Shown one piece after another: positions 1-64,000 of a DNA stretch of 64,000 bases. The stretch covers positions 7,564,001 to 7,628,000 of the forward strand of contig NC_043009.1 of NCBI RefSeq assembly GCF_006345805.1, read 5' to 3'. The translations under genes and the position numbers were made by a program. Every line of letters begins with the position of its first letter. The first letter of the stretch is position 1. This stretch comes from Octopus sinensis. Lineage: Eukaryota. The notes beneath the pieces were generated by a model that searched no databases, was not told the origin of the DNA, and worked only from the letters and a program-made list of their open reading frames with translations.

Positions 1-7
1 GCTTTCC

Positions 8-1170
8 TTGTTGAAGTTAGACCTGGATACATTTTGCTACGTCGGAAAAGCCCAAAGCACTATGTGGGTGAGAAGAGTTCCAGCTTTTATAAAAGAGATC
101 ACTCAAGATCATACATCGTTTCTCCTTACTAATGATGCTGCGAATTTACCAGATATTCCTTCCATTTCTTTATTGTTCACCATTCCTAGCAAATTAATGG
201 CCATAAGAGGAACCGTTTCCTCTTGTGGAATATAGTTGTGTGAAATATTCACAACAGGGGGTTAACTATGCGGAAGTTTAGTTACGTCTCAATGTAGGAC
301 AAAGAACAATTGTGATGGAAACTGATAGAGAAAAAAAATCAAAGACAAACGTTCCTTACTGCTACCGATGTTTATTGGTATATTTCGAGAAATTTGTTGT
401 AAGAACAGCATTAAAGAAAGTGTGCTTGGCTAAATTTTAAAAGAGAAGGACAACCAGGTGATAAGATCTTTCATGTGAATGCAATGCAGTATGTCTACGG
501 ACAAGATACTTCACTTTCATTAATCTAATTCTCCGAGATCTGAATACCAAACGTGAGAATTGCTCGCTTCTGTAGAATATGAATAAAGAGATACTCCAAG
601 ATTATTTCGTAACACAAGTTCTGCACACAGTTTCTAAAATAGCTTTGGAAGATGCAATGCAAAAGAAACAAAAAGCCCCATTGCAAGATAGTTTTCTATT
701 TACATTAATCACAATATTACAAACTAAGCGAGGGATGTTATCCCAGATTAGTCACCATACTTTGGCAATTGCCACATATTATGGTTGTGCCGTGGATAAA
801 ATATTTTGGTGAATACACAAATCTCAGTACATAACCGATTAAGCCTTTACTACGCCTATTATCTGTGAGAAATATAAGAAAAACAAAAGACTCTAGCAAG
901 AAACCGAAGACAGACCTCTCCATCTCTCCGAGGTCAATTGATCTGCTCGTTGTTACAGACATATCTCCTTTACCATCAAATATATCAATCTATCATCATA
1001 AAAAAAGGAAAGAGAAACAGTATAATGTAGACTTCGATTATATATCTGAAAAAAAAAAGGAATAACGGAATGGGTCTGCCTAGAACACGATTCATTAATC
1101 AAAAATATAGATCTAAGCAACAATAATAGCAGCAGAGATGGCAAGAAAAGATATAAAGCCATAGGAACAC
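8..1170 (+). pseudogene. Possible decayed LRR/Toll-like receptor remnant (LRRCT-like and TIR-box-like motifs, multiple stops and frameshifts)
   Basis: Manual translation gives LSCECNAVCLR (468-500), PYFGNCHILWL (755-788), RPLHLSEVN*SARC and KQYNVDFDYISEK (~1015-1053), in the order expected for LRRCT to TIR. Resemblance by eye only. Confidence 0.3.
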
Positions 1171-1282
1171 GTAGGTCGGTGGGGTTAAGTAGGTTTTTTC
1201 CCCACCCCCGAATGATGAGATTTTAGGTTCGTTTCCATTGCGTGTAAGTGTGAAAGCTTCGAGGCGGCTTACACTCCATCAC

Positions 1283-1313
<31 letters not shown>

Positions 1314-1370
1314 TGTATGTATGTATGTATGTATGTATGTATGTATGTATGTATGTATGTGTGTATGTAT

Positions 1371-2826
1371 TTATGTCAGGTCACTTTCGGGTGCTACTGG
1401 TAACATATAACCCAATACAACCTGTTGCATGGTCGGGTCGTCGGCGACTAAACCGGCAACCCAACCAAGCTTGCTTGGTGAGGAGTGTGTTTATTGGACA
1501 CCCTGCGGGATGAAAAACAAAACCCGTCAAAGGGCGGAGGAACTCTTGAGAGTCAACGGCCATCCAATGACTGTCTTAAGGCTGTATTATGCGCGGGGAC
1601 ATAGAAATAATCGGACTGAATACCCGATCGCGCGGTTAAACCATTGCAAGTGAAGGAGTTCTAGCCTTTGTTAGGGCATCCTTCTAGGAGAAGGTAACTC
1701 AGGTAACTGGGTTAACTCCGATATAAAATCTGCGGCCCAGTGGTTACCGATGATGTTGACTTGTTCTTCTTTTCGGATTATGGCTGCTGTTGCTTAGTGA
1801 GTGGGATTGACTCAGTGCACAGCCTTTCCTCACTTTTAAAAAATCTTCTTGCACAGGCATTGCACGATAAAAATATTGTTCATGATTGTTGATGGTGCTG
1901 TGAGTCTCAACTGAATGGCTGGCTGTAGCCTTAAAAAGCAAATGAAAGTCACATTCGATCACAACACCAATAACAGTTAAGCTTCGTGCAATGGCCATAC
2001 TCGATAACGAGGGGGCAGCCATCATGTATGTATGTATGTATGCATGTATGCATGCATGCATGCATGCATGTATGCATGCATGCATGCATGCATGTATGTA
2101 TGTTGTATGTATGTATGTTATGTATGTATGTATGTATGTATGTATGTATGTATGTATGTATGTGTGTATGTATTTATGTCAGGTCACTTTCGGGTGCTAC
2201 TGGTAACATATAACCCAATACAACCTGTTGCATGGTCGGGTCGTCGGCGACTAAACCGGCAACCCAACCAAGCTTGCTTGGTGAGGAGTGTGTTTATTGG
2301 ACACCCTGCGGGATGAAAAACAAAACCCGTCAAAGGGCGGAGGAACTCTTGAGAGTCAACGGCCATCCAATGACTGTCTTAAGGCTGTATTATGCGCGGG
2401 GACATAGAAATAATCGGACTGAATACCCGATCGCGCGGTTAAACCATTGCAAGTGAAGGAGTTCTAGCCTTTGTTAGGGCATCCTTCTAGGAGAAGGTAA
2501 CTCAGGTAACTGGGTTAACTCCGATATAAAATCTGCGGCCCAGTGGTTACCGATGATGTTGACTTGTTCTTCTTTTCGGATTATGGCTGCTGTTGCTTAG
2601 TGAGTGGGATTGACTCAGTGCACAGCCTTTCCTCACTTTTAAAAAATCTTCTTGCACAGGCATTGCACGATAAAAATATTGTTCATGATTGTTGATGGTG
2701 CTGTGAGTCTCAACTGAATGGCTGGCTGTAGCCTTAAAAAGCAAATAAAAGTCACATTCGATCACAACACCAATAACAGTTAAGCTTCGTGCAATGGCCA
2801 TACTCGATAACGAGGGGGCAGCCATC
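1371..2826 (+). mobile_element. Two head-to-tail copies (1371-2023 and 2174-2826) of a ~650-bp non-coding element separated and flanked by (ATGT)n/(ATGC)n; probable non-autonomous RTE-type derivative
   Basis: Offset of 803 bp with one mismatch seen (gcaaatgaaa vs gcaaataaaa). The motif ggcatccttctaggagaaggtaactc resembles RTE 5' UTRs; the class assignment is inference. Confidence 0.7.
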
Positions 2827-3050
2827 ATGTATGTATGTATGTATGCATGTATGCATGCATGCATGCATGTATGCATGCATGCATGCATGCATGTATGTAT
2901 GTATGTATGTATGTATGTATGTATGTATGTATTTATGTACTTATGTATGTATGTATGTATTTATGTACTTATGTATGTATGTATGTATTTATGTACTTAT
3001 GTATGTATGTATGTATGTATGTATGTATGTATGTATGTATGTATGTATGA

Positions 3051-3088
<38 letters not shown>

Positions 3089-3807
3089 TCTCTTTTGTTT
3101 ATAATTATTTAAGTTCTTCCTCAGAGAAAAGAGCTGGTTTCTAACAAAAATTTAAAGCTCTGCCATTGGAATGTAGACAAAAACCATGTCACATCTTAAA
3201 CTTGAAAAAAGTTTTGCATATTTTTGCCGTTTCACTTGCAGATTATATTTGTAATGTGTGAGTTAGCCGGTTGATTTTGTTTTTCCTTGGAAATCCAAGC
3301 TTATCCAGACTCTCAGTTATAATACGGACAGAAACAGATACACGCACACATACACGCACACATACACACACACCCGCACATAAACACACACACATGTGTA
3401 TTGAGGCTGGTTGTTCTCTCACTGTAGTCTTGTGATTCGATTATATGGTGACGATAGATTAATACAAATCTGAAAGGAGACTAGGTTTCATTTGAGTTTC
3501 ATGTGACTGGTTAAACTCATTAAGCCAGCAGGGCCGCATATAAATGATTGATACTAATTACAAAATACAGCTGGCAATTTCTGAACAGAAAGCAAAGCCA
3601 ATATAATCGGAGAGAAGAATAGATGTTTAAATACTAGCAATAAGCGCAACAAACATTAACGGTGCGGCAACAAAATTTCACCTCCATAAAATCCTTATAC
3701 TGTTCACTTCCACACTTCTGCTTTCTGATTTCGAATTTCACCAATGGCGACTTTGCGTTTCAAACTTTGGAGATCGATGAGTCGAATGAAATATAGATAA
3801 ATGACGC

Positions 3808-3897
3808 GGGCGTAGTTATGTAGTAAGAAGATTGCTTCCCAACCACATGGTTCGATGTTCAGTTCCACTGCATGGAACCTTAAGCAGATCCCCGTCG

Positions 3898-3900
<3 letters not shown>
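3808..3900 (+). mobile_element. Short/internally deleted family-A SINE head
   Basis: gtaagaagattgcttcccaaccacatggttcgatgttcagttccactgcatgg matches the head of the abundant SINE at 9271. Confidence 0.75.
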
Positions 3901-3948
<48 letters not shown>

Positions 3949-3949
3949 A

Positions 3950-5375
3950 ACGCTGTAAAGACGTTTTCCGATTCAAAATTTTAGTTCATCACAAAACCTC
4001 GCTAAGCTAATTATATATTTATATTTAAGATCTTTAAATTTTAAATTTTAATATTTTATAAGTCTTATCGTGTAATATTATTGTTTTTTTTTATGTAAAT
4101 ATCGTTGTTTATGTAATGATCTAATTATCGCAATTTTCTATATAATTATTAGATATTAACTTTAAGTTTATTCGTAAGAATTTACTTAGCGACAGATATG
4201 TTGTTTGATAGCAAGTATACGAGTTGTTTTAAGTTAGGTTTAATGTATATACATGTATTAATAGCATTAATTGTAGTTTTAAATTTCTTATAATTATTAT
4301 TTTAACTTATATATTGTCTTTTTAAATTGATATTTGCTAGTTTTATTATTCCCATTGATAAATATATTTATAGTATTTATTTGATACTATATAACTACGA
4401 ATTGATTATTTCTTTAAGTATTTTAAATATAATATTTTTGAAAGTTATTATTTAGCCAACGAGATAAAAAGATAGTTAATTTGCTATAGCGTTCGTTTAA
4501 GATTGTTTGTTTGTATTTTGAAATTAGCTATTTCATCTTTAAATATGAAAAATTAATTTATTAGGTCTTTATTATATGTGCATATATATTTATTTATAGA
4601 GATTATTTTAGATATTAATTATAATATTTATATACATTTATATATTTTCATTGATAATTTATATATTATTTAAATTTTATATTTTTAATATGAATGGTCA
4701 TTTTTCTTTTTTTTTTGTAAAATATTTATGTAATTAGATATTGACTATTACTGATATTAGATCATTGGTGGGTTTCTTACCTTAAAAATTAATACTTAAA
4801 AATAAAAATTAATATTTAACATTATAATCGATGTGTTGACATAATCATAATCGTTAAGTTTCTAGTTTGATAATAGAGTTTTTTATAAGAAAAATTATTA
4901 TATTATTTTAAAATATTGTTTAAATATTTCTGATTATTTATTAAAATGTTACAATTAACCTGAAGATTGACTGTAACCATAATTCGAATTATTAATTGAA
5001 TTTAAATTATTGTTATTCGAATTGGTTACGGGCATGAAACGATCGTAGTGTTTTTACTCTTTATCTTATATTAAACTTTTAATACTTTTTGATAGTTATA
5101 TAATTAAAAAAAATAAATTAAATAAATAAATAAAATACAATAATAATAATAAAATATATATATATTTATATATATATATTTAAAATTTATAATTTAAATT
5201 ATTAATTTAAATAATTTTAAAATTTTAACTTTAATTTAAATATTTTAATTTGGAATTTTATATTTTATATTTTTTGTATATTTTTTAATTAATTTTATTT
5301 CTATGTATTGGCTTATGATTTCACTGTTTGATTTGCCTAACAGTGGTTTTATCTCTAATTTATATAATATAATAT

Positions 5376-5376
<1 letters not shown>
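3950..5376 (+). mobile_element. Very AT-rich Penelope-like element fragment with hammerhead-like cassette
   Basis: Flanked by (TA)n. The terminal 75 bp (5302-5376) recur at 47494-47564 with an inverted tail. Hammerhead-like motif at 4953-5055. Confidence 0.55.
4953..5055 (+). ncRNA. Type I hammerhead-like motif with long helix II
   Basis: CTGAAGA at 4960-4966; helix II TGTAACC/GGTTACG plus AATTCGAAT/ATTCGAATT; GAAA at 5036-5039; palindromic helix III ACGATCGT; GTA triplet at 5045-5047. Helix I is weak. Confidence 0.55.
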
Positions 5377-5414
<38 letters not shown>

Positions 5415-5639
5415 ATGTGTGTGTGTGTGTGTGTGTGTATGTGTGTGTGTGTGTGTATTCTTTAAATTGGGTTACAGTAAACTTTTATGAGTATGTATAT
5501 AAAAATTCCAAGTTTTAATATCTCAGCTACGGCTAAATGATTCTAAGCTGCAACATCAGTTTTATGGGATCGAATTGTGCAGACATAGCGTAGGATAAGT
5601 AAAGAAATAATAATAAAAATAATGGATGGACGTCAAGGG

Positions 5640-6100
5640 ATATATTACAGACTGGACAGTATTTCATGTTGCTTCAGTCCACTCAGCTGGCAAAAATGAG
5701 GATTACCTGTATTTCAAAGGTATGTATGAATAGGAACATTCCGTTGGTTACGACGACGACGAGGGTCCCATGTGATACGATCAACGGAACAGCTTGCTCG
5801 TGACATTAACGTGCAAGTGGTTGAGCACTCCACACACACGTGTCCCCTTAACGTTCTTCTCTAGGAGATTCAGCGTGACACAGATTGTGATAAGTGCTCA
5901 ACCACTTGCACGTTAATGTCTGCGTCTATGTTTGTCCCCTAGCACTGCTTGACAGCCGGTGTTGGTGTGTCTACATCCACATAACTTAGCGGTTCAAAAA
6001 AAGTCATAGGATTCACACTTCAAGGCGGTGACCCAGTGTGGCCGCAGACACAAATAAAAGAGAAAAGACTGAAACAAATAAAAGATAAAAAAGAAATGAA
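5640..6100. mobile_element. SINE fragments (family-B core/tail, and family-A 3' half on + at ~5920-6100)
   Basis: ccactcagctggcaaaaatgag, ggttacgacgacgacgagggt and ggtgtgtctacatccacataacttagcggttc match other copies in the window. Confidence 0.75.
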
Positions 6101-6195
6101 ATATATTGATTTAATCAGCCACATCTGCATATATAAATGTATATGAATAGATAAATATGTAGATAAGTATATATATGTATACATACATATATGCG

Positions 6196-6281
<86 letters not shown>

Positions 6282-6717
6282 CATACATATACATATATAT
6301 ACATATATACATAATATGAATAATATATATATGCATATATACATACTTATATGTACATACATATATGCGTATATACATATGCATATGTGGGTACGGAACG
6401 TCACAGAACGTAAACAACAAAAACTACAAAACTATGGAATACAAAATACGAATACATGGAATATGAACTTTTTTTTGCCAACAACAAAGGAAACAGTTCT
6501 ATATTTAAACATGTATGTGTGTGTATATATGATTTCCTGACGATCCGTTTCGCTCTCCGGTAAGAGTGTTTCTGCAAAGATACCCCCCCCCCCGTGATTT
6601 GTGTTAGATAGCTGTCCGCCAGGTTGCGCTTCTACATACTCACGAAAGCAGGTTTGTCTCTCGAAAATATGGAACGATATGACCACCGATACTCTACTAA
6701 GACCGTTGAAAAGATTA

Positions 6718-6780
6718 GAGTCTGATGAGATGTATGTAAAGCGAAGCGATTTATGAATGCGAAATCCTGGGTAGACCTAT
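6718..6780 (+). ncRNA. Degenerate hammerhead-like motif inside a TA-flanked element (~6520-6808)
   Basis: CTGATGA-G at 6722-6729, C-GAAA at 6760-6764, helix III ATCC/GGGT, GTA at 6771-6773. Helix I and outer helix II are mismatched. Confidence 0.35.
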
Positions 6781-6827
6781 GAACCGGCCAAAACTATCGT
6801 TCTCTAAGTATATATATATATATATAA

Positions 6828-7030
6828 AGTTAATCCAAACAAGAAAGCACAAAAAGACACAACGCGAAGACATGGAACAAATATAGTATTATTAAACGCT
6901 CAGGAAAGAAGGAAAGAAGGAGGGTCTAACGTTTCGAGCGGAGCTCTTCGTCGGAAACATAGGAGAAGGAAAGATCCAGAGAAGAGAAAACAGAGGAAAA
7001 AAAATCGCCAACGGTACACACGCGGTCACA
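6828..7030 (-). mobile_element. ~200-bp PLE-derived element, family alpha, with minimal hammerhead
   Basis: Minus strand reads gtttCCGACGA-A-GAGC-TCC-GCTC-GAAACGTT-agac (6921-6960). Homologous to 58103-58303. TA-flanked. Confidence 0.7.
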
Positions 7031-7039
7031 TTATATATA

Positions 7040-7212
7040 GGGAGAGTTCACGAAAAAAAACAAAAGACGAGACAAGTGGTGTACAAAACAAACAGATGTA
7101 TTAGTATAAAAGTCTTTTACGTTTCGAGCCTACGCTCTTCTACAGAAAGAGACACAGAAAAAACAAGGAGATAAAAAATGTGTAGTGGCTAAAAATGTGT
7201 GTAGTGGCTATC
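7040..7212 (-). mobile_element. ~200-bp PLE-derived element, family beta, with minimal hammerhead variant
   Basis: Minus strand reads tctttCTGTAGA-A-GAGC-GTAG-GCTC-GAAACGTA-aaaga (7112-7152). Homologous to the copies at 10507, 18420 and 39840. Confidence 0.7.
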
Positions 7213-7329
7213 TTCTCCACTGGACTCTCTATCTACCCTTTACGGATTCTCGTTTGGATATTTACCCTCCGGCTGCACCTCTCCTACATACGGATCACTG
7301 TGGACTCTACTATTTATATATATATATCA

Positions 7330-7613
7330 CCGTGATCACCGTGACCGACCAGGCTATCAGATGTTGTTACACATCGCTGGTCACAATGCGCTTCATATTG
7401 TTTTAGCCTTCAAATGACGCCACCCCGCTGGCTAAGCGAGCAGGCCAACAGAAGAAAGAGAGAGAGAAAGATGTGGCGAAAGAGTACAGCAGCGATCTGC
7501 ACCACCCCCTACCGGAGCCTCGTGGAGCTTTAGGTGTTTTTGCTCAATAAACACTCACAACGCCTCGTCTGGAAATCGAAACCGCGATCCTCCGACCGCG
7601 AGTTCGCTGCCCT
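7330..7613 (-). mobile_element. tRNA-derived SINE, family B
   Basis: tRNA-like B box (gaaatcgaaaccgcgatcc on +) and shared core ggagcctcgtggagctttaggtgttttt. Confidence 0.85.
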
Positions 7614-8114
7614 CTATGTATATATATATATACGCCATACATTCTTTAGTTTCCGTCTACGAAATCCATTCACAACTTGTTTTCATTGGATCGACGCTAA
7701 AGCAAAAATACTCTAGTTGCCAAGCACTGACTGAAAGCACAACTATGTGTTTGCGAAGCATCTCTGTAACTCACTGTCTATGAATGCCTATGAATACGCG
7801 CGCGCGCACACACACACGCATGTGAAATTGTTTAGTTGTTTATATGTTCTCTCGTTCTGTTATATGTTAAAGGCGGTTAGTGTTTTCCTGTTTCATAATT
7901 TTTATTTTCAAATTCTATGAATGATTCCTTGTTTTTATGTTCACTTGATAACATCGGACTGCCTGTTAGTCAGTTTCTATGAGAGAATGAACTCCAGCAA
8001 CTGAAGAACTGTACCTACTGACCCGACTACTTTTGAATTCACTGAGGCTTAAAATGCTGCGAATAAGGTCAAACCCAAAATCTATATTACTCATCCTGAT
8101 ATCTGCATACTCAA

Positions 8115-8347
8115 GGTGGTGAGCTGGCGGAAACGTTAGCACGCCGGGCGAAATGCGTACCCGTATTTCGTCTGCCGTTACGTTCTGAGTTCAAATTCCG
8201 CCGAGGTCGACTTTGCCTTTCATCCTTTCGGGGTCGATAAATAAAGTACCAGTTACGCATTGGATCGATATTATCGACTTAATCCATTTGTCTGTCCTTG
8301 TTTCTCCTCTCTCTGTTTAGCCCCTTGTGGGCAGTAAAGAAATAGAT
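8115..8347 (+). mobile_element. SINE family C
   Basis: ggtgagctggcggaaacgttagcacgccgggcg...gagttcaaattccgccgaggtcgactttgcc; many copies in the window. Confidence 0.9.
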
Positions 8348-8732
8348 ATCAGCATACTCAAATATCGAAATAAGTTCAACATCCCCACACACACCTCCAT
8401 CTCCTTTTACTACCATTCTTTTCTCTCTTCCCATCAGCTTCTATTCCTGCCCAACAAATACACACAGAAGTACCCACATATCCCAATCAACCCTTTCTTT
8501 GATCAAAATTAATAAGCAATATTCAGATAAACATCCATTAGTATCATATCGCCTGAAGAAATGAATGCATGAACACGATCCCAATGATGTCCAGGATACG
8601 ACAGAATGTACTTTTTATCATCTCAAGAATAAGTAATATGATCTTAAGGGACACATGAACTGTGGAAACGCGCGTAACGATTCATTGAAACATTTATGAA
8701 TTCCCTCCAAGGATCATTATTATTACTATTAT

Positions 8733-9095
8733 TATTATCTTCGCCTTTGCGAAGGCGGGGGTATTGTTTTCAGTCGTATTTGTTTGTTTGACCTTGGACA
8801 TGATATCTCAAGAACCGCCGGATGGATTCAAATGAAACTTTCATGGATTCTTTGGCCTTATGACTGGCACGAACTTCTTAGATTTTGGGATCGACCCGGC
8901 ACCAGACAAGGCTTCTGAATTATTTTTCTTATTTTTACTTAATTTTTGACAGCAGTCGGGTTAATTTTTTGTACTCTCGTTTGTAAAAGAAGTCAAATTT
9001 ATTTAAGATATTTTCATTTTAAAAATCATCTGTGGCTAATCGATGAGAAGTTGGTTTGCTTTGGCGGAGGTTTGCGCCCTCTGAGTGCTCTTCTA
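8733..9095 (+). mobile_element. Helentron-associated non-autonomous element (HINE/DINE-1 type)
   Basis: 5' ttatcttcgcc...gaaggcgg hairpin then (TTTG)n; 3' ttggcggagg subterminal inverted repeat followed by gcgccctctgagtgctcttcta. Confidence 0.75.
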
Positions 9096-9162
9096 CTACT
9101 TGTTGCTGTTGTTGTTGTTGCTGTTGTTGTTGTTGTTGTTGTTGTTTTTGTTATTATTATTA

Positions 9163-9225
<63 letters not shown>

Positions 9226-9270
9226 CATTATTATTATTATAATATATACATACATATATATATATATATA

Positions 9271-9680
9271 GGCGCAGGGGTGGCTGTGTGGTAAGTAGCT
9301 TGCTAACCAACCACATGGTTCCGGTTTCAGTCCCACTGCGTGGCATCTTGGGCAAGTGTCTTCTGCTATAGCCCCGGGCCGACCAATGCCTTGTGAGTGG
9401 ATTTGGTAGACGGAAACTGAAAGAAGCCTGTCGTATATATGTATATATATATGTATGTGTGTGTGTTTGTGTGTCTGTGTTTGTTCCCCTAGCATTGCTT
9501 GACAACCGATGCTGGTGTGTTTACGTCCCCGTCACTTAGCGGTTCGGCAAAAAGAGACCGATAGAATAAGTACTGGGCTTACAAAAAGAATGAGTCCCGG
9601 GGTCGAGTTGCTCGACTAAAAGGCGGTGCTCCAGCATGGCCGCAGTCAAAATGACTGAAACAAGTAAAAGAAAGAAAGAA
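9271..9680 (+). mobile_element. Full-length SINE family A (tRNA-like head, internal TA/TG tract)
   Basis: ggcgcaggggtggctgtgtggtaagtagc...ggttccggtttcagtcccactgcg...ggcggtgctccagcatggccgcagtc...gaaacaagtaaaag. Confidence 0.92.
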
Positions 9681-10506
9681 AGAAATACATCGTTTTTCAT
9701 TTGGTTTGCAAGATTCTTTATGTGAGTTCGTGTGTTGAAGCATATTCTGTTGTGTCTGGGGAGAGTCAGTCTCTTTTTGTGCCTTATTATTTAACACACG
9801 CACCGGTCAAATTTCCACTTATTTCTTATTTTTTATTTTCTAAAATTTTCGTTGCGTCTTGCAACCTTTTCAATAGTCTTGACTCTGTCCCTTATTTACA
9901 CTGCGTTCCCTTTTGTTTGTTTGTGCGCATGTGTGGGGGCCAGTGTGTGTGTGTGTGTGCCTATGCATGCAAGCATGTACGTATGTATGTATGTATGTAT
10001 GTATGTATGTATGTATGTATGTATGCATGTGTATGTATATATATGTGTGTGTATGCATGTGTATATATGTATGCATGTATGTGCATCTGTGTGTATGTAT
10101 TCTGCATATTCATGTGCTTGCATGTCTGTGTTTGTGTATTTTCTATGTATGTGTGTGTGTGAGCGTGTGTTTGTATATGTATGTACCTCTGTCACCTTGT
10201 GTGTGCATGTCTGTGTATGTGTGTGTGTGTGTGTGTTTTGAAACTATGATGCATTGATGTGCATCTCTATATGTGTGGACCCGTGTCTCCATATGTGTCC
10301 TTGTATGGAATAAAGTGTGTGTGTATATATGGTCACGTGCTTCAGTCTCCATTTGCGCATGTGTGCTTGTCTGTTCTTATAACCTATCTACCTATCCGTC
10401 TGTATGTTGATGTGTTTATTTTCATATCCATATGCTTACATACACACACACAAATATACATGTGCTTAATGCACATGTATTTTTTTTATACATATATGTA
10501 TGTATT

Positions 10507-10712
10507 GGGAGAATTCCCCAAAAAACAAAAGACGAAGACAGGGTGGTGTAGACAACAAGCAGATGTATCAGTATAACGCTCGGGAATTGAAAAAGTCTTT
10601 AACGTTTCGAGCCTACGCTTTTCGTACAGAAAGGGACACAGAAACAAGGAAAGAATATAAAGGGAGAAAATAAAGAATGTGTAGTGGCTAGCGATCTATC
10701 ATGACGAAGATA
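10507..10712 (-). mobile_element. PLE-derived element, family beta, with hammerhead variant
   Basis: Minus strand reads cctttCTGTACGA-A-AAGC-GTAG-GCTC-GAAACGTT-aaagac (10595-10635). Confidence 0.7.
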
Positions 10713-10774
10713 AATATATATATAAATACATCTGCATGTGCGTTTCCATAAGGATATTATTTTCTACTCTAGGA

Positions 10775-10965
10775 CCGAAATTTGGGGAGAGAGGCCAGTC
10801 GATTAGATCGACACCAGTACGGAAGTGGTACTTGATTTATCGACCCCGAAAAGATTAAAGGCACAGTTGACCTCGGCGGAATTTGAACTCAGAACGTAAA
10901 GACAGACGAAATACTGCAAAGCATTTCGTCCGGCGCGCTAGCATTTCTACCATCTCGCTGCCTTT
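10775..10965 (-). mobile_element. SINE family C
   Basis: gacctcggcggaatttgaactcagaacg on +. Confidence 0.88.
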
Positions 10966-11375
10966 TCCCATAAGGATATTAAAATATAGATACTTTAAGA
11001 AGACACTGCTACAGGCAAAACTTCGAATTGAAACACTATTAATATTCCAAATTATTTCCACTCTCAGACAGTATTTGCGTTTGTCATTCAATGCATGTTT
11101 AATGTATCAATTATCCAGATTTATTAAAAACACACATGCGTATGTGTACACGTTTTGCATGCATACACATAAACACGCATACATACATGTCTATCTATTT
11201 ATCTGTCTGTTTGTCTCTCTGTCCCTGCCTGTCTATCTGTCAACCCCTGTTTGTCTCTTTCTCCCACTCTCTCTCCTCTATCATTCCATATGTATATACA
11301 TATTTAAACGACACACACATACATTTACGCGCACACTTATATATATGGATATATACGTGTATGTATGTGTGTGTG

Positions 11376-11427
<52 letters not shown>

Positions 11428-11429
<2 letters not shown>

Positions 11430-12290
11430 TAAACAGTAAAAATAATTACAGACATGGACAAGAACATGAAACACCACAGAGACGAACAAGAACCACAGGA
11501 CGGGACATCGAAGCCCTCAGTCATCAGTCAAGAACCAGATCATCTTAGCATTTCGGCTGATTAATCTTGAGATTGCTCCGATATGGGCAGCCCGCCAAGG
11601 GAAATCTAAGCCAAGCGCATTAGATCCCCTGGAAGAAAGCTTCGAATGTATACAAACGAGGACGGAAAACGAACGAAGTACACGAACAAAAATACAGAAT
11701 ACGTGACCAATAAGAATACAAAAACGTAAAAACAATAACGGTAAAAATAAAAAAAAAACGAAACCAGGACGTAGACAGGGTCTTTCGACAGGACGAGTTG
11801 AGTATGGGGCTGGCTTGTGAAGTTGTGCCTAATGGCCGCAGGAGACGAACAAATACGTGTTGCTTCGGCGGCTGCTGGAACGAAAAGAGCGCTCAACAGC
11901 GGCTAGCGGTCACGTGAGAACAAAAGACAGAGAAAAGGGACAGATGAAAAGAGAGAGAAGGTGGACGAGGGAGGAGAAGAAAGAGACAGATCGAGGGGGC
12001 TGGATGTGAGAGAGATAGAGAAACGTAGAAGGGGGAGGAAGACGGATGGGGGGGAAGAAAGGAAGGGAAATAAGGGAGGAGAGAGAGAGAGAGAGAAAGA
12101 GACAGATTAAGAGTCGTATCAATGCTAGAGAAAAAATATACTTATCGTATAAGGACAATTGTGGATACGTAGCCGCCGATTATATAGGTAAACAGTAAAA
12201 ATAATTACAGACATGGACAAGAACATGAAACACCACAGAGACGACACAAGAACCACAGGACGGGACATTCGAAGCCTCAGTCATCAGTCA

Positions 12291-12293
<3 letters not shown>
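11428..12293 (-). mobile_element. TA-flanked element with ~106-bp direct terminal repeats (11428-11533, 12187-12293); pLTR-like PLE derivative
   Basis: Both repeats are visible directly and the interior is non-coding. On the minus strand the repeat begins tcttgaCTGATGA. Confidence 0.6.
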
Positions 12294-12345
<52 letters not shown>

Positions 12346-12381
12346 GTGTGTTGTGTGTGTGTGTTGTGTGTGTGTAGATAT

Positions 12382-12417
<36 letters not shown>

Positions 12418-12810
12418 GCGCAGGAGTGGTGGTGGTAAGTAACTTGTTTACCAACCAAATGGTTTCGGGTTCAGTCCCACTGCGTGGAACCTTCTAGTAT
12501 GGCCTCGGGCCGACCAAAGCCTTGTGAGTGGATTTGGTAGACGGAAACTGAAAGAAGCTCGTCGCATATATGTATATATATATATATGTGTGTGTGTGTG
12601 AGTATGTTTGTGTGTCTGTGTTTGTCTCCCTAATATCGCTTGACAACCGATGGTGGTGTGTTTACGTCCCCGTAACTTAGCAGTTCGGCGAAAATAGACT
12701 GATAGAATAAGTACTAGGCTTACAAAGAATAAGTATTTGGGTCTATATGCTCGACTAAAGGCGGTGCTCTAGCATGGCCGCAGTAAAATGACTGAAACAA
12801 GAGTAAAATA
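12418..12810 (+). mobile_element. SINE family A
   Basis: Head, internal microsatellite and tail all match the 9271 copy. Confidence 0.9.
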
Positions 12811-12833
12811 GATTGATATACATACACACACAC

Positions 12834-12874
<41 letters not shown>

Positions 12875-13954
12875 TACACAAATACATGCGCGCGCGCGTG
12901 CACACACAGACGCACATATATATGTATATAAACACATCTAGTAAAACCCTTTGGCCCGGTGGCCATTGCAGTGGAACGTTTTCAATGAACTTAACATCTT
13001 TTTTGTGTGTATTTGAATTGCTAATGTTTTCCGCGCTGTAATTGTTTTCAACATACGGCTTCATACCCAATCATTTGCTGAGCAAATCCTCCTCCACAAT
13101 ATAGTTTTCCACAATCGAAAGAAACTACATCTACCGAGTCAATCCCAGTTGGATTTAAGAAACGCAACAGCATCTCTTAGGAATTATATTTACAATATTC
13201 TTCAGACTCATAACATTTACTAATTTTTTCACTGCCAAACGATTACAATACTAATTCTTGTTGCACGATAGTATTAAAAGCCTCACTTATGCAATTTCAA
13301 CACTCATTACAACCCCAGCAACAACTGACTGGAACCACCATTACTATTACCTCGGCATTTCCCCCACTCACATAGCTACAACAAAAGTCACTGTTGTTGC
13401 CAGCATTATCAAGAGAGAGAATAAAAGCTACAACAATAACGAGAACAATGATAACAAAAACCTGGAGAATAGCAAAAACACAAACTTTTTAAAACATTAT
13501 AAATGCACACAAAAAAATAAAATAAAATGAAAAATAAAATAAAACCACAGCCACCACTTTGACTGAGAGAAAATATTTATTCCTTTAACATAGGAAGAAA
13601 AAGGTCAGTTATAATCAATAAAATAAAACGTAAATAATAAACAGCAAAAAGTGGGCGAAAAAAACAACCAGTAAATAAGAATATATATTTAAAAACAAAT
13701 AGCGCGATGACTAACAAAAGGAGACAACAGAAAGTAAACGCGAAATAAATAACTTTCCAATACAATAACGACAACAACAACAACAGTTATTTTAACAACA
13801 ATAATAACAACAACAACATTAGCTGTTTCAATGTGAATAAGAATACAATAGCAACAACTGCAGCAAGAACAACAAGAGCAAGAACAACAATGTTTGGCGG
13901 CATGGAGAACGAAGAATAAAGCAACGATGTACATTTTACTAAAAGGTTCAATAG

Positions 13955-14034
13955 TTAATTATATTTTAGCATTGATCAGCACATACACATAGAGTGATGT
14001 GTCTATATATGTATATGTACGTATATATGAATAC

Positions 14035-14068
<34 letters not shown>

Positions 14069-14249
14069 GTATATAAATATGTATGTATATATGTATATGT
14101 ATATATGTATATATGTATGTATATATGTATATAGATGCATTTATATGTATGTATATATGTATGTATATATATATTATATATGGGTATATATACCAATATA
14201 TGGGTATATATACATGTATATATATATGTATGAAATATATACACGTATC

Positions 14250-14281
<32 letters not shown>

Positions 14282-14352
14282 TTATACAAATATATGGGTA
14301 TATATATACATGTATATATATATATATATATGTATGAGATATATACACGTAT

Positions 14353-14400
<48 letters not shown>

Positions 14401-14485
14401 ATATGGGTATATATACATGTATATATAATGTATGAAATATATACACGTATCTCTCTCTCTATATATATATATATATATTATATAT

Positions 14486-14525
<40 letters not shown>

Positions 14526-14620
14526 CGTATGTATATGTATGTGTATATAATATGTATGTATGTATTAGATACCTACATATATCTGTATATGTATATATAA
14601 TTGAAGTTTGTGATATATAT
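13955..14620. repeat. (TA)-derived low-complexity tract with ~100-bp higher-order units
   Basis: The unit atatgggtatatatacatgtata...gtatgaaatatatacacgtat recurs at ~14197, ~14292 and ~14401. Confidence 0.85.
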
Positions 14621-14704
14621 TGTGACAACAGTTTAAGCGCTACAACCGCACTGTATGCCGCATAAAGTCGGGCGTTAACTGATTGAATATAATATTATTC
14701 TGTA

Positions 14705-14737
<33 letters not shown>

Positions 14738-15178
14738 ACGTATATATGCATATATGTATGTGTATATATGTGTGCTCCTTTACGTAGGAGAATGTATAGC
14801 ATACCGCAAGTGTGTCTATAGGCCTATAATGCCTTTAATCTAATATGCGCATATAGATACTCGTACAAATATAAAAGCTCATATTTACGTATAATCTGCA
14901 GTCGCATACTGCTTAATGTACTGTTCTATAAAGTTCTATTCTGCACACACACAGACACACACACACGCACGAACGCACACTCACACACACGCACGCACGC
15001 TCACTCACACAGACACAGACACATACACACACAAGTATATATACATATATATATACATATATATACGTATATATATACATATATATACATATATACTTAT
15101 ACACACATATATATGTATATACTTATATATACATCTATAAGTACAAGCATGCATAAATTTATTTATACATATATATAT

Positions 15179-15213
<35 letters not shown>

Positions 15214-15430
15214 GGTGTGTGTGTGTGTATATATACTTATATGTATTATATATGTATATGTATATTTATATACATATGTATATATGTGTATATATGTATA
15301 TTTGTATACACATATATATCTATGTGTGTATTTATATATATATATATATACGTATTAAAAAATAGTGTACATTTAAACACAAAAGAAAATTACCCTTTAA
15401 CAGAGAATTTTTACATGCTAGAGAAAAGCG

Positions 15431-15496
<66 letters not shown>

Positions 15497-15499
15497 TAA

Positions 15500-16200
15500 A
15501 CGCATTAATAGTAACGACCGGACTAAATATAAGCAACACTCCATATCAGAAAGTATTAATCTAATCCAACGACGTTTTCCAACTACTACGACTAGCAGTT
15601 TCACTACATTTGCGATCGACGTAATTCTACGTGTGTTTACTTGTACATAACTCTGAATAAATTTTTAAAACTCTGAATCTAGCAGATCTTGCGGCAATAT
15701 CAGAAAATCAAAATATTCTTCTCATTGCTGTTCTTGTATTGACTTAGTAATTTATTGCGTTAAAAATGTTCACGTTAAATTATCCCTGAATTTTGTTTTT
15801 TTAACTTTGATCCTGCGTTTACATTTCTGTAGTTCCTTATCAGTCTCCGGAACATTTTCTAGAACAAATTCCATTCACTGATTTAAAGTTTTTAATTGAA
15901 TGTCGATTAATGTTTGTAATAGTGCTATATTAATATATAAATTTAGGACAAACGATTTATAGACTTGTTACAACTCCACACAAGCAATTGATCTTCATTT
16001 TTGCCTGTTGCAGTAAAATTCCACTGAAGTCAAGTTGCCCTTTATATTCTCAGGCTTGTTAAATAAAAATCTTTTAAATCCAGTCAAATACAGGGAGAAT
16101 CGATCTTTTCCCTTCTATGTATCACTTTTACTCGTTTAGACTAGACTACGCTGCTATTTGGGAGAGACTTGGTAGTGGTGAGGTGATTTGCAGTAATCCA
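15500..16200 (-). pseudogene. Possible decayed LRR-protein remnant (near-open frame)
   Basis: About 165 codons with 5 stops in one frame (LQTLIDIQLKTLNQ*MEFVLENVPETDKELQ...); LDLKDFYLTSL and QSFKNLFRV in neighbouring frames. Confidence 0.2.
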
Positions 16201-16225
16201 TTCCTACATATTAAAGGGTAAGGAG

Positions 16226-16560
16226 TCTGACCCCTTCCGGTCATGAATGACCATGGGTCTGCACCTAGAAAGTTACCCTCCGAGGCACAGTTCTGGGCAA
16301 GGTTGCTTACGAAAAAAAACAGTAGTCACCCGTGCATATCTGCCTCCTCTCACCACACCACCGATGTATCCACAGAAATGTAAAGGTTGATACAACTTGG
16401 CACCAGTGACGTCACAACTCATATTTATAGGTGAGTGACCTGGAACAACGTGAAATAAAGTGTCTTGCTCAAGAACACAACACATAACCTAGTCCAGGAA
16501 CTGATGTCACTACCTCATGGTTGTAAACCTGACGCTCTAACCACTAAACCATGCGCCTCA
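16226..16560 (-). mobile_element. tRNA-derived SINE (family-B-related head/core, different tail)
   Basis: gacgctctaaccactaaaccatgcgcctc head on +; core gtgaaataaagtgtcttgctcaagaacacaac. Confidence 0.8.
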
Positions 16561-16716
16561 ACTGAAAGATATTTATATTATTATCGATGTCACTAAACAA
16601 ACTGTTGGTTAAAATAAGTTTTAACAGCCACCTTACACACACACATACACACACACACAACACTCACACACTCACACACACACATACACACACACTCACA
16701 CACAGACACAGACACA

Positions 16717-16752
<36 letters not shown>

Positions 16753-16864
16753 TGTATATAGAACTCTCTAAATTCCCGCTCGCAATATCTTGAGCAAAGC
16801 AGTCAAATTTTCAAGACTTCATTTACCCAAAAAGGAAACAATTTATTGGAATTAATAAACAATT

Positions 16865-17160
16865 GGTACTCCGTCGGTTACGACGACGACGACAAGTGTT
16901 CCTATCAATCCGATCGACTGGAACACCCTTCTCGTGCAAGTGCTTGAATACTCCACAAATAGGAGTAGTCCTACCATAGTTTTCAGCGAATGCCACCAGG
17001 GTAGTCCACTGAGCTACAGGTACAACTGGTTTTTGTCAGCTATTTGAACAGGAGCGACGTGAAATTAAATGTCTCGCTCTAAGACACAACGCGCATTCGG
17101 GTATCGAACTCAGGACGTTACAATCATGAGCCAAATACCCCAAGCCATTAAGCCACATCA
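16865..17160 (-). mobile_element. SINE family B
   Basis: ggtactccgtcggttacgacgacg tail plus tRNA-like head. Confidence 0.82.
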
Positions 17161-17196
17161 ATAAGCCTTCACCAATAAATAGCCCTCTTTACCCGC

Positions 17197-17633
17197 TTTT
17201 TACTCTCTTTCACTTGTTTTTGTCATTTGACTGCGGCCATGCTAGATCACCGCCTTTAGTCGAGTAAATCGACCCCAGGACTCATTCTTTGTAAGCCTAG
17301 TACTTACTCTATTCGTTTCTTTTGCCGAACCGCTAAGTTACGGGGGCGTAAACACAGACACACAAACATATACACACACATAGATATATACATGCATATA
17401 TACGACAGGCTTCTTTCAGTTTCTGTCTGCCAAATCCACTCACAAGGTTTTGGTCGGCCCGTGGCTATATGACAGGCTTCCTTCAGTTTCTGTCTGCCAA
17501 ATCCACTCACAAGGTTTTGGTCGGCCCGAGGCTATAGTAGAAGACACCTGCCCAAGGTGTCACGCAGTTGGGAATTTACCCGGAACCATGTGGTTGGTAA
17601 GCAACTTACTTACCACACAGCCACTCCTGCACC
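17197..17633 (-). mobile_element. SINE family A with an internal ~67-bp tandem duplication (~17404-17535)
   Basis: gacaggcttc...aaatccactcacaaggttttggtcggcccg occurs twice. Confidence 0.9.
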
Positions 17634-17831
17634 TAGACATTTCTGGACAAATTTATCATCAAAACACCCATCCCAGAAATTATTTGTCCGTTGTTTCATT
17701 CTTCGACAAACAACTGTTTCTTCAATGAAGTCAGTAAACAGCTGGATCTTGTTTAACAGAGTTGACACCTAAACTGCTTAAAAAAACAATCTTCCAAGAA
17801 ACCCATTTGACCTTTCTTTAAGCATTCACCA

Positions 17832-17873
<42 letters not shown>

Positions 17874-18246
17874 TACACGCGCACACTGTTATGCATGACT
17901 ATATACACAAACACATACACGTAATTACAAAACATCAGTCGGGTGAAGAGACCTCGTATCTGGCCACTCCCAAAACTCACTCTTTGTTCAGCCTCCAGAC
18001 TCATGTAAACAAAATTAAGAATATTTTAATTTCTGACATTTTTTTAACAAACACCTGACAATAATTTACACACTCATACACACACACGCACGCACTCACA
18101 TTCACTCACTTACTCACTCACGCACAGATATATATCGAAATCCCTATATACAGTGGTCAACGACTTTAGAAATGTTAGGAAGAGACTGAAAGCGTCAGAA
18201 AGTTATAATAGCAAGTATTTTCCCACTTTCTGACATTTTTCTTATA

Positions 18247-18830
18247 GGCGTAGGAGTGGCTGTGTGGTAAGTAGCTTGGTTACCAACCACATGGTTCCGG
18301 GTTCAGTCCCACTGCGTGACACCTTGGGTAAGTGTCTTCTACTGTAGCCTCGGGCTGACCAAAGCTTTGTGAGTGGATTTGGTAGACGGAAACTGAAAGA
18401 AGCCTGTCGTATATATGTACATAGCTCCTACACGCATTTTTTCCTCTCCTTGTTTTTTTCTGTGTATCTTTCTGTCGAAGAGCGTAGGCTCGAAACGTAA
18501 AAGACTTTTTCTATTACTGAGTACTATACTAATACATTTATTTGCTTGTACTCCACCTGCCTTCGTCTTTTGTTTATTTTTCGTAAACTTTCCCTTTATA
18601 TATATATATGTATGTGTGTGTATATGTTATGTTTGTGTCAGTGTTTGTCCCCCCAACATCGCTTGACAACCGATGCTGGTGTGTTTACGTCCCCGTAACA
18701 TAGCGGTTCGGCAAAAGAGTCCGATAGAATAAATTGTAAGCTTACAAAGAATAAGTCGATTTGCTCGACTAAAGGCGGTGCTCCACAGTCATTTAGACTG
18801 AAACAAATAAAAGAGTAAAAGAGTAAAGAG
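18247..18830 (+). mobile_element. SINE family A interrupted at its internal TA tract by a family-beta hammerhead element
   Basis: SINE head 18247-18415, insert 18420-18598, SINE 3' half resumes after (TA)n. Confidence 0.88.
18420..18598 (+). mobile_element. PLE-derived element, family beta, with hammerhead variant
   Basis: tctttCTGTCGA-A-GAGC-GTAG-GCTC-GAAACGTA-aaaga at 18467-18504. Confidence 0.7.
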
Positions 18831-18844
18831 TATACATAAATGAG

Positions 18845-19140
18845 TGGTACTCCGTCGGTAACGACGACGAGTGTTACAGCTGATCCGATTCAACGGAACA
18901 GACTGCTCGTAAAATTAACGTGCAAGTGACTGAGGTCACCGCAACGACTTGAAATCTTAACGTGGCTTTCATACAGAATGTGACAAAGTAGGCCGTTTCG
19001 AATTACAGGTACAACTACTTTTTGCCTGCTGGTGGGAATGGAACAACGTTAAATAAAGTGTCTTGCTCAAGGACGCGACGCGCCGCCGGGAATTGAACTC
19101 ACGACCTTACGATTGTGAGCCGAATACGCCTAACCACTAA
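18845..19140 (-). mobile_element. SINE family B
   Basis: Tail ggtactccgtcggtaacgacgacg; head gggaattgaactcacgacc. Confidence 0.82.
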
Positions 19141-19202
19141 AAAACACGTTGTATACACACATATACATGCATTCACACATACATACATATAATATAGACG
19201 CG

Positions 19203-19233
<31 letters not shown>

Positions 19234-19249
19234 CACACACACATACACA

Positions 19250-19400
19250 CACGACATTTTTTTCGGGTTCCTTCTACTAAATCCACTCAGAAGGATTTGG
19301 TCGGACCAAGGCTATAGAAGAAAACACTTGCCTGAGGTACCACGGACTGGGAACGAACCGGAACTTGGGAAGCAAACTTCTTACCACAGACCCACGCCCA
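19250..19400 (-). mobile_element. SINE family A 5' fragment
   Basis: aaatccactcagaaggatttggtcggaccaaggctatag matches the family-A head region. Confidence 0.7.
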
Positions 19401-20297
19401 CTAAAATATAGAAGTGAAATGAAACCAGTGTGTGTGTTTATTATTGAGATAGACAATATGCAACACAATTTGTTTCAACATGCATTTTCGCATCAAGAAT
19501 GTTGCGAATAAAACACAAAAGCAAAATTATTTTTAAAGTTGTACATGTCTAAGGAATACTCAACCGCCTTTTTATTAATTCAGGAGAGAATAATTTCGTT
19601 GATGAAATTAGTGAACCTTCACCGCAATTGAGGGAATTGCACCATCACCATCACCACCGCTGCCGCCAACACCTCCACCCCCACACCCACCACCACCACC
19701 ACCACCCCTCATCCTCGTCGTCCTCCTCCCCCACCCCCACCGCCGCCGCCGCCGCCACCACCACCACGACCACGACCACCACCACCACCACCACTACCAC
19801 CACCACCACCACAACACCAATACTCACAGCAACGCTATCAACATATATCCTCACCAGCACGCTATTATATATATATATATATACACACACACGTACATCT
19901 GTATATATAATTTTATTATATTATCTCCAAATACATAAGTTTAATGCGTCTTAAATTGTTCATATTGTGATGCCGTATTCGCAAACTTTGCAAATTACTA
20001 GCAGATATATGCAAATTAGAACATCCATATGTCAGTTAAGTACCTTTTCTATATGGTTACAAGCTGTTTATTCGCCCTAACGAGTTAGCTCCGATGAGGC
20101 ATTTAAATGTGTTGAAAATTGGAATAATATCAAAACCCGCAAACATGGTGATTATCTCCTGCGTTTAACTTTATAAAACGAGGTGTTATTCCAAACAAAT
20201 ACAAAGCATTCGGCATTGCTGTGAATGTTTTAATCTGTTAATCTCCTGTTTTCCTCTTAGTCGTAAGCTAACGCCGATATGCATATTAAGAAGACCT

Positions 20298-20704
20298 GGA
20301 TCTTTTCGGTTTGAACGGCAGTTTTTAACATAATTTCTAGGTAACTAAAACATTTTAAACTTCATATACTGGTAGAATGTGTTTATAAAATATCTTTTTC
20401 TCTTGGCTTTATTGAGAAAATTCTATGGTTTGTAAGATATTTGTTGTTTTTTTCTTCAGTTTCTGCAATTTCAACCAATCAATGACGTCCATTGAGGTAA
20501 AAAAAACATTCTGTACCGTATGAATATGTCCCTCGTTTAAGAAACAGATTGGGTATATTTACATTTGTGAAGAAAAAAAGATACCCTTCCACCACCCCTA
20601 ACCCTAACCTTAGCCCTAACCCTAAAACAGATTGAAATGCAATAGATCGATACTAGGGTCATAATTATGGGGGACAATTTCATATGACACCGTTAGAAAA
20701 AACT
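20298..20704 (+). mobile_element. MITE-like element with internal telomere-like (CCCTAA)n; right end apparently truncated by a SINE
   Basis: Left end ggatcttttcggtttgaacggcagttttt; right end aaaaaact is complementary to part of it. ccctaaccctaaccttagccctaaccctaa at 20596-20625. Confidence 0.55.
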
Positions 20705-20915
20705 TGTGGGTAGTAAAGAAATAGGTATTTCGTCTGCTGCTACGTTCTGAGTTCAAATTCCGCCGAGGTCGACTTTGCCTTTCATTCTTTAGGGGTCGAT
20801 AAATTAAGTACCAGTTACGCACTGGGGTCGATGTAATCGACTTAATCCCTATGTCTGTGCTTGTTTGTCTCGTCTATGTTTAGTCCCTTGTGGGCAAAAA
20901 GAAATAAGAAATAAG
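20705..20915 (+). mobile_element. SINE family C, circularly permuted copy (tail precedes a truncated body)
   Basis: ttgtgggtagtaaagaaatag at the start and ttgtgggcaaaaagaaataag at the end. Confidence 0.8.
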
Positions 20916-21429
20916 GAAGACCAGTAGATTAAGTAATCTACGGAAGGAAATGTTAAACGGTGAAATAGATACGGATGCACAGTAAAAGCAAAAGACGAGA
21001 TAGAATAGGAAATTAGGAGATTGTCTGACAAAATGTTTTGGATCAGACAGCGGAATTTCTAAATTTTCTATGCTGTTGTCATACATGAGTGAAAGAAGTA
21101 TACCTTCTTTTATAACATGTCCACTGTCCACTTCAGTCCATGGACGTTCTTCAACAAGTCCATTCTAATAGTTCTATACTTTATCCGTTCTTCTCACTAA
21201 CATTCTCTGTCACCATCTTGTTTTCGCTCCTTTTGCTTTAACTTCTCTCCTTCGCTTCCCATCTCACTCACTCTATCTCTCTCTCTCTCTATCTCTCTTT
21301 TTCTTTCTGTCTGTGTCTCTGTTTCCCTCTCTCTCTTTCTCTCTCTCTCACTCGTCTCTTTAGTTTGAAAAACTCTACATTACCGGAGCTCTTAAGCTAC
21401 TTTGAAAACAAAGCCACAAATCTCTAGCT

Positions 21430-21840
21430 CTCGAAAATGGCTACGTCTACACCAATTAACATGGCAGACTTTGATTGGTGAACAATTTATCACCTTTCTG
21501 CTGTATAAAAATCTCAAAATCTAATTCCCACATTTGTCAGTTGCCTTGCGGTGTTGTTCGAATTCAAACCCTCTATTTAATTTGTTCCAAGGACATTTCT
21601 TGCTCGTAATCGTTTGCCTACGTTATTAGACACGACATGCCATTGACCTGAGCGAAATACGTGCTGGCATATTGGACTTGCAACCTATTACAAGAGTCTT
21701 TATAATCGACCTCTTGGTTTACTCTGAAGTTTTTCACTCTTTCTATTCAATATATAACCTTGTCTTCTTGGGTAGACTGTTAGGAAATACAAGAATATTA
21801 AGCATTAGAAAGATTCTTACAGACTGCATCGAAACTTTAA
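21430..21840 (+). pseudogene. Possible decayed LRR-like coding remnant
   Basis: FLARNRLPTL in one frame, and an open frame AIDLSEIRAGILDL...EVFHSFYSIYNLVFLGRLLGN in another. Resemblance by eye only. Confidence 0.2.
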
Positions 21841-22097
21841 ACACATACACACACACAGACAGACACATAAATACGCACACTCAAACAAACACTACATACA
21901 GACCTATATACACACACCTTTACAAACTTACGCACACAACACATGCAGTAATTTACACACAGATACACACACACATGTACATAGATATGCATATATCTCC
22001 GTAAATATGCACACACTCACACACATACACGCGTACACACATTAGAGATATAGATATCTATCCTTTTATATATGAATGGTGTGTATATATGTATATA

Positions 22098-22151
<54 letters not shown>

Positions 22152-22451
22152 GATATTTATATGTATGGTATGTATGCATACATGCACCGCATGCCGTATG
22201 CAGTATGTATGTATGAACGAATGAATATAGTGATGTACACGTTTAAACACGCGCATAAAATACACGTAAACTTAGAATTTACTGATAGAGTTGTAATGGC
22301 GTATCTTGTCTAAACATATAACCTCGTACACACGGATGTCTTAGTATATATATATAAATATATATACATTTACATACATACAATATATATATATATAAAT
22401 AAAATATATATATACATATATATATGTATAGTAATATATATATATATTATC

Positions 22452-22484
<33 letters not shown>

Positions 22485-22701
22485 GATGTAGTATGTATGA
22501 TATATAAACACGTATATTTATGTACATATTCGGGCAAGGTGTGGCGCTCTGCATGTCGGAGCTGATGATCCCTCTGTTTCACTGTGTGATATTGTGTTTG
22601 AATCTACCTCTGTAGTTATTCATGAGAATATATTAAATGTGTGTCTGTGTGTGTCTGAATGTATGTTATATGTGTGTGTATGTATATTATATATATATAT
22701 A

Positions 22702-22776
<75 letters not shown>

Positions 22777-23033
22777 AATATATATATATAATATATATTT
22801 ATAGTTGAATACATGTGTGCATATGTGACTATAGGTGTAAGTATATGCCTGTTATTGGCGTGTATGTGTGTCTGTGTGTGTATGCATGTGTGTATGTGCA
22901 TGTGTTTGAGTGTGCGTTGCGTTGCGTGAGTAGGTGTCTGTGTGTGTGTGTGAATGTAGGCGAATTGTAGGCGAACGTGCGTACGCATGTGTATATGTAT
23001 AGGCATGTGTATATGCGTGTGCGTCTGTTTGTG

Positions 23034-23071
<38 letters not shown>

Positions 23072-23204
23072 ACCGAGTACTAGATAATGTCATTGTTTCG
23101 GGAAATTAAATTATCCAGTTAATGTATTTTTTTGAAAAAACCAAAGTGAATCCCTGAATTGAGATGTGAGAAACATTGAGAGCCACAATTCCTCAACTTC
23201 ACCC

Positions 23205-23276
23205 ATTATAATCACCTGCACAAGCATCATGATCATCATCGCCATGATGATAATGATGATGATCACCATCGTCATC

Positions 23277-23326
<50 letters not shown>

Positions 23327-23414
23327 CACCATCACTATCATAATCATCATCATCATCTTCATCATCACCACCATCATCATCATCATCACCATCACCATCA
23401 TCATCACCATCATC

Positions 23415-23445
<31 letters not shown>

Positions 23446-24260
23446 CATCATCATCATCATCATCACCATCATCAACATCATCATCACCATCACCATCACC
23501 ATCATCAGCATCATCATTATCATCACTACCAGCTCCACTACCACCACCACCACCACCGCTGCCGCCGCCTCCACCACCACCGCAACCACCACTGCCAGCA
23601 CCGCCGCCGCCGCCACCACCAACACCATCAACTTCATCATTATGAGCAGCATCACTATCGCCGCCGCTCCTACAGTGTTATCCTCCACCGTCGTCATTAC
23701 CACTACCACCTTCGCCATAACCGTGAACACAGCTTCTACTGCTATCGTGACTACTCTCATCACAACCGCCATCACCACTATTAGACAAACGTGAACACCA
23801 CCATCATCCTGGCCGTCACTACCAATACCACAAACAAAATAAAACCACCACCTCAACCACCACCACAAGCACTTTAACCACCAGCTCCACCACCGCCTCC
23901 ACCACAAGGATCACCACGATCGCCACCAGCACCACTACTACAATTTGAATCACCACCATCATCACCACAAACAAAGCCACCACCTCCACGATCACCACCA
24001 CCACTACCACCACCACTCACACACACACACAACCAAAGCCGCCACCTACATACTCTACCACGATCACCACGACGACGACCACCACTACCACCACTAAAAC
24101 CACCACCACCACCACCCCTACCACCATGAAAATCTTTACCGTCACCAAAAGCACCATCACTGTTACCACTAACATCACCACCCCACCACTACCATCACAG
24201 CATCCTCTAAAATGCTTACCACATTCACACACAATCTGACCATGACCACCACCACGAATG
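23205..24260. repeat. ~1-kb degenerate (CAT)n/(CAC)n trinucleotide array
   Basis: Directly visible. Confidence 0.95.
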
Positions 24261-24563
24261 CCATATTTATCGCCGCCGTACGTTCACTGTCACTAACACC
24301 ACTAACCTTTAGTCTACCACTAACAACAGCACATAACACTTAGGGCAAAAGTAGCAAGGATCGATCCCACAAAGGTACATCTAAGTGATTACTCACTCTA
24401 ATTAACATCAGTCCCCGCCAATCACAATCCGTTCTAGTAGTGGCCTGGTTTGTTAAAATTCTGGGCCCACGTTTTGAGCGAATTGCTCAAACGCAAGTAA
24501 GATTTCAGATAAGCGGAAAGAAAAGCGAAATTTCATTCAGCCGTCATTAATAAACGTACTTAC

Positions 24564-24626
24564 GAATAGGTGAAACAAGCAGTTGGTGAAACAGGCCTTT
24601 GAGAGATCGCGTTCTTGATTGCCTTC
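24564..24626 (-). CDS. Candidate exon fragment running into the assembly gap
   Basis: All three minus frames are open over the 63 visible nt (phase 0: EGNQERDLSKACFTNCLFHLF), followed by a consensus donor TTC|GTAAGT (24563-24558), in non-repetitive sequence. Confidence 0.3.
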
Positions 24627-24726
24627 NNNNNNNNNNNNNNNNNNNNNNNNNNNNNNNNNNNNNNNNNNNNNNNNNNNNNNNNNNNNNNNNNNNNNNNNNN
24701 NNNNNNNNNNNNNNNNNNNNNNNNNN
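24627..24726. other. Assembly gap (100 N)
   Basis: Run of N. Confidence 1.
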
Positions 24727-25310
24727 GCATACATTCTTTATATGTATATAAATACACCTATCCATACAGCGCAATATATATATATATATATATATATCTA
24801 TATATATATATCTATAGATATATATCCAGAGAGAGAAGAGAGAGGGGAGATAGTAAGACGACGAGGACGTAGAGGGAGTGAAGATCTGTAGGAGAGTAGT
24901 AGAGAGATTTTTTTCTCGAAATTTCCAAATAATATAGACAGCAGCGTTTCCTTTGAAGCAAAGAATCGAATTTATGTTATTTGCTGTGTAGGCTCAATAT
25001 TGAAGTTATTCCTTCTCGTTCAATTCATTTTCTTCTATTTTTCACAAGTGATTAAGTTTCAACGCGATGCATTGTCACTATATTGAATGAAATAGGAAAG
25101 AAAGAAAAAGAAAGAAAAAAGAAAAAGAAAAAGAGAAGAAAAGAAGAAAAGAAACAAACAGAAACAACAACAATAACAACAAAGAAACAGAAAGAAACAA
25201 AGACACCAATAATGATCTTCATATGTACATACATATCGACATACATACGTACATATACATATACATACACAAACACAAACATACATGCATATACTTATAC
25301 ACACATACAT

Positions 25311-25378
<68 letters not shown>

Positions 25379-25635
25379 TACATATATATATATATGTACA
25401 TACAAACATATACATATATGTATAATTATATACGTACATATATGTGCACATATTTGCATACCCACACACACAAACGCAAGTATACAGTCATACATATATA
25501 CACGTACATACATACATATATGCATACTTACATATATACGCACACACATTCATTTATGTGCTCATATTTGTATACTTACACACACACGCATATACTCAAA
25601 CTTGCATATCTATCTATACATACATACATACATAC

Positions 25636-25675
<40 letters not shown>

Positions 25676-26025
25676 GTACTTACAAGCATACATGTGTACA
25701 CACTATATACACTACCGCATATACATGTCAATTGGCTGCATCGAAGACTATATACTCGTGCACGCACCTGCATACGCACACGCAGATATTCACATATATA
25801 TATATATCTTCATATATGAGTATGTATGCATGTCTGTATATAATTCAAACATGCGTATATATATATATATATTCGTATATACATAGGCATGGCGTAGCGG
25901 AGCGTTGTGGCTTCCATTATTTTATAAGTAGCTCTTTTGGCTCAGGGGAATGTTCTGCTGAGATGAAACTGACAAACTGGAGGATTCTTTGCCGCCGGGC
26001 ATATTTATCTATATATGTATATATT

Positions 26026-26064
<39 letters not shown>

Positions 26065-26479
26065 GGGGGGAGAAAGAGAGAGAGGGGGAAGAAAGAGAGA
26101 AAGAGCGACAGTCAGACAGAGAGGGAATAAGAGAAAGGAGGGGGAGGAAGCAACATTGTCCGGAATTTAGTTAAAACTCCGGTGCATCAGAAACTTACGT
26201 ACCACTACCCCCACCTCTCGTTTGCCTCCTTTTCTATCTGTCTGGTTCGATGTGTCTGTCTGGCTGTGTGTATGTCTCTGTCTGTCTATCGGTTTCTGTG
26301 TGTGTCTGTCTCTCTTTCTCTCTCTTCTTCTCTTTTTCTCTCTTTCTCTGTGTCTTTGTCTTCTCACGCTTGAAAAATCGCAACGGTACCAAAAGTTCAC
26401 ATCCTTCAATTCACCAACAACTATAATTAAAATAAACAACACTAAGGTCAAGGGCGACAGCAACAGCATCAACAATAAC

Positions 26480-26724
26480 AATCATCATCATCATCATCAT
26501 CATCACCATCGTCATCATCATCGTCATCATCATCGTCATCATCATTGTCATCATCATCATCGTCGTCGTCGTCATCATTTTCATCATCAACATCATCGTT
26601 GTCGTCATCATCGTCATCATCATCGTCATCACCATCGTCATTATCGTCATCATCATCATCGTCGTCGTCGTAATCATTTTCATCATCAACATCATCGTTG
26701 TCGTCATCATCGTCATCGCCATCG

Positions 26725-26790
<66 letters not shown>

Positions 26791-26830
26791 GCAGCCGCAG
26801 CCGCAGCAGCAGCACCATCATCGTCATCAA
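26480..26830. repeat. (CAT)n/(CGT)n/(CAG)n array with an internal ~100-bp duplication
   Basis: Directly visible. Confidence 0.95.
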
Positions 26831-26924
26831 CAACTGCTAAATCAACAACCGTAACTATAGCAACATTGACAACGACTCAGAAAATAGCAAACCATCGACT
26901 ACAGCAAAAGACGAAAGGAAATTG

Positions 26925-27096
26925 GTAAGATCATGTGGCTATGTTGCATGAAATTTGCTTCCCAGCCACATGGTTCCGAGTTCAGTTCCACCAAATGGCA
27001 CCTTGAGCAAGTGTCTCCTGCTAGAGTCTGGGTCCTACTAAAACTCCCTTCGTGAGTGGATTTGGTAGACGGAAACTGAAAGGAGCCCGTCACACA

Positions 27097-27139
<43 letters not shown>

Positions 27140-27425
27140 CACACACACATATATATTTATATGTATGTGTGTATGCGTGTGTGTGTGTATGTGCGTGTGC
27201 GAGTATGTTTATGTGTGTGTTTCTTTGTGAATGTGTATGTCTTGCATGACCACTTGACAATCGGTGTCGGTTTGTTTATGTTCATGTAACTTAGCGGTTC
27301 AGCAAAAGGACCGATAGGATAAGTACCATGCTTGACAAAAAAAATAATTGATTCCTTTGACTAGAATTCTTCAAGGCGGCGCCCCAGCATGGCCGCAGTC
27401 TAATGACTGAAAGAAATGAAAGAGA
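26925..27425 (+). mobile_element. SINE family A (diverged)
   Basis: Head and tail match the 9271 copy. Confidence 0.85.
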
Positions 27426-27640
27426 AAATAATATCAACACCAGCTGCAACGACAGGAACAGCATGAACAATAGCAAGAAAATTGTTAAATATTCAATATC
27501 GCCAAAGTAAGTGCAAAAGCACTAAGAACAGCATCAAGTGCAACAGCAACGAAGGAAAGAAGAGTAAAACAGCTTCTAGAAAATCAGTGACGACAACGAT
27601 AATAACCACACATGTGGTTAGCAAGAGAGGGAATGTCAGG

Positions 27641-28075
27641 AGGCGAAATGGCCCAGTGGTTACGGCAGCGGACTCGCGGTTGTAAGAGCGCGGTTTCGAT
27701 TCCCAGACCGGGCGTTGTGTTTGTTTATTGAGCGAAAACACCTAAAGCTCCACGAGGCTCCGGCAGAGGGTGGTGGCGACCCCTATCGTACTCTCTCGCT
27801 CCAACTTTCTCTCACTCTTTCTTCCAACTTCTACCACAAAGCAGAGGAACCATGGTGTGGTAAACTTTCAGACCCTAGTCTAGATTGCGAATTCTCTGTA
27901 CCCTAGGATGATTCAGCTCTCCACCCGTTAAAAGCCACCGTTTACGGAATGAGGATAACAACGTAGCTTTCGCGTCCGTGCAACCGCCAATCTATCGCAT
28001 GTGGTGGGTGGATCTTCGAGTTGCCACACACATTCTTAGTAGCTTCGTGTAGGCTCGAATTAGAGATTATTCTTT
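27641..28075 (+). mobile_element. Composite SINE: family-B tRNA head/core fused to a distinct ~240-bp tail, followed by (GAA)n
   Basis: The same head-plus-tail fusion recurs at 52305-52745. Confidence 0.8.
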
Positions 28076-28100
28076 GAGGCTAATGGCGTGAGTCCTGATT

Positions 28101-28101
<1 letters not shown>

Positions 28102-28148
<47 letters not shown>

Positions 28149-28224
28149 AGAAGAAGAAGAAGAAGAAGAAGAAGAAGAAGAAGAAGAAGAAGAAGAAGAA
28201 GAAGAAGAAGAAGAAGAAGAAGAA
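28102..28224 (+). repeat. (GAA)n microsatellite, ~40 units
   Basis: Directly visible. Confidence 0.98.
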
Positions 28225-28375
28225 AGCAGCCACCATAACATTAAAACCGCTAAGAAAGTCGATAGCAATAAGGATTGATACAAGAAGGAAGCCGAAACAT
28301 CATGAACAGCAATGGTGAAAATAATCACAAAAGCAACATCAGAAACAAACAGCTATATACATTGTAATAATTCTG

Positions 28376-28830
28376 TTACTCTTTTACTTGTTTCAGTCAT
28401 TTGACTGTGGCCATGCTGGAGCACCACCTTTAGTCAAGCAAATCGACCCCAGGACTTATTCTTTGGAAACCTAGTACTTATTCTATCGGTCTCTTTTGCC
28501 GAACATCTAAGTTACGGGGACGTAAACGCACTAGCATCGGTTGTCAAGCGATGTTGGGGGGATAAACACAGATACACAAACACAGATACACAAACATATA
28601 GACACACAAATATATAGACACACACAAAAACACACACACACACTCATATATATATATATACATATATACGACGGGCTTCTTTTTAGTTTCCGTCTACCAA
28701 ATCCACTCACAAGGCTTTTGTTGGCCCGAGGCTATAGTAGAAGACACTTGCCCAAGATGCCACGGAGAGGGACTGAACCCGGAACCATGTGGTTGGTAAG
28801 CAAGCTACTTACCACACAGCAACTCCTACA
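28376..28830 (-). mobile_element. SINE family A
   Basis: Full head and tail in reverse orientation. Confidence 0.92.
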
Positions 28831-28854
28831 TATTCAAATTTCAAATTTCAAGTT

Positions 28855-29055
28855 TCAAATTTTGGCACGAGGCCAGCAATTTCGGGGGAGGGAGCAAGAC
28901 GATTATATCAACCTAAGTGGTACTTATTTGATCGACCCTTAGGGAATGAATGGTAAAGTCGACCTCAGCGAAATTTGAACTCAGAAGGTAATGGCAGACG
29001 AAATACCGCTAAGCATTTTACCTGGCGTGCTAATTGTTCTTCCATCTTGCCGCCT
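28855..29055 (-). mobile_element. SINE family C
   Basis: aaagtcgacctcagcgaaatttgaactcag on +. Confidence 0.82.
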
Positions 29056-29488
29056 TAATATGCTTAGCAATAAATAACGACAATATTGGGATTTATGATC
29101 GCAACGTCAGCTATAGCAGTTGCATCAATATTGTGTCTAGCAATCGCAACAATAAACAATAGTATTCAGAAACAGAAAGGCAACAATAGCAATAGCAACA
29201 GTAATCAATAATTCTAAGAGACAGAACGTTGAAAATCTCAAAAATAATGGCGACGATATTCGCAACAAAGATAATCAACAACAAAGCAGTAAGAAACAAA
29301 ATGACAGCAACAGCAAGGAGAAGAATGGTAGATAAATCTCAATAGCAAAAATACAGAAGCACTTCGAAGTGAACATCAGCAATACCGACAACAAAAGCAA
29401 CAGTAATCTTTAATACATTGCTGTAACGAGCAAGACCAGCAGAACTATTAGTCGTTGAGCATTTAGGTCTTTGTAGTTCTTGAAGTGT

Positions 29489-29740
29489 GGAGGCGCGTGG
29501 CTTAGTGGTTGGGGTGTCAGCATCATGATCGTAAGATTGTGGTTTCGATTCCTGGACCGGGCGACGCGTTGTGTTCTTGAGCAAAACACTTCATTTCACG
29601 TTGCTCCAGTCCACTCAGCTGGCAAAAATGAGTAACGCTGCGATGGACTGGTGTCCCGTCCAACTGGGGAGCACATACGCCATTGAAACCGGGAAACTGG
29701 GCCCATGAGCCTGGCTAGGCTTTAAAAGGGCGCATTTATT
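29489..29740 (+). mobile_element. SINE family B variant
   Basis: ggaggcgcgtggcttagtggttgggg...ggtttcgattcctggaccggg with A and B boxes. Confidence 0.85.
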
Positions 29741-30943
29741 ATTTTTTAATTATTTCTTGAAGTAGTTATACTTGTTTTTAAGCCCGGAGCGTTAGGTGAG
29801 TACAGGGACTAATATAAATCATTGAATAATAAAGGGACAGGAGTTACTTAACTTCATTAGCATTTGCTTATTTCTACTATAAGAAGCAGTGAGCTTAGAG
29901 TTAAGAGCGCTTGTTCAACTTCCTATACACTCATCTTTGCTTTTAAACGCTCTGAGGGAGTTATAAGCTGGGCTGATATTGCACAGTTTCTGTTCAAATC
30001 TTATTCAATGATTCACGTATACATGTGTGTATATATATAAAAAGGCAAAAATAATGGGCTTTTCATATTCCTTTATTCGAGCATTTTTAACTTACAGCTG
30101 TTTCGGATATATTTTTGGGTTCATTATAGCTATGTTTATCAATCGGTCTATTGATCAGTTGGGAAATAATGAACGCCCTCAAAATAAATGAATGCTATCA
30201 TTGTCATGTATATATTATACAAACTTGTATATGTGTATATCATATATTATATGTGTGTGTATGTGTGTGTGTGTGTGTGGTGTGTGTGTATCTGTTTATT
30301 CGTGCATATATGCGCACGTGCGTTCATTACCAATTTGTCGGAGACGTTTAGAGAGTCCGATATAGTGCTTTGATGTATCTCTTTCGGCTTTGTGAACTGA
30401 CTTGAAATCAATGAAGACATGCTTGTATAAGTTTAGGCCGATAATTGCAGCGCCAGTCCGCAGTGCTGCATTGGAGCATTGTTAGAGCATTCAACTGGGC
30501 TGCCATGTGGTATCTGCTTCGATTCTCAGTCTTCGGGGTTCAAATCATATATGTTCCTCATAGACAGACTACATCGTCCTTCAGAAGACTTTCAAAATCA
30601 TAATGGCTTTAGGAAGTCCTTACACTCTTGGTTAAAGAGTTTCCATGCAAGTACACGACCTAGCAGCATGAGACTTCAAAATGCATCCCACGTGGGACAC
30701 GGGTTCGCGAGTTCTAGGGGTCTGAGGAGTGTGGAACCACCTCTTAGCCACTATCGTTCCCAGGTCTACTCACATCCGGGGAAATACCATCTTTCAGGGT
30801 CCAACCTATAGGTTAATTAGCATATTATGGAGAAACCCCAAGTATAAACCCTCATTAGCTTGTGAGTGCCTCTGAAAAGGGAAAGGCTAACGGAGTTAAC
30901 CTCAACAGCGAATCAAATTACGCAATCCTTCAGGTGGCCTGGT

Positions 30944-31480
30944 GGCCGAATTCCCCCACCTCCCCGCGAGTTCCGGACCCCAGTAATGAACTCATTTGCA
31001 TACATCCAATCAGATCTCACCTTCACCTTGTTGTCAAGTTAACAAACACATTCTACCAAGTAAACTCAAGATGGAGAACGGTGTTGGAAATCGACCGATC
31101 GCCAAGTTATGCCTTGTTTTAGAAGGACACAAGTACTTGGATAGATTTGCATCTGTACCTATTATCGGGGTTTGTTAGGGCCCCATATGGTAAAGATGTG
31201 GATGGGAAAAATGTGGGTAGAGGGTGATGTGCTAGCAAACTCCTCCCCGTACTGTTTTAGAAAGTAAACAACAACACAAATGATTTCGCAGAACAAGAAC
31301 AACAAGCATCATTAAAAGAGAAAAGAAGCATCGCCATTCCTCATCCAAGTGACCATATCTTATCGTCCATCATTTGTTGTGCGCTCATAAATCAATTTGA
31401 TAGTTGGGCTCTGATTGACCGTATGCAAATGAGTTCGTAACTGGAGTGCAAAACTCTCGTGGGGAAAAAATTCGTAGCCG
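30944..31480. mobile_element. MITE-like unit with ~70-bp imperfect inverted repeats containing octamer and CCAAT-like motifs, nested in a GC-richer RTE-UTR-like element (~30550-31770)
   Basis: gaactcatttgcatacatccaatcag (left) vs ctgattgaccgtatgcaaatgagttc (right). ATTTGCAT at 30994-31001 and ATGCAAAT at 31423-31430. Confidence 0.5.
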
Positions 31481-31770
31481 TTTACCCTCTTTGACACCCT
31501 TGTGGAAATTCCAGGGTAGGACGAGCTTTCCAGCCCTGTAAGGTAACTCACGTGGGTGAAGGCCAATTTAATGTAAAACCTATAGGTTGCCGGTCACTGC
31601 AGCCATCTTAGTCCGAAAGAGTGCTAGTGGACCGCGCATAATCACTTTCAATTTGGGTCTACTAAACAGAGGCTAGAAGTACAGCCTTGCAAGTATCAAA
31701 AGACAGTTTATATAGGGATTCCAGAGTTCTGATCTTTTGGGACTTTGGGCAATAAGAAACTGCTGTTATT

Positions 31771-31814
<44 letters not shown>

Positions 31815-32104
31815 TATCATCATCATCTTCCTCATCAAAACCACCACCGCCGCCGCTGCTGCCGCAGCCGCCACCACGATCATCATCAATATCATCATCG
31901 CCGTCGTCTTCGTCAACGTCATCATCAATATAAATGTGTGTGGTGTGAGTGTGTGTGTGTGTGTGTGTGTGTACGTGCTTTTGTATAATTCTAAAAACTG
32001 AAACTAAATTGAACGATGAGCGCTCACACAAACATATGCACACGAAAACGCATACACAGAAACACACAAACGCACACACAGATTATTTTTACAAGGAAAA
32101 GTTA

Positions 32105-32150
32105 GCAATCACTTCGAAGTGTCGGCTGTGTTGCCTTCATCGGTCTGTTG
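32105..32150 (-). ncRNA. Degenerate (probably inactive) minimal hammerhead remnant
   Basis: CCGATGA-A-GGC-AACACA-GCC-GACAC-TTCGAA-GTG: core positions mutated, palindromic helix III retained. Confidence 0.35.
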
Positions 32151-32388
32151 AAGGTTAGAGTCGAAGAAATTCTCATTAGACATCAACATATACACACGAA
32201 TGCATCCATGCGAACACACGCACAGACACACACAAACAGATACACACGGGCATAATGTATCTATATGAATATGTATATAATATATATGTGCGTGTGTGTG
32301 CATATAAATATATAATATAATATATAATATATACATATACACATATATATGTAAATATATATATATACATATATGTATTCATATGTAT

Positions 32389-32423
<35 letters not shown>

Positions 32424-32829
32424 GATAGATAGATAGATATATATCTATATATGTATATATATATGTATATATATGTATATATATATATACAGATAGATAG
32501 ATATGTATATATATGTATATATATGTATATATATATGTATATATATATATGTATATATATATATGTATATATATATATACACATATATATACTCATACAG
32601 ATCTCTTAGATGCTGAGAGAGAAAAGAAAAAGAAAGGCACAGAAAGAGAGAGAGAGAGAGACAGGGAGAGAGAGAGAGAGAGATAAGCAGAGAAAGGGTA
32701 TTAGAAATTGGTGAGACAGGCCCAATGAGAAATTAAACTTCATTGCAATGAAGAAATGAATGCAAAAGTAACTGGAAGAACAGCTCCAGGGAGCGTAGCC
32801 TCACACACACACACACACACACATAGACA

Positions 32830-32875
<46 letters not shown>

Positions 32876-33027
32876 CATATATAATTGTATATTTATATAT
32901 ACGTACATAGATACATATATACAGACATGTATACATATACATATGCATATATATATATATAATATATATATATATATATTATATATATATATACGTATAT
33001 ATATATATATACGTATATATATATGTT

Positions 33028-33092
<65 letters not shown>

Positions 33093-33107
33093 TATAATAT
33101 ATATATA

Positions 33108-33143
<36 letters not shown>

Positions 33144-33659
33144 AACTATACATGCACACCTAAATTCATTTCGGAGTTGTGTAGTGTTTGATCTTTCCGA
33201 TACATACAGGGTAAACTTGCGAGAGAAATAATATCACTGCAGTACTTCCCAGCCATCTCCCGACACACGACACACACACGACACACACACACACACGACA
33301 CACACACACAACACTCTGCGGTGTCTGTGTCATTTTCTAATATATATATTTTTACATTTACGTAAAACATTGTAATGTTCTTCATTTAAGGCATGGACGG
33401 TGCGCACACAAGGGAAGCATGAATGCATTAAATACCTTGAACGCTTCATTATGTCCGATGCTTACGGCGAGCCGAAATTGGAGAATCTGAAAGGTTGATC
33501 AAAAACATGATTGCTGCAATGAAGTTTGAATGAAAAAAAAATATGAAACAAAAAAAAAAACCCCGCTCACATTTGAAGTGGCAGTAAATTACATGTGACG
33601 TCATAGCCGAGTATCACCGTGTAACTATATTGTCTAATGTTGTGGAACGCGAAATGTTG

Positions 33660-33975
33660 GGATGCATGCATGTATGTATGTATGTATGTATGTATGTTTG
33701 TATGTATGTATGTATGTATGTTTGTATGTATGTATGTATGTATGTATGTATGTATGAATGTATGTGTGTATGTATGTACGTTTGTATGTAGGTATGCATG
33801 TATGTACGTATGTATGCATGCATGTATGTATGTGTGTATGTATGTATGTATGTATGTATGTATGAATGTATGTATGTATGTATGTATGAATGTATGTATG
33901 TATGCATGTATGCATGTATGTATGTATGTATGTATGTATGTATGTATGTATGTATGTATGTATGTATGTATGTAT
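33660..33975. repeat. (ATGT)n variant-repeat microsatellite
   Basis: Directly visible. Confidence 0.97.
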
Positions 33976-34425
33976 ATCTCCATTTTTCTATGTATATATA
34001 TGAATCTGTGTGTGAGTATGTATATATATACAAAATTTAAGCTTTCTGTATCTAGTTCTGGAAATTATGTTTGTAAACGACATACTATGCTGATGATCTT
34101 GCAGATGTTCACGTGTACATATACGTGAATATTAACAAGTGAAACTGATTAGTACATAGGTAATCGTTTTTTATTTCGTATATTTTCATTTGTCTTGCTT
34201 ATTTTTTACACTTTGTTTTTTGCTGAGTTTTTTCTTGAGAACACATTCTTCGTGGAAAATAGCGATTTTGACGTCTGTATCTAGCATATTGACTGTCCAC
34301 TTTTAGTGGTCAGTCCTTTAAATTTTGTATGTAAAAAATATTTTAATCTTCGGATTTTTTTTATATGCTAGGCCACTGGTTTTAATTGATTAATATCAAT
34401 TTCTACCCTTATTCAATTTTGTGTG

Positions 34426-34459
<34 letters not shown>

Positions 34460-34491
34460 ATACATGGATAAATAGATTAATAAATATATAG

Positions 34492-34530
<39 letters not shown>

Positions 34531-34586
34531 GACACAAACACACACACATAGAGAGAGAGTGAAATAGCTAGCTATATAGCTAGATT

Positions 34587-34630
<44 letters not shown>

Positions 34631-34635
34631 GATAC

Positions 34636-34667
<32 letters not shown>

Positions 34668-35284
34668 GTAAATAGATTGATAAATAGGAATATATACGTA
34701 TGTGTGTTTCTCATCTTCCTGTTTAAACATGCATGCGTTGCACAGCGTTGTGCAACACTGTATATGAGCTGTGACTGTGTATGAACAGAGATACTGGCAC
34801 ACTCACACATTTACACACACATACACACACACACACACACACATACACACACACACACACACAAACAGACACACACACAGACACACACGAGAGAGTATAT
34901 TTTATATTATTATAAGAATTCAACTTTGTATCTTATGTAAAATTTGAAACTTATAAACGCACACAAACATACATGCATACATACGTACATATAAAGAAAT
35001 AGATAAACACATGTATACACACTCACATATTGAGCAAACCTAAAATGTATATATGAACGATTAATTGGTGCTTGGATTCACTGAATTCTTAAACTTCAAC
35101 TTTTTAAGCAGGGTAAAATATTACAGTAGAAGAGATGGAACCTCGAGCAGAAAATTAAAAAGGCAAGTTGGACAAACATTTGTACATGAAACGAATTCAT
35201 TTACAAACACACACATACACACACACACACACATGCACACACACACACGCGCGCATACACACATACACACACACACCCACATGC

Positions 35285-35339
<55 letters not shown>

Positions 35340-35443
35340 TCAGTATACAATACAAAGTATTTACTAATACATACGCGGTGAAGCTACACTTTGGCGTCGT
35401 ATTTTTACGTTCGGTACTTAGTTGTGCCATTTATTTACTAATT

Positions 35444-35488
<45 letters not shown>

Positions 35489-35724
35489 CAGGATGTAAGC
35501 ACATCTTTACAGCTGTCTCGAAAATGCGGCGTATGGTTGTTACAATGCATATTATGCAAACAAATGTACACAATGAAGTAGCATTAAACAAAGTATATAC
35601 AGAGAAATATTATTAATTCGCATGAAGCTTGGTATGTGAGTATCTTCTTGTGGGAAAGGCTGACCGTTCTCTGCAGACGGTGTGTGAAATTTACGAAAAA
35701 TATTCATGACAAATCATTGGCTTC

Positions 35725-35880
35725 AAATTTTGGCACAAAGCCAGCAATTTATATTAACTCCAGTGTACTCAACTGGTACTTATTTTCTTGATGAAAGTGG
35801 ATCTCGGCGTAATTTGAACTCAAAATGCGAAAGTGGACGAAATGCCGCGAAGCATTATGCCTGGAGCTATAACGATCCTG
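35725..35880 (-). mobile_element. SINE family C (diverged)
   Basis: tctcggcgtaatttgaactcaaaatgcg on +. Confidence 0.7.
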
Positions 35881-36380
35881 TCAGCATGTCGCCCTATTCG
35901 CGCTAAAGAAAATCGATGGAAATATAACGGGACGGATTACCAGGTGAAATAATATATATATATATGTACATATACATGCATATATGGGTACGGGACGTCA
36001 AAAATCGTGGTCAAAATGAAAAACTAGAACATAAAAAACGAACATTTTTCGAACAACGAAAGAAACAAATAGAGAAACGAGACAGACAACATAAAGAAAA
36101 ATCCCTTTCATTACTTGTCGTATAATTACAATATATGTAAACAAAGTTTGCTGCTTTCTTTTTCTAGAAGAGTTGAAATATACAGGTATGGAAATATTTT
36201 GCATTCTCAAACGCAGAATAATGCTGAATAGCACAAATAGGACAGAACATCCTTATATTACAGAAAAAATTGTTACCGGCCATATAAGGATGTTCTATCC
36301 TATTTTGCTATTCAGCATTATTCTTCATTTGAGAATAAAAACTATTTCCATATCTGTGTGTATATATATATATATATATA

Positions 36381-36535
36381 TGATGCAAATATGGGACAAG
36401 AACACAAAACATCCAGACAGGTGATACAAAAAATGGACAAGACATCCAGACAGACGATACAAAGAAAAGAAGGACGGTTCATTCGGAGTTTTCTATCCTC
36501 AGCCGAGTTCCAGATTATCTTTGCAATTTCGGTTA
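36381..36535 (-). mobile_element. TA-flanked fragment related to the 11428-12293 element
   Basis: Minus strand ccgaaattgcaaagataatctggaactcggCTGAGGA...ccgaatgaaccgtcc aligns with ccgaaatgctaagatgatctggttcttgaCTGATGA...tcgaatgtcccgtcc. Confidence 0.5.
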
Positions 36536-36794
36536 TATACATATATATATATATGATCCTTTACTCACTAAACTCTTAAACCTATCGTTCTCTAAGGAGA
36601 TATACCCTGATTCTTGAACATATCTTATATAAAGAGGAAATTAAAATAAAAATGTTCAATTCGAAAAATAGAATTTATTGAAAGATTAATAAAGCTAATA
36701 TAAAATCAATGCTGATTTGAGATAATTATAATTATTGATAAAATAGAAGCAATTTCGTGACAATAAAGGCATCATCTTAAGGTAAAACATTCTA

Positions 36795-38050
36795 TTGGAT
36801 TGGAAAGAAAATAAATTTCGTTTTTCGTACATACAGTTACGATTTTTTTAATGACTTTTGTCAATGTTATGATATTTTTCCTTTTGATATTTGATAGCCA
36901 ATACTTTTAGTTTTATTTAGAAGCAAATTGCTCGTAATTTTGTTTACAGCTGTTAGTTCAGTGCCAATTTTAACATGGAGTGCAAAAAAGGAACATTTTC
37001 GCCATATTTTGCTGTTGTATTTCTGTAAAGGCAAGAACGCTGCTGAGGCTGACAAAGTGATATTTGAATTTTATTGTGTTGATTGAACACACATGGAAGA
37101 TATAGTTTAAAATAGTCCGTTCAAAGACGACCGACGTCTCCTGGTCGACCTACTGAAGTTGATGATGATCGAATCAAAGCTATAATTGAATCTGATTGTT
37201 ATATAACTGTGCAAGAGATTGCAGAGAGGTTAAGTGTATCACACACAACAATTGAAAATACTTCAAAATGTCTTGGACTCATTAAGAAGCTCGATATTTG
37301 GGTTTCACATAAACTGAAAGAGATTCACCTAACACAACGAATCAATATTTGCCATAGGCAAACGCAATGAAATCGACTATTTTTGAAATACGTCATCACC
37401 GGTGATGAAAAATGGATTGTCTACAATTCACATCAATCGAAACCGATCATGGTCCAAGCCTAATGAACCAACACAAACCACATCGAAAGCTGCAGTGCAT
37501 CAAATAAAGGTCATGCTGTCAATTTGGTGGGATTACAAAGGTGTTGTGTATTTTGAGCTGCCTCCAAGGGACCAAACGATCAATTCAGATGTTTACTGTC
37601 AACAACTAATGAAACTGGAGGAAGCAATCAAAGAAAAACTGCAAGAATTGGCAAATCGTAAAGGAATTGTGTTCCACAATGACAACGCTATACCACACAC
37701 ATCTTTGCTAAATCGTGAGAAATTATTGGAGCTCGGTTGTGAAGTGGTGTTACATCCACCATATAGCCCTGACCTTGCACCATCAGATTAACATTTATTT
37801 CGAAGTTTGCAAACTTCTTTGAATGGTAAAATTTTTAATAATAATGTTGACCTGAAATCGCACTTGCTTCAGATTTTGGCTGATAAGAACCAGAAGTTTT
37901 AAGAGCACGGAATCATGAAGTTGCCAGAAAGATGGCAAAGGATCACCGAACAAAATGGAAAGTATATAATTGATTACAGTTCATTCTTTGAATGAAAAAC
38001 CAAATGACTTTTATTTTACACTAAAAACCTGAAATTACTTTCTTGCCACA
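36795..38050 (+). mobile_element. Decayed mariner (DD34D) transposon, mellifera-subfamily-like
   Basis: Degenerate TIRs with flanking TA. ATG at 36975 (MECK..EHFRHILLLYFCKGKNAAEA); TGDEKW at 37398; HNDNAIPH; YSPDLAPSD* (stop 37789-37791); LPERWQ..EQNGKYII. Frameshifts present. Confidence 0.93.
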
Positions 38051-38329
38051 TATGTAACTGTTGTGTGGACACCCCCAGACGATGAGGTAGACTAGCCCTA
38101 TACGTAGATATAGAGGGAGAAGTCTAGACGTCGTCAGAGTAGAGCTGAGAGAACAGTAGCAGCCATAGTAGACTAGAACCGAGGCCAGCAGAGTAGTGTT
38201 GAGTAGTAGAGGCATCCGAATGTGCGATATAACAATAACATGTCCTTGCGAAGAGGCGATCTTTAAGAAACCATTTTAGTGTTTGTGTATTTACAAAACA
38301 ATGCTTGTAATATACTGCAATAGTTCAGG

Positions 38330-39310
38330 CAGCTCTACTACCTCTCCTCCAAAAATTGTCATTTTGTCTACTAAAAAGATTCGTCGTAATCGATATTGTT
38401 CTTTCATAAAAATCGTGGCAGGGAATTGATTTTAGTTGTTTACTATTTTTAACGAACCAAGTTTGATGAACAGCAAAGCAAATCTTGGTGCATTTTGAAC
38501 ACAGAACAAACAGAGAACGACTAACTACTATAAAAACATTTAATCTGGCGTTCGCAAGAAAGAAATCAATAGAAATTGTAGCGTTGGGGCATTTGCTAAT
38601 ATCATTAGCTGCGTTCATCTTGGGAAACAGTTTCCAATCTGAAGCTTCCTTCTAGGTTCAACCTGTCAGAACTTTAACTCTTGGTCTACATGAATCGCCA
38701 TAATGGAAATTGATTTCAAATGTGGGAACGCAGACCTAGTTGATTAAATCCCCTTAGCACTTAACTGGTACTTATTTTATTGACATCAGAATGATGAAAT
38801 ACGGGGAAAAAACCCTCAAAAGCAAAGAAATCCGATTGGTCTAAATCAGAACGTGAAACACTTTGCCCAGCGCTCTATAGTTCCTGACATGCGACCGCAT
38901 TATATAAATCAATATTAACAATTAGAAACGGAGTGTTGGAGAAATTGTTTTCGTTTTCATTGTTTCTCAGAATAGTTCGGTATTTTTCCTGTAATTAAGC
39001 TCGCTTTGGACTTAAGGGAGTGGAAGTTCCTAATTTCCTTTCGTCTTCGTTGTATCGTGCTGTTTTCCGTCATGCTACTAATTGCAAGTGTCTTAAGAAC
39101 TAAATGTTTAACGAGAAGTAACTTCTTGAAAATATAAATGGAAACTAGAATCATGTCTAGTGAAATGAAGTAGGCTGTTCGGGGAATCTTTTTCACGAAA
39201 TATCACCAGCAAACATGAATCAACATGATACTATGTCGTTCAGAAGTTTGGTTAATAGAGACAGGATTATCTGGACGTTTAGTCTAATTAATACAAATAA
39301 CTTTCTGTAG
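38330..39310 (+). pseudogene. Possible decayed LRR-protein remnant interrupted by a SINE fragment (~38700-38890)
   Basis: LPLLQKLSF; AFARKKSIEIVALGHLLIS (38548-38604); SLYRAVFRHATN; SGNLFHEISP (39179-39208); SFRSLVN. Several stops. Confidence 0.35.
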
Positions 39311-39839
39311 TGGTTGCTACTGTTGTTTAGCTCAAGAGCAGATTTTATTGATCAGGCCCATGATTAAAGGTATTCCAGCTGTGATCACCCCATCTTTTTG
39401 AATCATCCAACGTGCCCTTCCTATGTTCTAAGACCATAAGATCTATCATGATCTATTTTCTTTTCAACGAGGATAAAAATATTTGGTGTATTTTTTGTAT
39501 TTTTGTTGTAAAACTCTCACTTTCTCCTGCAGCAGACTCGCTGTTACGCATTACATACACACAGCAGCGAAAGTATCCCCGTTCGATTCAAACTAACAAG
39601 ACCAACAAACTCTGACAATATATCTTCCATTATCATCAAACAGTTAACCATGAAGTTAGCACTTATCCTCACCAAGACTCTTCAATCTAACCTCCTCTGT
39701 CGCTTTCTCTGGTTTAAGTACAATCTTCGGAAACATGCAACAGTGTCCTTTATCCTCTAGAGAGGCAGTTTTCTCTAATCATACAAACTATAGTTCTAGA
39801 GCACAAACTTCCAACATCTCAGCAGGGCATTCTGGCAGT

Positions 39840-40040
39840 CGCCATGATAGATCGTTAGCCACTACACACATTTTTTTCTTTCCTTGTTTCTCTCCTTGTT
39901 TTTCTGTGTCCCTTTCTGTAGAAGAGCGTAGGCTCGAAACGGAAAAGACTTTTTCTATTCCTGAGCGTTATACTAATACATCTGTTAGTTTTGTACATCA
40001 CCTGTCTTCATATTTTGTCTTTTTCGTAAACTCTCCCCAT
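39840..40040 (+). mobile_element. PLE-derived element, family beta; hammerhead with a mutated cleavage triplet
   Basis: cctttCTGTAGA-A-GAGC-GTAG-GCTC-GAAACGGA-aaagac at 39911-39949. Confidence 0.7.
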
Positions 40041-40059
40041 GTATACAGACAACCTTCTT

Positions 40060-41480
40060 CAGCAATTTGAAACTATCTCCTTACTTAATGACCACATGTA
40101 CGGCTTTGATGAAACCAGAGCAACTGGAGACCTATAATCTTTCATCTCCGATCTTGGATTAATAACTTCTTGTATTACACTCCTCCGGCGCGTGCTGATT
40201 ATTCTCTGTTATGCAAACGCTATAAACTTTGATGCTCAGGATTCAGTTTAGTTTCCAGAATCTTCCTGCTGTACATCACGGTTTACTACCCCTATACAGA
40301 TGATACTACAATTCATTCCACCCTAAATTCCCGCACCCAGTCGTTACTCACAAGCAAGCGAAATACCTGATGCCAAACCCAAACTGACTCGATGAACAGA
40401 GACCGTGAAAACATCCTCAAATGGAATCGTAGCCATCTTGTCTCTTTCCACAGCTAAATGTCACTACCACAGTACATACTATTTCTTTACTACCCACAAG
40501 GGGCTAAACACAGAGGGGACAAACAAGGACAGATAAACGGATTAAATCGATTACGTCGACCCCAGTGCGTATCTGGTACTTAATTTATCGACCCCGAAAG
40601 GATGAAAGGCAAAGTCGACCTCGGCGGAATTTGAACTCAGAACGTAGCGGCAGACGAAATACCGCAAGCATTTCGCCCGGCGTGCTAACGTTTCTGACAG
40701 CTCGCCGCCTTCATACCATGAAAGTATCATCGCAAACCAATTCCTCTAAACATAAACAGTAAACAACTAAAGCCTCCCTTCCGATTCATTCAAATATTAG
40801 GCTTTGGCATCACCGAGAATCTTCCCAGTCGGACGCACATCCTCAGTATTGTAAAGACTACATCCCAAAAACTATACTTCTGTCTCAGAAACAGAAACTA
40901 CTTTAGTTTCCAAACTTAGTAAACTTCGGTAAACCTTAGACGAATTCCACAATGAAATGGAACTATTGTTCCCATATTTGGGACGGATTTGCTGGTATAC
41001 ACACAGGCATCGCATCCTAGACAACATCTAAACAAGGGTAACTCGATTGATTGGCATGAAATAATTTTAAAACACACAAACAGGTTTCATGCAACTTCCA
41101 TCCCAGTAACATCCGACAAGCATATGTCTCTTCGTCTCATTACCCATATTATGTTCTCATCTCAGGTCTGCACGCACTAACAAATCAAGTCCTTCTCCAC
41201 AGATCATTGGGTATCTGAAATACCTGCGTCTTCACAAGTCTTTCATTCAATGATGAAGAGGGAAGTCAAAAGCATCAATCTCACCAAACCCATTCTACTA
41301 AATCCAAACTTCTTAAGTGCGATAAATGTTCACAATCTTATTTTGTCGCATACAAACCTCTACAATTCCCTATAATCTTCGCGTTTTTCATTCAAGCACT
41401 GAGCAAGCAATGTAAGGCTCCATAAAATGGTCATGAATGGCATCAGAATTATCCACAACACCAACCCCATCACCACATCA
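40060..41480 (+). mobile_element. Decayed L2/CR1/Jockey-group LINE reverse-transcriptase fragment interrupted by a SINE
   Basis: LLNDHMYGFDETRATGDL (QYGF..GRSTGDL-like), YTDDTTI (YADD-like), NRDRENILKW, WNYCSHIWDG. Confidence 0.75.
40487..40712 (-). mobile_element. SINE family C
   Basis: Full-length reverse copy of the 8115 family. Confidence 0.92.
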
Positions 41481-41772
41481 AGAACAATTCTAAAGAAGGT
41501 GCTTTCGTTTCTTTATGACCATATGCTACATCTTATAGTTAGTTATTAACTTCTTTTCTTAGCAAATAGAAGTTACAGGTCCGTCCTCTTTAGATTCTCA
41601 TTCTAGCACCAATAATATATACTCATACAAACACACGCCCACACACATAAATTTATGTATACAATACATACATACACACACATATAAATAGATATAAAGA
41701 GATACATATACATCTATAAATATATCCGTTTTATTATGCATATATGCACACATTTGCAGATATGTGAGTGAA

Positions 41773-41819
<47 letters not shown>

Positions 41820-42297
41820 ACACATACATCATCTTTGTCCGCTATCGGTCAGGCTTTGTATACTTTATGAGTTTGTAGTTATTCGATTAAACATAATCCC
41901 TGTAGCCAATAACTTGATATATGCTTCGCAACAGACTTGTTCTGGTCGGGCTTTGACACATATTGTACATTACAACTAACAAATCGCTTCTTTCATGTTC
42001 GTATAATTGAAAACATTTATAAAACTTGTCAAAGATAACTGTAACCGTTCTATTTGTTCACTTGAGGGAAGTCAATGTTTAGTCTAAACACTGAAGCGAC
42101 AGTATTACGTGACAAAAACAAATGATGAATATTAATTACTTGGTAAAGTGAAAATTGAAACGCAACTGCCTTCTACTTGTACAAGTCACTAAAACGTAGC
42201 AATTTTACGACTTGTCCTGTCATTTTGAAGTTTTCTTACCGACAACTGTGTTAGATGAAAATCTGTCAAGTTTCTGAACAGAACGCCTCCATTTGTA

Positions 42298-42342
<45 letters not shown>

Positions 42343-42618
42343 ATCTATTGCACTCCATGTGGATGTGAATATGTATGGAGTTATCTTTATTATACATGAG
42401 TTAATGTCTATATATGCATCATCATGTGTGAATGTGCTTGCTTGAATACACATACATACATACACACACACACACACAAATACACACACACAAATACACA
42501 CATACATCCACGCACATACATAAATGATACAGTCATTCATACACACGCATTCAAAAACGCTACATTCAGTGTGCCATCCAGTTACCACCTGTTTGTCTAT
42601 GCCTGTATACACAAACAC

Positions 42619-42671
<53 letters not shown>

Positions 42672-42696
42672 ACACATACACATAAATTTGTATATA

Positions 42697-42746
<50 letters not shown>

Positions 42747-43568
42747 TTATATATATATATTTATGTATAAAGGCTATATTGTGTGTGCTATCCAGTTTCC
42801 ACCTGTTTGTCTATGCTTGTATACATACACACACATATATATATATATAATATATATATTCATATATATATAATATATATAATATATATATATATATGTA
42901 TATAATATAAATAATATATATATATATAAACGCTACATTGTGTGTGCTATCCAGTTTCCACCTATTAGTCTATCCATACATACATACACATAAATATATA
43001 TGTGTGTGTGTACGTGTGTGTGTGTCTGTATGTTTTTTATCCCTCCCTCATTTTCTTCTCTCACTCACTCTCTCCCCCCTCTCTCTCTTTCTCTCTGACA
43101 ATCTATATCTAAAAGCTACTTATGTGAACGCTTTCCGTCTCTCAGTGTCTTTCCTTCTACATAAAAACAGGTTGTCTATCACTTATACATTGACACCTAA
43201 AATGGTACACGTATGAGCGCTCATTTTGTTACATTCGTGTCGAAATGTAGTGCTGGCAAATTCTCATGCAATTTTGCAATATTCCTTATAATAAATTGAT
43301 TTCTGACAGTTATGGTATTGAAGTTTCTACGCCATGGCGTTTTCTGAAAAACATGTTGATAAATTGAGCTTTGTGTTAACTGTGCAAGGTTTCACTCGAC
43401 ACAACTAAGTAACGATTAGAAAAGAAAGAAAACAAAATTAGATGCACTTCGCTGTCATATATGTCTCTTTTAGTAATGTATGTATAATGTGTGTGTAAAT
43501 ATGTATGCATGCATGCATATATATATATATATATATATATATTCATATGCATACATATTATGTACGTG

Positions 43569-43604
<36 letters not shown>

Positions 43605-43644
43605 AAGACATACATGTATATGTATGTATATATATATATATATG

Positions 43645-43698
<54 letters not shown>

Positions 43699-44127
43699 TA
43701 TATATATATATAAAAGATATATACATGCACATATATAAATAGTATATACATGTATACCTAGCTAGCTAACAAGCTACCTATATTACAGACTTACCTTCCT
43801 ACATATATACATACATACATACACATATGTATAGATATATACATATATACACACACATACATATATATAGAGAGAGAGATAGAGAGAGAGATACATACAT
43901 GTATATTTATATATACATATATACATGTATATATATATATGCTGCCATATACTGAAATAGCTATGAAAAAATTGTTGGAAAATATTTATAAATGAAAAAT
44001 CGATAGAATATATAATTCATTATAGTTTTTTCATATATATATATATATATATATATACTATTCTTATTTCGAGCTTCGGTATTTTTCAGTTTCGTAAAAA
44101 ATATCATTATTATTATTATTATTATTA

Positions 44128-44167
<40 letters not shown>

Positions 44168-44309
44168 ATTGTTATTATTATTATTATTCTTATTATTATA
44201 ATATTTTTTGGTGTGTTTTTGCAAAACAGTATAAAGTTTTTGGGATAGAGTAAAACAGTATTTGACATTTATTGAAAACCGTAATAGTAACTTTCCCCAC
44301 ATATGTATT

Positions 44310-44342
<33 letters not shown>

Positions 44343-44467
44343 TATATATATAGGAATAAAAATAAATTTTGTTTTCGGAAATGGAAGGAAAAAGACAGGA
44401 AAAAATGACCGAGTATGTGTGTTTGTGTGTACGCATATGTGTATGCATGTATGTATGTATGCATGTA

Positions 44468-44503
<36 letters not shown>

Positions 44504-44542
44504 CACACATATATAATATGTATATAGATGTTCATACATACA

Positions 44543-44576
<34 letters not shown>

Positions 44577-45183
44577 CATACATATATATATATATATATA
44601 ATATATATAATATATATATATATATCTATATATATATATATGTTTGTATGTATATGTATGAGAGATAGATAGAGAAAGATAAGGGGAGATAGGAAGAATG
44701 AAAAAAAAACACCGTAAATATTGTGAGAATATAAAAAGCTTTGAATGTGAACCTGATTTAGATTGACTCTAACCCAATCCGATGTATGTTCAAAATGCTC
44801 GTGGTTCCTTTTTTCCCCCTCACACTTGTCTATGTATGTAAGTAATGTATGTGTGAATGGAAGTATGTATGTATATGTTTGTACGTGTGTATGAATTATG
44901 TATGTATGTATACGTGTGTGTTTATGGGACTTTGTGTACTCTTATGTCTGTTCCACACGTTTTTACCACTTATAGACATAAAGTGTATTCACACACCACA
45001 CGCCCATACACACACACACACGCATTCACATACACACACATGCCTACACACACACACACACAAAGACACACAAAGACATATATTTTTATATATACAGACT
45101 GAAATATTTATTTATTCAATTTATCAACAATTACCCTGTTAACATAATATATATATATATGTTCATTTGTACATAAATGTATG

Positions 45184-45248
<65 letters not shown>

Positions 45249-46205
45249 ATGTATGTATGTATATAAGATTATAAGCAGTGTCACACGTATCTGTCTGTAT
45301 GTAAGTACACCTACCTGTATGAATGCAACTTTCATCCATACACACGATAACGCATGCGTATATAGAGAGAATACCTGGTATGAAAATCGTAGACTTTACA
45401 TACATAGGCATACAGTAAATCCAACACACACACACGAGTTCGCGCGCACTCACACAAAATCATACACATACACACCCACAATCATTTCTTCCGTTCCATG
45501 CTTGTTGTTATTGTCATCGTCATGTTGTCAGGAGAATTTTAGAACTTGTTGCTGCTCTACCAGTTGCATCGACATATTCTTATTGTGTGTGCATCATTGC
45601 TATTTGAACATGCAGAATAGTGTTCCTATACTACACCGGTTTCGTCGATTTACTGTGAGATTTTCCCCCTCTTTTTTGTTTTTTTTTATTCTGGTCTATA
45701 TTCAGTGGTTCGTCTGTTGTGCAGTGTATAAGCCATGTGAGTCGTATTACTTTGTTGGGTAGCGTTTCTGTTTTGCATGTGGTATATCTATGTTGTGAAT
45801 TGTGTGCTGTGTTACATGGATATGTAGCAATTGTTTAACGTAGAATCACTAAGGGGAGTAACTCTGAGTGAGTCGTCGTGATAGCGTTAACGTTTCACCG
45901 CTAGTATCATAACCAACGTTATTTTTTCAGCAAGCACAAGTTTGAAACCTGAGTCAATCAATTAGCGTTTATGCTCTTACTAAATATTATACAAGCGACA
46001 AGATTCTAAAATTTGGCTCTTCCTTCTGGAATCGTAGAGAACCAAACGTGGAAGTGATGTCGTGTTTATTGGAAATGAAAACCAGGATCAATCTCCGAAC
46101 TGATGCCGTTGGATGCTTGTCTTTATCTGTATCATATACACTGTTGTCACCTTAAAAAATATTATCGCCTATGAAACATTCTACTTATTATTTTTTTTTG
46201 GAAAT

Positions 46206-46620
46206 GCGCAGGAGTGGCTGTGTGCTAAGTAGCTTGCTTACCAACCATATGGTTCCGGGTTCAGTCCCACTGCGTGGCACCTTGGGCAAGTGTCTTCTAC
46301 TATAGCCTCGGGCTGACCAAAGCCTTGTGAGTGGATTTGGTAGATGGCAACTGAAAGAAGCCTGTTGTATATATATATGTATATGTTTGTGTGTGTATAT
46401 ATTTGTGTGTCTGTGTTTATCTCCCAAACATCGATTGACAACCGATGCTGGTTTGTTTACGTCCCTGTAACTCAGCGGTTCGGCAAAAGAGACCGATAGA
46501 ATAAGTACTAGGCTTACAAAGAATAAGTCCTGGGGTCGATTTGCTCGATTAAAGGCGGTGCTCCAGCATGGCCGCAGTCAAATGACTGAAACAAGTAAAA
46601 GAGTGAAGGAGTAAAAAGAG
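46206..46620 (+). mobile_element. SINE family A
   Basis: Full head and tail. Confidence 0.92.
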
Positions 46621-46949
46621 AGTAAAGGTTACTTTAATTTCGGCTAAATGGTTGAATCGTCAGTTCGTTAGCTAAAATATTTCGTGGCATTCATTTCGGC
46701 TCTTTAAATTGAATTAACCAGCTAATTTCCTTACAAAGCTACCAAACGGTAGAGTTGAAAATTCCGCCGGGATCCACTTTACTTTTCATCCTTTCTGGAA
46801 ATGATGAAGTAGCTACCATTGGGTCACTACAGTCGAAGTAATTCATACCCTCCTCTAAAATTACTGGACTTGAGCCAAACATTGAAAGCAATATTCTTCT
46901 GTGTGGATAAGTGGTGCTTTCTAATGCTCAGTATATTCCATAAATCAAG

Positions 46950-47160
46950 TCGGCGAGCGGACAGAATCGTTAGCACGCCGGACAAAATACTTAGCGTCAT
47001 TTCATCCGTAAATACGATCTGAGTTCTAATTCCGCCGAAGCCGTCTTTGCTTGTCCTCCTTCCGGTTCGATAAAATAAGTACCGGTTGCGTACTGGGGTC
47101 GATGTAATCGACTCATCTCTTCCCCAGAAATTGCCGGCCTTGAACCAACAATTGAAACCG
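46950..47160 (+). mobile_element. SINE family C (diverged)
   Basis: ggcgagcggacagaatcgttagcacgccggacaaaatac. Confidence 0.8.
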
Positions 47161-47379
47161 ATATATTCCACGAGTACTAACCTACTGTGATTGCCATATT
47201 GTTTTTGATCCTCAAACGAGTATATTATGGAGCTGTTAATGCTTCTTTCCATTTCTTTTCCTCAGTGGTTAGAGCGTCAGGCTCACAATCATGAGGTAGT
47301 GAGTTCGATTCTCGGCGGGGCTGTGTGTTGTGCTCTTTAGCAAGACACTTTATATATATATATATATATATATAAATTA

Positions 47380-47555
47380 ATAATAAAATATTAGGGAATA
47401 AATCCAAACTTACAGGGAAAAATCAGATTTAGGATTGAATCCAATTTTATAGTAAAATATAATATTATATTAAATTAGAGATAAAACCACTATTATGTAT
47501 TGGCTTAAGTTTTTCATTGTTTGATTTGCCTAATAGTGGTTTTATCTCTAATTTA

Positions 47556-47564
<9 letters not shown>
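47380..47564. mobile_element. PLE-type terminus with a 34-bp perfect inverted repeat (47462-47495 / 47531-47564)
   Basis: atattatattaaattagagataaaaccactatta vs taatagtggttttatctctaatttaatataatat; shares sequence with 5302-5376. Confidence 0.65.
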
Positions 47565-47604
<40 letters not shown>

Positions 47605-47799
47605 TCAAGTTCACTCAGTTGTGACATCAGTGTTGAGGAGGGAGGAAGAAAACTGGTATCCAGGACCCAATGCTGGTCTTCAACAAGCTACCTTGCCCAG
47701 CCTTGTATGTCTCGGAAGGGAAATTACTAGATACAATCCCATGGTCATTCATGACCGAACGGGTCTTTACCTTTTTTGTTTTTACTCTTCTTATGCCTA

Positions 47800-48132
47800 A
47801 GTCATTTCATTTCAGCCTATAGCATGTAATTGTTTCGCGGAAGGAATTTAACACAGTATTTCAAACCAGGAAATTATCAGTTTCACCATCTGTTGCATTC
47901 AGTCATCGTCTGGCATCTTCTGAGAGCTAATGTAGATTGGCAGAAGAAGGCCGTTAGAAGGTAAATGTCTTGGTTACATAATCTCACGGATGGGTTCGGA
48001 TACGTCTTTATTGTTTTCTAAGAGACTTATGAGAAAACCTCAATAAGTTCAAAATTGTTGTAAGAAGGGAAGAATCTCACGTTTCGGAACATTTTTCTTT
48101 GCCTGAGAGGAGCGTGGATGAACGGTGGAGAG

Positions 48133-48178
<46 letters not shown>

Positions 48179-48690
48179 TAGTACTATGACCCGGCGTTGT
48201 CCGGTCTAGTGCTAATCAAGCATATTTGGTCTTTCAGGAAAATCCCGTTCTCCTGTCATTCACTTGGTCTAACTCGTTAATTATTCCCTGCATTTCTCAA
48301 ATCAAAAAAGCGAGCACGTTTGAAAGCCAAAACACATGATAACGCATCTTCGCAAAACACTAAAATGCGCAGAGTCATACAGACTCCTAAATTGGTCTGG
48401 TAGAGTATTGAGGTGTGATATATAACAAAGGGAGGGAAATGCAGAGTTTATAGAGTTATTTCCCTTGCTATGGTTTAATATCTTTAGATTAAACTTGTAT
48501 TAAAGACTTTTGTTACCTGAAACATAAGGGGTCGGTTTATCGATTTTTTAATGGCTTTCAGAGGTAACTGGGGAAATGAAAAGCTCTTCACAACCACTCT
48601 TGGACGGTTTTGAGTGACCATAGAAAGTGTGAGCCCTCTAACTGAAAAATTGTGGATTTGTATAAAGGATACACACACACACATTTTACC

Positions 48691-48721
<31 letters not shown>

Positions 48722-49950
48722 AGAGCGGGAATGATGTCACTTAATAAGCAAGTAAATGGTTGTTCGATCACAACGCTCTGTCGCTGTCTGTCTGTCTGTA
48801 TATATATATATCTATATCTTTCTCTCTCTCTGTATATCATTGATAAACTTTTCAGTAGCCATTTCTGATGCTGTGTTTTGTCTCTATCAGAAATCAATAG
48901 GACATTTAGCTGACAATGTAGAGTGTAGACACTTAGTTAAAGAAATCATCTAGTTGTTCAACAGTTTATGAAATAGTTTCCATTCAATTACAAGTAATAT
49001 CGCATAAAACTAGAGTTTAAACGAAATGTATAATAGGCTATAAACATGGAGACATTGATTAATTCTAATTTTGGGACTGATGTTATTAGTATAAAGATAG
49101 TCTCCAGTACATCGTTTGATAAAGATTGTAAACCATACAGATTTGATATATCGGTTCCTTTTACAGTCTTGACGTTTCCGCTTATGTTTGGCATCTGCCT
49201 TTTAAAAGAGAAATTGTCTGGATAGCAATAACCGAATTCTTCTAACTTTGGTAATATTTCCGAATATTGATGTACGTCCAAAACATGATTAATGCAGAAT
49301 ATATCTAATGCATTGCTGACCGGGAGTTTTATGTGTTTTCAATTTAATCCGACATGGGAGGATACATTAAGGAAAACACTTGCTCTGATGCTACTATTGT
49401 TGGCTATTCAGCAAAGCCTATTTGCTAAGAAATTAATTTACCAATCAGAGTAATAATATTCAATCCTTTTCTCTGAAGCTAGAATAGGATTTTATTATTA
49501 TAGAACAAATCTGTCTAATATTCAATAAATGCGTTCTAAAAACTGTTCATCTGGGGTTTACTTGACAATAGTTTTAATGTGAGAAACGGCAGAGCAGGAG
49601 TAAAGTTAATAAGTTGTTATCTTGTGAACTCTGTATGTATGATTAACCATATTTCGCTGGCACGTTGCATTCTAAATAGGAATTCAAATGAAAACATCCA
49701 GCAACTATAAAATGGATTGTACGGTGTTGGGTGGCAGCCATAGTAATTCGTCCGTCTGAATGTAGATCTTCAATGGCAAATAAGCTGTTAAACATATCGA
49801 TTTCTGAGGTATTGAAACTATATCGGTAATTGCTAATACGAGGACTGGCCTGGACACTGGACTCGAACCCGTATCGCAGATACGGTTTGCCAGAATCTTA
49901 CTACGATTGAAGTATAGGCAGTTCAGATGCATGGATTCATCCTGATTGAA
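47800..49950 (-). pseudogene. Possible decayed LRR/TLR-ectodomain gene interrupted by microsatellites and a Helitron
   Basis: IVSIPQ..DELLWLPPNTVQSI; LPKLEEF; VPKLELINVS; YL*LNGNYF; and beyond the Helitron MFRNVRFFPSYNNFELI. Many stops. Confidence 0.4.
48178..48700 (-). mobile_element. Non-autonomous Helitron
   Basis: The minus-strand 3' end has the hairpin gaccggacaacgccgggtc (48188-48206), then atagta-CTAG and T. The 5' end lies in a (TA)n followed by a (TG) tract. Confidence 0.75.
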
Positions 49951-50228
49951 GATTTGACCTTTGTTAAGGGTGTAGTCTCAAATTTAATGGGTGGATGCAG
50001 TCGATTGAATCAACTCGTAGTATTTGACCGATACTTTATTCTAGTGAAAGGAAAAGCAAAGATGCTTTCAATGCAATCTGAACGGAGATTACACAGAACC
50101 GGAACAAATTCTACAAGCCATCCAATCCAACGGTCTGCTATCTCTGCCACTTCACCGACCTTATATCAAACACCAAACATATGTTTGTTATAATGACATA
50201 TATATATACATGTGTGTGTATGTATGTA

Positions 50229-50259
<31 letters not shown>

Positions 50260-50639
50260 TGTGTGTGTGTGTGTATGTGTGTATGTGTGTGTCTGTGTAT
50301 GCATTCATTATTTTGAAGGATTTGTTGCATTTTGCATTAATGCAGACATGTACGTGCTTTATTTATTTTTAAATATAATAATATAAACTAATTACATGCG
50401 TTTATGTTATGAAACAATTGGTCATGATATTAGAATTTACTTATTGTTAAAAACATTTTGTCAATCTACATCTCTGTCATTAATGGCCTTATTTGTGTGT
50501 ATGTATGTATGTATGTATGTATGCATGTATGTATGTATGTATGTATGTATGCATGTATGTTGTAACTACATGTGGGCCATTAATCATTTCTGTGGTGCCT
50601 TCATTCCCTTTGGTACCTTAAGTAGTGCTTATTTTGCTT

Positions 50640-51100
50640 AATGGTTAATCCAGCACTGGAAGCAACGGTCATTACACTTCACCGTTGGATTCCGAAACGT
50701 GGCCAAGAGAGACTATGGAAATTATCCAACTATTTCGCTCCCGGTCTGCTCCTGTTTTTCATGGCGGTTGGCACGGCTTCAAGAATCCGTCTTGCGACTC
50801 TTTCCGTGACATTCTAATAACATGCCCGCATTATCGGTGCTGTGACTTCTAAATAAGTGACGAATTTATGCACCTTTCTTCCCTTGCACCGGATGATTGA
50901 ATTAGTAGTCTAGAAACATCATTATATCAGGATAAATTGATATTGTTTTAATATCAACATTTATGGCATACCAGAAATACCACACCGTAAAGAAAGTAGC
51001 TTTGAACTGTAATAAAAAAACCGGAGGAATAATAGAAATATCTTCAGAAAATTGGATTAGCTAACTGATACCTTAGAAAGGTGTCAAGCGGCAGATTTGA
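50640..51100 (-). mobile_element. Decayed RTE-X (Expander-like) LINE 3' fragment
   Basis: GHVIRM / ERVARRILEAVP..RSRPG.K*LDNFHSLSWPRFGI resembles the RTE-X C-terminus. Confidence 0.55.
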
Positions 51101-52304
51101 TGGGCAAAAAATTCCCGTCATAATAAAATTTGTGACTTCAGTTAAATAAAAACAAAATGGTGGTTACAAACGCATTTGAAACAAGTTTCAGAATCATTCG
51201 ACTGCAGCTTACCTATTCTACAGCACTTAACTCTAATCGATATTCTTTTTCATCTTTCAGCCTCTTTGCGGTACAATCTGACTAGACACATTTTTCTGTG
51301 TCACTGGTTTATGTATTTCATGGCCTAACGCCCAAACCGTCTTTCTAGGAGAAGAAAATCTGATTTTTTTTAGTTTTCTGGAGAAGCCTAAGTCATACAG
51401 TTTTAAACAGCTATTTTCCTGCATAAACATGATCATTGCTAGAAATATTTTGTCAATGAGATTGCTTAATCGGGACCGACCTAGGGCTAAAATAACAACA
51501 ACAACAACAATAACGACGACAGGTGTTGTTATTGTTTTGCCTTAGGTCGGCCCCCCATTGAGCTGTTCCATTGTCAAAATACTTCCGGCAATGATCACCA
51601 TCATTATACTATTCCTGGCATCGTGTATCTAATACTACAGTATTCAATGTAATCTTAGCTATCTTAATGATTTTTAAGCGTAATCTAAAGGAAAATTTTG
51701 GTGTTATTTCTTGCAGGTGATCGAGGTTCCATCTCAGTCCTATTGAAGTGGAATTGAAAGTGCTTAGTATCATCTTCATCTTATAAGCACAGCGTCCATT
51801 TCTGTGTGTTCCAGCCGGCCTTATACGTTTCCTACTCAGCGCTAAACTAACACATTAATTCCTGTTCAAATGATATCCAAATGCTGTTCAGAACATTTCT
51901 TTGACTATTTTTTTTTCTAAAAGGAAGGACCATGCACTTTATATTTTAAGTTAAATGTTAAGTTTGGCTATTCTAACATAAAATGGTGAGACCACTGGTT
52001 AGATAATGAAGTTTAACATAAGCCTCTTTGCTAGGTATATTGTATTTGTATATCAGTAGAAAAATGGTTAAACACTTCGTATTGCATTCACAAAATTTCA
52101 GGTTCGATCCCAGCTCAGTGTGTTGCTTTCTTGGCCGACCGTCGACCCAAGACTCGTGAGTTAAACACGGCAGACAGAAAATATGTGGAAGTTCCAACTA
52201 AAAGGAGAGGATGATTACAGCCGGATGCCATTTGATTTTACGGCTGCTCAAGCAGGGTTAGACCGGGTTAAAACAACAACGACGATGGTGACAACAACGA
52301 CGGT

Positions 52305-52745
52305 GGAAGCGCAATGGCCCAGTGGTTAGGGCAGCGGACTCGTGGTCGTAAGAATGCGGTTTCGATTCCCAGACCGGGCATTGGGAGTGTTTATTGAGCA
52401 AAAACACCTAAGCTCCACGAGGCTCCGGTGGAGGGTGGTGGTGGTGATCCCCGCTGTACTCTTTCACCACAGCTTTCTCTCACCCTTTCTTCCTACTTCT
52501 GCCACAAATCAGAGGACCAATGGTGTAACCCACTATGGTGTGGTAAACTTTCAGACCCTAGTCTAGATTGCGAATCCTCTGTACCCCAGGATGGTTCAGC
52601 TCTCTAGTCGTTAAAAGTCACGGTTTACGGAATGAGGATAACAACGGAGCTTTCGCGCCCGTGCAACCGCCATTCGATCGCGCGTGGTTGGTGGATCTTC
52701 AAGTTGCCACACGCATTCTTCGAAGCTTAGAATAGGCTCAAAGAA
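52305..52745 (+). mobile_element. Composite SINE (second copy of the 27641 type)
   Basis: Family-B head followed by atggtgtggtaaactttcagaccctagtctagattgcgaa. Confidence 0.8.
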
Positions 52746-52769
52746 TTTTAGGCGAATGAATGAATCGAC

Positions 52770-53207
52770 CCCAGTACTTTTGTTTTGGAATCCTGGTACT
52801 TATTCAGTCTATCTCTGTTGCCGAACTGCTAAGTTACTGGGACGTAAACACACCAGCACTGGTTGGCAAGCGGAGTGTGTGTGGGGGAAACACAGACAAA
52901 GACGCACACATATAGATACATAAATAAACACACAAACACACACACAGACACACACACAAACATGCACACGCACATAAACACACGCGTACAATCACACAGA
53001 CACACACACATATGCGTGTACACACACATATGCGTGTACACACACTTATACATACGACGGGCTTTTTTCAGTTTCTCTCAAGCAAATCCACTCACAAGGC
53101 TTTGGTCGGCCCGAGACTATAGTAGAAGACATTTGCTCGAATTTCCTTGCTGTGGGACTGAACCCGGAACCATGGAGATGGGAAGCAAGCTTCTCACTAC
53201 ACAACAT
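52770..53207 (-). mobile_element. SINE family A (diverged)
   Basis: aaatccactcacaaggctttggtcggcccgagactatag on +. Confidence 0.85.
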
Positions 53208-53499
53208 CTATCTGAACAAAAATTGCAAGGCTTTCTGAAGGAATTATTCGTGTTTTTAGACGATTGACTTAATCTATAGTCAAGTTTCCCAAAACCACCA
53301 GCACCAGCACCACCCCCACCCCCACCCCCACCACCACCTCTACCACCTGACCCATGGGTCTTTTTAATTGAGCGCAATCTGTTAAAAGTGTCCGTGGTTT
53401 TCCGATCGAAGATGTTATGATCTTCCATCATTTAACCTGCCAAGACCGGAGACCCATGCGGCAAAAAAAAAAAAGAGGAGAAAAGTAATCGTGTTGCCC

Positions 53500-53700
53500 G
53501 CCCCCTCTCAATTTCGTCTCCAATCGTGTCGCCCTCCCCCCCTCCCGATCTCGTCTCCAACGCTTTGTTCTGTTAATGGTCATGACTCATTCGTTCACCG
53601 AGCGTCGTTATCTCGGCTCGCGTGGTGTTGCGTAATATGGGCAGCTGACGCAACATCACAGCGTTTTAGCGAGACGTCTGTATATTTAATGAATGTTTTA
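53500..53700. promoter_or_regulatory. CpG-rich non-repetitive segment with clustered bZIP-type motifs (candidate enhancer)
   Basis: ATGACTCAT at 53582-53590 (AP-1); GTTGCGTAAT at 53627-53636 (C/EBP/PAR-like); CAGCTG at 53642-53647; TGACGCAA at 53646-53653 (ATF-C/EBP composite-like). Confidence 0.35.
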
Positions 53701-55098
53701 TTATATTGCACCGTTGATCTGATTTTCAAGCTTTCAATGGGTTTTTATGAAGGAAACGGTTAATGTCTCTAATGTATTCACTCATTCCCTCATCACTCAA
53801 TCTTCGACCGTGGAATCTTGAAATGGTCAGAATCTATATAGCGGGTCATTCACTTCAGGGACATCATCAACAGTATAAAGTGATTGGAATTGTGTGAAGG
53901 CAAGAACAACAACAACGGGCAACAACAACAACAACAATAGCAGCAGCAGCAGTAACAAGAATAACAACAGCATTAACAGAAAATGATAACTCGAGTTAGC
54001 AGAGATCCTCCATTTCTTCAGACGATCTGCTAGAAATAGCAGTCAAACCTTCTTCAAAATCAAACTCTTTCATCTGATAAAAAAAGAAAAAAAAGACACG
54101 CTTGCTGATATACTTTGATACGCTGCATTTGTAAAAAGAAAATTACAACACGAGACAAAAAAAAACGAAAAGGAAACAGAATGTTCACGACTATGATGCC
54201 CCTTGATCATAGGTCTGCACGATAAGAGCTGACCTGGGGCTAAACAAACAACAAATGATATCTAACGAGCGACCTATCTATTTATCCTAGCCAGACATTG
54301 AAATGACCTCAAAGTAGATTTATTCCCGAGAGTCTATAGTGATTGGCCGTCTGTTGTGCACGCTTTCTTTCTCTCTCTCTCTCCCTCACTTTCTCTGTGT
54401 ATGTATTACAATCAATCTAATAGATTTTCTTCTAATCTCATGCATGAAATTAAACACTTTTGAAGAATAGAATTCAAAATACTGATACCTTATTGACAGA
54501 AGTTTTACAGATGGAAAATAGAGAGTGAAAGAGGGAAAAGAGAGAAAAGAAGAGAGACAGACGGAATCAATTTAGTTCTCAGGTTATGCTTTAGAATATA
54601 TATGAATGCAGCGGCCGACATTTTGATTACACAATACTGGTTGACTATTTATTAGATAGACCTGTATTGTATCTAATATAATATATCTATATAATTGAAA
54701 ATTATGCTATTTCTATGTTGCTTTACACAGGGAGTTTAGCTTTAATGTTAATATTACCATGGCTGACCTATTGTAACTTGCTCTTCGAAGTTATATTACC
54801 AATTTAAAACAAAATCATTGGCAGAGAAATTCGATGCAGAATTTGTAGATGCTTTTGTTATTGTTGCTGTCGTTGTTGTCGTCGTCGTCGTCGTCATCGT
54901 GGTCGTCGTTGTTGCTGGTGTATGTCTTGTTGTTTAGCCCAAGGTCAACCTTGACTGAGTAGACCTATGATCAAAAAGCATTCCAACTATGATGACAATC
55001 TCGAATTATCAAGGCTACTGGGTTTGTACTACTACATTATTACATTATTATAAGGTGTCCTTCCTAGGGCTATAAATTTGAAGGAGACATGTGTGTGT

Positions 55099-55130
<32 letters not shown>

Positions 55131-55299
55131 TTGTGTGTGTGTGTGCCCGACGGGCTATCACATACTTTCTGTCTACTAAATTAAGGCATTAGTCGGCCCC
55201 GAGGATAAGGCTGTGTATATGTTTCGTATAGGGCGATAGAATAACAGAAAAGGCGAGAAGAAGGTTGATGTAAAATCTCAAAGGGCGAAATCACAGATT

Positions 55300-56010
55300 A
55301 ATCTACACTGTTGTATGGTGCAGAAACATGAAATTTGGCGAAAACTTTGTCAGACAAGTTAGAAGCTTTTGAAATGTGGACATATAGACGAATGTTAAGA
55401 ATATCTTAGACAAATAATAAAACTAATGGAGATGTGCTACAACTAGCAAATAAGAAATAATGATTATTCTCAACTATGAAAGAAAGGTAGCTAAAGTACT
55501 TTAGTCAAATAGTAACAGAACGAAATATACGTAAACTATTACTAGAGAGAAAGATAAATGGTAAACACCCGAGAGAAAGACCTAGAACAAACTGGGTTGA
55601 TAACATTAAGGACTGGATTAAATTTGTTGTTGTTGTTTGTTCCTTCTCGAGCCATGCCTGGCTCATAAGGGTTGGTTTCCCGGTTTCTTGGTTTATAGGT
55701 TCCCCACCTGGACGCCTGTCCGTCGCAGGTGAGCTGCAAGATGCAGGAGGAATGAGTGAGAGAAAGTTGTGGTGAGAGAGTCAGCAGAGGTTCGCCATTA
55801 CCTTCTGCCGGAGCCGCGTGGAGCTTAGGTGTTTCGCTCATAAACACACACATCGCCCGGTTAGAGATTCGAACCCGCGATCCCTCGACCGCATGTCCGC
55901 TGCTCTAAACACTAGGCCAAGTGCCTCCACACTGGATTAAATTACCGGAGAATAGACCCGAATGGAGATCCTTGTTATTCAACATGCGGAGGATTGATGA
56001 CAACTATGAA
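55300..56010 (+). mobile_element. Decayed RTE LINE 3' fragment split by a SINE
   Basis: LLYGAET*..KLEAFEMWTYRRMLRIS*...KINGKHPRERPRTNWVDNIKDW. Confidence 0.85.
55625..55930 (-). mobile_element. tRNA-derived SINE with a 13-bp target-site duplication
   Basis: actggattaaatt at 55612-55624 and 55931-55943; same family as 60122-60410. Confidence 0.92.
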
Positions 56011-57639
56011 TGATTTAAAATTTAGCACAAGACCAGCAATTTCTCGGGAGTGGGTAGACCAAAAACATCGACCCCCAGTGTCCAACTGGTACATATTTCA
56101 TGGACTTCGAAAGAACGAAAGGCAAAGTCAACTTCAGAACGTATAGACGGATGAGGACACCTAATAATGATAATAATTCTTCATATTTTAAAGATGAAGA
56201 TTTGGCTGCTATATCTAGTATACTGATATTCCCCTATTGGGAAATTTCGTGTCGGCTGGCAGGTGCTGCTGTAGTTGTTTTCATTAACCGTTTCGTCATC
56301 GATGTTGTCTTCTTTGCTTTTCTTTTGTTATTTTCGTTAATGTTATTTTATAAACGGTCCGTGTCTTTGTTTTTTGCTTCATAAACCTTGCTAATAACGC
56401 GAAGTCTTTGAATATTTGCCCAAACAATCAAAGTCTTCGTCGTAATGTCATCCATTTCTACATGAAACGTGATTTATCACTGCAGAATAAAACAATAAAA
56501 GAATTTTTAAAAAATTAGAAAAAAATATAAAAATAAAAAAAGAGACGCAAACAAGAAAATAAAAGTTAAATTGAAAACAAAGAAATGTCGCTCATTAACA
56601 AAAACGCCTTCCACCCCCACCTTCACCACCACCACCACAGTCATTTGGATAAATTATTTATATAATAACGAACAATTATGTTGTATCATTGTAGCGTTAA
56701 TGTGGTGTGAATCAGAAATGAAATATTTTGTTAAATTTCATTTTCAAAAATATGAAAATACAAACAAAAAAAAAACATCACCTCCTCCATCATCACAAAC
56801 ATGAAGCCGATGTCGACATTCGCCGCCACTGACGCTACCGTCGCCGCTGACACACAACAGCAAATATCATAATCATCATCATCACAACAACCATCATCAT
56901 AACAGTCACAACAACCATCAGCGTCAACAACAACACTCTGCCGTAGAACGGAAACCAAAAGGAGCATGCTGAAGGCCAGTATCTATGTGATAGACAAAGA
57001 TTAAATAGAAATGGCTCGTAACTGCAAACACCACCACCACCACCACCACCACCACCATCAGCACCACCACCACTACTACTACTACTACTATATTATTATT
57101 GTTGTTGTTGTTGTTATTTTTCAGGTTTCTGTTTGGAATCGAACTCGGAAACTTGGGGTTAGTAGCCTGCGCTCTTAACCACTACTATAGGCACAAAGCC
57201 TGGGATTAGAGGGGACGGGGATAGTCGATCACATCGACCCAGTACATGACTGGTACTTAATTTATCCACCCCGAAAGGATGGGTGGAAAAGTTGACCTCG
57301 GCTGGTTTTGAACTTATAAACGTAAGCGGCAGGCGAAATACCTACTTCTTTACTACATTTGACTGAGGCCATGCTGGAGCACCACCATAAAGTGTTTTGT
57401 TGTTTTTGTAAAATCTCAGAAAATAATTAAAAAATCACATTTTTTATCAAATTACTTTGTTATATTTGTCTATCTATCCAACTGTAAACATTTTAAATAT
57501 TTCACTAACTTTTTGTTATAACTTGGCAAAAGGGTGAATATTTTGCCAAAAATTGCCAAATTTGTTCCCACAGTCTTCTTTATCCACAACCAGAATCGTA
57601 AACTTTCTCTTGAAAAGATTTCAAACTGGTCAAAGTTGA

Positions 57640-57790
57640 GAGTTTGACCCAGGACTTATTCTTTGTAAGCCTAGTACTTATTCTATCGGTCTCTTTTTGC
57701 CGAGCCGTTAACTTACGGATACATAATACCAACACCATCGGTTGCCAAGCGATGATGGGAGGGGGGCACACAAACATACACTCATGATTA
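57640..57790 (-). mobile_element. SINE family A 3' fragment
   Basis: gaccccaggacttatt-like tail and ctagtacttattctatcggtctc match family A in reverse. Confidence 0.8.
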
Positions 57791-57988
57791 TACATGCTTA
57801 CATACATACACACATACATACATGCATACATACACATATATATATTATATAATCAGATAGGAGAATATCTCCCTGTACAGAACAACTACTTAGCGCTCTA
57901 ATTAATAGAGCAACATGAACTATAAAGATTAATAAAAAGAAATTTGTTTTGTTTTATTTATCTATATACGTATGCATGTATGTGTTTG

Positions 57989-58059
<71 letters not shown>

Positions 58060-58071
58060 TATATATGTATG

Positions 58072-58102
<31 letters not shown>

Positions 58103-58108
<6 letters not shown>

Positions 58109-58303
58109 CCGCGTGTGTATTGTTGGCGATTTTTTCCCCTCTGTCTTCCCTGGATCTTTCCTTTTTCTATGTATCTGACGAAGAGCTCCGCTCGAAACGT
58201 TAAATCCTCCTTCTTTTTTTCCTTTCCTGAGCGTCCAATAACGCTATACTTATTCCATGTCCTCGCGTTGTCGTGTTTTCTCTTTGTTCATGTTTGGATC
58301 AAC
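58103..58303 (+). mobile_element. PLE-derived element, family alpha, with canonical-core minimal hammerhead
   Basis: gtatCTGACGA-A-GAGC-TCC-GCTC-GAAACGTT-aaat at 58171-58205. Confidence 0.72.
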
Positions 58304-58353
58304 TATATATATATATATTATATATATATATTTACATACACACACACACATAC

Positions 58354-58384
<31 letters not shown>

Positions 58385-58481
58385 ATTAAGGGCTCCTAAA
58401 TAAGGATGCCAAGTGCCAGGGACACAAAAAAGGGATAAATTTATCGAGAGTGAAAATCAAAAACATTTACCAATAACGATA

Positions 58482-58575
58482 CATCCCGGACTGATATCAG
58501 TTTCTACCTCTTTCTAGCAAAACAGACAGAATCAGACAGAATATGTTTGCTAAGGCCGGTTTCATCAGCGAGACG
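58482..58575 (-). ncRNA. Type I hammerhead ribozyme candidate (mirror copy)
   Basis: Reverse complement of 58981-59074. Confidence 0.72.
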
Positions 58576-58980
58576 CCTAAGTTAGATCGAGATGCGCAGA
58601 GCGTTAGACCATGTGTTGATCAAAACAACTTGCAAATCTTAACTTTTCAAATATCTGCGCAGAGGCAAAATCTACCTGGCGATATAGGGCATGCCGGGAA
58701 AAAATTTTACGAATAAATCTATCAAGTAATTCGTGAATATAATCAAATGGGTAATGACTAATTCGTCCTTTGTGCTGGGCCACTGGTAGTAATCTATATT
58801 ATTACCCTTTTGATTATATTCACGTATTACTTGATAGATTTATTCGTAAAATTTTTTCCCGGCATGCCCTATATCGCCAGGTAGATTTTGCCTCTACGCA
58901 GATATTTGAAAAGTTAAGATTTGCAAGTTGTTTAGATCAACACATGGTCTAACGCTCTGCGCATCTCGATCTAACTTAGG

Positions 58981-59074
58981 CGTCTCGCTGATGAAACCGG
59001 CCTTAGCAAACATATTCTGTCTGATTCTGTCTGTTTTGCTAGAAAGAGGTAGAAACTGATATCAGTCCGGGATG
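58981..59074 (+). ncRNA. Type I hammerhead ribozyme candidate
   Basis: Helix I CGTCTCG/CGGGATG (7 bp, 2 G-U); CTGATGA at 58988-58994; helix II ACC/GGT plus TAGCAAA/TTTGCTA; GAAA at 59052-59055; palindromic helix III ACTGATATCAGT; GTC triplet with predicted cut after 59067. Confidence 0.75.
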
Positions 59075-59279
59075 TATCGTTATTGGTAAATGTTTTTGAT
59101 TTTCACTCTCGATAAATTTATCCCTTTTTTGTGTCCCTAGCACTTGGCATCCTTATTTAGGAGCCCTTAATTATATTTCTACATGAATAATATTTTTCTA
59201 TATGAATAATATTTTGTCTAATGACTAATTCGTCCTTTGTGCTGGGCCACTGGTAGTAATCTATATTATTACCCTTTTG

Positions 59280-59324
<45 letters not shown>

Positions 59325-59328
<4 letters not shown>

Positions 59329-59780
59329 GACGGACTTCTTTCCGTTTCCGTCTACCAAATCCACTCACAAGGCATTGGTCGGACCGAGGGTGTACTAAAA
59401 AGAACACATGCACAAATCGTTGGGAAGGAAGCTTCTTACCACACTGCCACAACTGCGCCTATATCTGTTTGATAATATGTGTGTGTTTGTGTGTGTGTAT
59501 GTGAGCCTGCGTGTGTGTGCGTGCACATTTGTGAGTATCTGTGTCTGTGCTTGTCGCCCATCAACGCTACACAACCGGTGTTGGTGTGTTTACGTCCCCA
59601 CAATCTAGCTGTTCGGCCAAAGGGATCGATAGAATAAGTACCAGGCTTCGCGCGTGCGCGCGCACACACATACACGCAGACGCAGAAATACACACACATG
59701 CAAAATACACACACATTCGACTACAAATTCTTCGAGGTAGTGCCCTAGCATGGCCGCTGTCTAATGACTAAAAACAAAAG
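59325..59780. mobile_element. SINE family A halves in opposite orientation (5' half on - at 59325-59460, 3' half on + at ~59500-59780)
   Basis: Both halves match the 9271 copy but point in opposite directions. Confidence 0.75.
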
Positions 59781-59799
59781 TGAAAAATAGAAGATATTC

Positions 59800-60720
59800 A
59801 GAACTTGCATTATGACAATGAATAAACAAAAATCATTTGCCTCTATCACAAAGCCAACATCACAAAATCTGGCTCTCCTGTTCTGAGCCTCCAAACTTCA
59901 TTAGTTCTAACAGGTGATAATTACCTGCAAAGATCTACAACGGAGTACTACAGTACTCCATTGTAGATCTCACTATAGACTTCTTACAAGTAATCTAAAT
60001 GATGTTATTTTCTTGATGCAGTCTGGGACGAATCTATTTATATCTGTAGCGTCATCAAAGGCACGCCCTAGCAACTGGTCCACAGATTTGTTTGTCTTTA
60101 CCATTTATTGTTTCTATTGTGTGGATGCACATGGCCTAGTGGTTAGAGCAGTGGACTCGCGGTCAAGGGATAGCGGGTTCGAATCTCTGACCAGGCGATG
60201 TGTGTGTTTATGAGCGAAACACCTAAGCTCCGCGCGGCTCCAGCAGAAGGTAATGGCGAACGAACTTCTGCTGACTCTTTCGCCACAACTTTCTCTCATC
60301 TCACTCTTTCCTCCTGCATCTTGCAGCTCACCTGCGACAGACCGCCAAGGAAACCGGGAAACCGGCCCTTATGAGCCAGGCGTGGCTCAAGAAGGAACAA
60401 GCAACAATTGTTTCTATTACCACAATATTCGAATGTTCAAACCTACTCTGAGTGGACTGGTCACCTGCCATAACCGCTCCAGAGACTCTTAGACTCACTA
60501 GCTTCTCTTCCTGTCACCCATTTTATGCACATTCTTAGATACTGCAGTTATTAAAATGCTCGGTCGTTCTTCCCAAGGAACTGTTTTTTCTGTAATATCG
60601 GCATTCTTCCTGTCACTCCTTCTCGCCGGTGCCAGCTTGCAACAATTCAAATGTGAACATAAATATCTTTAAAGTCCTTGAGACCAGCTTAACAAAAACA
60701 ACAACAAAAGGCCAATATGA
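59800..60720 (+). mobile_element. Heavily decayed L2/CR1-type LINE 3' remnant split by a SINE
   Basis: Traces such as gatctacaacggagtactac (IRPTMEY-like) and cggtcgttcttcccaaggaactg (RSFFPRT-like). Confidence 0.4.
60122..60410 (+). mobile_element. tRNA-derived SINE (same family as 55625-55930)
   Basis: ggatgcacatggcctagtggttagagcagtggactcgcggtc...gggttcgaatc. Confidence 0.9.
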
Positions 60721-61021
60721 GGTACAAAGCGACACCTGTTAATAAATTATTATAAATCTAAACATTCAAATCTTATTAATCTGCTTCTCGGGGCGTATAT
60801 TTGGTTGTTACTATTTTAACAACCTAAACTACTGAACGAAATCGAATGCATGAAAAATGAAAGTGATGTGAGATTGACCTCTGCTTATTGTAAAACATTA
60901 TTCTAGTAACATTTAGAATTAATCTCAAAACTCCATCAAATGCCCTGGCTTCGATCGCATAGGCAGTGCAGTACAGATGCAGGAAAGACGGGATGTATCG
61001 CTTAATCATATTTTTGTATGT

Positions 61022-61265
61022 GAGGGCGCATAGGTCTAGTAGTTAGGGTGTTGCACTCACGATTGTGGGATTGTGGTTTCAAATCCTGGACCGAGTGTTG
61101 CGTTGTGTTCTTGAGCAAAACATTGCAGCTCAGGTTGCTTAGCGATCACTTCGACTTCTGTCGTGTGGTACACCGTACACCTGTTCAGGTAACATCGATT
61201 TAATGGAAGAATTGAGTTAATCCGCAGCACATACATTTGATCATTATTAAAAAAAAATCCTTTGT
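61022..61265 (+). mobile_element. SINE family B variant
   Basis: gagggcgcataggtctagtagttaggg...ggtttcaaatcctggaccg. Confidence 0.8.
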
Positions 61266-61297
61266 TCAAGGAATTACAAAACTATCTCTTTCGAAAG

Positions 61298-61802
61298 ACT
61301 GCTGATATACATGAGGAATATGAGGGCGGAAGTTATTAAGCGACTAGAATCCTTCGATCACCTCTGTCTACGCCGCATCATTCGTGTCCGATGGCATCAC
61401 TTTGTCTCCAACAATTCGGTACGACACCAGTGCATAATCGCCCCCATCCGACAAGTCATCCTAATGAGACGTCTGCGTTGGCTGGATCATGCCCTCCGTC
61501 GTCAGCCAGGAGAATTCATCTACGAAGCAATTGCCCCAGCTCCCCTTCAGGGTTGGCGAAAGCGATGTGGTGGACAACGAAAAACCTGGCTGATGACAGT
61601 CAAAGCTGATCTGTAACCCAACCTAGGCCCCTATATTTACGGCGTTCGCCGCTGGAATAAGGAGTGGTTGGAGATCATGAGGTCGTTAGGCTCAAATTGC
61701 CAGGTCTGGTCGGCGTTTGTGAGAGATGCAGCATTGAGGATGAATGAAGCCAGCTCAACCCACCCCAAGTGAATGCTGTCAAGTCAAGTCAAGTCAAGTC
61801 AA
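61298..61802 (+). mobile_element. 5'-truncated RTE LINE with (GTCAA)n tail
   Basis: RLESFDHLCLRRIIRVRW..VSN...RRLRWLDHALR...WRKRCGGQRKTW; stop at 61614-61616; terminal TGA at 61770-61772; tail at 61778-61802. Confidence 0.92.
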
Positions 61803-62284
61803 AGACTGCTATATATTTTTAAGTATAAACCCAACGGATTCGTGTTCGCGACGTCAGGAATAAGACCTTTTTAGCATAGTCCTTCAATATACATCTTAGA
61901 TTAATATAATGCCCTATCCAGAATTGCGACATCTTGGGTCAGTTTAAAATAATAGAATTTGACAAAACAGTAACCACCTAAGGTTGGAACTGTCTTCAAA
62001 AATATATTTTACCTTTTTATCTATTTCATTTCTATTGCCGACTTTCCAAAGACTAAATAAGTTGAAGAATTGCAATGGATGAAGAACTCTAATTCTTTAA
62101 ATTTTTATTTTGCTGATATCAGCAGTTAAATAGAGTTAAAATTATTCCATCTTCAAGTCGATATTTGATAGCATTTCTTTTGATAAGGCCTCAGTGGAGT
62201 GAAAATCGAAATGGCGAAGAACCAGTACAGAACATTAAACTAGACAAGTTAATATAACTAGTCATTAGGTTTTCCATCATTCGC

Positions 62285-62700
62285 GTTGCCGTCGTCACGA
62301 CCATCATCATCATCATCGTCATCATCACCATCATTACTACCACCATCACTACAATCACCATCATCCTACAACTACCTTCATCTCCATCATCCTCATCACA
62401 TTTCCATCATCATGATCGTCGTCGTCGTCCTCCACGTCCTCTTCCTCATTATCATCATCATCATCATCATAATCATTCTCCTCCTCCTCCTCCTCCTCCT
62501 CCTCATCATCATCATCATCATCATCATCTTCGACGTTACCATTACAGCCACAATCATCATGGTCATCAACATCAACCTTACTTCCACGACCATGACCAAT
62601 GCCACGACAACCACTGCCGCCGCCGCCGCCACCGACGCCGCCGTCACCACCACCACCGCCTCCTCCACCGCCACATTCCTCCTCCTCATCAACAATGTTT
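62285..62700. repeat. Degenerate (CAT)/(CCT)/(CAC)/(CGC) trinucleotide array
   Basis: Directly visible. Confidence 0.95.
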
Positions 62701-63159
62701 GGTTGAAAGTTGAGCATGAGTGCGCCTGTGTGTGAATAATATTGGACCGTAAGTATGAAACGTCGGGGAAAGTTTCACCCAGCTTCACCGTAAAAGACGG
62801 ATACCTGTCATATTTTCGTAGAGATTTAATATGGACAGCCAAAGTAAATTTATTTCTAACTACTCCTCGCGACCCCACCGCCATCTGTTACCGACGTCTC
62901 TTTCTCTGAAAGGACACAAGAGCATTAATTAACAGAATCAAGCATCGTACTCACAGACGTGTCTATTTAGAAAAGTTCATCTGAAGAATTTTGGCTGCTT
63001 AGCGAAATTTTTAACAGACGTGTCATTAAATCGTGATTGACAGTCGAAAATTTAACAATAAAAAGAAAAAAGAAAACGAAATATTCTGAAATATCTAAGT
63101 ATATTGAATCTAGATATACTGTGGCGGCTGTGTATAGGCGTAAGTGTGAGTGTGGTAAG

Positions 63160-63290
63160 AAATTTTCTTCTCAGCCGCATGGTTCCGGGTTCAGTCCCAC
63201 TGTGTGGCATCATGGGCAAATGTCTTTTGCTATAGCCCCAGGCTGACCAAAGCCTTGTGTGTGGATTTGCTAGACGGAAACTGAAACTGT
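63160..63290 (+). mobile_element. SINE family A 5' half
   Basis: ggttccgggttcagtcccactgtgtggcatcatgggcaaatgtc. Confidence 0.8.
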
Positions 63291-63664
63291 ATCTATGTCT
63301 CTTCAATTTTTTAATTATTAGAAATCTTCCACTGAGGAGAGAACCGGTTTCCAGCAAAGATACATGGCTCCATCTTTGGGATGTAATTAACACAGGCAAA
63401 TTCACATTTGGAACTCGAGAAAAGTGTTGCGTACTTTTACTGTTCCACTCACAGATTGTGCTTGTAATGTACGAATTGGTCGATTTCTCTTTCTGAAAAT
63501 CCCAGTTTATCCAGATACTCCTATGTATGTATATATGTAAGTATGTACACACGCTCACACACACACACACACACACGACAGATTTCTTTCAGCTTCCGTC
63601 CACAAGAGAATCTTTCTCCATGGTAAGTTCTGTGAATTACAAATACACATACACACACACAAGT

Positions 63665-63970
63665 CAATGCGCGTGACATAGTGGTTAGGGTATTCGGCTC
63701 CCGATCGTAAGGTCGTGAGTTCAATTCCCGGTGACGTTTTGTGTCGTTGAGCAAAACTCTTTATATCGCGTTGCTCAAGTCTACTCACCTGGTAAAAATG
63801 AGTAGTACCAGTGTTTCAAAGGGCCAGCTTTGTCACACTCTGTATCACGCTGAATCTCCCTGAGAACTACGTTAAGGGTACACGTGTCTGTGGAGTGCTC
63901 AGCCACTTGCACCTTAGTTTCATGAGCAGACTGTTCCGATGGTCGGATCAACTGGAATCTTCGTCGTCGA
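63665..63970 (+). mobile_element. SINE family B
   Basis: atgcgcgtgacatagtggttaggg head; tail ggatcaactggaatcttcgtcgtcg. Confidence 0.85.
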
Positions 63971-64000
63971 AATATTTTCAGCAAAGCAAATCTTTGCTGA

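What the first reader, a model, noticed from the sequence alone, without database searches (positions are those of the whole stretch)
58380..59282. 376-bp palindrome carrying a well-formed hammerhead on each strand, with a 467-bp tandem period
Seen in sequence: near-perfect inverted arms (five mismatches seen) around a 45-bp spacer. The spacer and its flanks reappear 467 bp downstream, giving the layout inverted copy / full monomer / truncated second monomer. Each arm folds as a type I hammerhead with a 7-bp helix I, CUGAUGA, a long bipartite helix II, GAAA, a 12-nt palindromic helix III and a GUC site. There is an unpaired A on each side between the core and helix II. Established knowledge: Penelope-like elements have hammerhead-bearing pseudo-LTRs in tandem and inverted arrangements, and retrozymes are non-coding hammerhead monomers that can circularise. 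Inference: this is a young, non-coding, retrozyme-like 467-nt unit that self-cleaves from either transcription direction and could also form ~370-bp dsRNA.
Basis: partly seen in the sequence, partly recalled or inferred. Interest (0 to 1): 0.88.

Follow-up and report, generated by a model that had tools for sequence, protein, structure and literature searches.

The report
Palindromic hammerhead-bearing retroelement insertion
A 0.9-kb non-coding mobile-element insertion, built from one inverted and 1.14 direct copies of a 467-nt unit with a hammerhead-ribozyme-like motif, splits the TA-repeat tail of a SINE; it looks like a tidy footprint of Penelope-like/retrozyme retrotransposition, a known kind of element, not a new system.

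Summary
The arms are 58380-58755 and 58801-59176, with five mismatches and a 45-nt spacer. A 64-nt exact repeat at +467 defines the unit. Each arm can be drawn as a type I hammerhead that would cut after 59067 (+) or 58489 (-).

The hammerhead is sub-threshold:
- Rfam Hammerhead_1 aligns end to end, but at 17.3 bits against a gathering score of 34.
- G10.1-C11.1 is replaced by A.A.
- The fold is about 4-5 kcal/mol above the MFE.
- Covariation could not be tested, because no other copy was reachable.

The new result is context. The 897-nt composite is one discrete insertion into the (CA)n-(CATA)n-(TA)n tail of a SINE-like repeat. The whole composite is reproduced as rc(M453-828)+M871-1401 of a multimer of one unit, joined at a 4-nt microhomology.

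A partial tandem, an adjacent inverted copy and a microsatellite target are together the published hallmark of Penelope-like element insertions. Hammerhead pairs on opposite strands are also reported for them.

Each strand has only one hammerhead, so this locus cannot release a monomer. In a read-through transcript the palindrome sequesters the ribozyme completely.

Verdict: a probable non-autonomous, PLE-mobilised, retrozyme-like element. It is a new member of a known kind, of moderate-to-low interest.

The parts
58304..58385 (.). Left half of the interrupted SINE-tail microsatellite: (TA)n, then (CA)n-(CATA)n-(TA)n ending at the insertion
   Evidence: The same (CA)n-(CATA)n-(TA)n order precedes the body of all 10 inspected SINE-like copies.
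58380..58755 (-). Inverted copy of the unit (E453-E467 followed by E1-E361, so it crosses a unit junction); left arm of the palindrome
   Evidence: Reconstructed as rc(M453-M828) of a synthetic multimer with only the five arm mismatches.
58481..58576 (-). Hammerhead-like motif of the inverted copy (C3 = 58568; predicted cut after C17 = 58489)
   Evidence: Descriptor scan. Sequence identical to the plus-strand motif.
58752..58755 (.). TAAT microhomology shared by the 5' ends of the inverted and direct copies (the inversion junction)
   Evidence: The composite length of 903 nt is reproduced only with a 4-nt overlap.
58752..58815 (+). Upstream partial unit (E404-E467), identical to the 3'-terminal 64 nt. 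This is the pLTR-like partial tandem; its part 58756-58800 is the 45-nt 'spacer' of the palindrome
   Evidence: 64/64 identity to 59219-59282.
58816..59282 (+). One full 467-nt unit (E1-E467), 36% GC, non-coding
58980..59075 (+). Hammerhead type I-like motif: helix I 58980-87/59068-75, core 58988-94, A.A at 58995/59051, helix II 58996-59050, GAA 59052-54, palindromic helix III 59055-66, C17 59067
   Evidence: Rfam Hammerhead_1 positions 1-45/45, 17.3 bits, E 0.07 in a 121-nt search. Descriptor hit rate 24/5151 shuffles. Energy -18.3 to -19.7 against MFE -23.6 kcal/mol.
59177..59218 (+). 42-nt AT-rich segment (E362-E403) present in the direct copy only. It is the stretch 'lost' between the two primed cDNAs, and is part of a 19-nt x3 internal tandem repeat
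59219..59282 (+). 3'-terminal 64 nt of the direct copy (E404-E467), ending ...TACCCTTTTGATT against the (TA)n
59283..59325 (.). Right half of the interrupted SINE-tail microsatellite, (TA)21
59326..59470 (-). Body of a SINE-like repeat (at least 12 copies in the window) whose tail received the insertion
33976..34414 (+). Locus B: a possible diverged, 5'-truncated single copy of a related element. It has a hammerhead-like motif at 34085-34160 with U.U at the base of helix II, the box GCTAGGCCACTGGTTTTAAT at 34367-86, and TACCCTT followed by a microsatellite
   Evidence: For: descriptor hit; top non-self hit of a covariance model built from locus A only, 12.9 bits, E 0.21; the only 17/20 match to the box in the window. 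Against: whole-unit similarity is not above background, and there is no Rfam hammerhead hit.

Best explanation
The region is a single retrotransposition product of a short (467-nt), non-coding, hammerhead-bearing element of the Penelope-like-element (PLE)/non-LTR-retrozyme kind. It is mobilised in trans, because it has no ORF.

Shown:
- The 897-nt composite interrupts the (TA)n part of the stereotyped microsatellite tail of a SINE-like repeat.
- It consists of an inverted copy plus 1.14 direct copies of one unit.
- Both copies cross a unit-unit junction.
- The whole composite equals rc(M453-828)+M871-1401 of a multimer of the unit, joined through a 4-nt TAAT microhomology.

Inferred:
- A multimeric, uncleaved transcript or a circular RNA of the element was reverse-transcribed at a nicked TA microsatellite by a PLE RT/GIY-YIG enzyme.
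- One target 3' end primed at the AUAU that follows E467 and gave the direct copy.
- The other target end primed 42 nt upstream of where that cDNA stopped, at the UAUAU of E357-361, and gave the inverted copy. This is twin priming.
- The two 5' ends were then joined by microhomology. On this reading the palindrome is a by-product of integration, not a designed structure.
- In master copies, which would be tandem arrays elsewhere in the genome, the hammerhead would process multimeric RNA. It would probably act as a dimer through its 12-nt palindromic helix III.
- At this locus it cannot release a unit, since there is one ribozyme per strand. In read-through RNA it is buried in a 376-bp hairpin. 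If transcribed, that hairpin would be a Dicer-type dsRNA substrate.
For: Discrete insertion:
- All 10 inspected copies of the flanking SINE-like repeat carry (CA)n-(CATA)n-(TA)n directly before TACGAC....
- Here the same series is split, with 58335-58385 on the left and (TA)21|CACGACGG on the right.
- Pure (TA)n tracts of 12 nt or more cover only 3.7% of the window.

Architecture:
- The anatomy comes, and the exact reconstruction.
- The same paper reports a microsatellite bias, with (TA)n for Naiads.
- It also describes non-autonomous derivatives that make pLTRs and head-to-tail insertions.

Hammerhead:
- All invariant core positions are present, and Rfam Hammerhead_1 aligns end to end.
- Chance expectation is about 0.005 per 64 kb.

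Published PLE-hammerhead traits found here (PMC4209133):
- a large helix II
- an extra nucleotide after A9
- a palindromic helix III
- 'dual min-HHRs... ~100-700 bp [apart] but in opposite strands'; the two C17 sites here are 578 nt apart

Other support:
- A mismatch at the base of helix II (U.U) exists in the axolotl retrozyme ribozyme HHR_Amex2, which cleaves best as a dimer (PMC7229834).
- The dimer fold forms the intermolecular helix III.
- Unit properties fit metazoan retrozymes: 36% GC, non-coding, a few hundred nt.
- Animal retrozymes are reported to derive from PLE pLTRs (bioRxiv 10.64898/2026.07.22.740005).
Against: - No RT/GIY-YIG ORF was found. The 10 longest ORFs of the window gave no Pfam hit, and all ORFs of 150 aa or more are microsatellite translations. 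The mobilising enzyme is therefore assumed.
- No second clear copy exists in the window, and none could be fetched from any collection. Family status, unit length and hammerhead conservation all rest on this one locus plus the marginal locus B.
- The hammerhead scores half the Rfam gathering score, lacks G10.1-C11.1, and is 4-5 kcal/mol above the MFE. The 467-nt unit is not unusually structured (z = -1.28).
- The reported (TA)n preference is for Naiads, which lack hammerheads.
- The twin-priming geometry is only weakly diagnostic. Taking the gap modulo 467 as uniform, I estimate (no tool run) that a gap of 42 nt or less has a chance probability of roughly 0.1-0.2. The right-hand microhomology is imperfect (GATTtTAT against GATTaTAT).
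- The host organism was not identified.
Confidence: 0.6

Rival explanations
1. Two-step origin. A simple 531-nt insertion (58752-59282) of the element was followed later by a local inverted duplication of 376 bp, through replication template switching or fold-back repair. The palindrome would then say nothing about the integration mechanism.
For: Microhomology-mediated inverted duplications occur in all genomes. The 4-nt TAAT junction fits template switching as well as twin priming. The adjacency argument for one event is weak (p about 0.1-0.2).
Against: The outer end of the inverted copy abuts the other half of the same SINE-tail (TA)n, and it ends in a TATAT run of the unit, as expected for priming on the target. 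A later local duplication would not be expected to end exactly at the insertion boundary. The published PLE architecture predicts this layout in one step.
Confidence: 0.14
2. The hammerhead resemblance is a chance match or an inactive relic. The element would be some other short repeat, or unique DNA, whose palindromic arrangement has nothing to do with ribozymes.
For: - The Rfam score is 17.3 against a gathering score of 34, seen only when 121 nt are searched.
- A.A replaces the conserved G10.1-C11.1.
- The fold is not the MFE, and the z-score is 0.04.
- At about 0.005 chance hits per 64 kb, a Gb genome would hold hundreds.
- PLE hammerheads themselves cleave poorly in vitro.
Against: - Within the 376-nt arm the chance expectation is about 3e-5 by my descriptor. 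This is my scaling of the rate.
- The motif co-occurs with the tandem plus inverted insertion architecture and microsatellite targeting described for PLEs, which also carry hammerheads.
- The best non-self hit of a model built from this motif alone is locus B, which is also followed by a matching 20-mer box.
Confidence: 0.15
3. A foldback or MITE-type DNA transposon with 376-bp terminal inverted repeats and a 45-bp loop, inserted at a TA or TTAA site.
For: The arms end in TTAAGGGCTCC.../...GGAGCCCTTAA next to TA repeats. The arms are long and nearly perfect, the spacer is short, and the size is under 1 kb.
Against: - The insertion into the SINE tail is 897 nt, not the 797-nt palindrome. The extra 106 nt (59177-59282) includes an exact 64-nt repeat of the element's own centre, which a MITE does not explain.
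- The termini GGG...CCC after TTAA are the reverse of the piggyBac CCC...GGG ends (from my own knowledge, not tested).
- No transposase remnant was found.
Confidence: 0.06
4. Assembly artefact: a fold-back chimeric long read or mis-join created the left arm.
For: PMC8557442 notes that such tandem/inverted PLE structures often cause assembly problems. No reads are available here.
Against: - The palindromy stops at defined points and does not extend into the flanks.
- The left flank continues the SINE tail series expected from paralogous copies.
- The arms differ at five positions.
- The 45-nt spacer is element sequence that recurs at 59223-59267. It does not match the long-read hairpin-adapter sequence as I recall it, which is memory rather than a test.
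Confidence: 0.05

Closest known systems
Metazoan non-LTR retrozymes (Cervera & de la Pena 2020, PMC7229834; Li et al. 2026 preprint 10.64898/2026.07.22.740005)
   Same: A short, non-coding, low-GC unit of a few hundred nt carrying a type I hammerhead. There is a head-to-tail junction between units. Mobilisation by PLEs through multimeric or circular RNA is inferred. Natural relatives include ribozymes with a mismatch at the base of helix II that work as dimers.
   Different: Only 1.14 direct units are present here, whereas retrozymes are described as dimers up to large multimers. The 467-nt unit is slightly above the reported 150-450 bp. Circular RNA and copy number are untested. An inverted copy is attached. 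The hammerhead has A.A at 10.1/11.1 and a 57-nt helix II.
Penelope-like element insertions with pseudo-LTRs (Evgen'ev & Arkhipova 2005; Craig et al. 2021, PMC8557442)
   Same: A partial tandem forms a pLTR-like repeat. An inverted truncated copy lies immediately at the 5' end. The insertion is in a microsatellite. A hammerhead lies in the repeated part. Non-autonomous derivatives are known.
   Different: There is no RT/GIY-YIG ORF in the element or elsewhere in the window. The unit is 467 nt rather than 2.5-4 kb. The reported (TA)n bias is for Naiads, which lack hammerheads.
PLE-type minimal hammerheads (Cervera & de la Pena 2014, PMC4209133; Lunse et al. 2017)
   Same: Type I topology, an enlarged helix II, an extra nucleotide after A9, a palindromic helix III suited to dimer formation, and pairs of motifs on opposite strands 100-700 bp apart.
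   Different: G10.1-C11.1 is not present. There is a second unpaired A on the 3' side. Helix I is long (8 bp) rather than 4-5 bp. Helix III is a full 4-bp stem with a tetraloop rather than 0-2 bp.
L1 5'-inversions by twin priming (Ostertag & Kazazian 2001; from my own knowledge, not read here)
   Same: The 5' part of the insertion is inverted and the 3' part is direct. The two parts are adjacent on the template with a small loss (42 nt). There is microhomology at the inversion junction, and the inverted part is primed internally.
   Different: The template here is multimeric or circular, so the two parts overlap in sequence and make a long palindrome. The enzyme would be a PLE RT/GIY-YIG rather than L1 ORF2p. 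Priming is on a TA microsatellite rather than poly(A).

Membership tests
Hammerhead ribozyme, type I (Rfam RF00163) | Invariant core C3-U4-G5-A6-N7-G8-A9, G12-A13-A14, A15.1-U16.1, H17 | tested here: met
   CUGAUGA at 58988-94, GAA at 59052-54, A59055-U59066, C59067.
Hammerhead ribozyme, type I (Rfam RF00163) | Three helices around the core, with helix I open | tested here: met
   Helix I is 8 bp, helix II is 3+9 bp, helix III is 4 bp plus a tetraloop. These are drawable pairings, but they are not the MFE (-18.3 to -19.7 against -23.6 kcal/mol).
Hammerhead ribozyme, type I (Rfam RF00163) | G10.1-C11.1 pair closing helix II | tested here: not met
   A58995 and A59051 are opposed, flagged non-canonical by cmscan. 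The next pair is A-U.
Hammerhead ribozyme, type I (Rfam RF00163) | Score at or above the curated gathering threshold | tested here: not met
   17.3 bits against 34. There was no hit at gathering score, nor at E<=10 in 1.1 kb.
Hammerhead ribozyme, type I (Rfam RF00163) | Compensatory changes in helices among homologues | tested here: inconclusive
   The two arms are identical in the motif. No other copies were retrievable. Locus B keeps the pairing with different bases, but it was found with a descriptor that requires pairing.
Hammerhead ribozyme, type I (Rfam RF00163) | Mg2+-dependent self-cleavage 3' of H17 | not testable with these tools
   Needs in vitro transcription.
PLE-type hammerhead (PMC4209133) | Enlarged helix II and an extra nucleotide between A9 and 10.1 | tested here: met
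   Helix II spans 57 nt. A58995 follows A9.
PLE-type hammerhead (PMC4209133) | Palindromic 15.2-16.2 and loop 3, allowing a dimeric helix III | tested here: met
   ACUGAUAUCAGU is a perfect 12-nt palindrome. The co-fold of two copies forms the intermolecular helix.
PLE-type hammerhead (PMC4209133) | Located in the pLTRs of an RT + GIY-YIG element | tested here: not met
   No coding capacity in the unit. No Pfam domain in the window's 10 longest ORFs. The wider genome was not searchable.
Non-LTR retrozyme (PMC7229834) | Tandem repeats of 150-450 bp, from dimers to multimers, each with a hammerhead | tested here: not met
   Only 1.14 direct units with one hammerhead per strand. The unit is 467 nt. 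Source arrays may exist elsewhere.
Non-LTR retrozyme (PMC7229834) | Low GC, non-coding, no LTR/PBS/PPT | tested here: met
   35.8% GC and a longest stop-free run of 64 codons. PBS and PPT were not specifically looked for.
Non-LTR retrozyme (PMC7229834) | Expressed as linear and circular RNA of unit length | not testable with these tools
   No transcriptome data.
PLE-type insertion architecture (PMC8557442) | Partial tandem (pLTR) plus an inverted truncated copy adjacent to the 5' end | tested here: met
   Description of the family.
PLE-type insertion architecture (PMC8557442) | Insertion into a microsatellite | tested here: met
   The insertion splits the (TA)n of a SINE tail. Description.
PLE-type insertion architecture (PMC8557442) | 30-40-bp 'tail' extension at one end | tested here: inconclusive
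   A 42-nt segment (59177-59218) is present on one side only. It is equally explained as ordinary unit sequence.

The most novel reading that the evidence does not exclude
The unit founds an undescribed retrozyme family in this (unidentified, possibly cephalopod) genome. Its hammerhead is catalytically active despite an A.A (or doubly bulged) junction in place of G10.1-C11.1 and a 57-nt bipartite helix II. The locus is also a clean natural snapshot showing that the long-unexplained tandem/inverted PLE insertion structures arise by twin priming on a multimeric or circular RNA at microsatellite targets. The resulting palindrome could in addition act as a hairpin-RNA source that silences the family.
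Probability: 0.2. Interest if true: 0.55.

Novelty: new member of a known kind. Interest (0 to 1): 0.35.

Why it matters
Hammerhead-bearing retroelements (PLEs and animal retrozymes) are known but poorly annotated, and the source of their tandem/inverted insertion structures is described as still undefined (PMC8557442).

This locus is unusually legible. It is a young insertion with a recognisable pre-insertion site, a SINE tail, and both junctions can be read to the nucleotide. It fits a twin-priming model on a template of more than two units.

If the same geometry recurs in other copies, it would give a concrete and testable mechanism for PLE integration. It would also add a hammerhead variant with a non-canonical 10.1/11.1 junction.

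As a single locus, it is mainly a good annotation: an ordinary mobile-element footprint rather than a functional bidirectional ribozyme gene.

Tried and rejected
1. Rfam at gathering score on the whole window gave nothing. A permissive 1.1-kb search gave no hammerhead either. It gave only a sub-threshold MIR8562 hit (102 against 211 bits) on both strands, which is a generic long-hairpin effect.
2. I looked for other copies and found none:
   - blastn in the window found only the locus itself.
   - Pattern scans of metagenome contigs (x2), genome contigs (x2) and viral contigs (x1) gave 0 hits. These collections hold no animal genomes.
   - Exact look-up of 8 element-internal ORFs found none indexed.
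   - A homology search with the 60-aa internal ORF found no candidates.
3. Host identification failed. A homology search with a SINE-derived peptide gave no candidates, a full-text search for a SINE 17-mer found 0 papers, and there are no tRNA genes.
4. I found no linked RT/GIY-YIG. There was no Pfam hit on the 10 longest ORFs, and every ORF of 150 aa or more is a microsatellite translation.
5. A hammerhead-like string, CTGACGAAGAGCTCCGCTCGAAAC at 58174-58197, was rejected. It has no Rfam hammerhead hit and no helix I. In the paralogous copy the CUGA is CCGA.
6. The MAFFT alignment of the two hammerhead-like sites mis-registered, so no pair counting was done on it.
7. Whole-unit homology of locus B to locus A is not above the AT-rich background.
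8. The MITE/foldback reading and the assembly-artefact reading were rejected for the reasons given under the rival explanations.
Full report
**1. What is there**

The sequence between 58380 and 59282 contains a near-perfect inverted repeat. The repeat finder reports arms of 389 nt, 97% complementary, with 45 nt between them. After trimming the TA-rich ends, the arms are 58380-58755 and 58801-59176 (376 nt), and they differ at exactly five positions.

A direct repeat lies 467 nt downstream. Positions 58752-58815 equal 59219-59282 exactly over 64 nt, or 98.5% over 68 nt. No other copy is detectable in the window by blastn with word size 7.

The unit is 36% GC and has no stop-free run longer than 64 codons. 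Its RNA is not unusually structured (z = -1.28).

**2. The hammerhead**

- helix I: 58980-87 with 59068-75
- core: CUGAUGA at 58988-94
- an unpaired A on each side of helix II (58995 and 59051)
- a bipartite helix II
- GAA at 59052-54
- the palindrome ACUGAUAUCAGU at 59055-66
- C17 at 59067

The mirror copy on the minus strand has C17 at 58489.

The statistics favour a real motif locally. A descriptor loose enough to accept this motif found something as good in only 24 of 5151 dinucleotide-preserving shuffles of the window. Rfam's Hammerhead_1 model aligns over its full length when only 121 nt are searched (17.3 bits, E = 0.07 over 4227 families).

The motif is nevertheless sub-threshold by every curated measure:
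- Nothing reaches the gathering score of 34 bits.
- Nothing appears at E<=10 in a 1.1-kb search.
- The G10.1-C11.1 pair is replaced by A.A.
- The hammerhead fold scores -18.3 to -19.7 kcal/mol against an MFE of -23.6. The segment folds no better than shuffles (z = 0.04).

The deviations do have precedents in the relevant families:
- PLE hammerheads typically have a large helix II, an extra nucleotide after A9 and a palindromic helix III, and they cleave poorly except as dimers (PMC4209133).
- The axolotl retrozyme ribozyme HHR_Amex2 has a U.U mismatch at the base of helix II (PMC7229834).
- A co-fold of two copies does form the 12-bp intermolecular helix III.

**3. Context: one discrete insertion**

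The right flank (59326-59470) belongs to a SINE-like family with at least 12 copies in the window. All ten copies I inspected are preceded at the same end by the same microsatellite series, (CA)n-(CATA)n-(TA)n|TACGAC....

At the finding this series is split. (CA)n-(CATA)n-(TA)n ends at 58385, and (TA)21|CACGACGG resumes at 59283. The 897 nt in between are therefore one insertion into a pre-existing TA microsatellite. Pure (TA)n tracts of 12 nt or more make up only 3.7% of the window.

This argues against an in-situ decaying satellite array and against an assembly fold-back.

**4. Anatomy of the insertion**

Number the right-hand full unit E1-E467 (58816-59282).
- The direct copy is E404-E467 followed by E1-E467, 531 nt in all.
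- The inverted copy is E453-E467 followed by E1-E361, 376 nt in all.

Both copies cross a unit-unit junction, so the template held more than one unit or was circular.

On a synthetic trimer M of the unit, the composite equals rc(M453-M828)+M871-M1401 with a 4-nt TAAT overlap. The length is 903 nt, and the only differences are the five arm mismatches.

On the template the two copied stretches are adjacent. They are separated by 42 nt (E362-E403) and together span 949 nt, or 2.03 units.

Both outer ends lie at AU runs of the template. The inverted copy ends in TATAT (E357-361), and the direct copy ends just before ATAT (E1-4). Only 3.2% of unit positions are followed by such a run.

This is the geometry of twin priming: two target 3' ends in the TA tract prime on one RNA, and the two cDNAs are joined by microhomology. 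I regard it as the best reading, but the support is modest. I estimate (no tool run) that adjacency within about 50 nt has a chance probability of roughly 0.1-0.2. The right-hand microhomology is imperfect, and this is a single case.

**5. Comparison with known systems**

PMC8557442 describes PLE insertions as follows:
- partial tandems forming pLTRs
- a bias for microsatellites, with (TA)n for Naiads
- non-autonomous derivatives that make pLTRs and head-to-tail insertions

PMC4209133 reports hammerhead pairs 100-700 bp apart on opposite strands. Here the two cleavage sites are 578 nt apart. Animal retrozymes are short, low-GC, non-coding tandem units with type I hammerheads, and they are thought to be PLE derivatives.

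The locus therefore works like a PLE-mobilised, retrozyme-like element. Strict membership fails on some tested features:
- There is no RT/GIY-YIG in the window.
- There is no multimeric array here.
- There is no G10.1-C11.1 pair.
- The Rfam score is below threshold.

**6. What it can and cannot do**

Each strand carries one hammerhead, so this locus cannot excise a 467-nt monomer or circle.

In a read-through plus-strand RNA the MFE is -700.9 kcal/mol, and all 96 hammerhead nucleotides pair with the other arm. The ribozyme's complement is transcribed first, so the hairpin should win. 'Self-cleaves from either direction' is therefore unlikely, except for transcripts that start inside the element.

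The dsRNA potential is real if the locus is transcribed, but I could not test this.

Both hammerhead sites inside the copied template were intact. That fits an inefficient ribozyme, a religated circle, or rolling-circle copying, and I cannot tell which.

**7. A possible relative**

Locus B (33976-34414, plus strand) is also bounded by microsatellites. The evidence for a relationship:
- It carries a weaker hammerhead-like motif with U.U at the base of helix II.
- It is the top non-self hit of a covariance model built only from locus A and run with filters off, at 12.9 bits and E = 0.21.
- About 210 nt downstream, in the same order as in A, lies the only 17/20 match in the window to A's box GCTGGGCCACTGGTAGTAAT, followed by TACCCTT and a microsatellite.

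The evidence against:
- Whole-unit similarity is not above background.
- Rfam sees no hammerhead there.

I rate B as roughly even odds to be a diverged family member.

**8. Limits**

None of the searchable collections holds animal genomes, and every route to further copies failed. The decisive tests are copy number, core conservation, helix covariation and a linked PLE, and none could be run.

The host was not identified.

If the host is an octopus, the calibration in PMC13282606 (JC 0.09 is about 25 My) would date the 1.3% arm divergence to roughly 2 My.

**9. Verdict**

The most likely identity is a young, non-autonomous, hammerhead-bearing PLE/retrozyme-type insertion whose palindrome is a by-product of integration. 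It is a new member of a known kind.

Interest is moderate-to-low. The main value is a clean single-locus model for how tandem/inverted PLE insertions arise.

Noticed in passing
window 59326-59470 (-); other copies near 9266-9434, 12492-12564, 17402-17555, 18243-18410, 19250-19388, 27028-27091, 28668-28823, 46282-46368, 53054-53115, 63133-63286: An abundant SINE-like repeat with at least 12 copies in 64 kb. Its body (…CTTGTGAGTGGATTTGGTAGACGGAAAC… in sense) is always followed by a stereotyped (TA)n-(TATG)n-(TG)n tail. This family probably seeds much of the window's microsatellite content. ARAGORN finds no tRNA in the window.
   Followed up: partly
window 33976-34414 (+): Locus B is a microsatellite-bounded block with a weaker hammerhead-like motif (C3 = 34090, H17 = 34154, U.U at the base of helix II) and a 17/20 match to the finding's 3' box. 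It may be a diverged, 5'-truncated relative of the element. The similarity is not significant overall.
   Followed up: partly
window 58108-58303 (+), paralogue at 6829-7026 (-), fragment at 10598-10654 (-): A further repeat family lies immediately left of the SINE tail. It contains a hammerhead-core-like string, CTGACGAAGAGCTCCGCTCGAAAC. The CUGA is not conserved in the paralogue (CCGA), there is no helix I and no Rfam hit, so it is not a ribozyme.
   Followed up: yes
window 58644-58912, both strands: A sub-threshold Rfam hit to the plant-type long-hairpin miRNA family MIR8562 (102 bits against a gathering score of 211, E about 2e-19). It is a generic consequence of the perfect hairpin and not evidence for a miRNA gene.
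   Followed up: yes
window 59172-59229: A 19-nt motif (TATTTTTCTAATGAATAA-like) is repeated about 3 times in tandem inside the unit. It spans the segment that is missing from the inverted copy.
   Followed up: no
window 23166-23907, 26500-26854, 62302-62674: Long trinucleotide and hexanucleotide repeats ((CAT)n, CCACCG-type) give spurious ORFs rich in His, Gln, Pro or Ile. Every ORF of 150 aa or more in the window is of this kind, and no protein-coding gene was recognised.
   Followed up: partly
window 58808/58748, 58825/58731, 58934/58622: Three of the five differences between the arms are A<->T transversions. This is an unusual spectrum for neutral decay. It could reflect reverse-transcriptase errors at the time of insertion, but the numbers are too small to test.
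   Followed up: no
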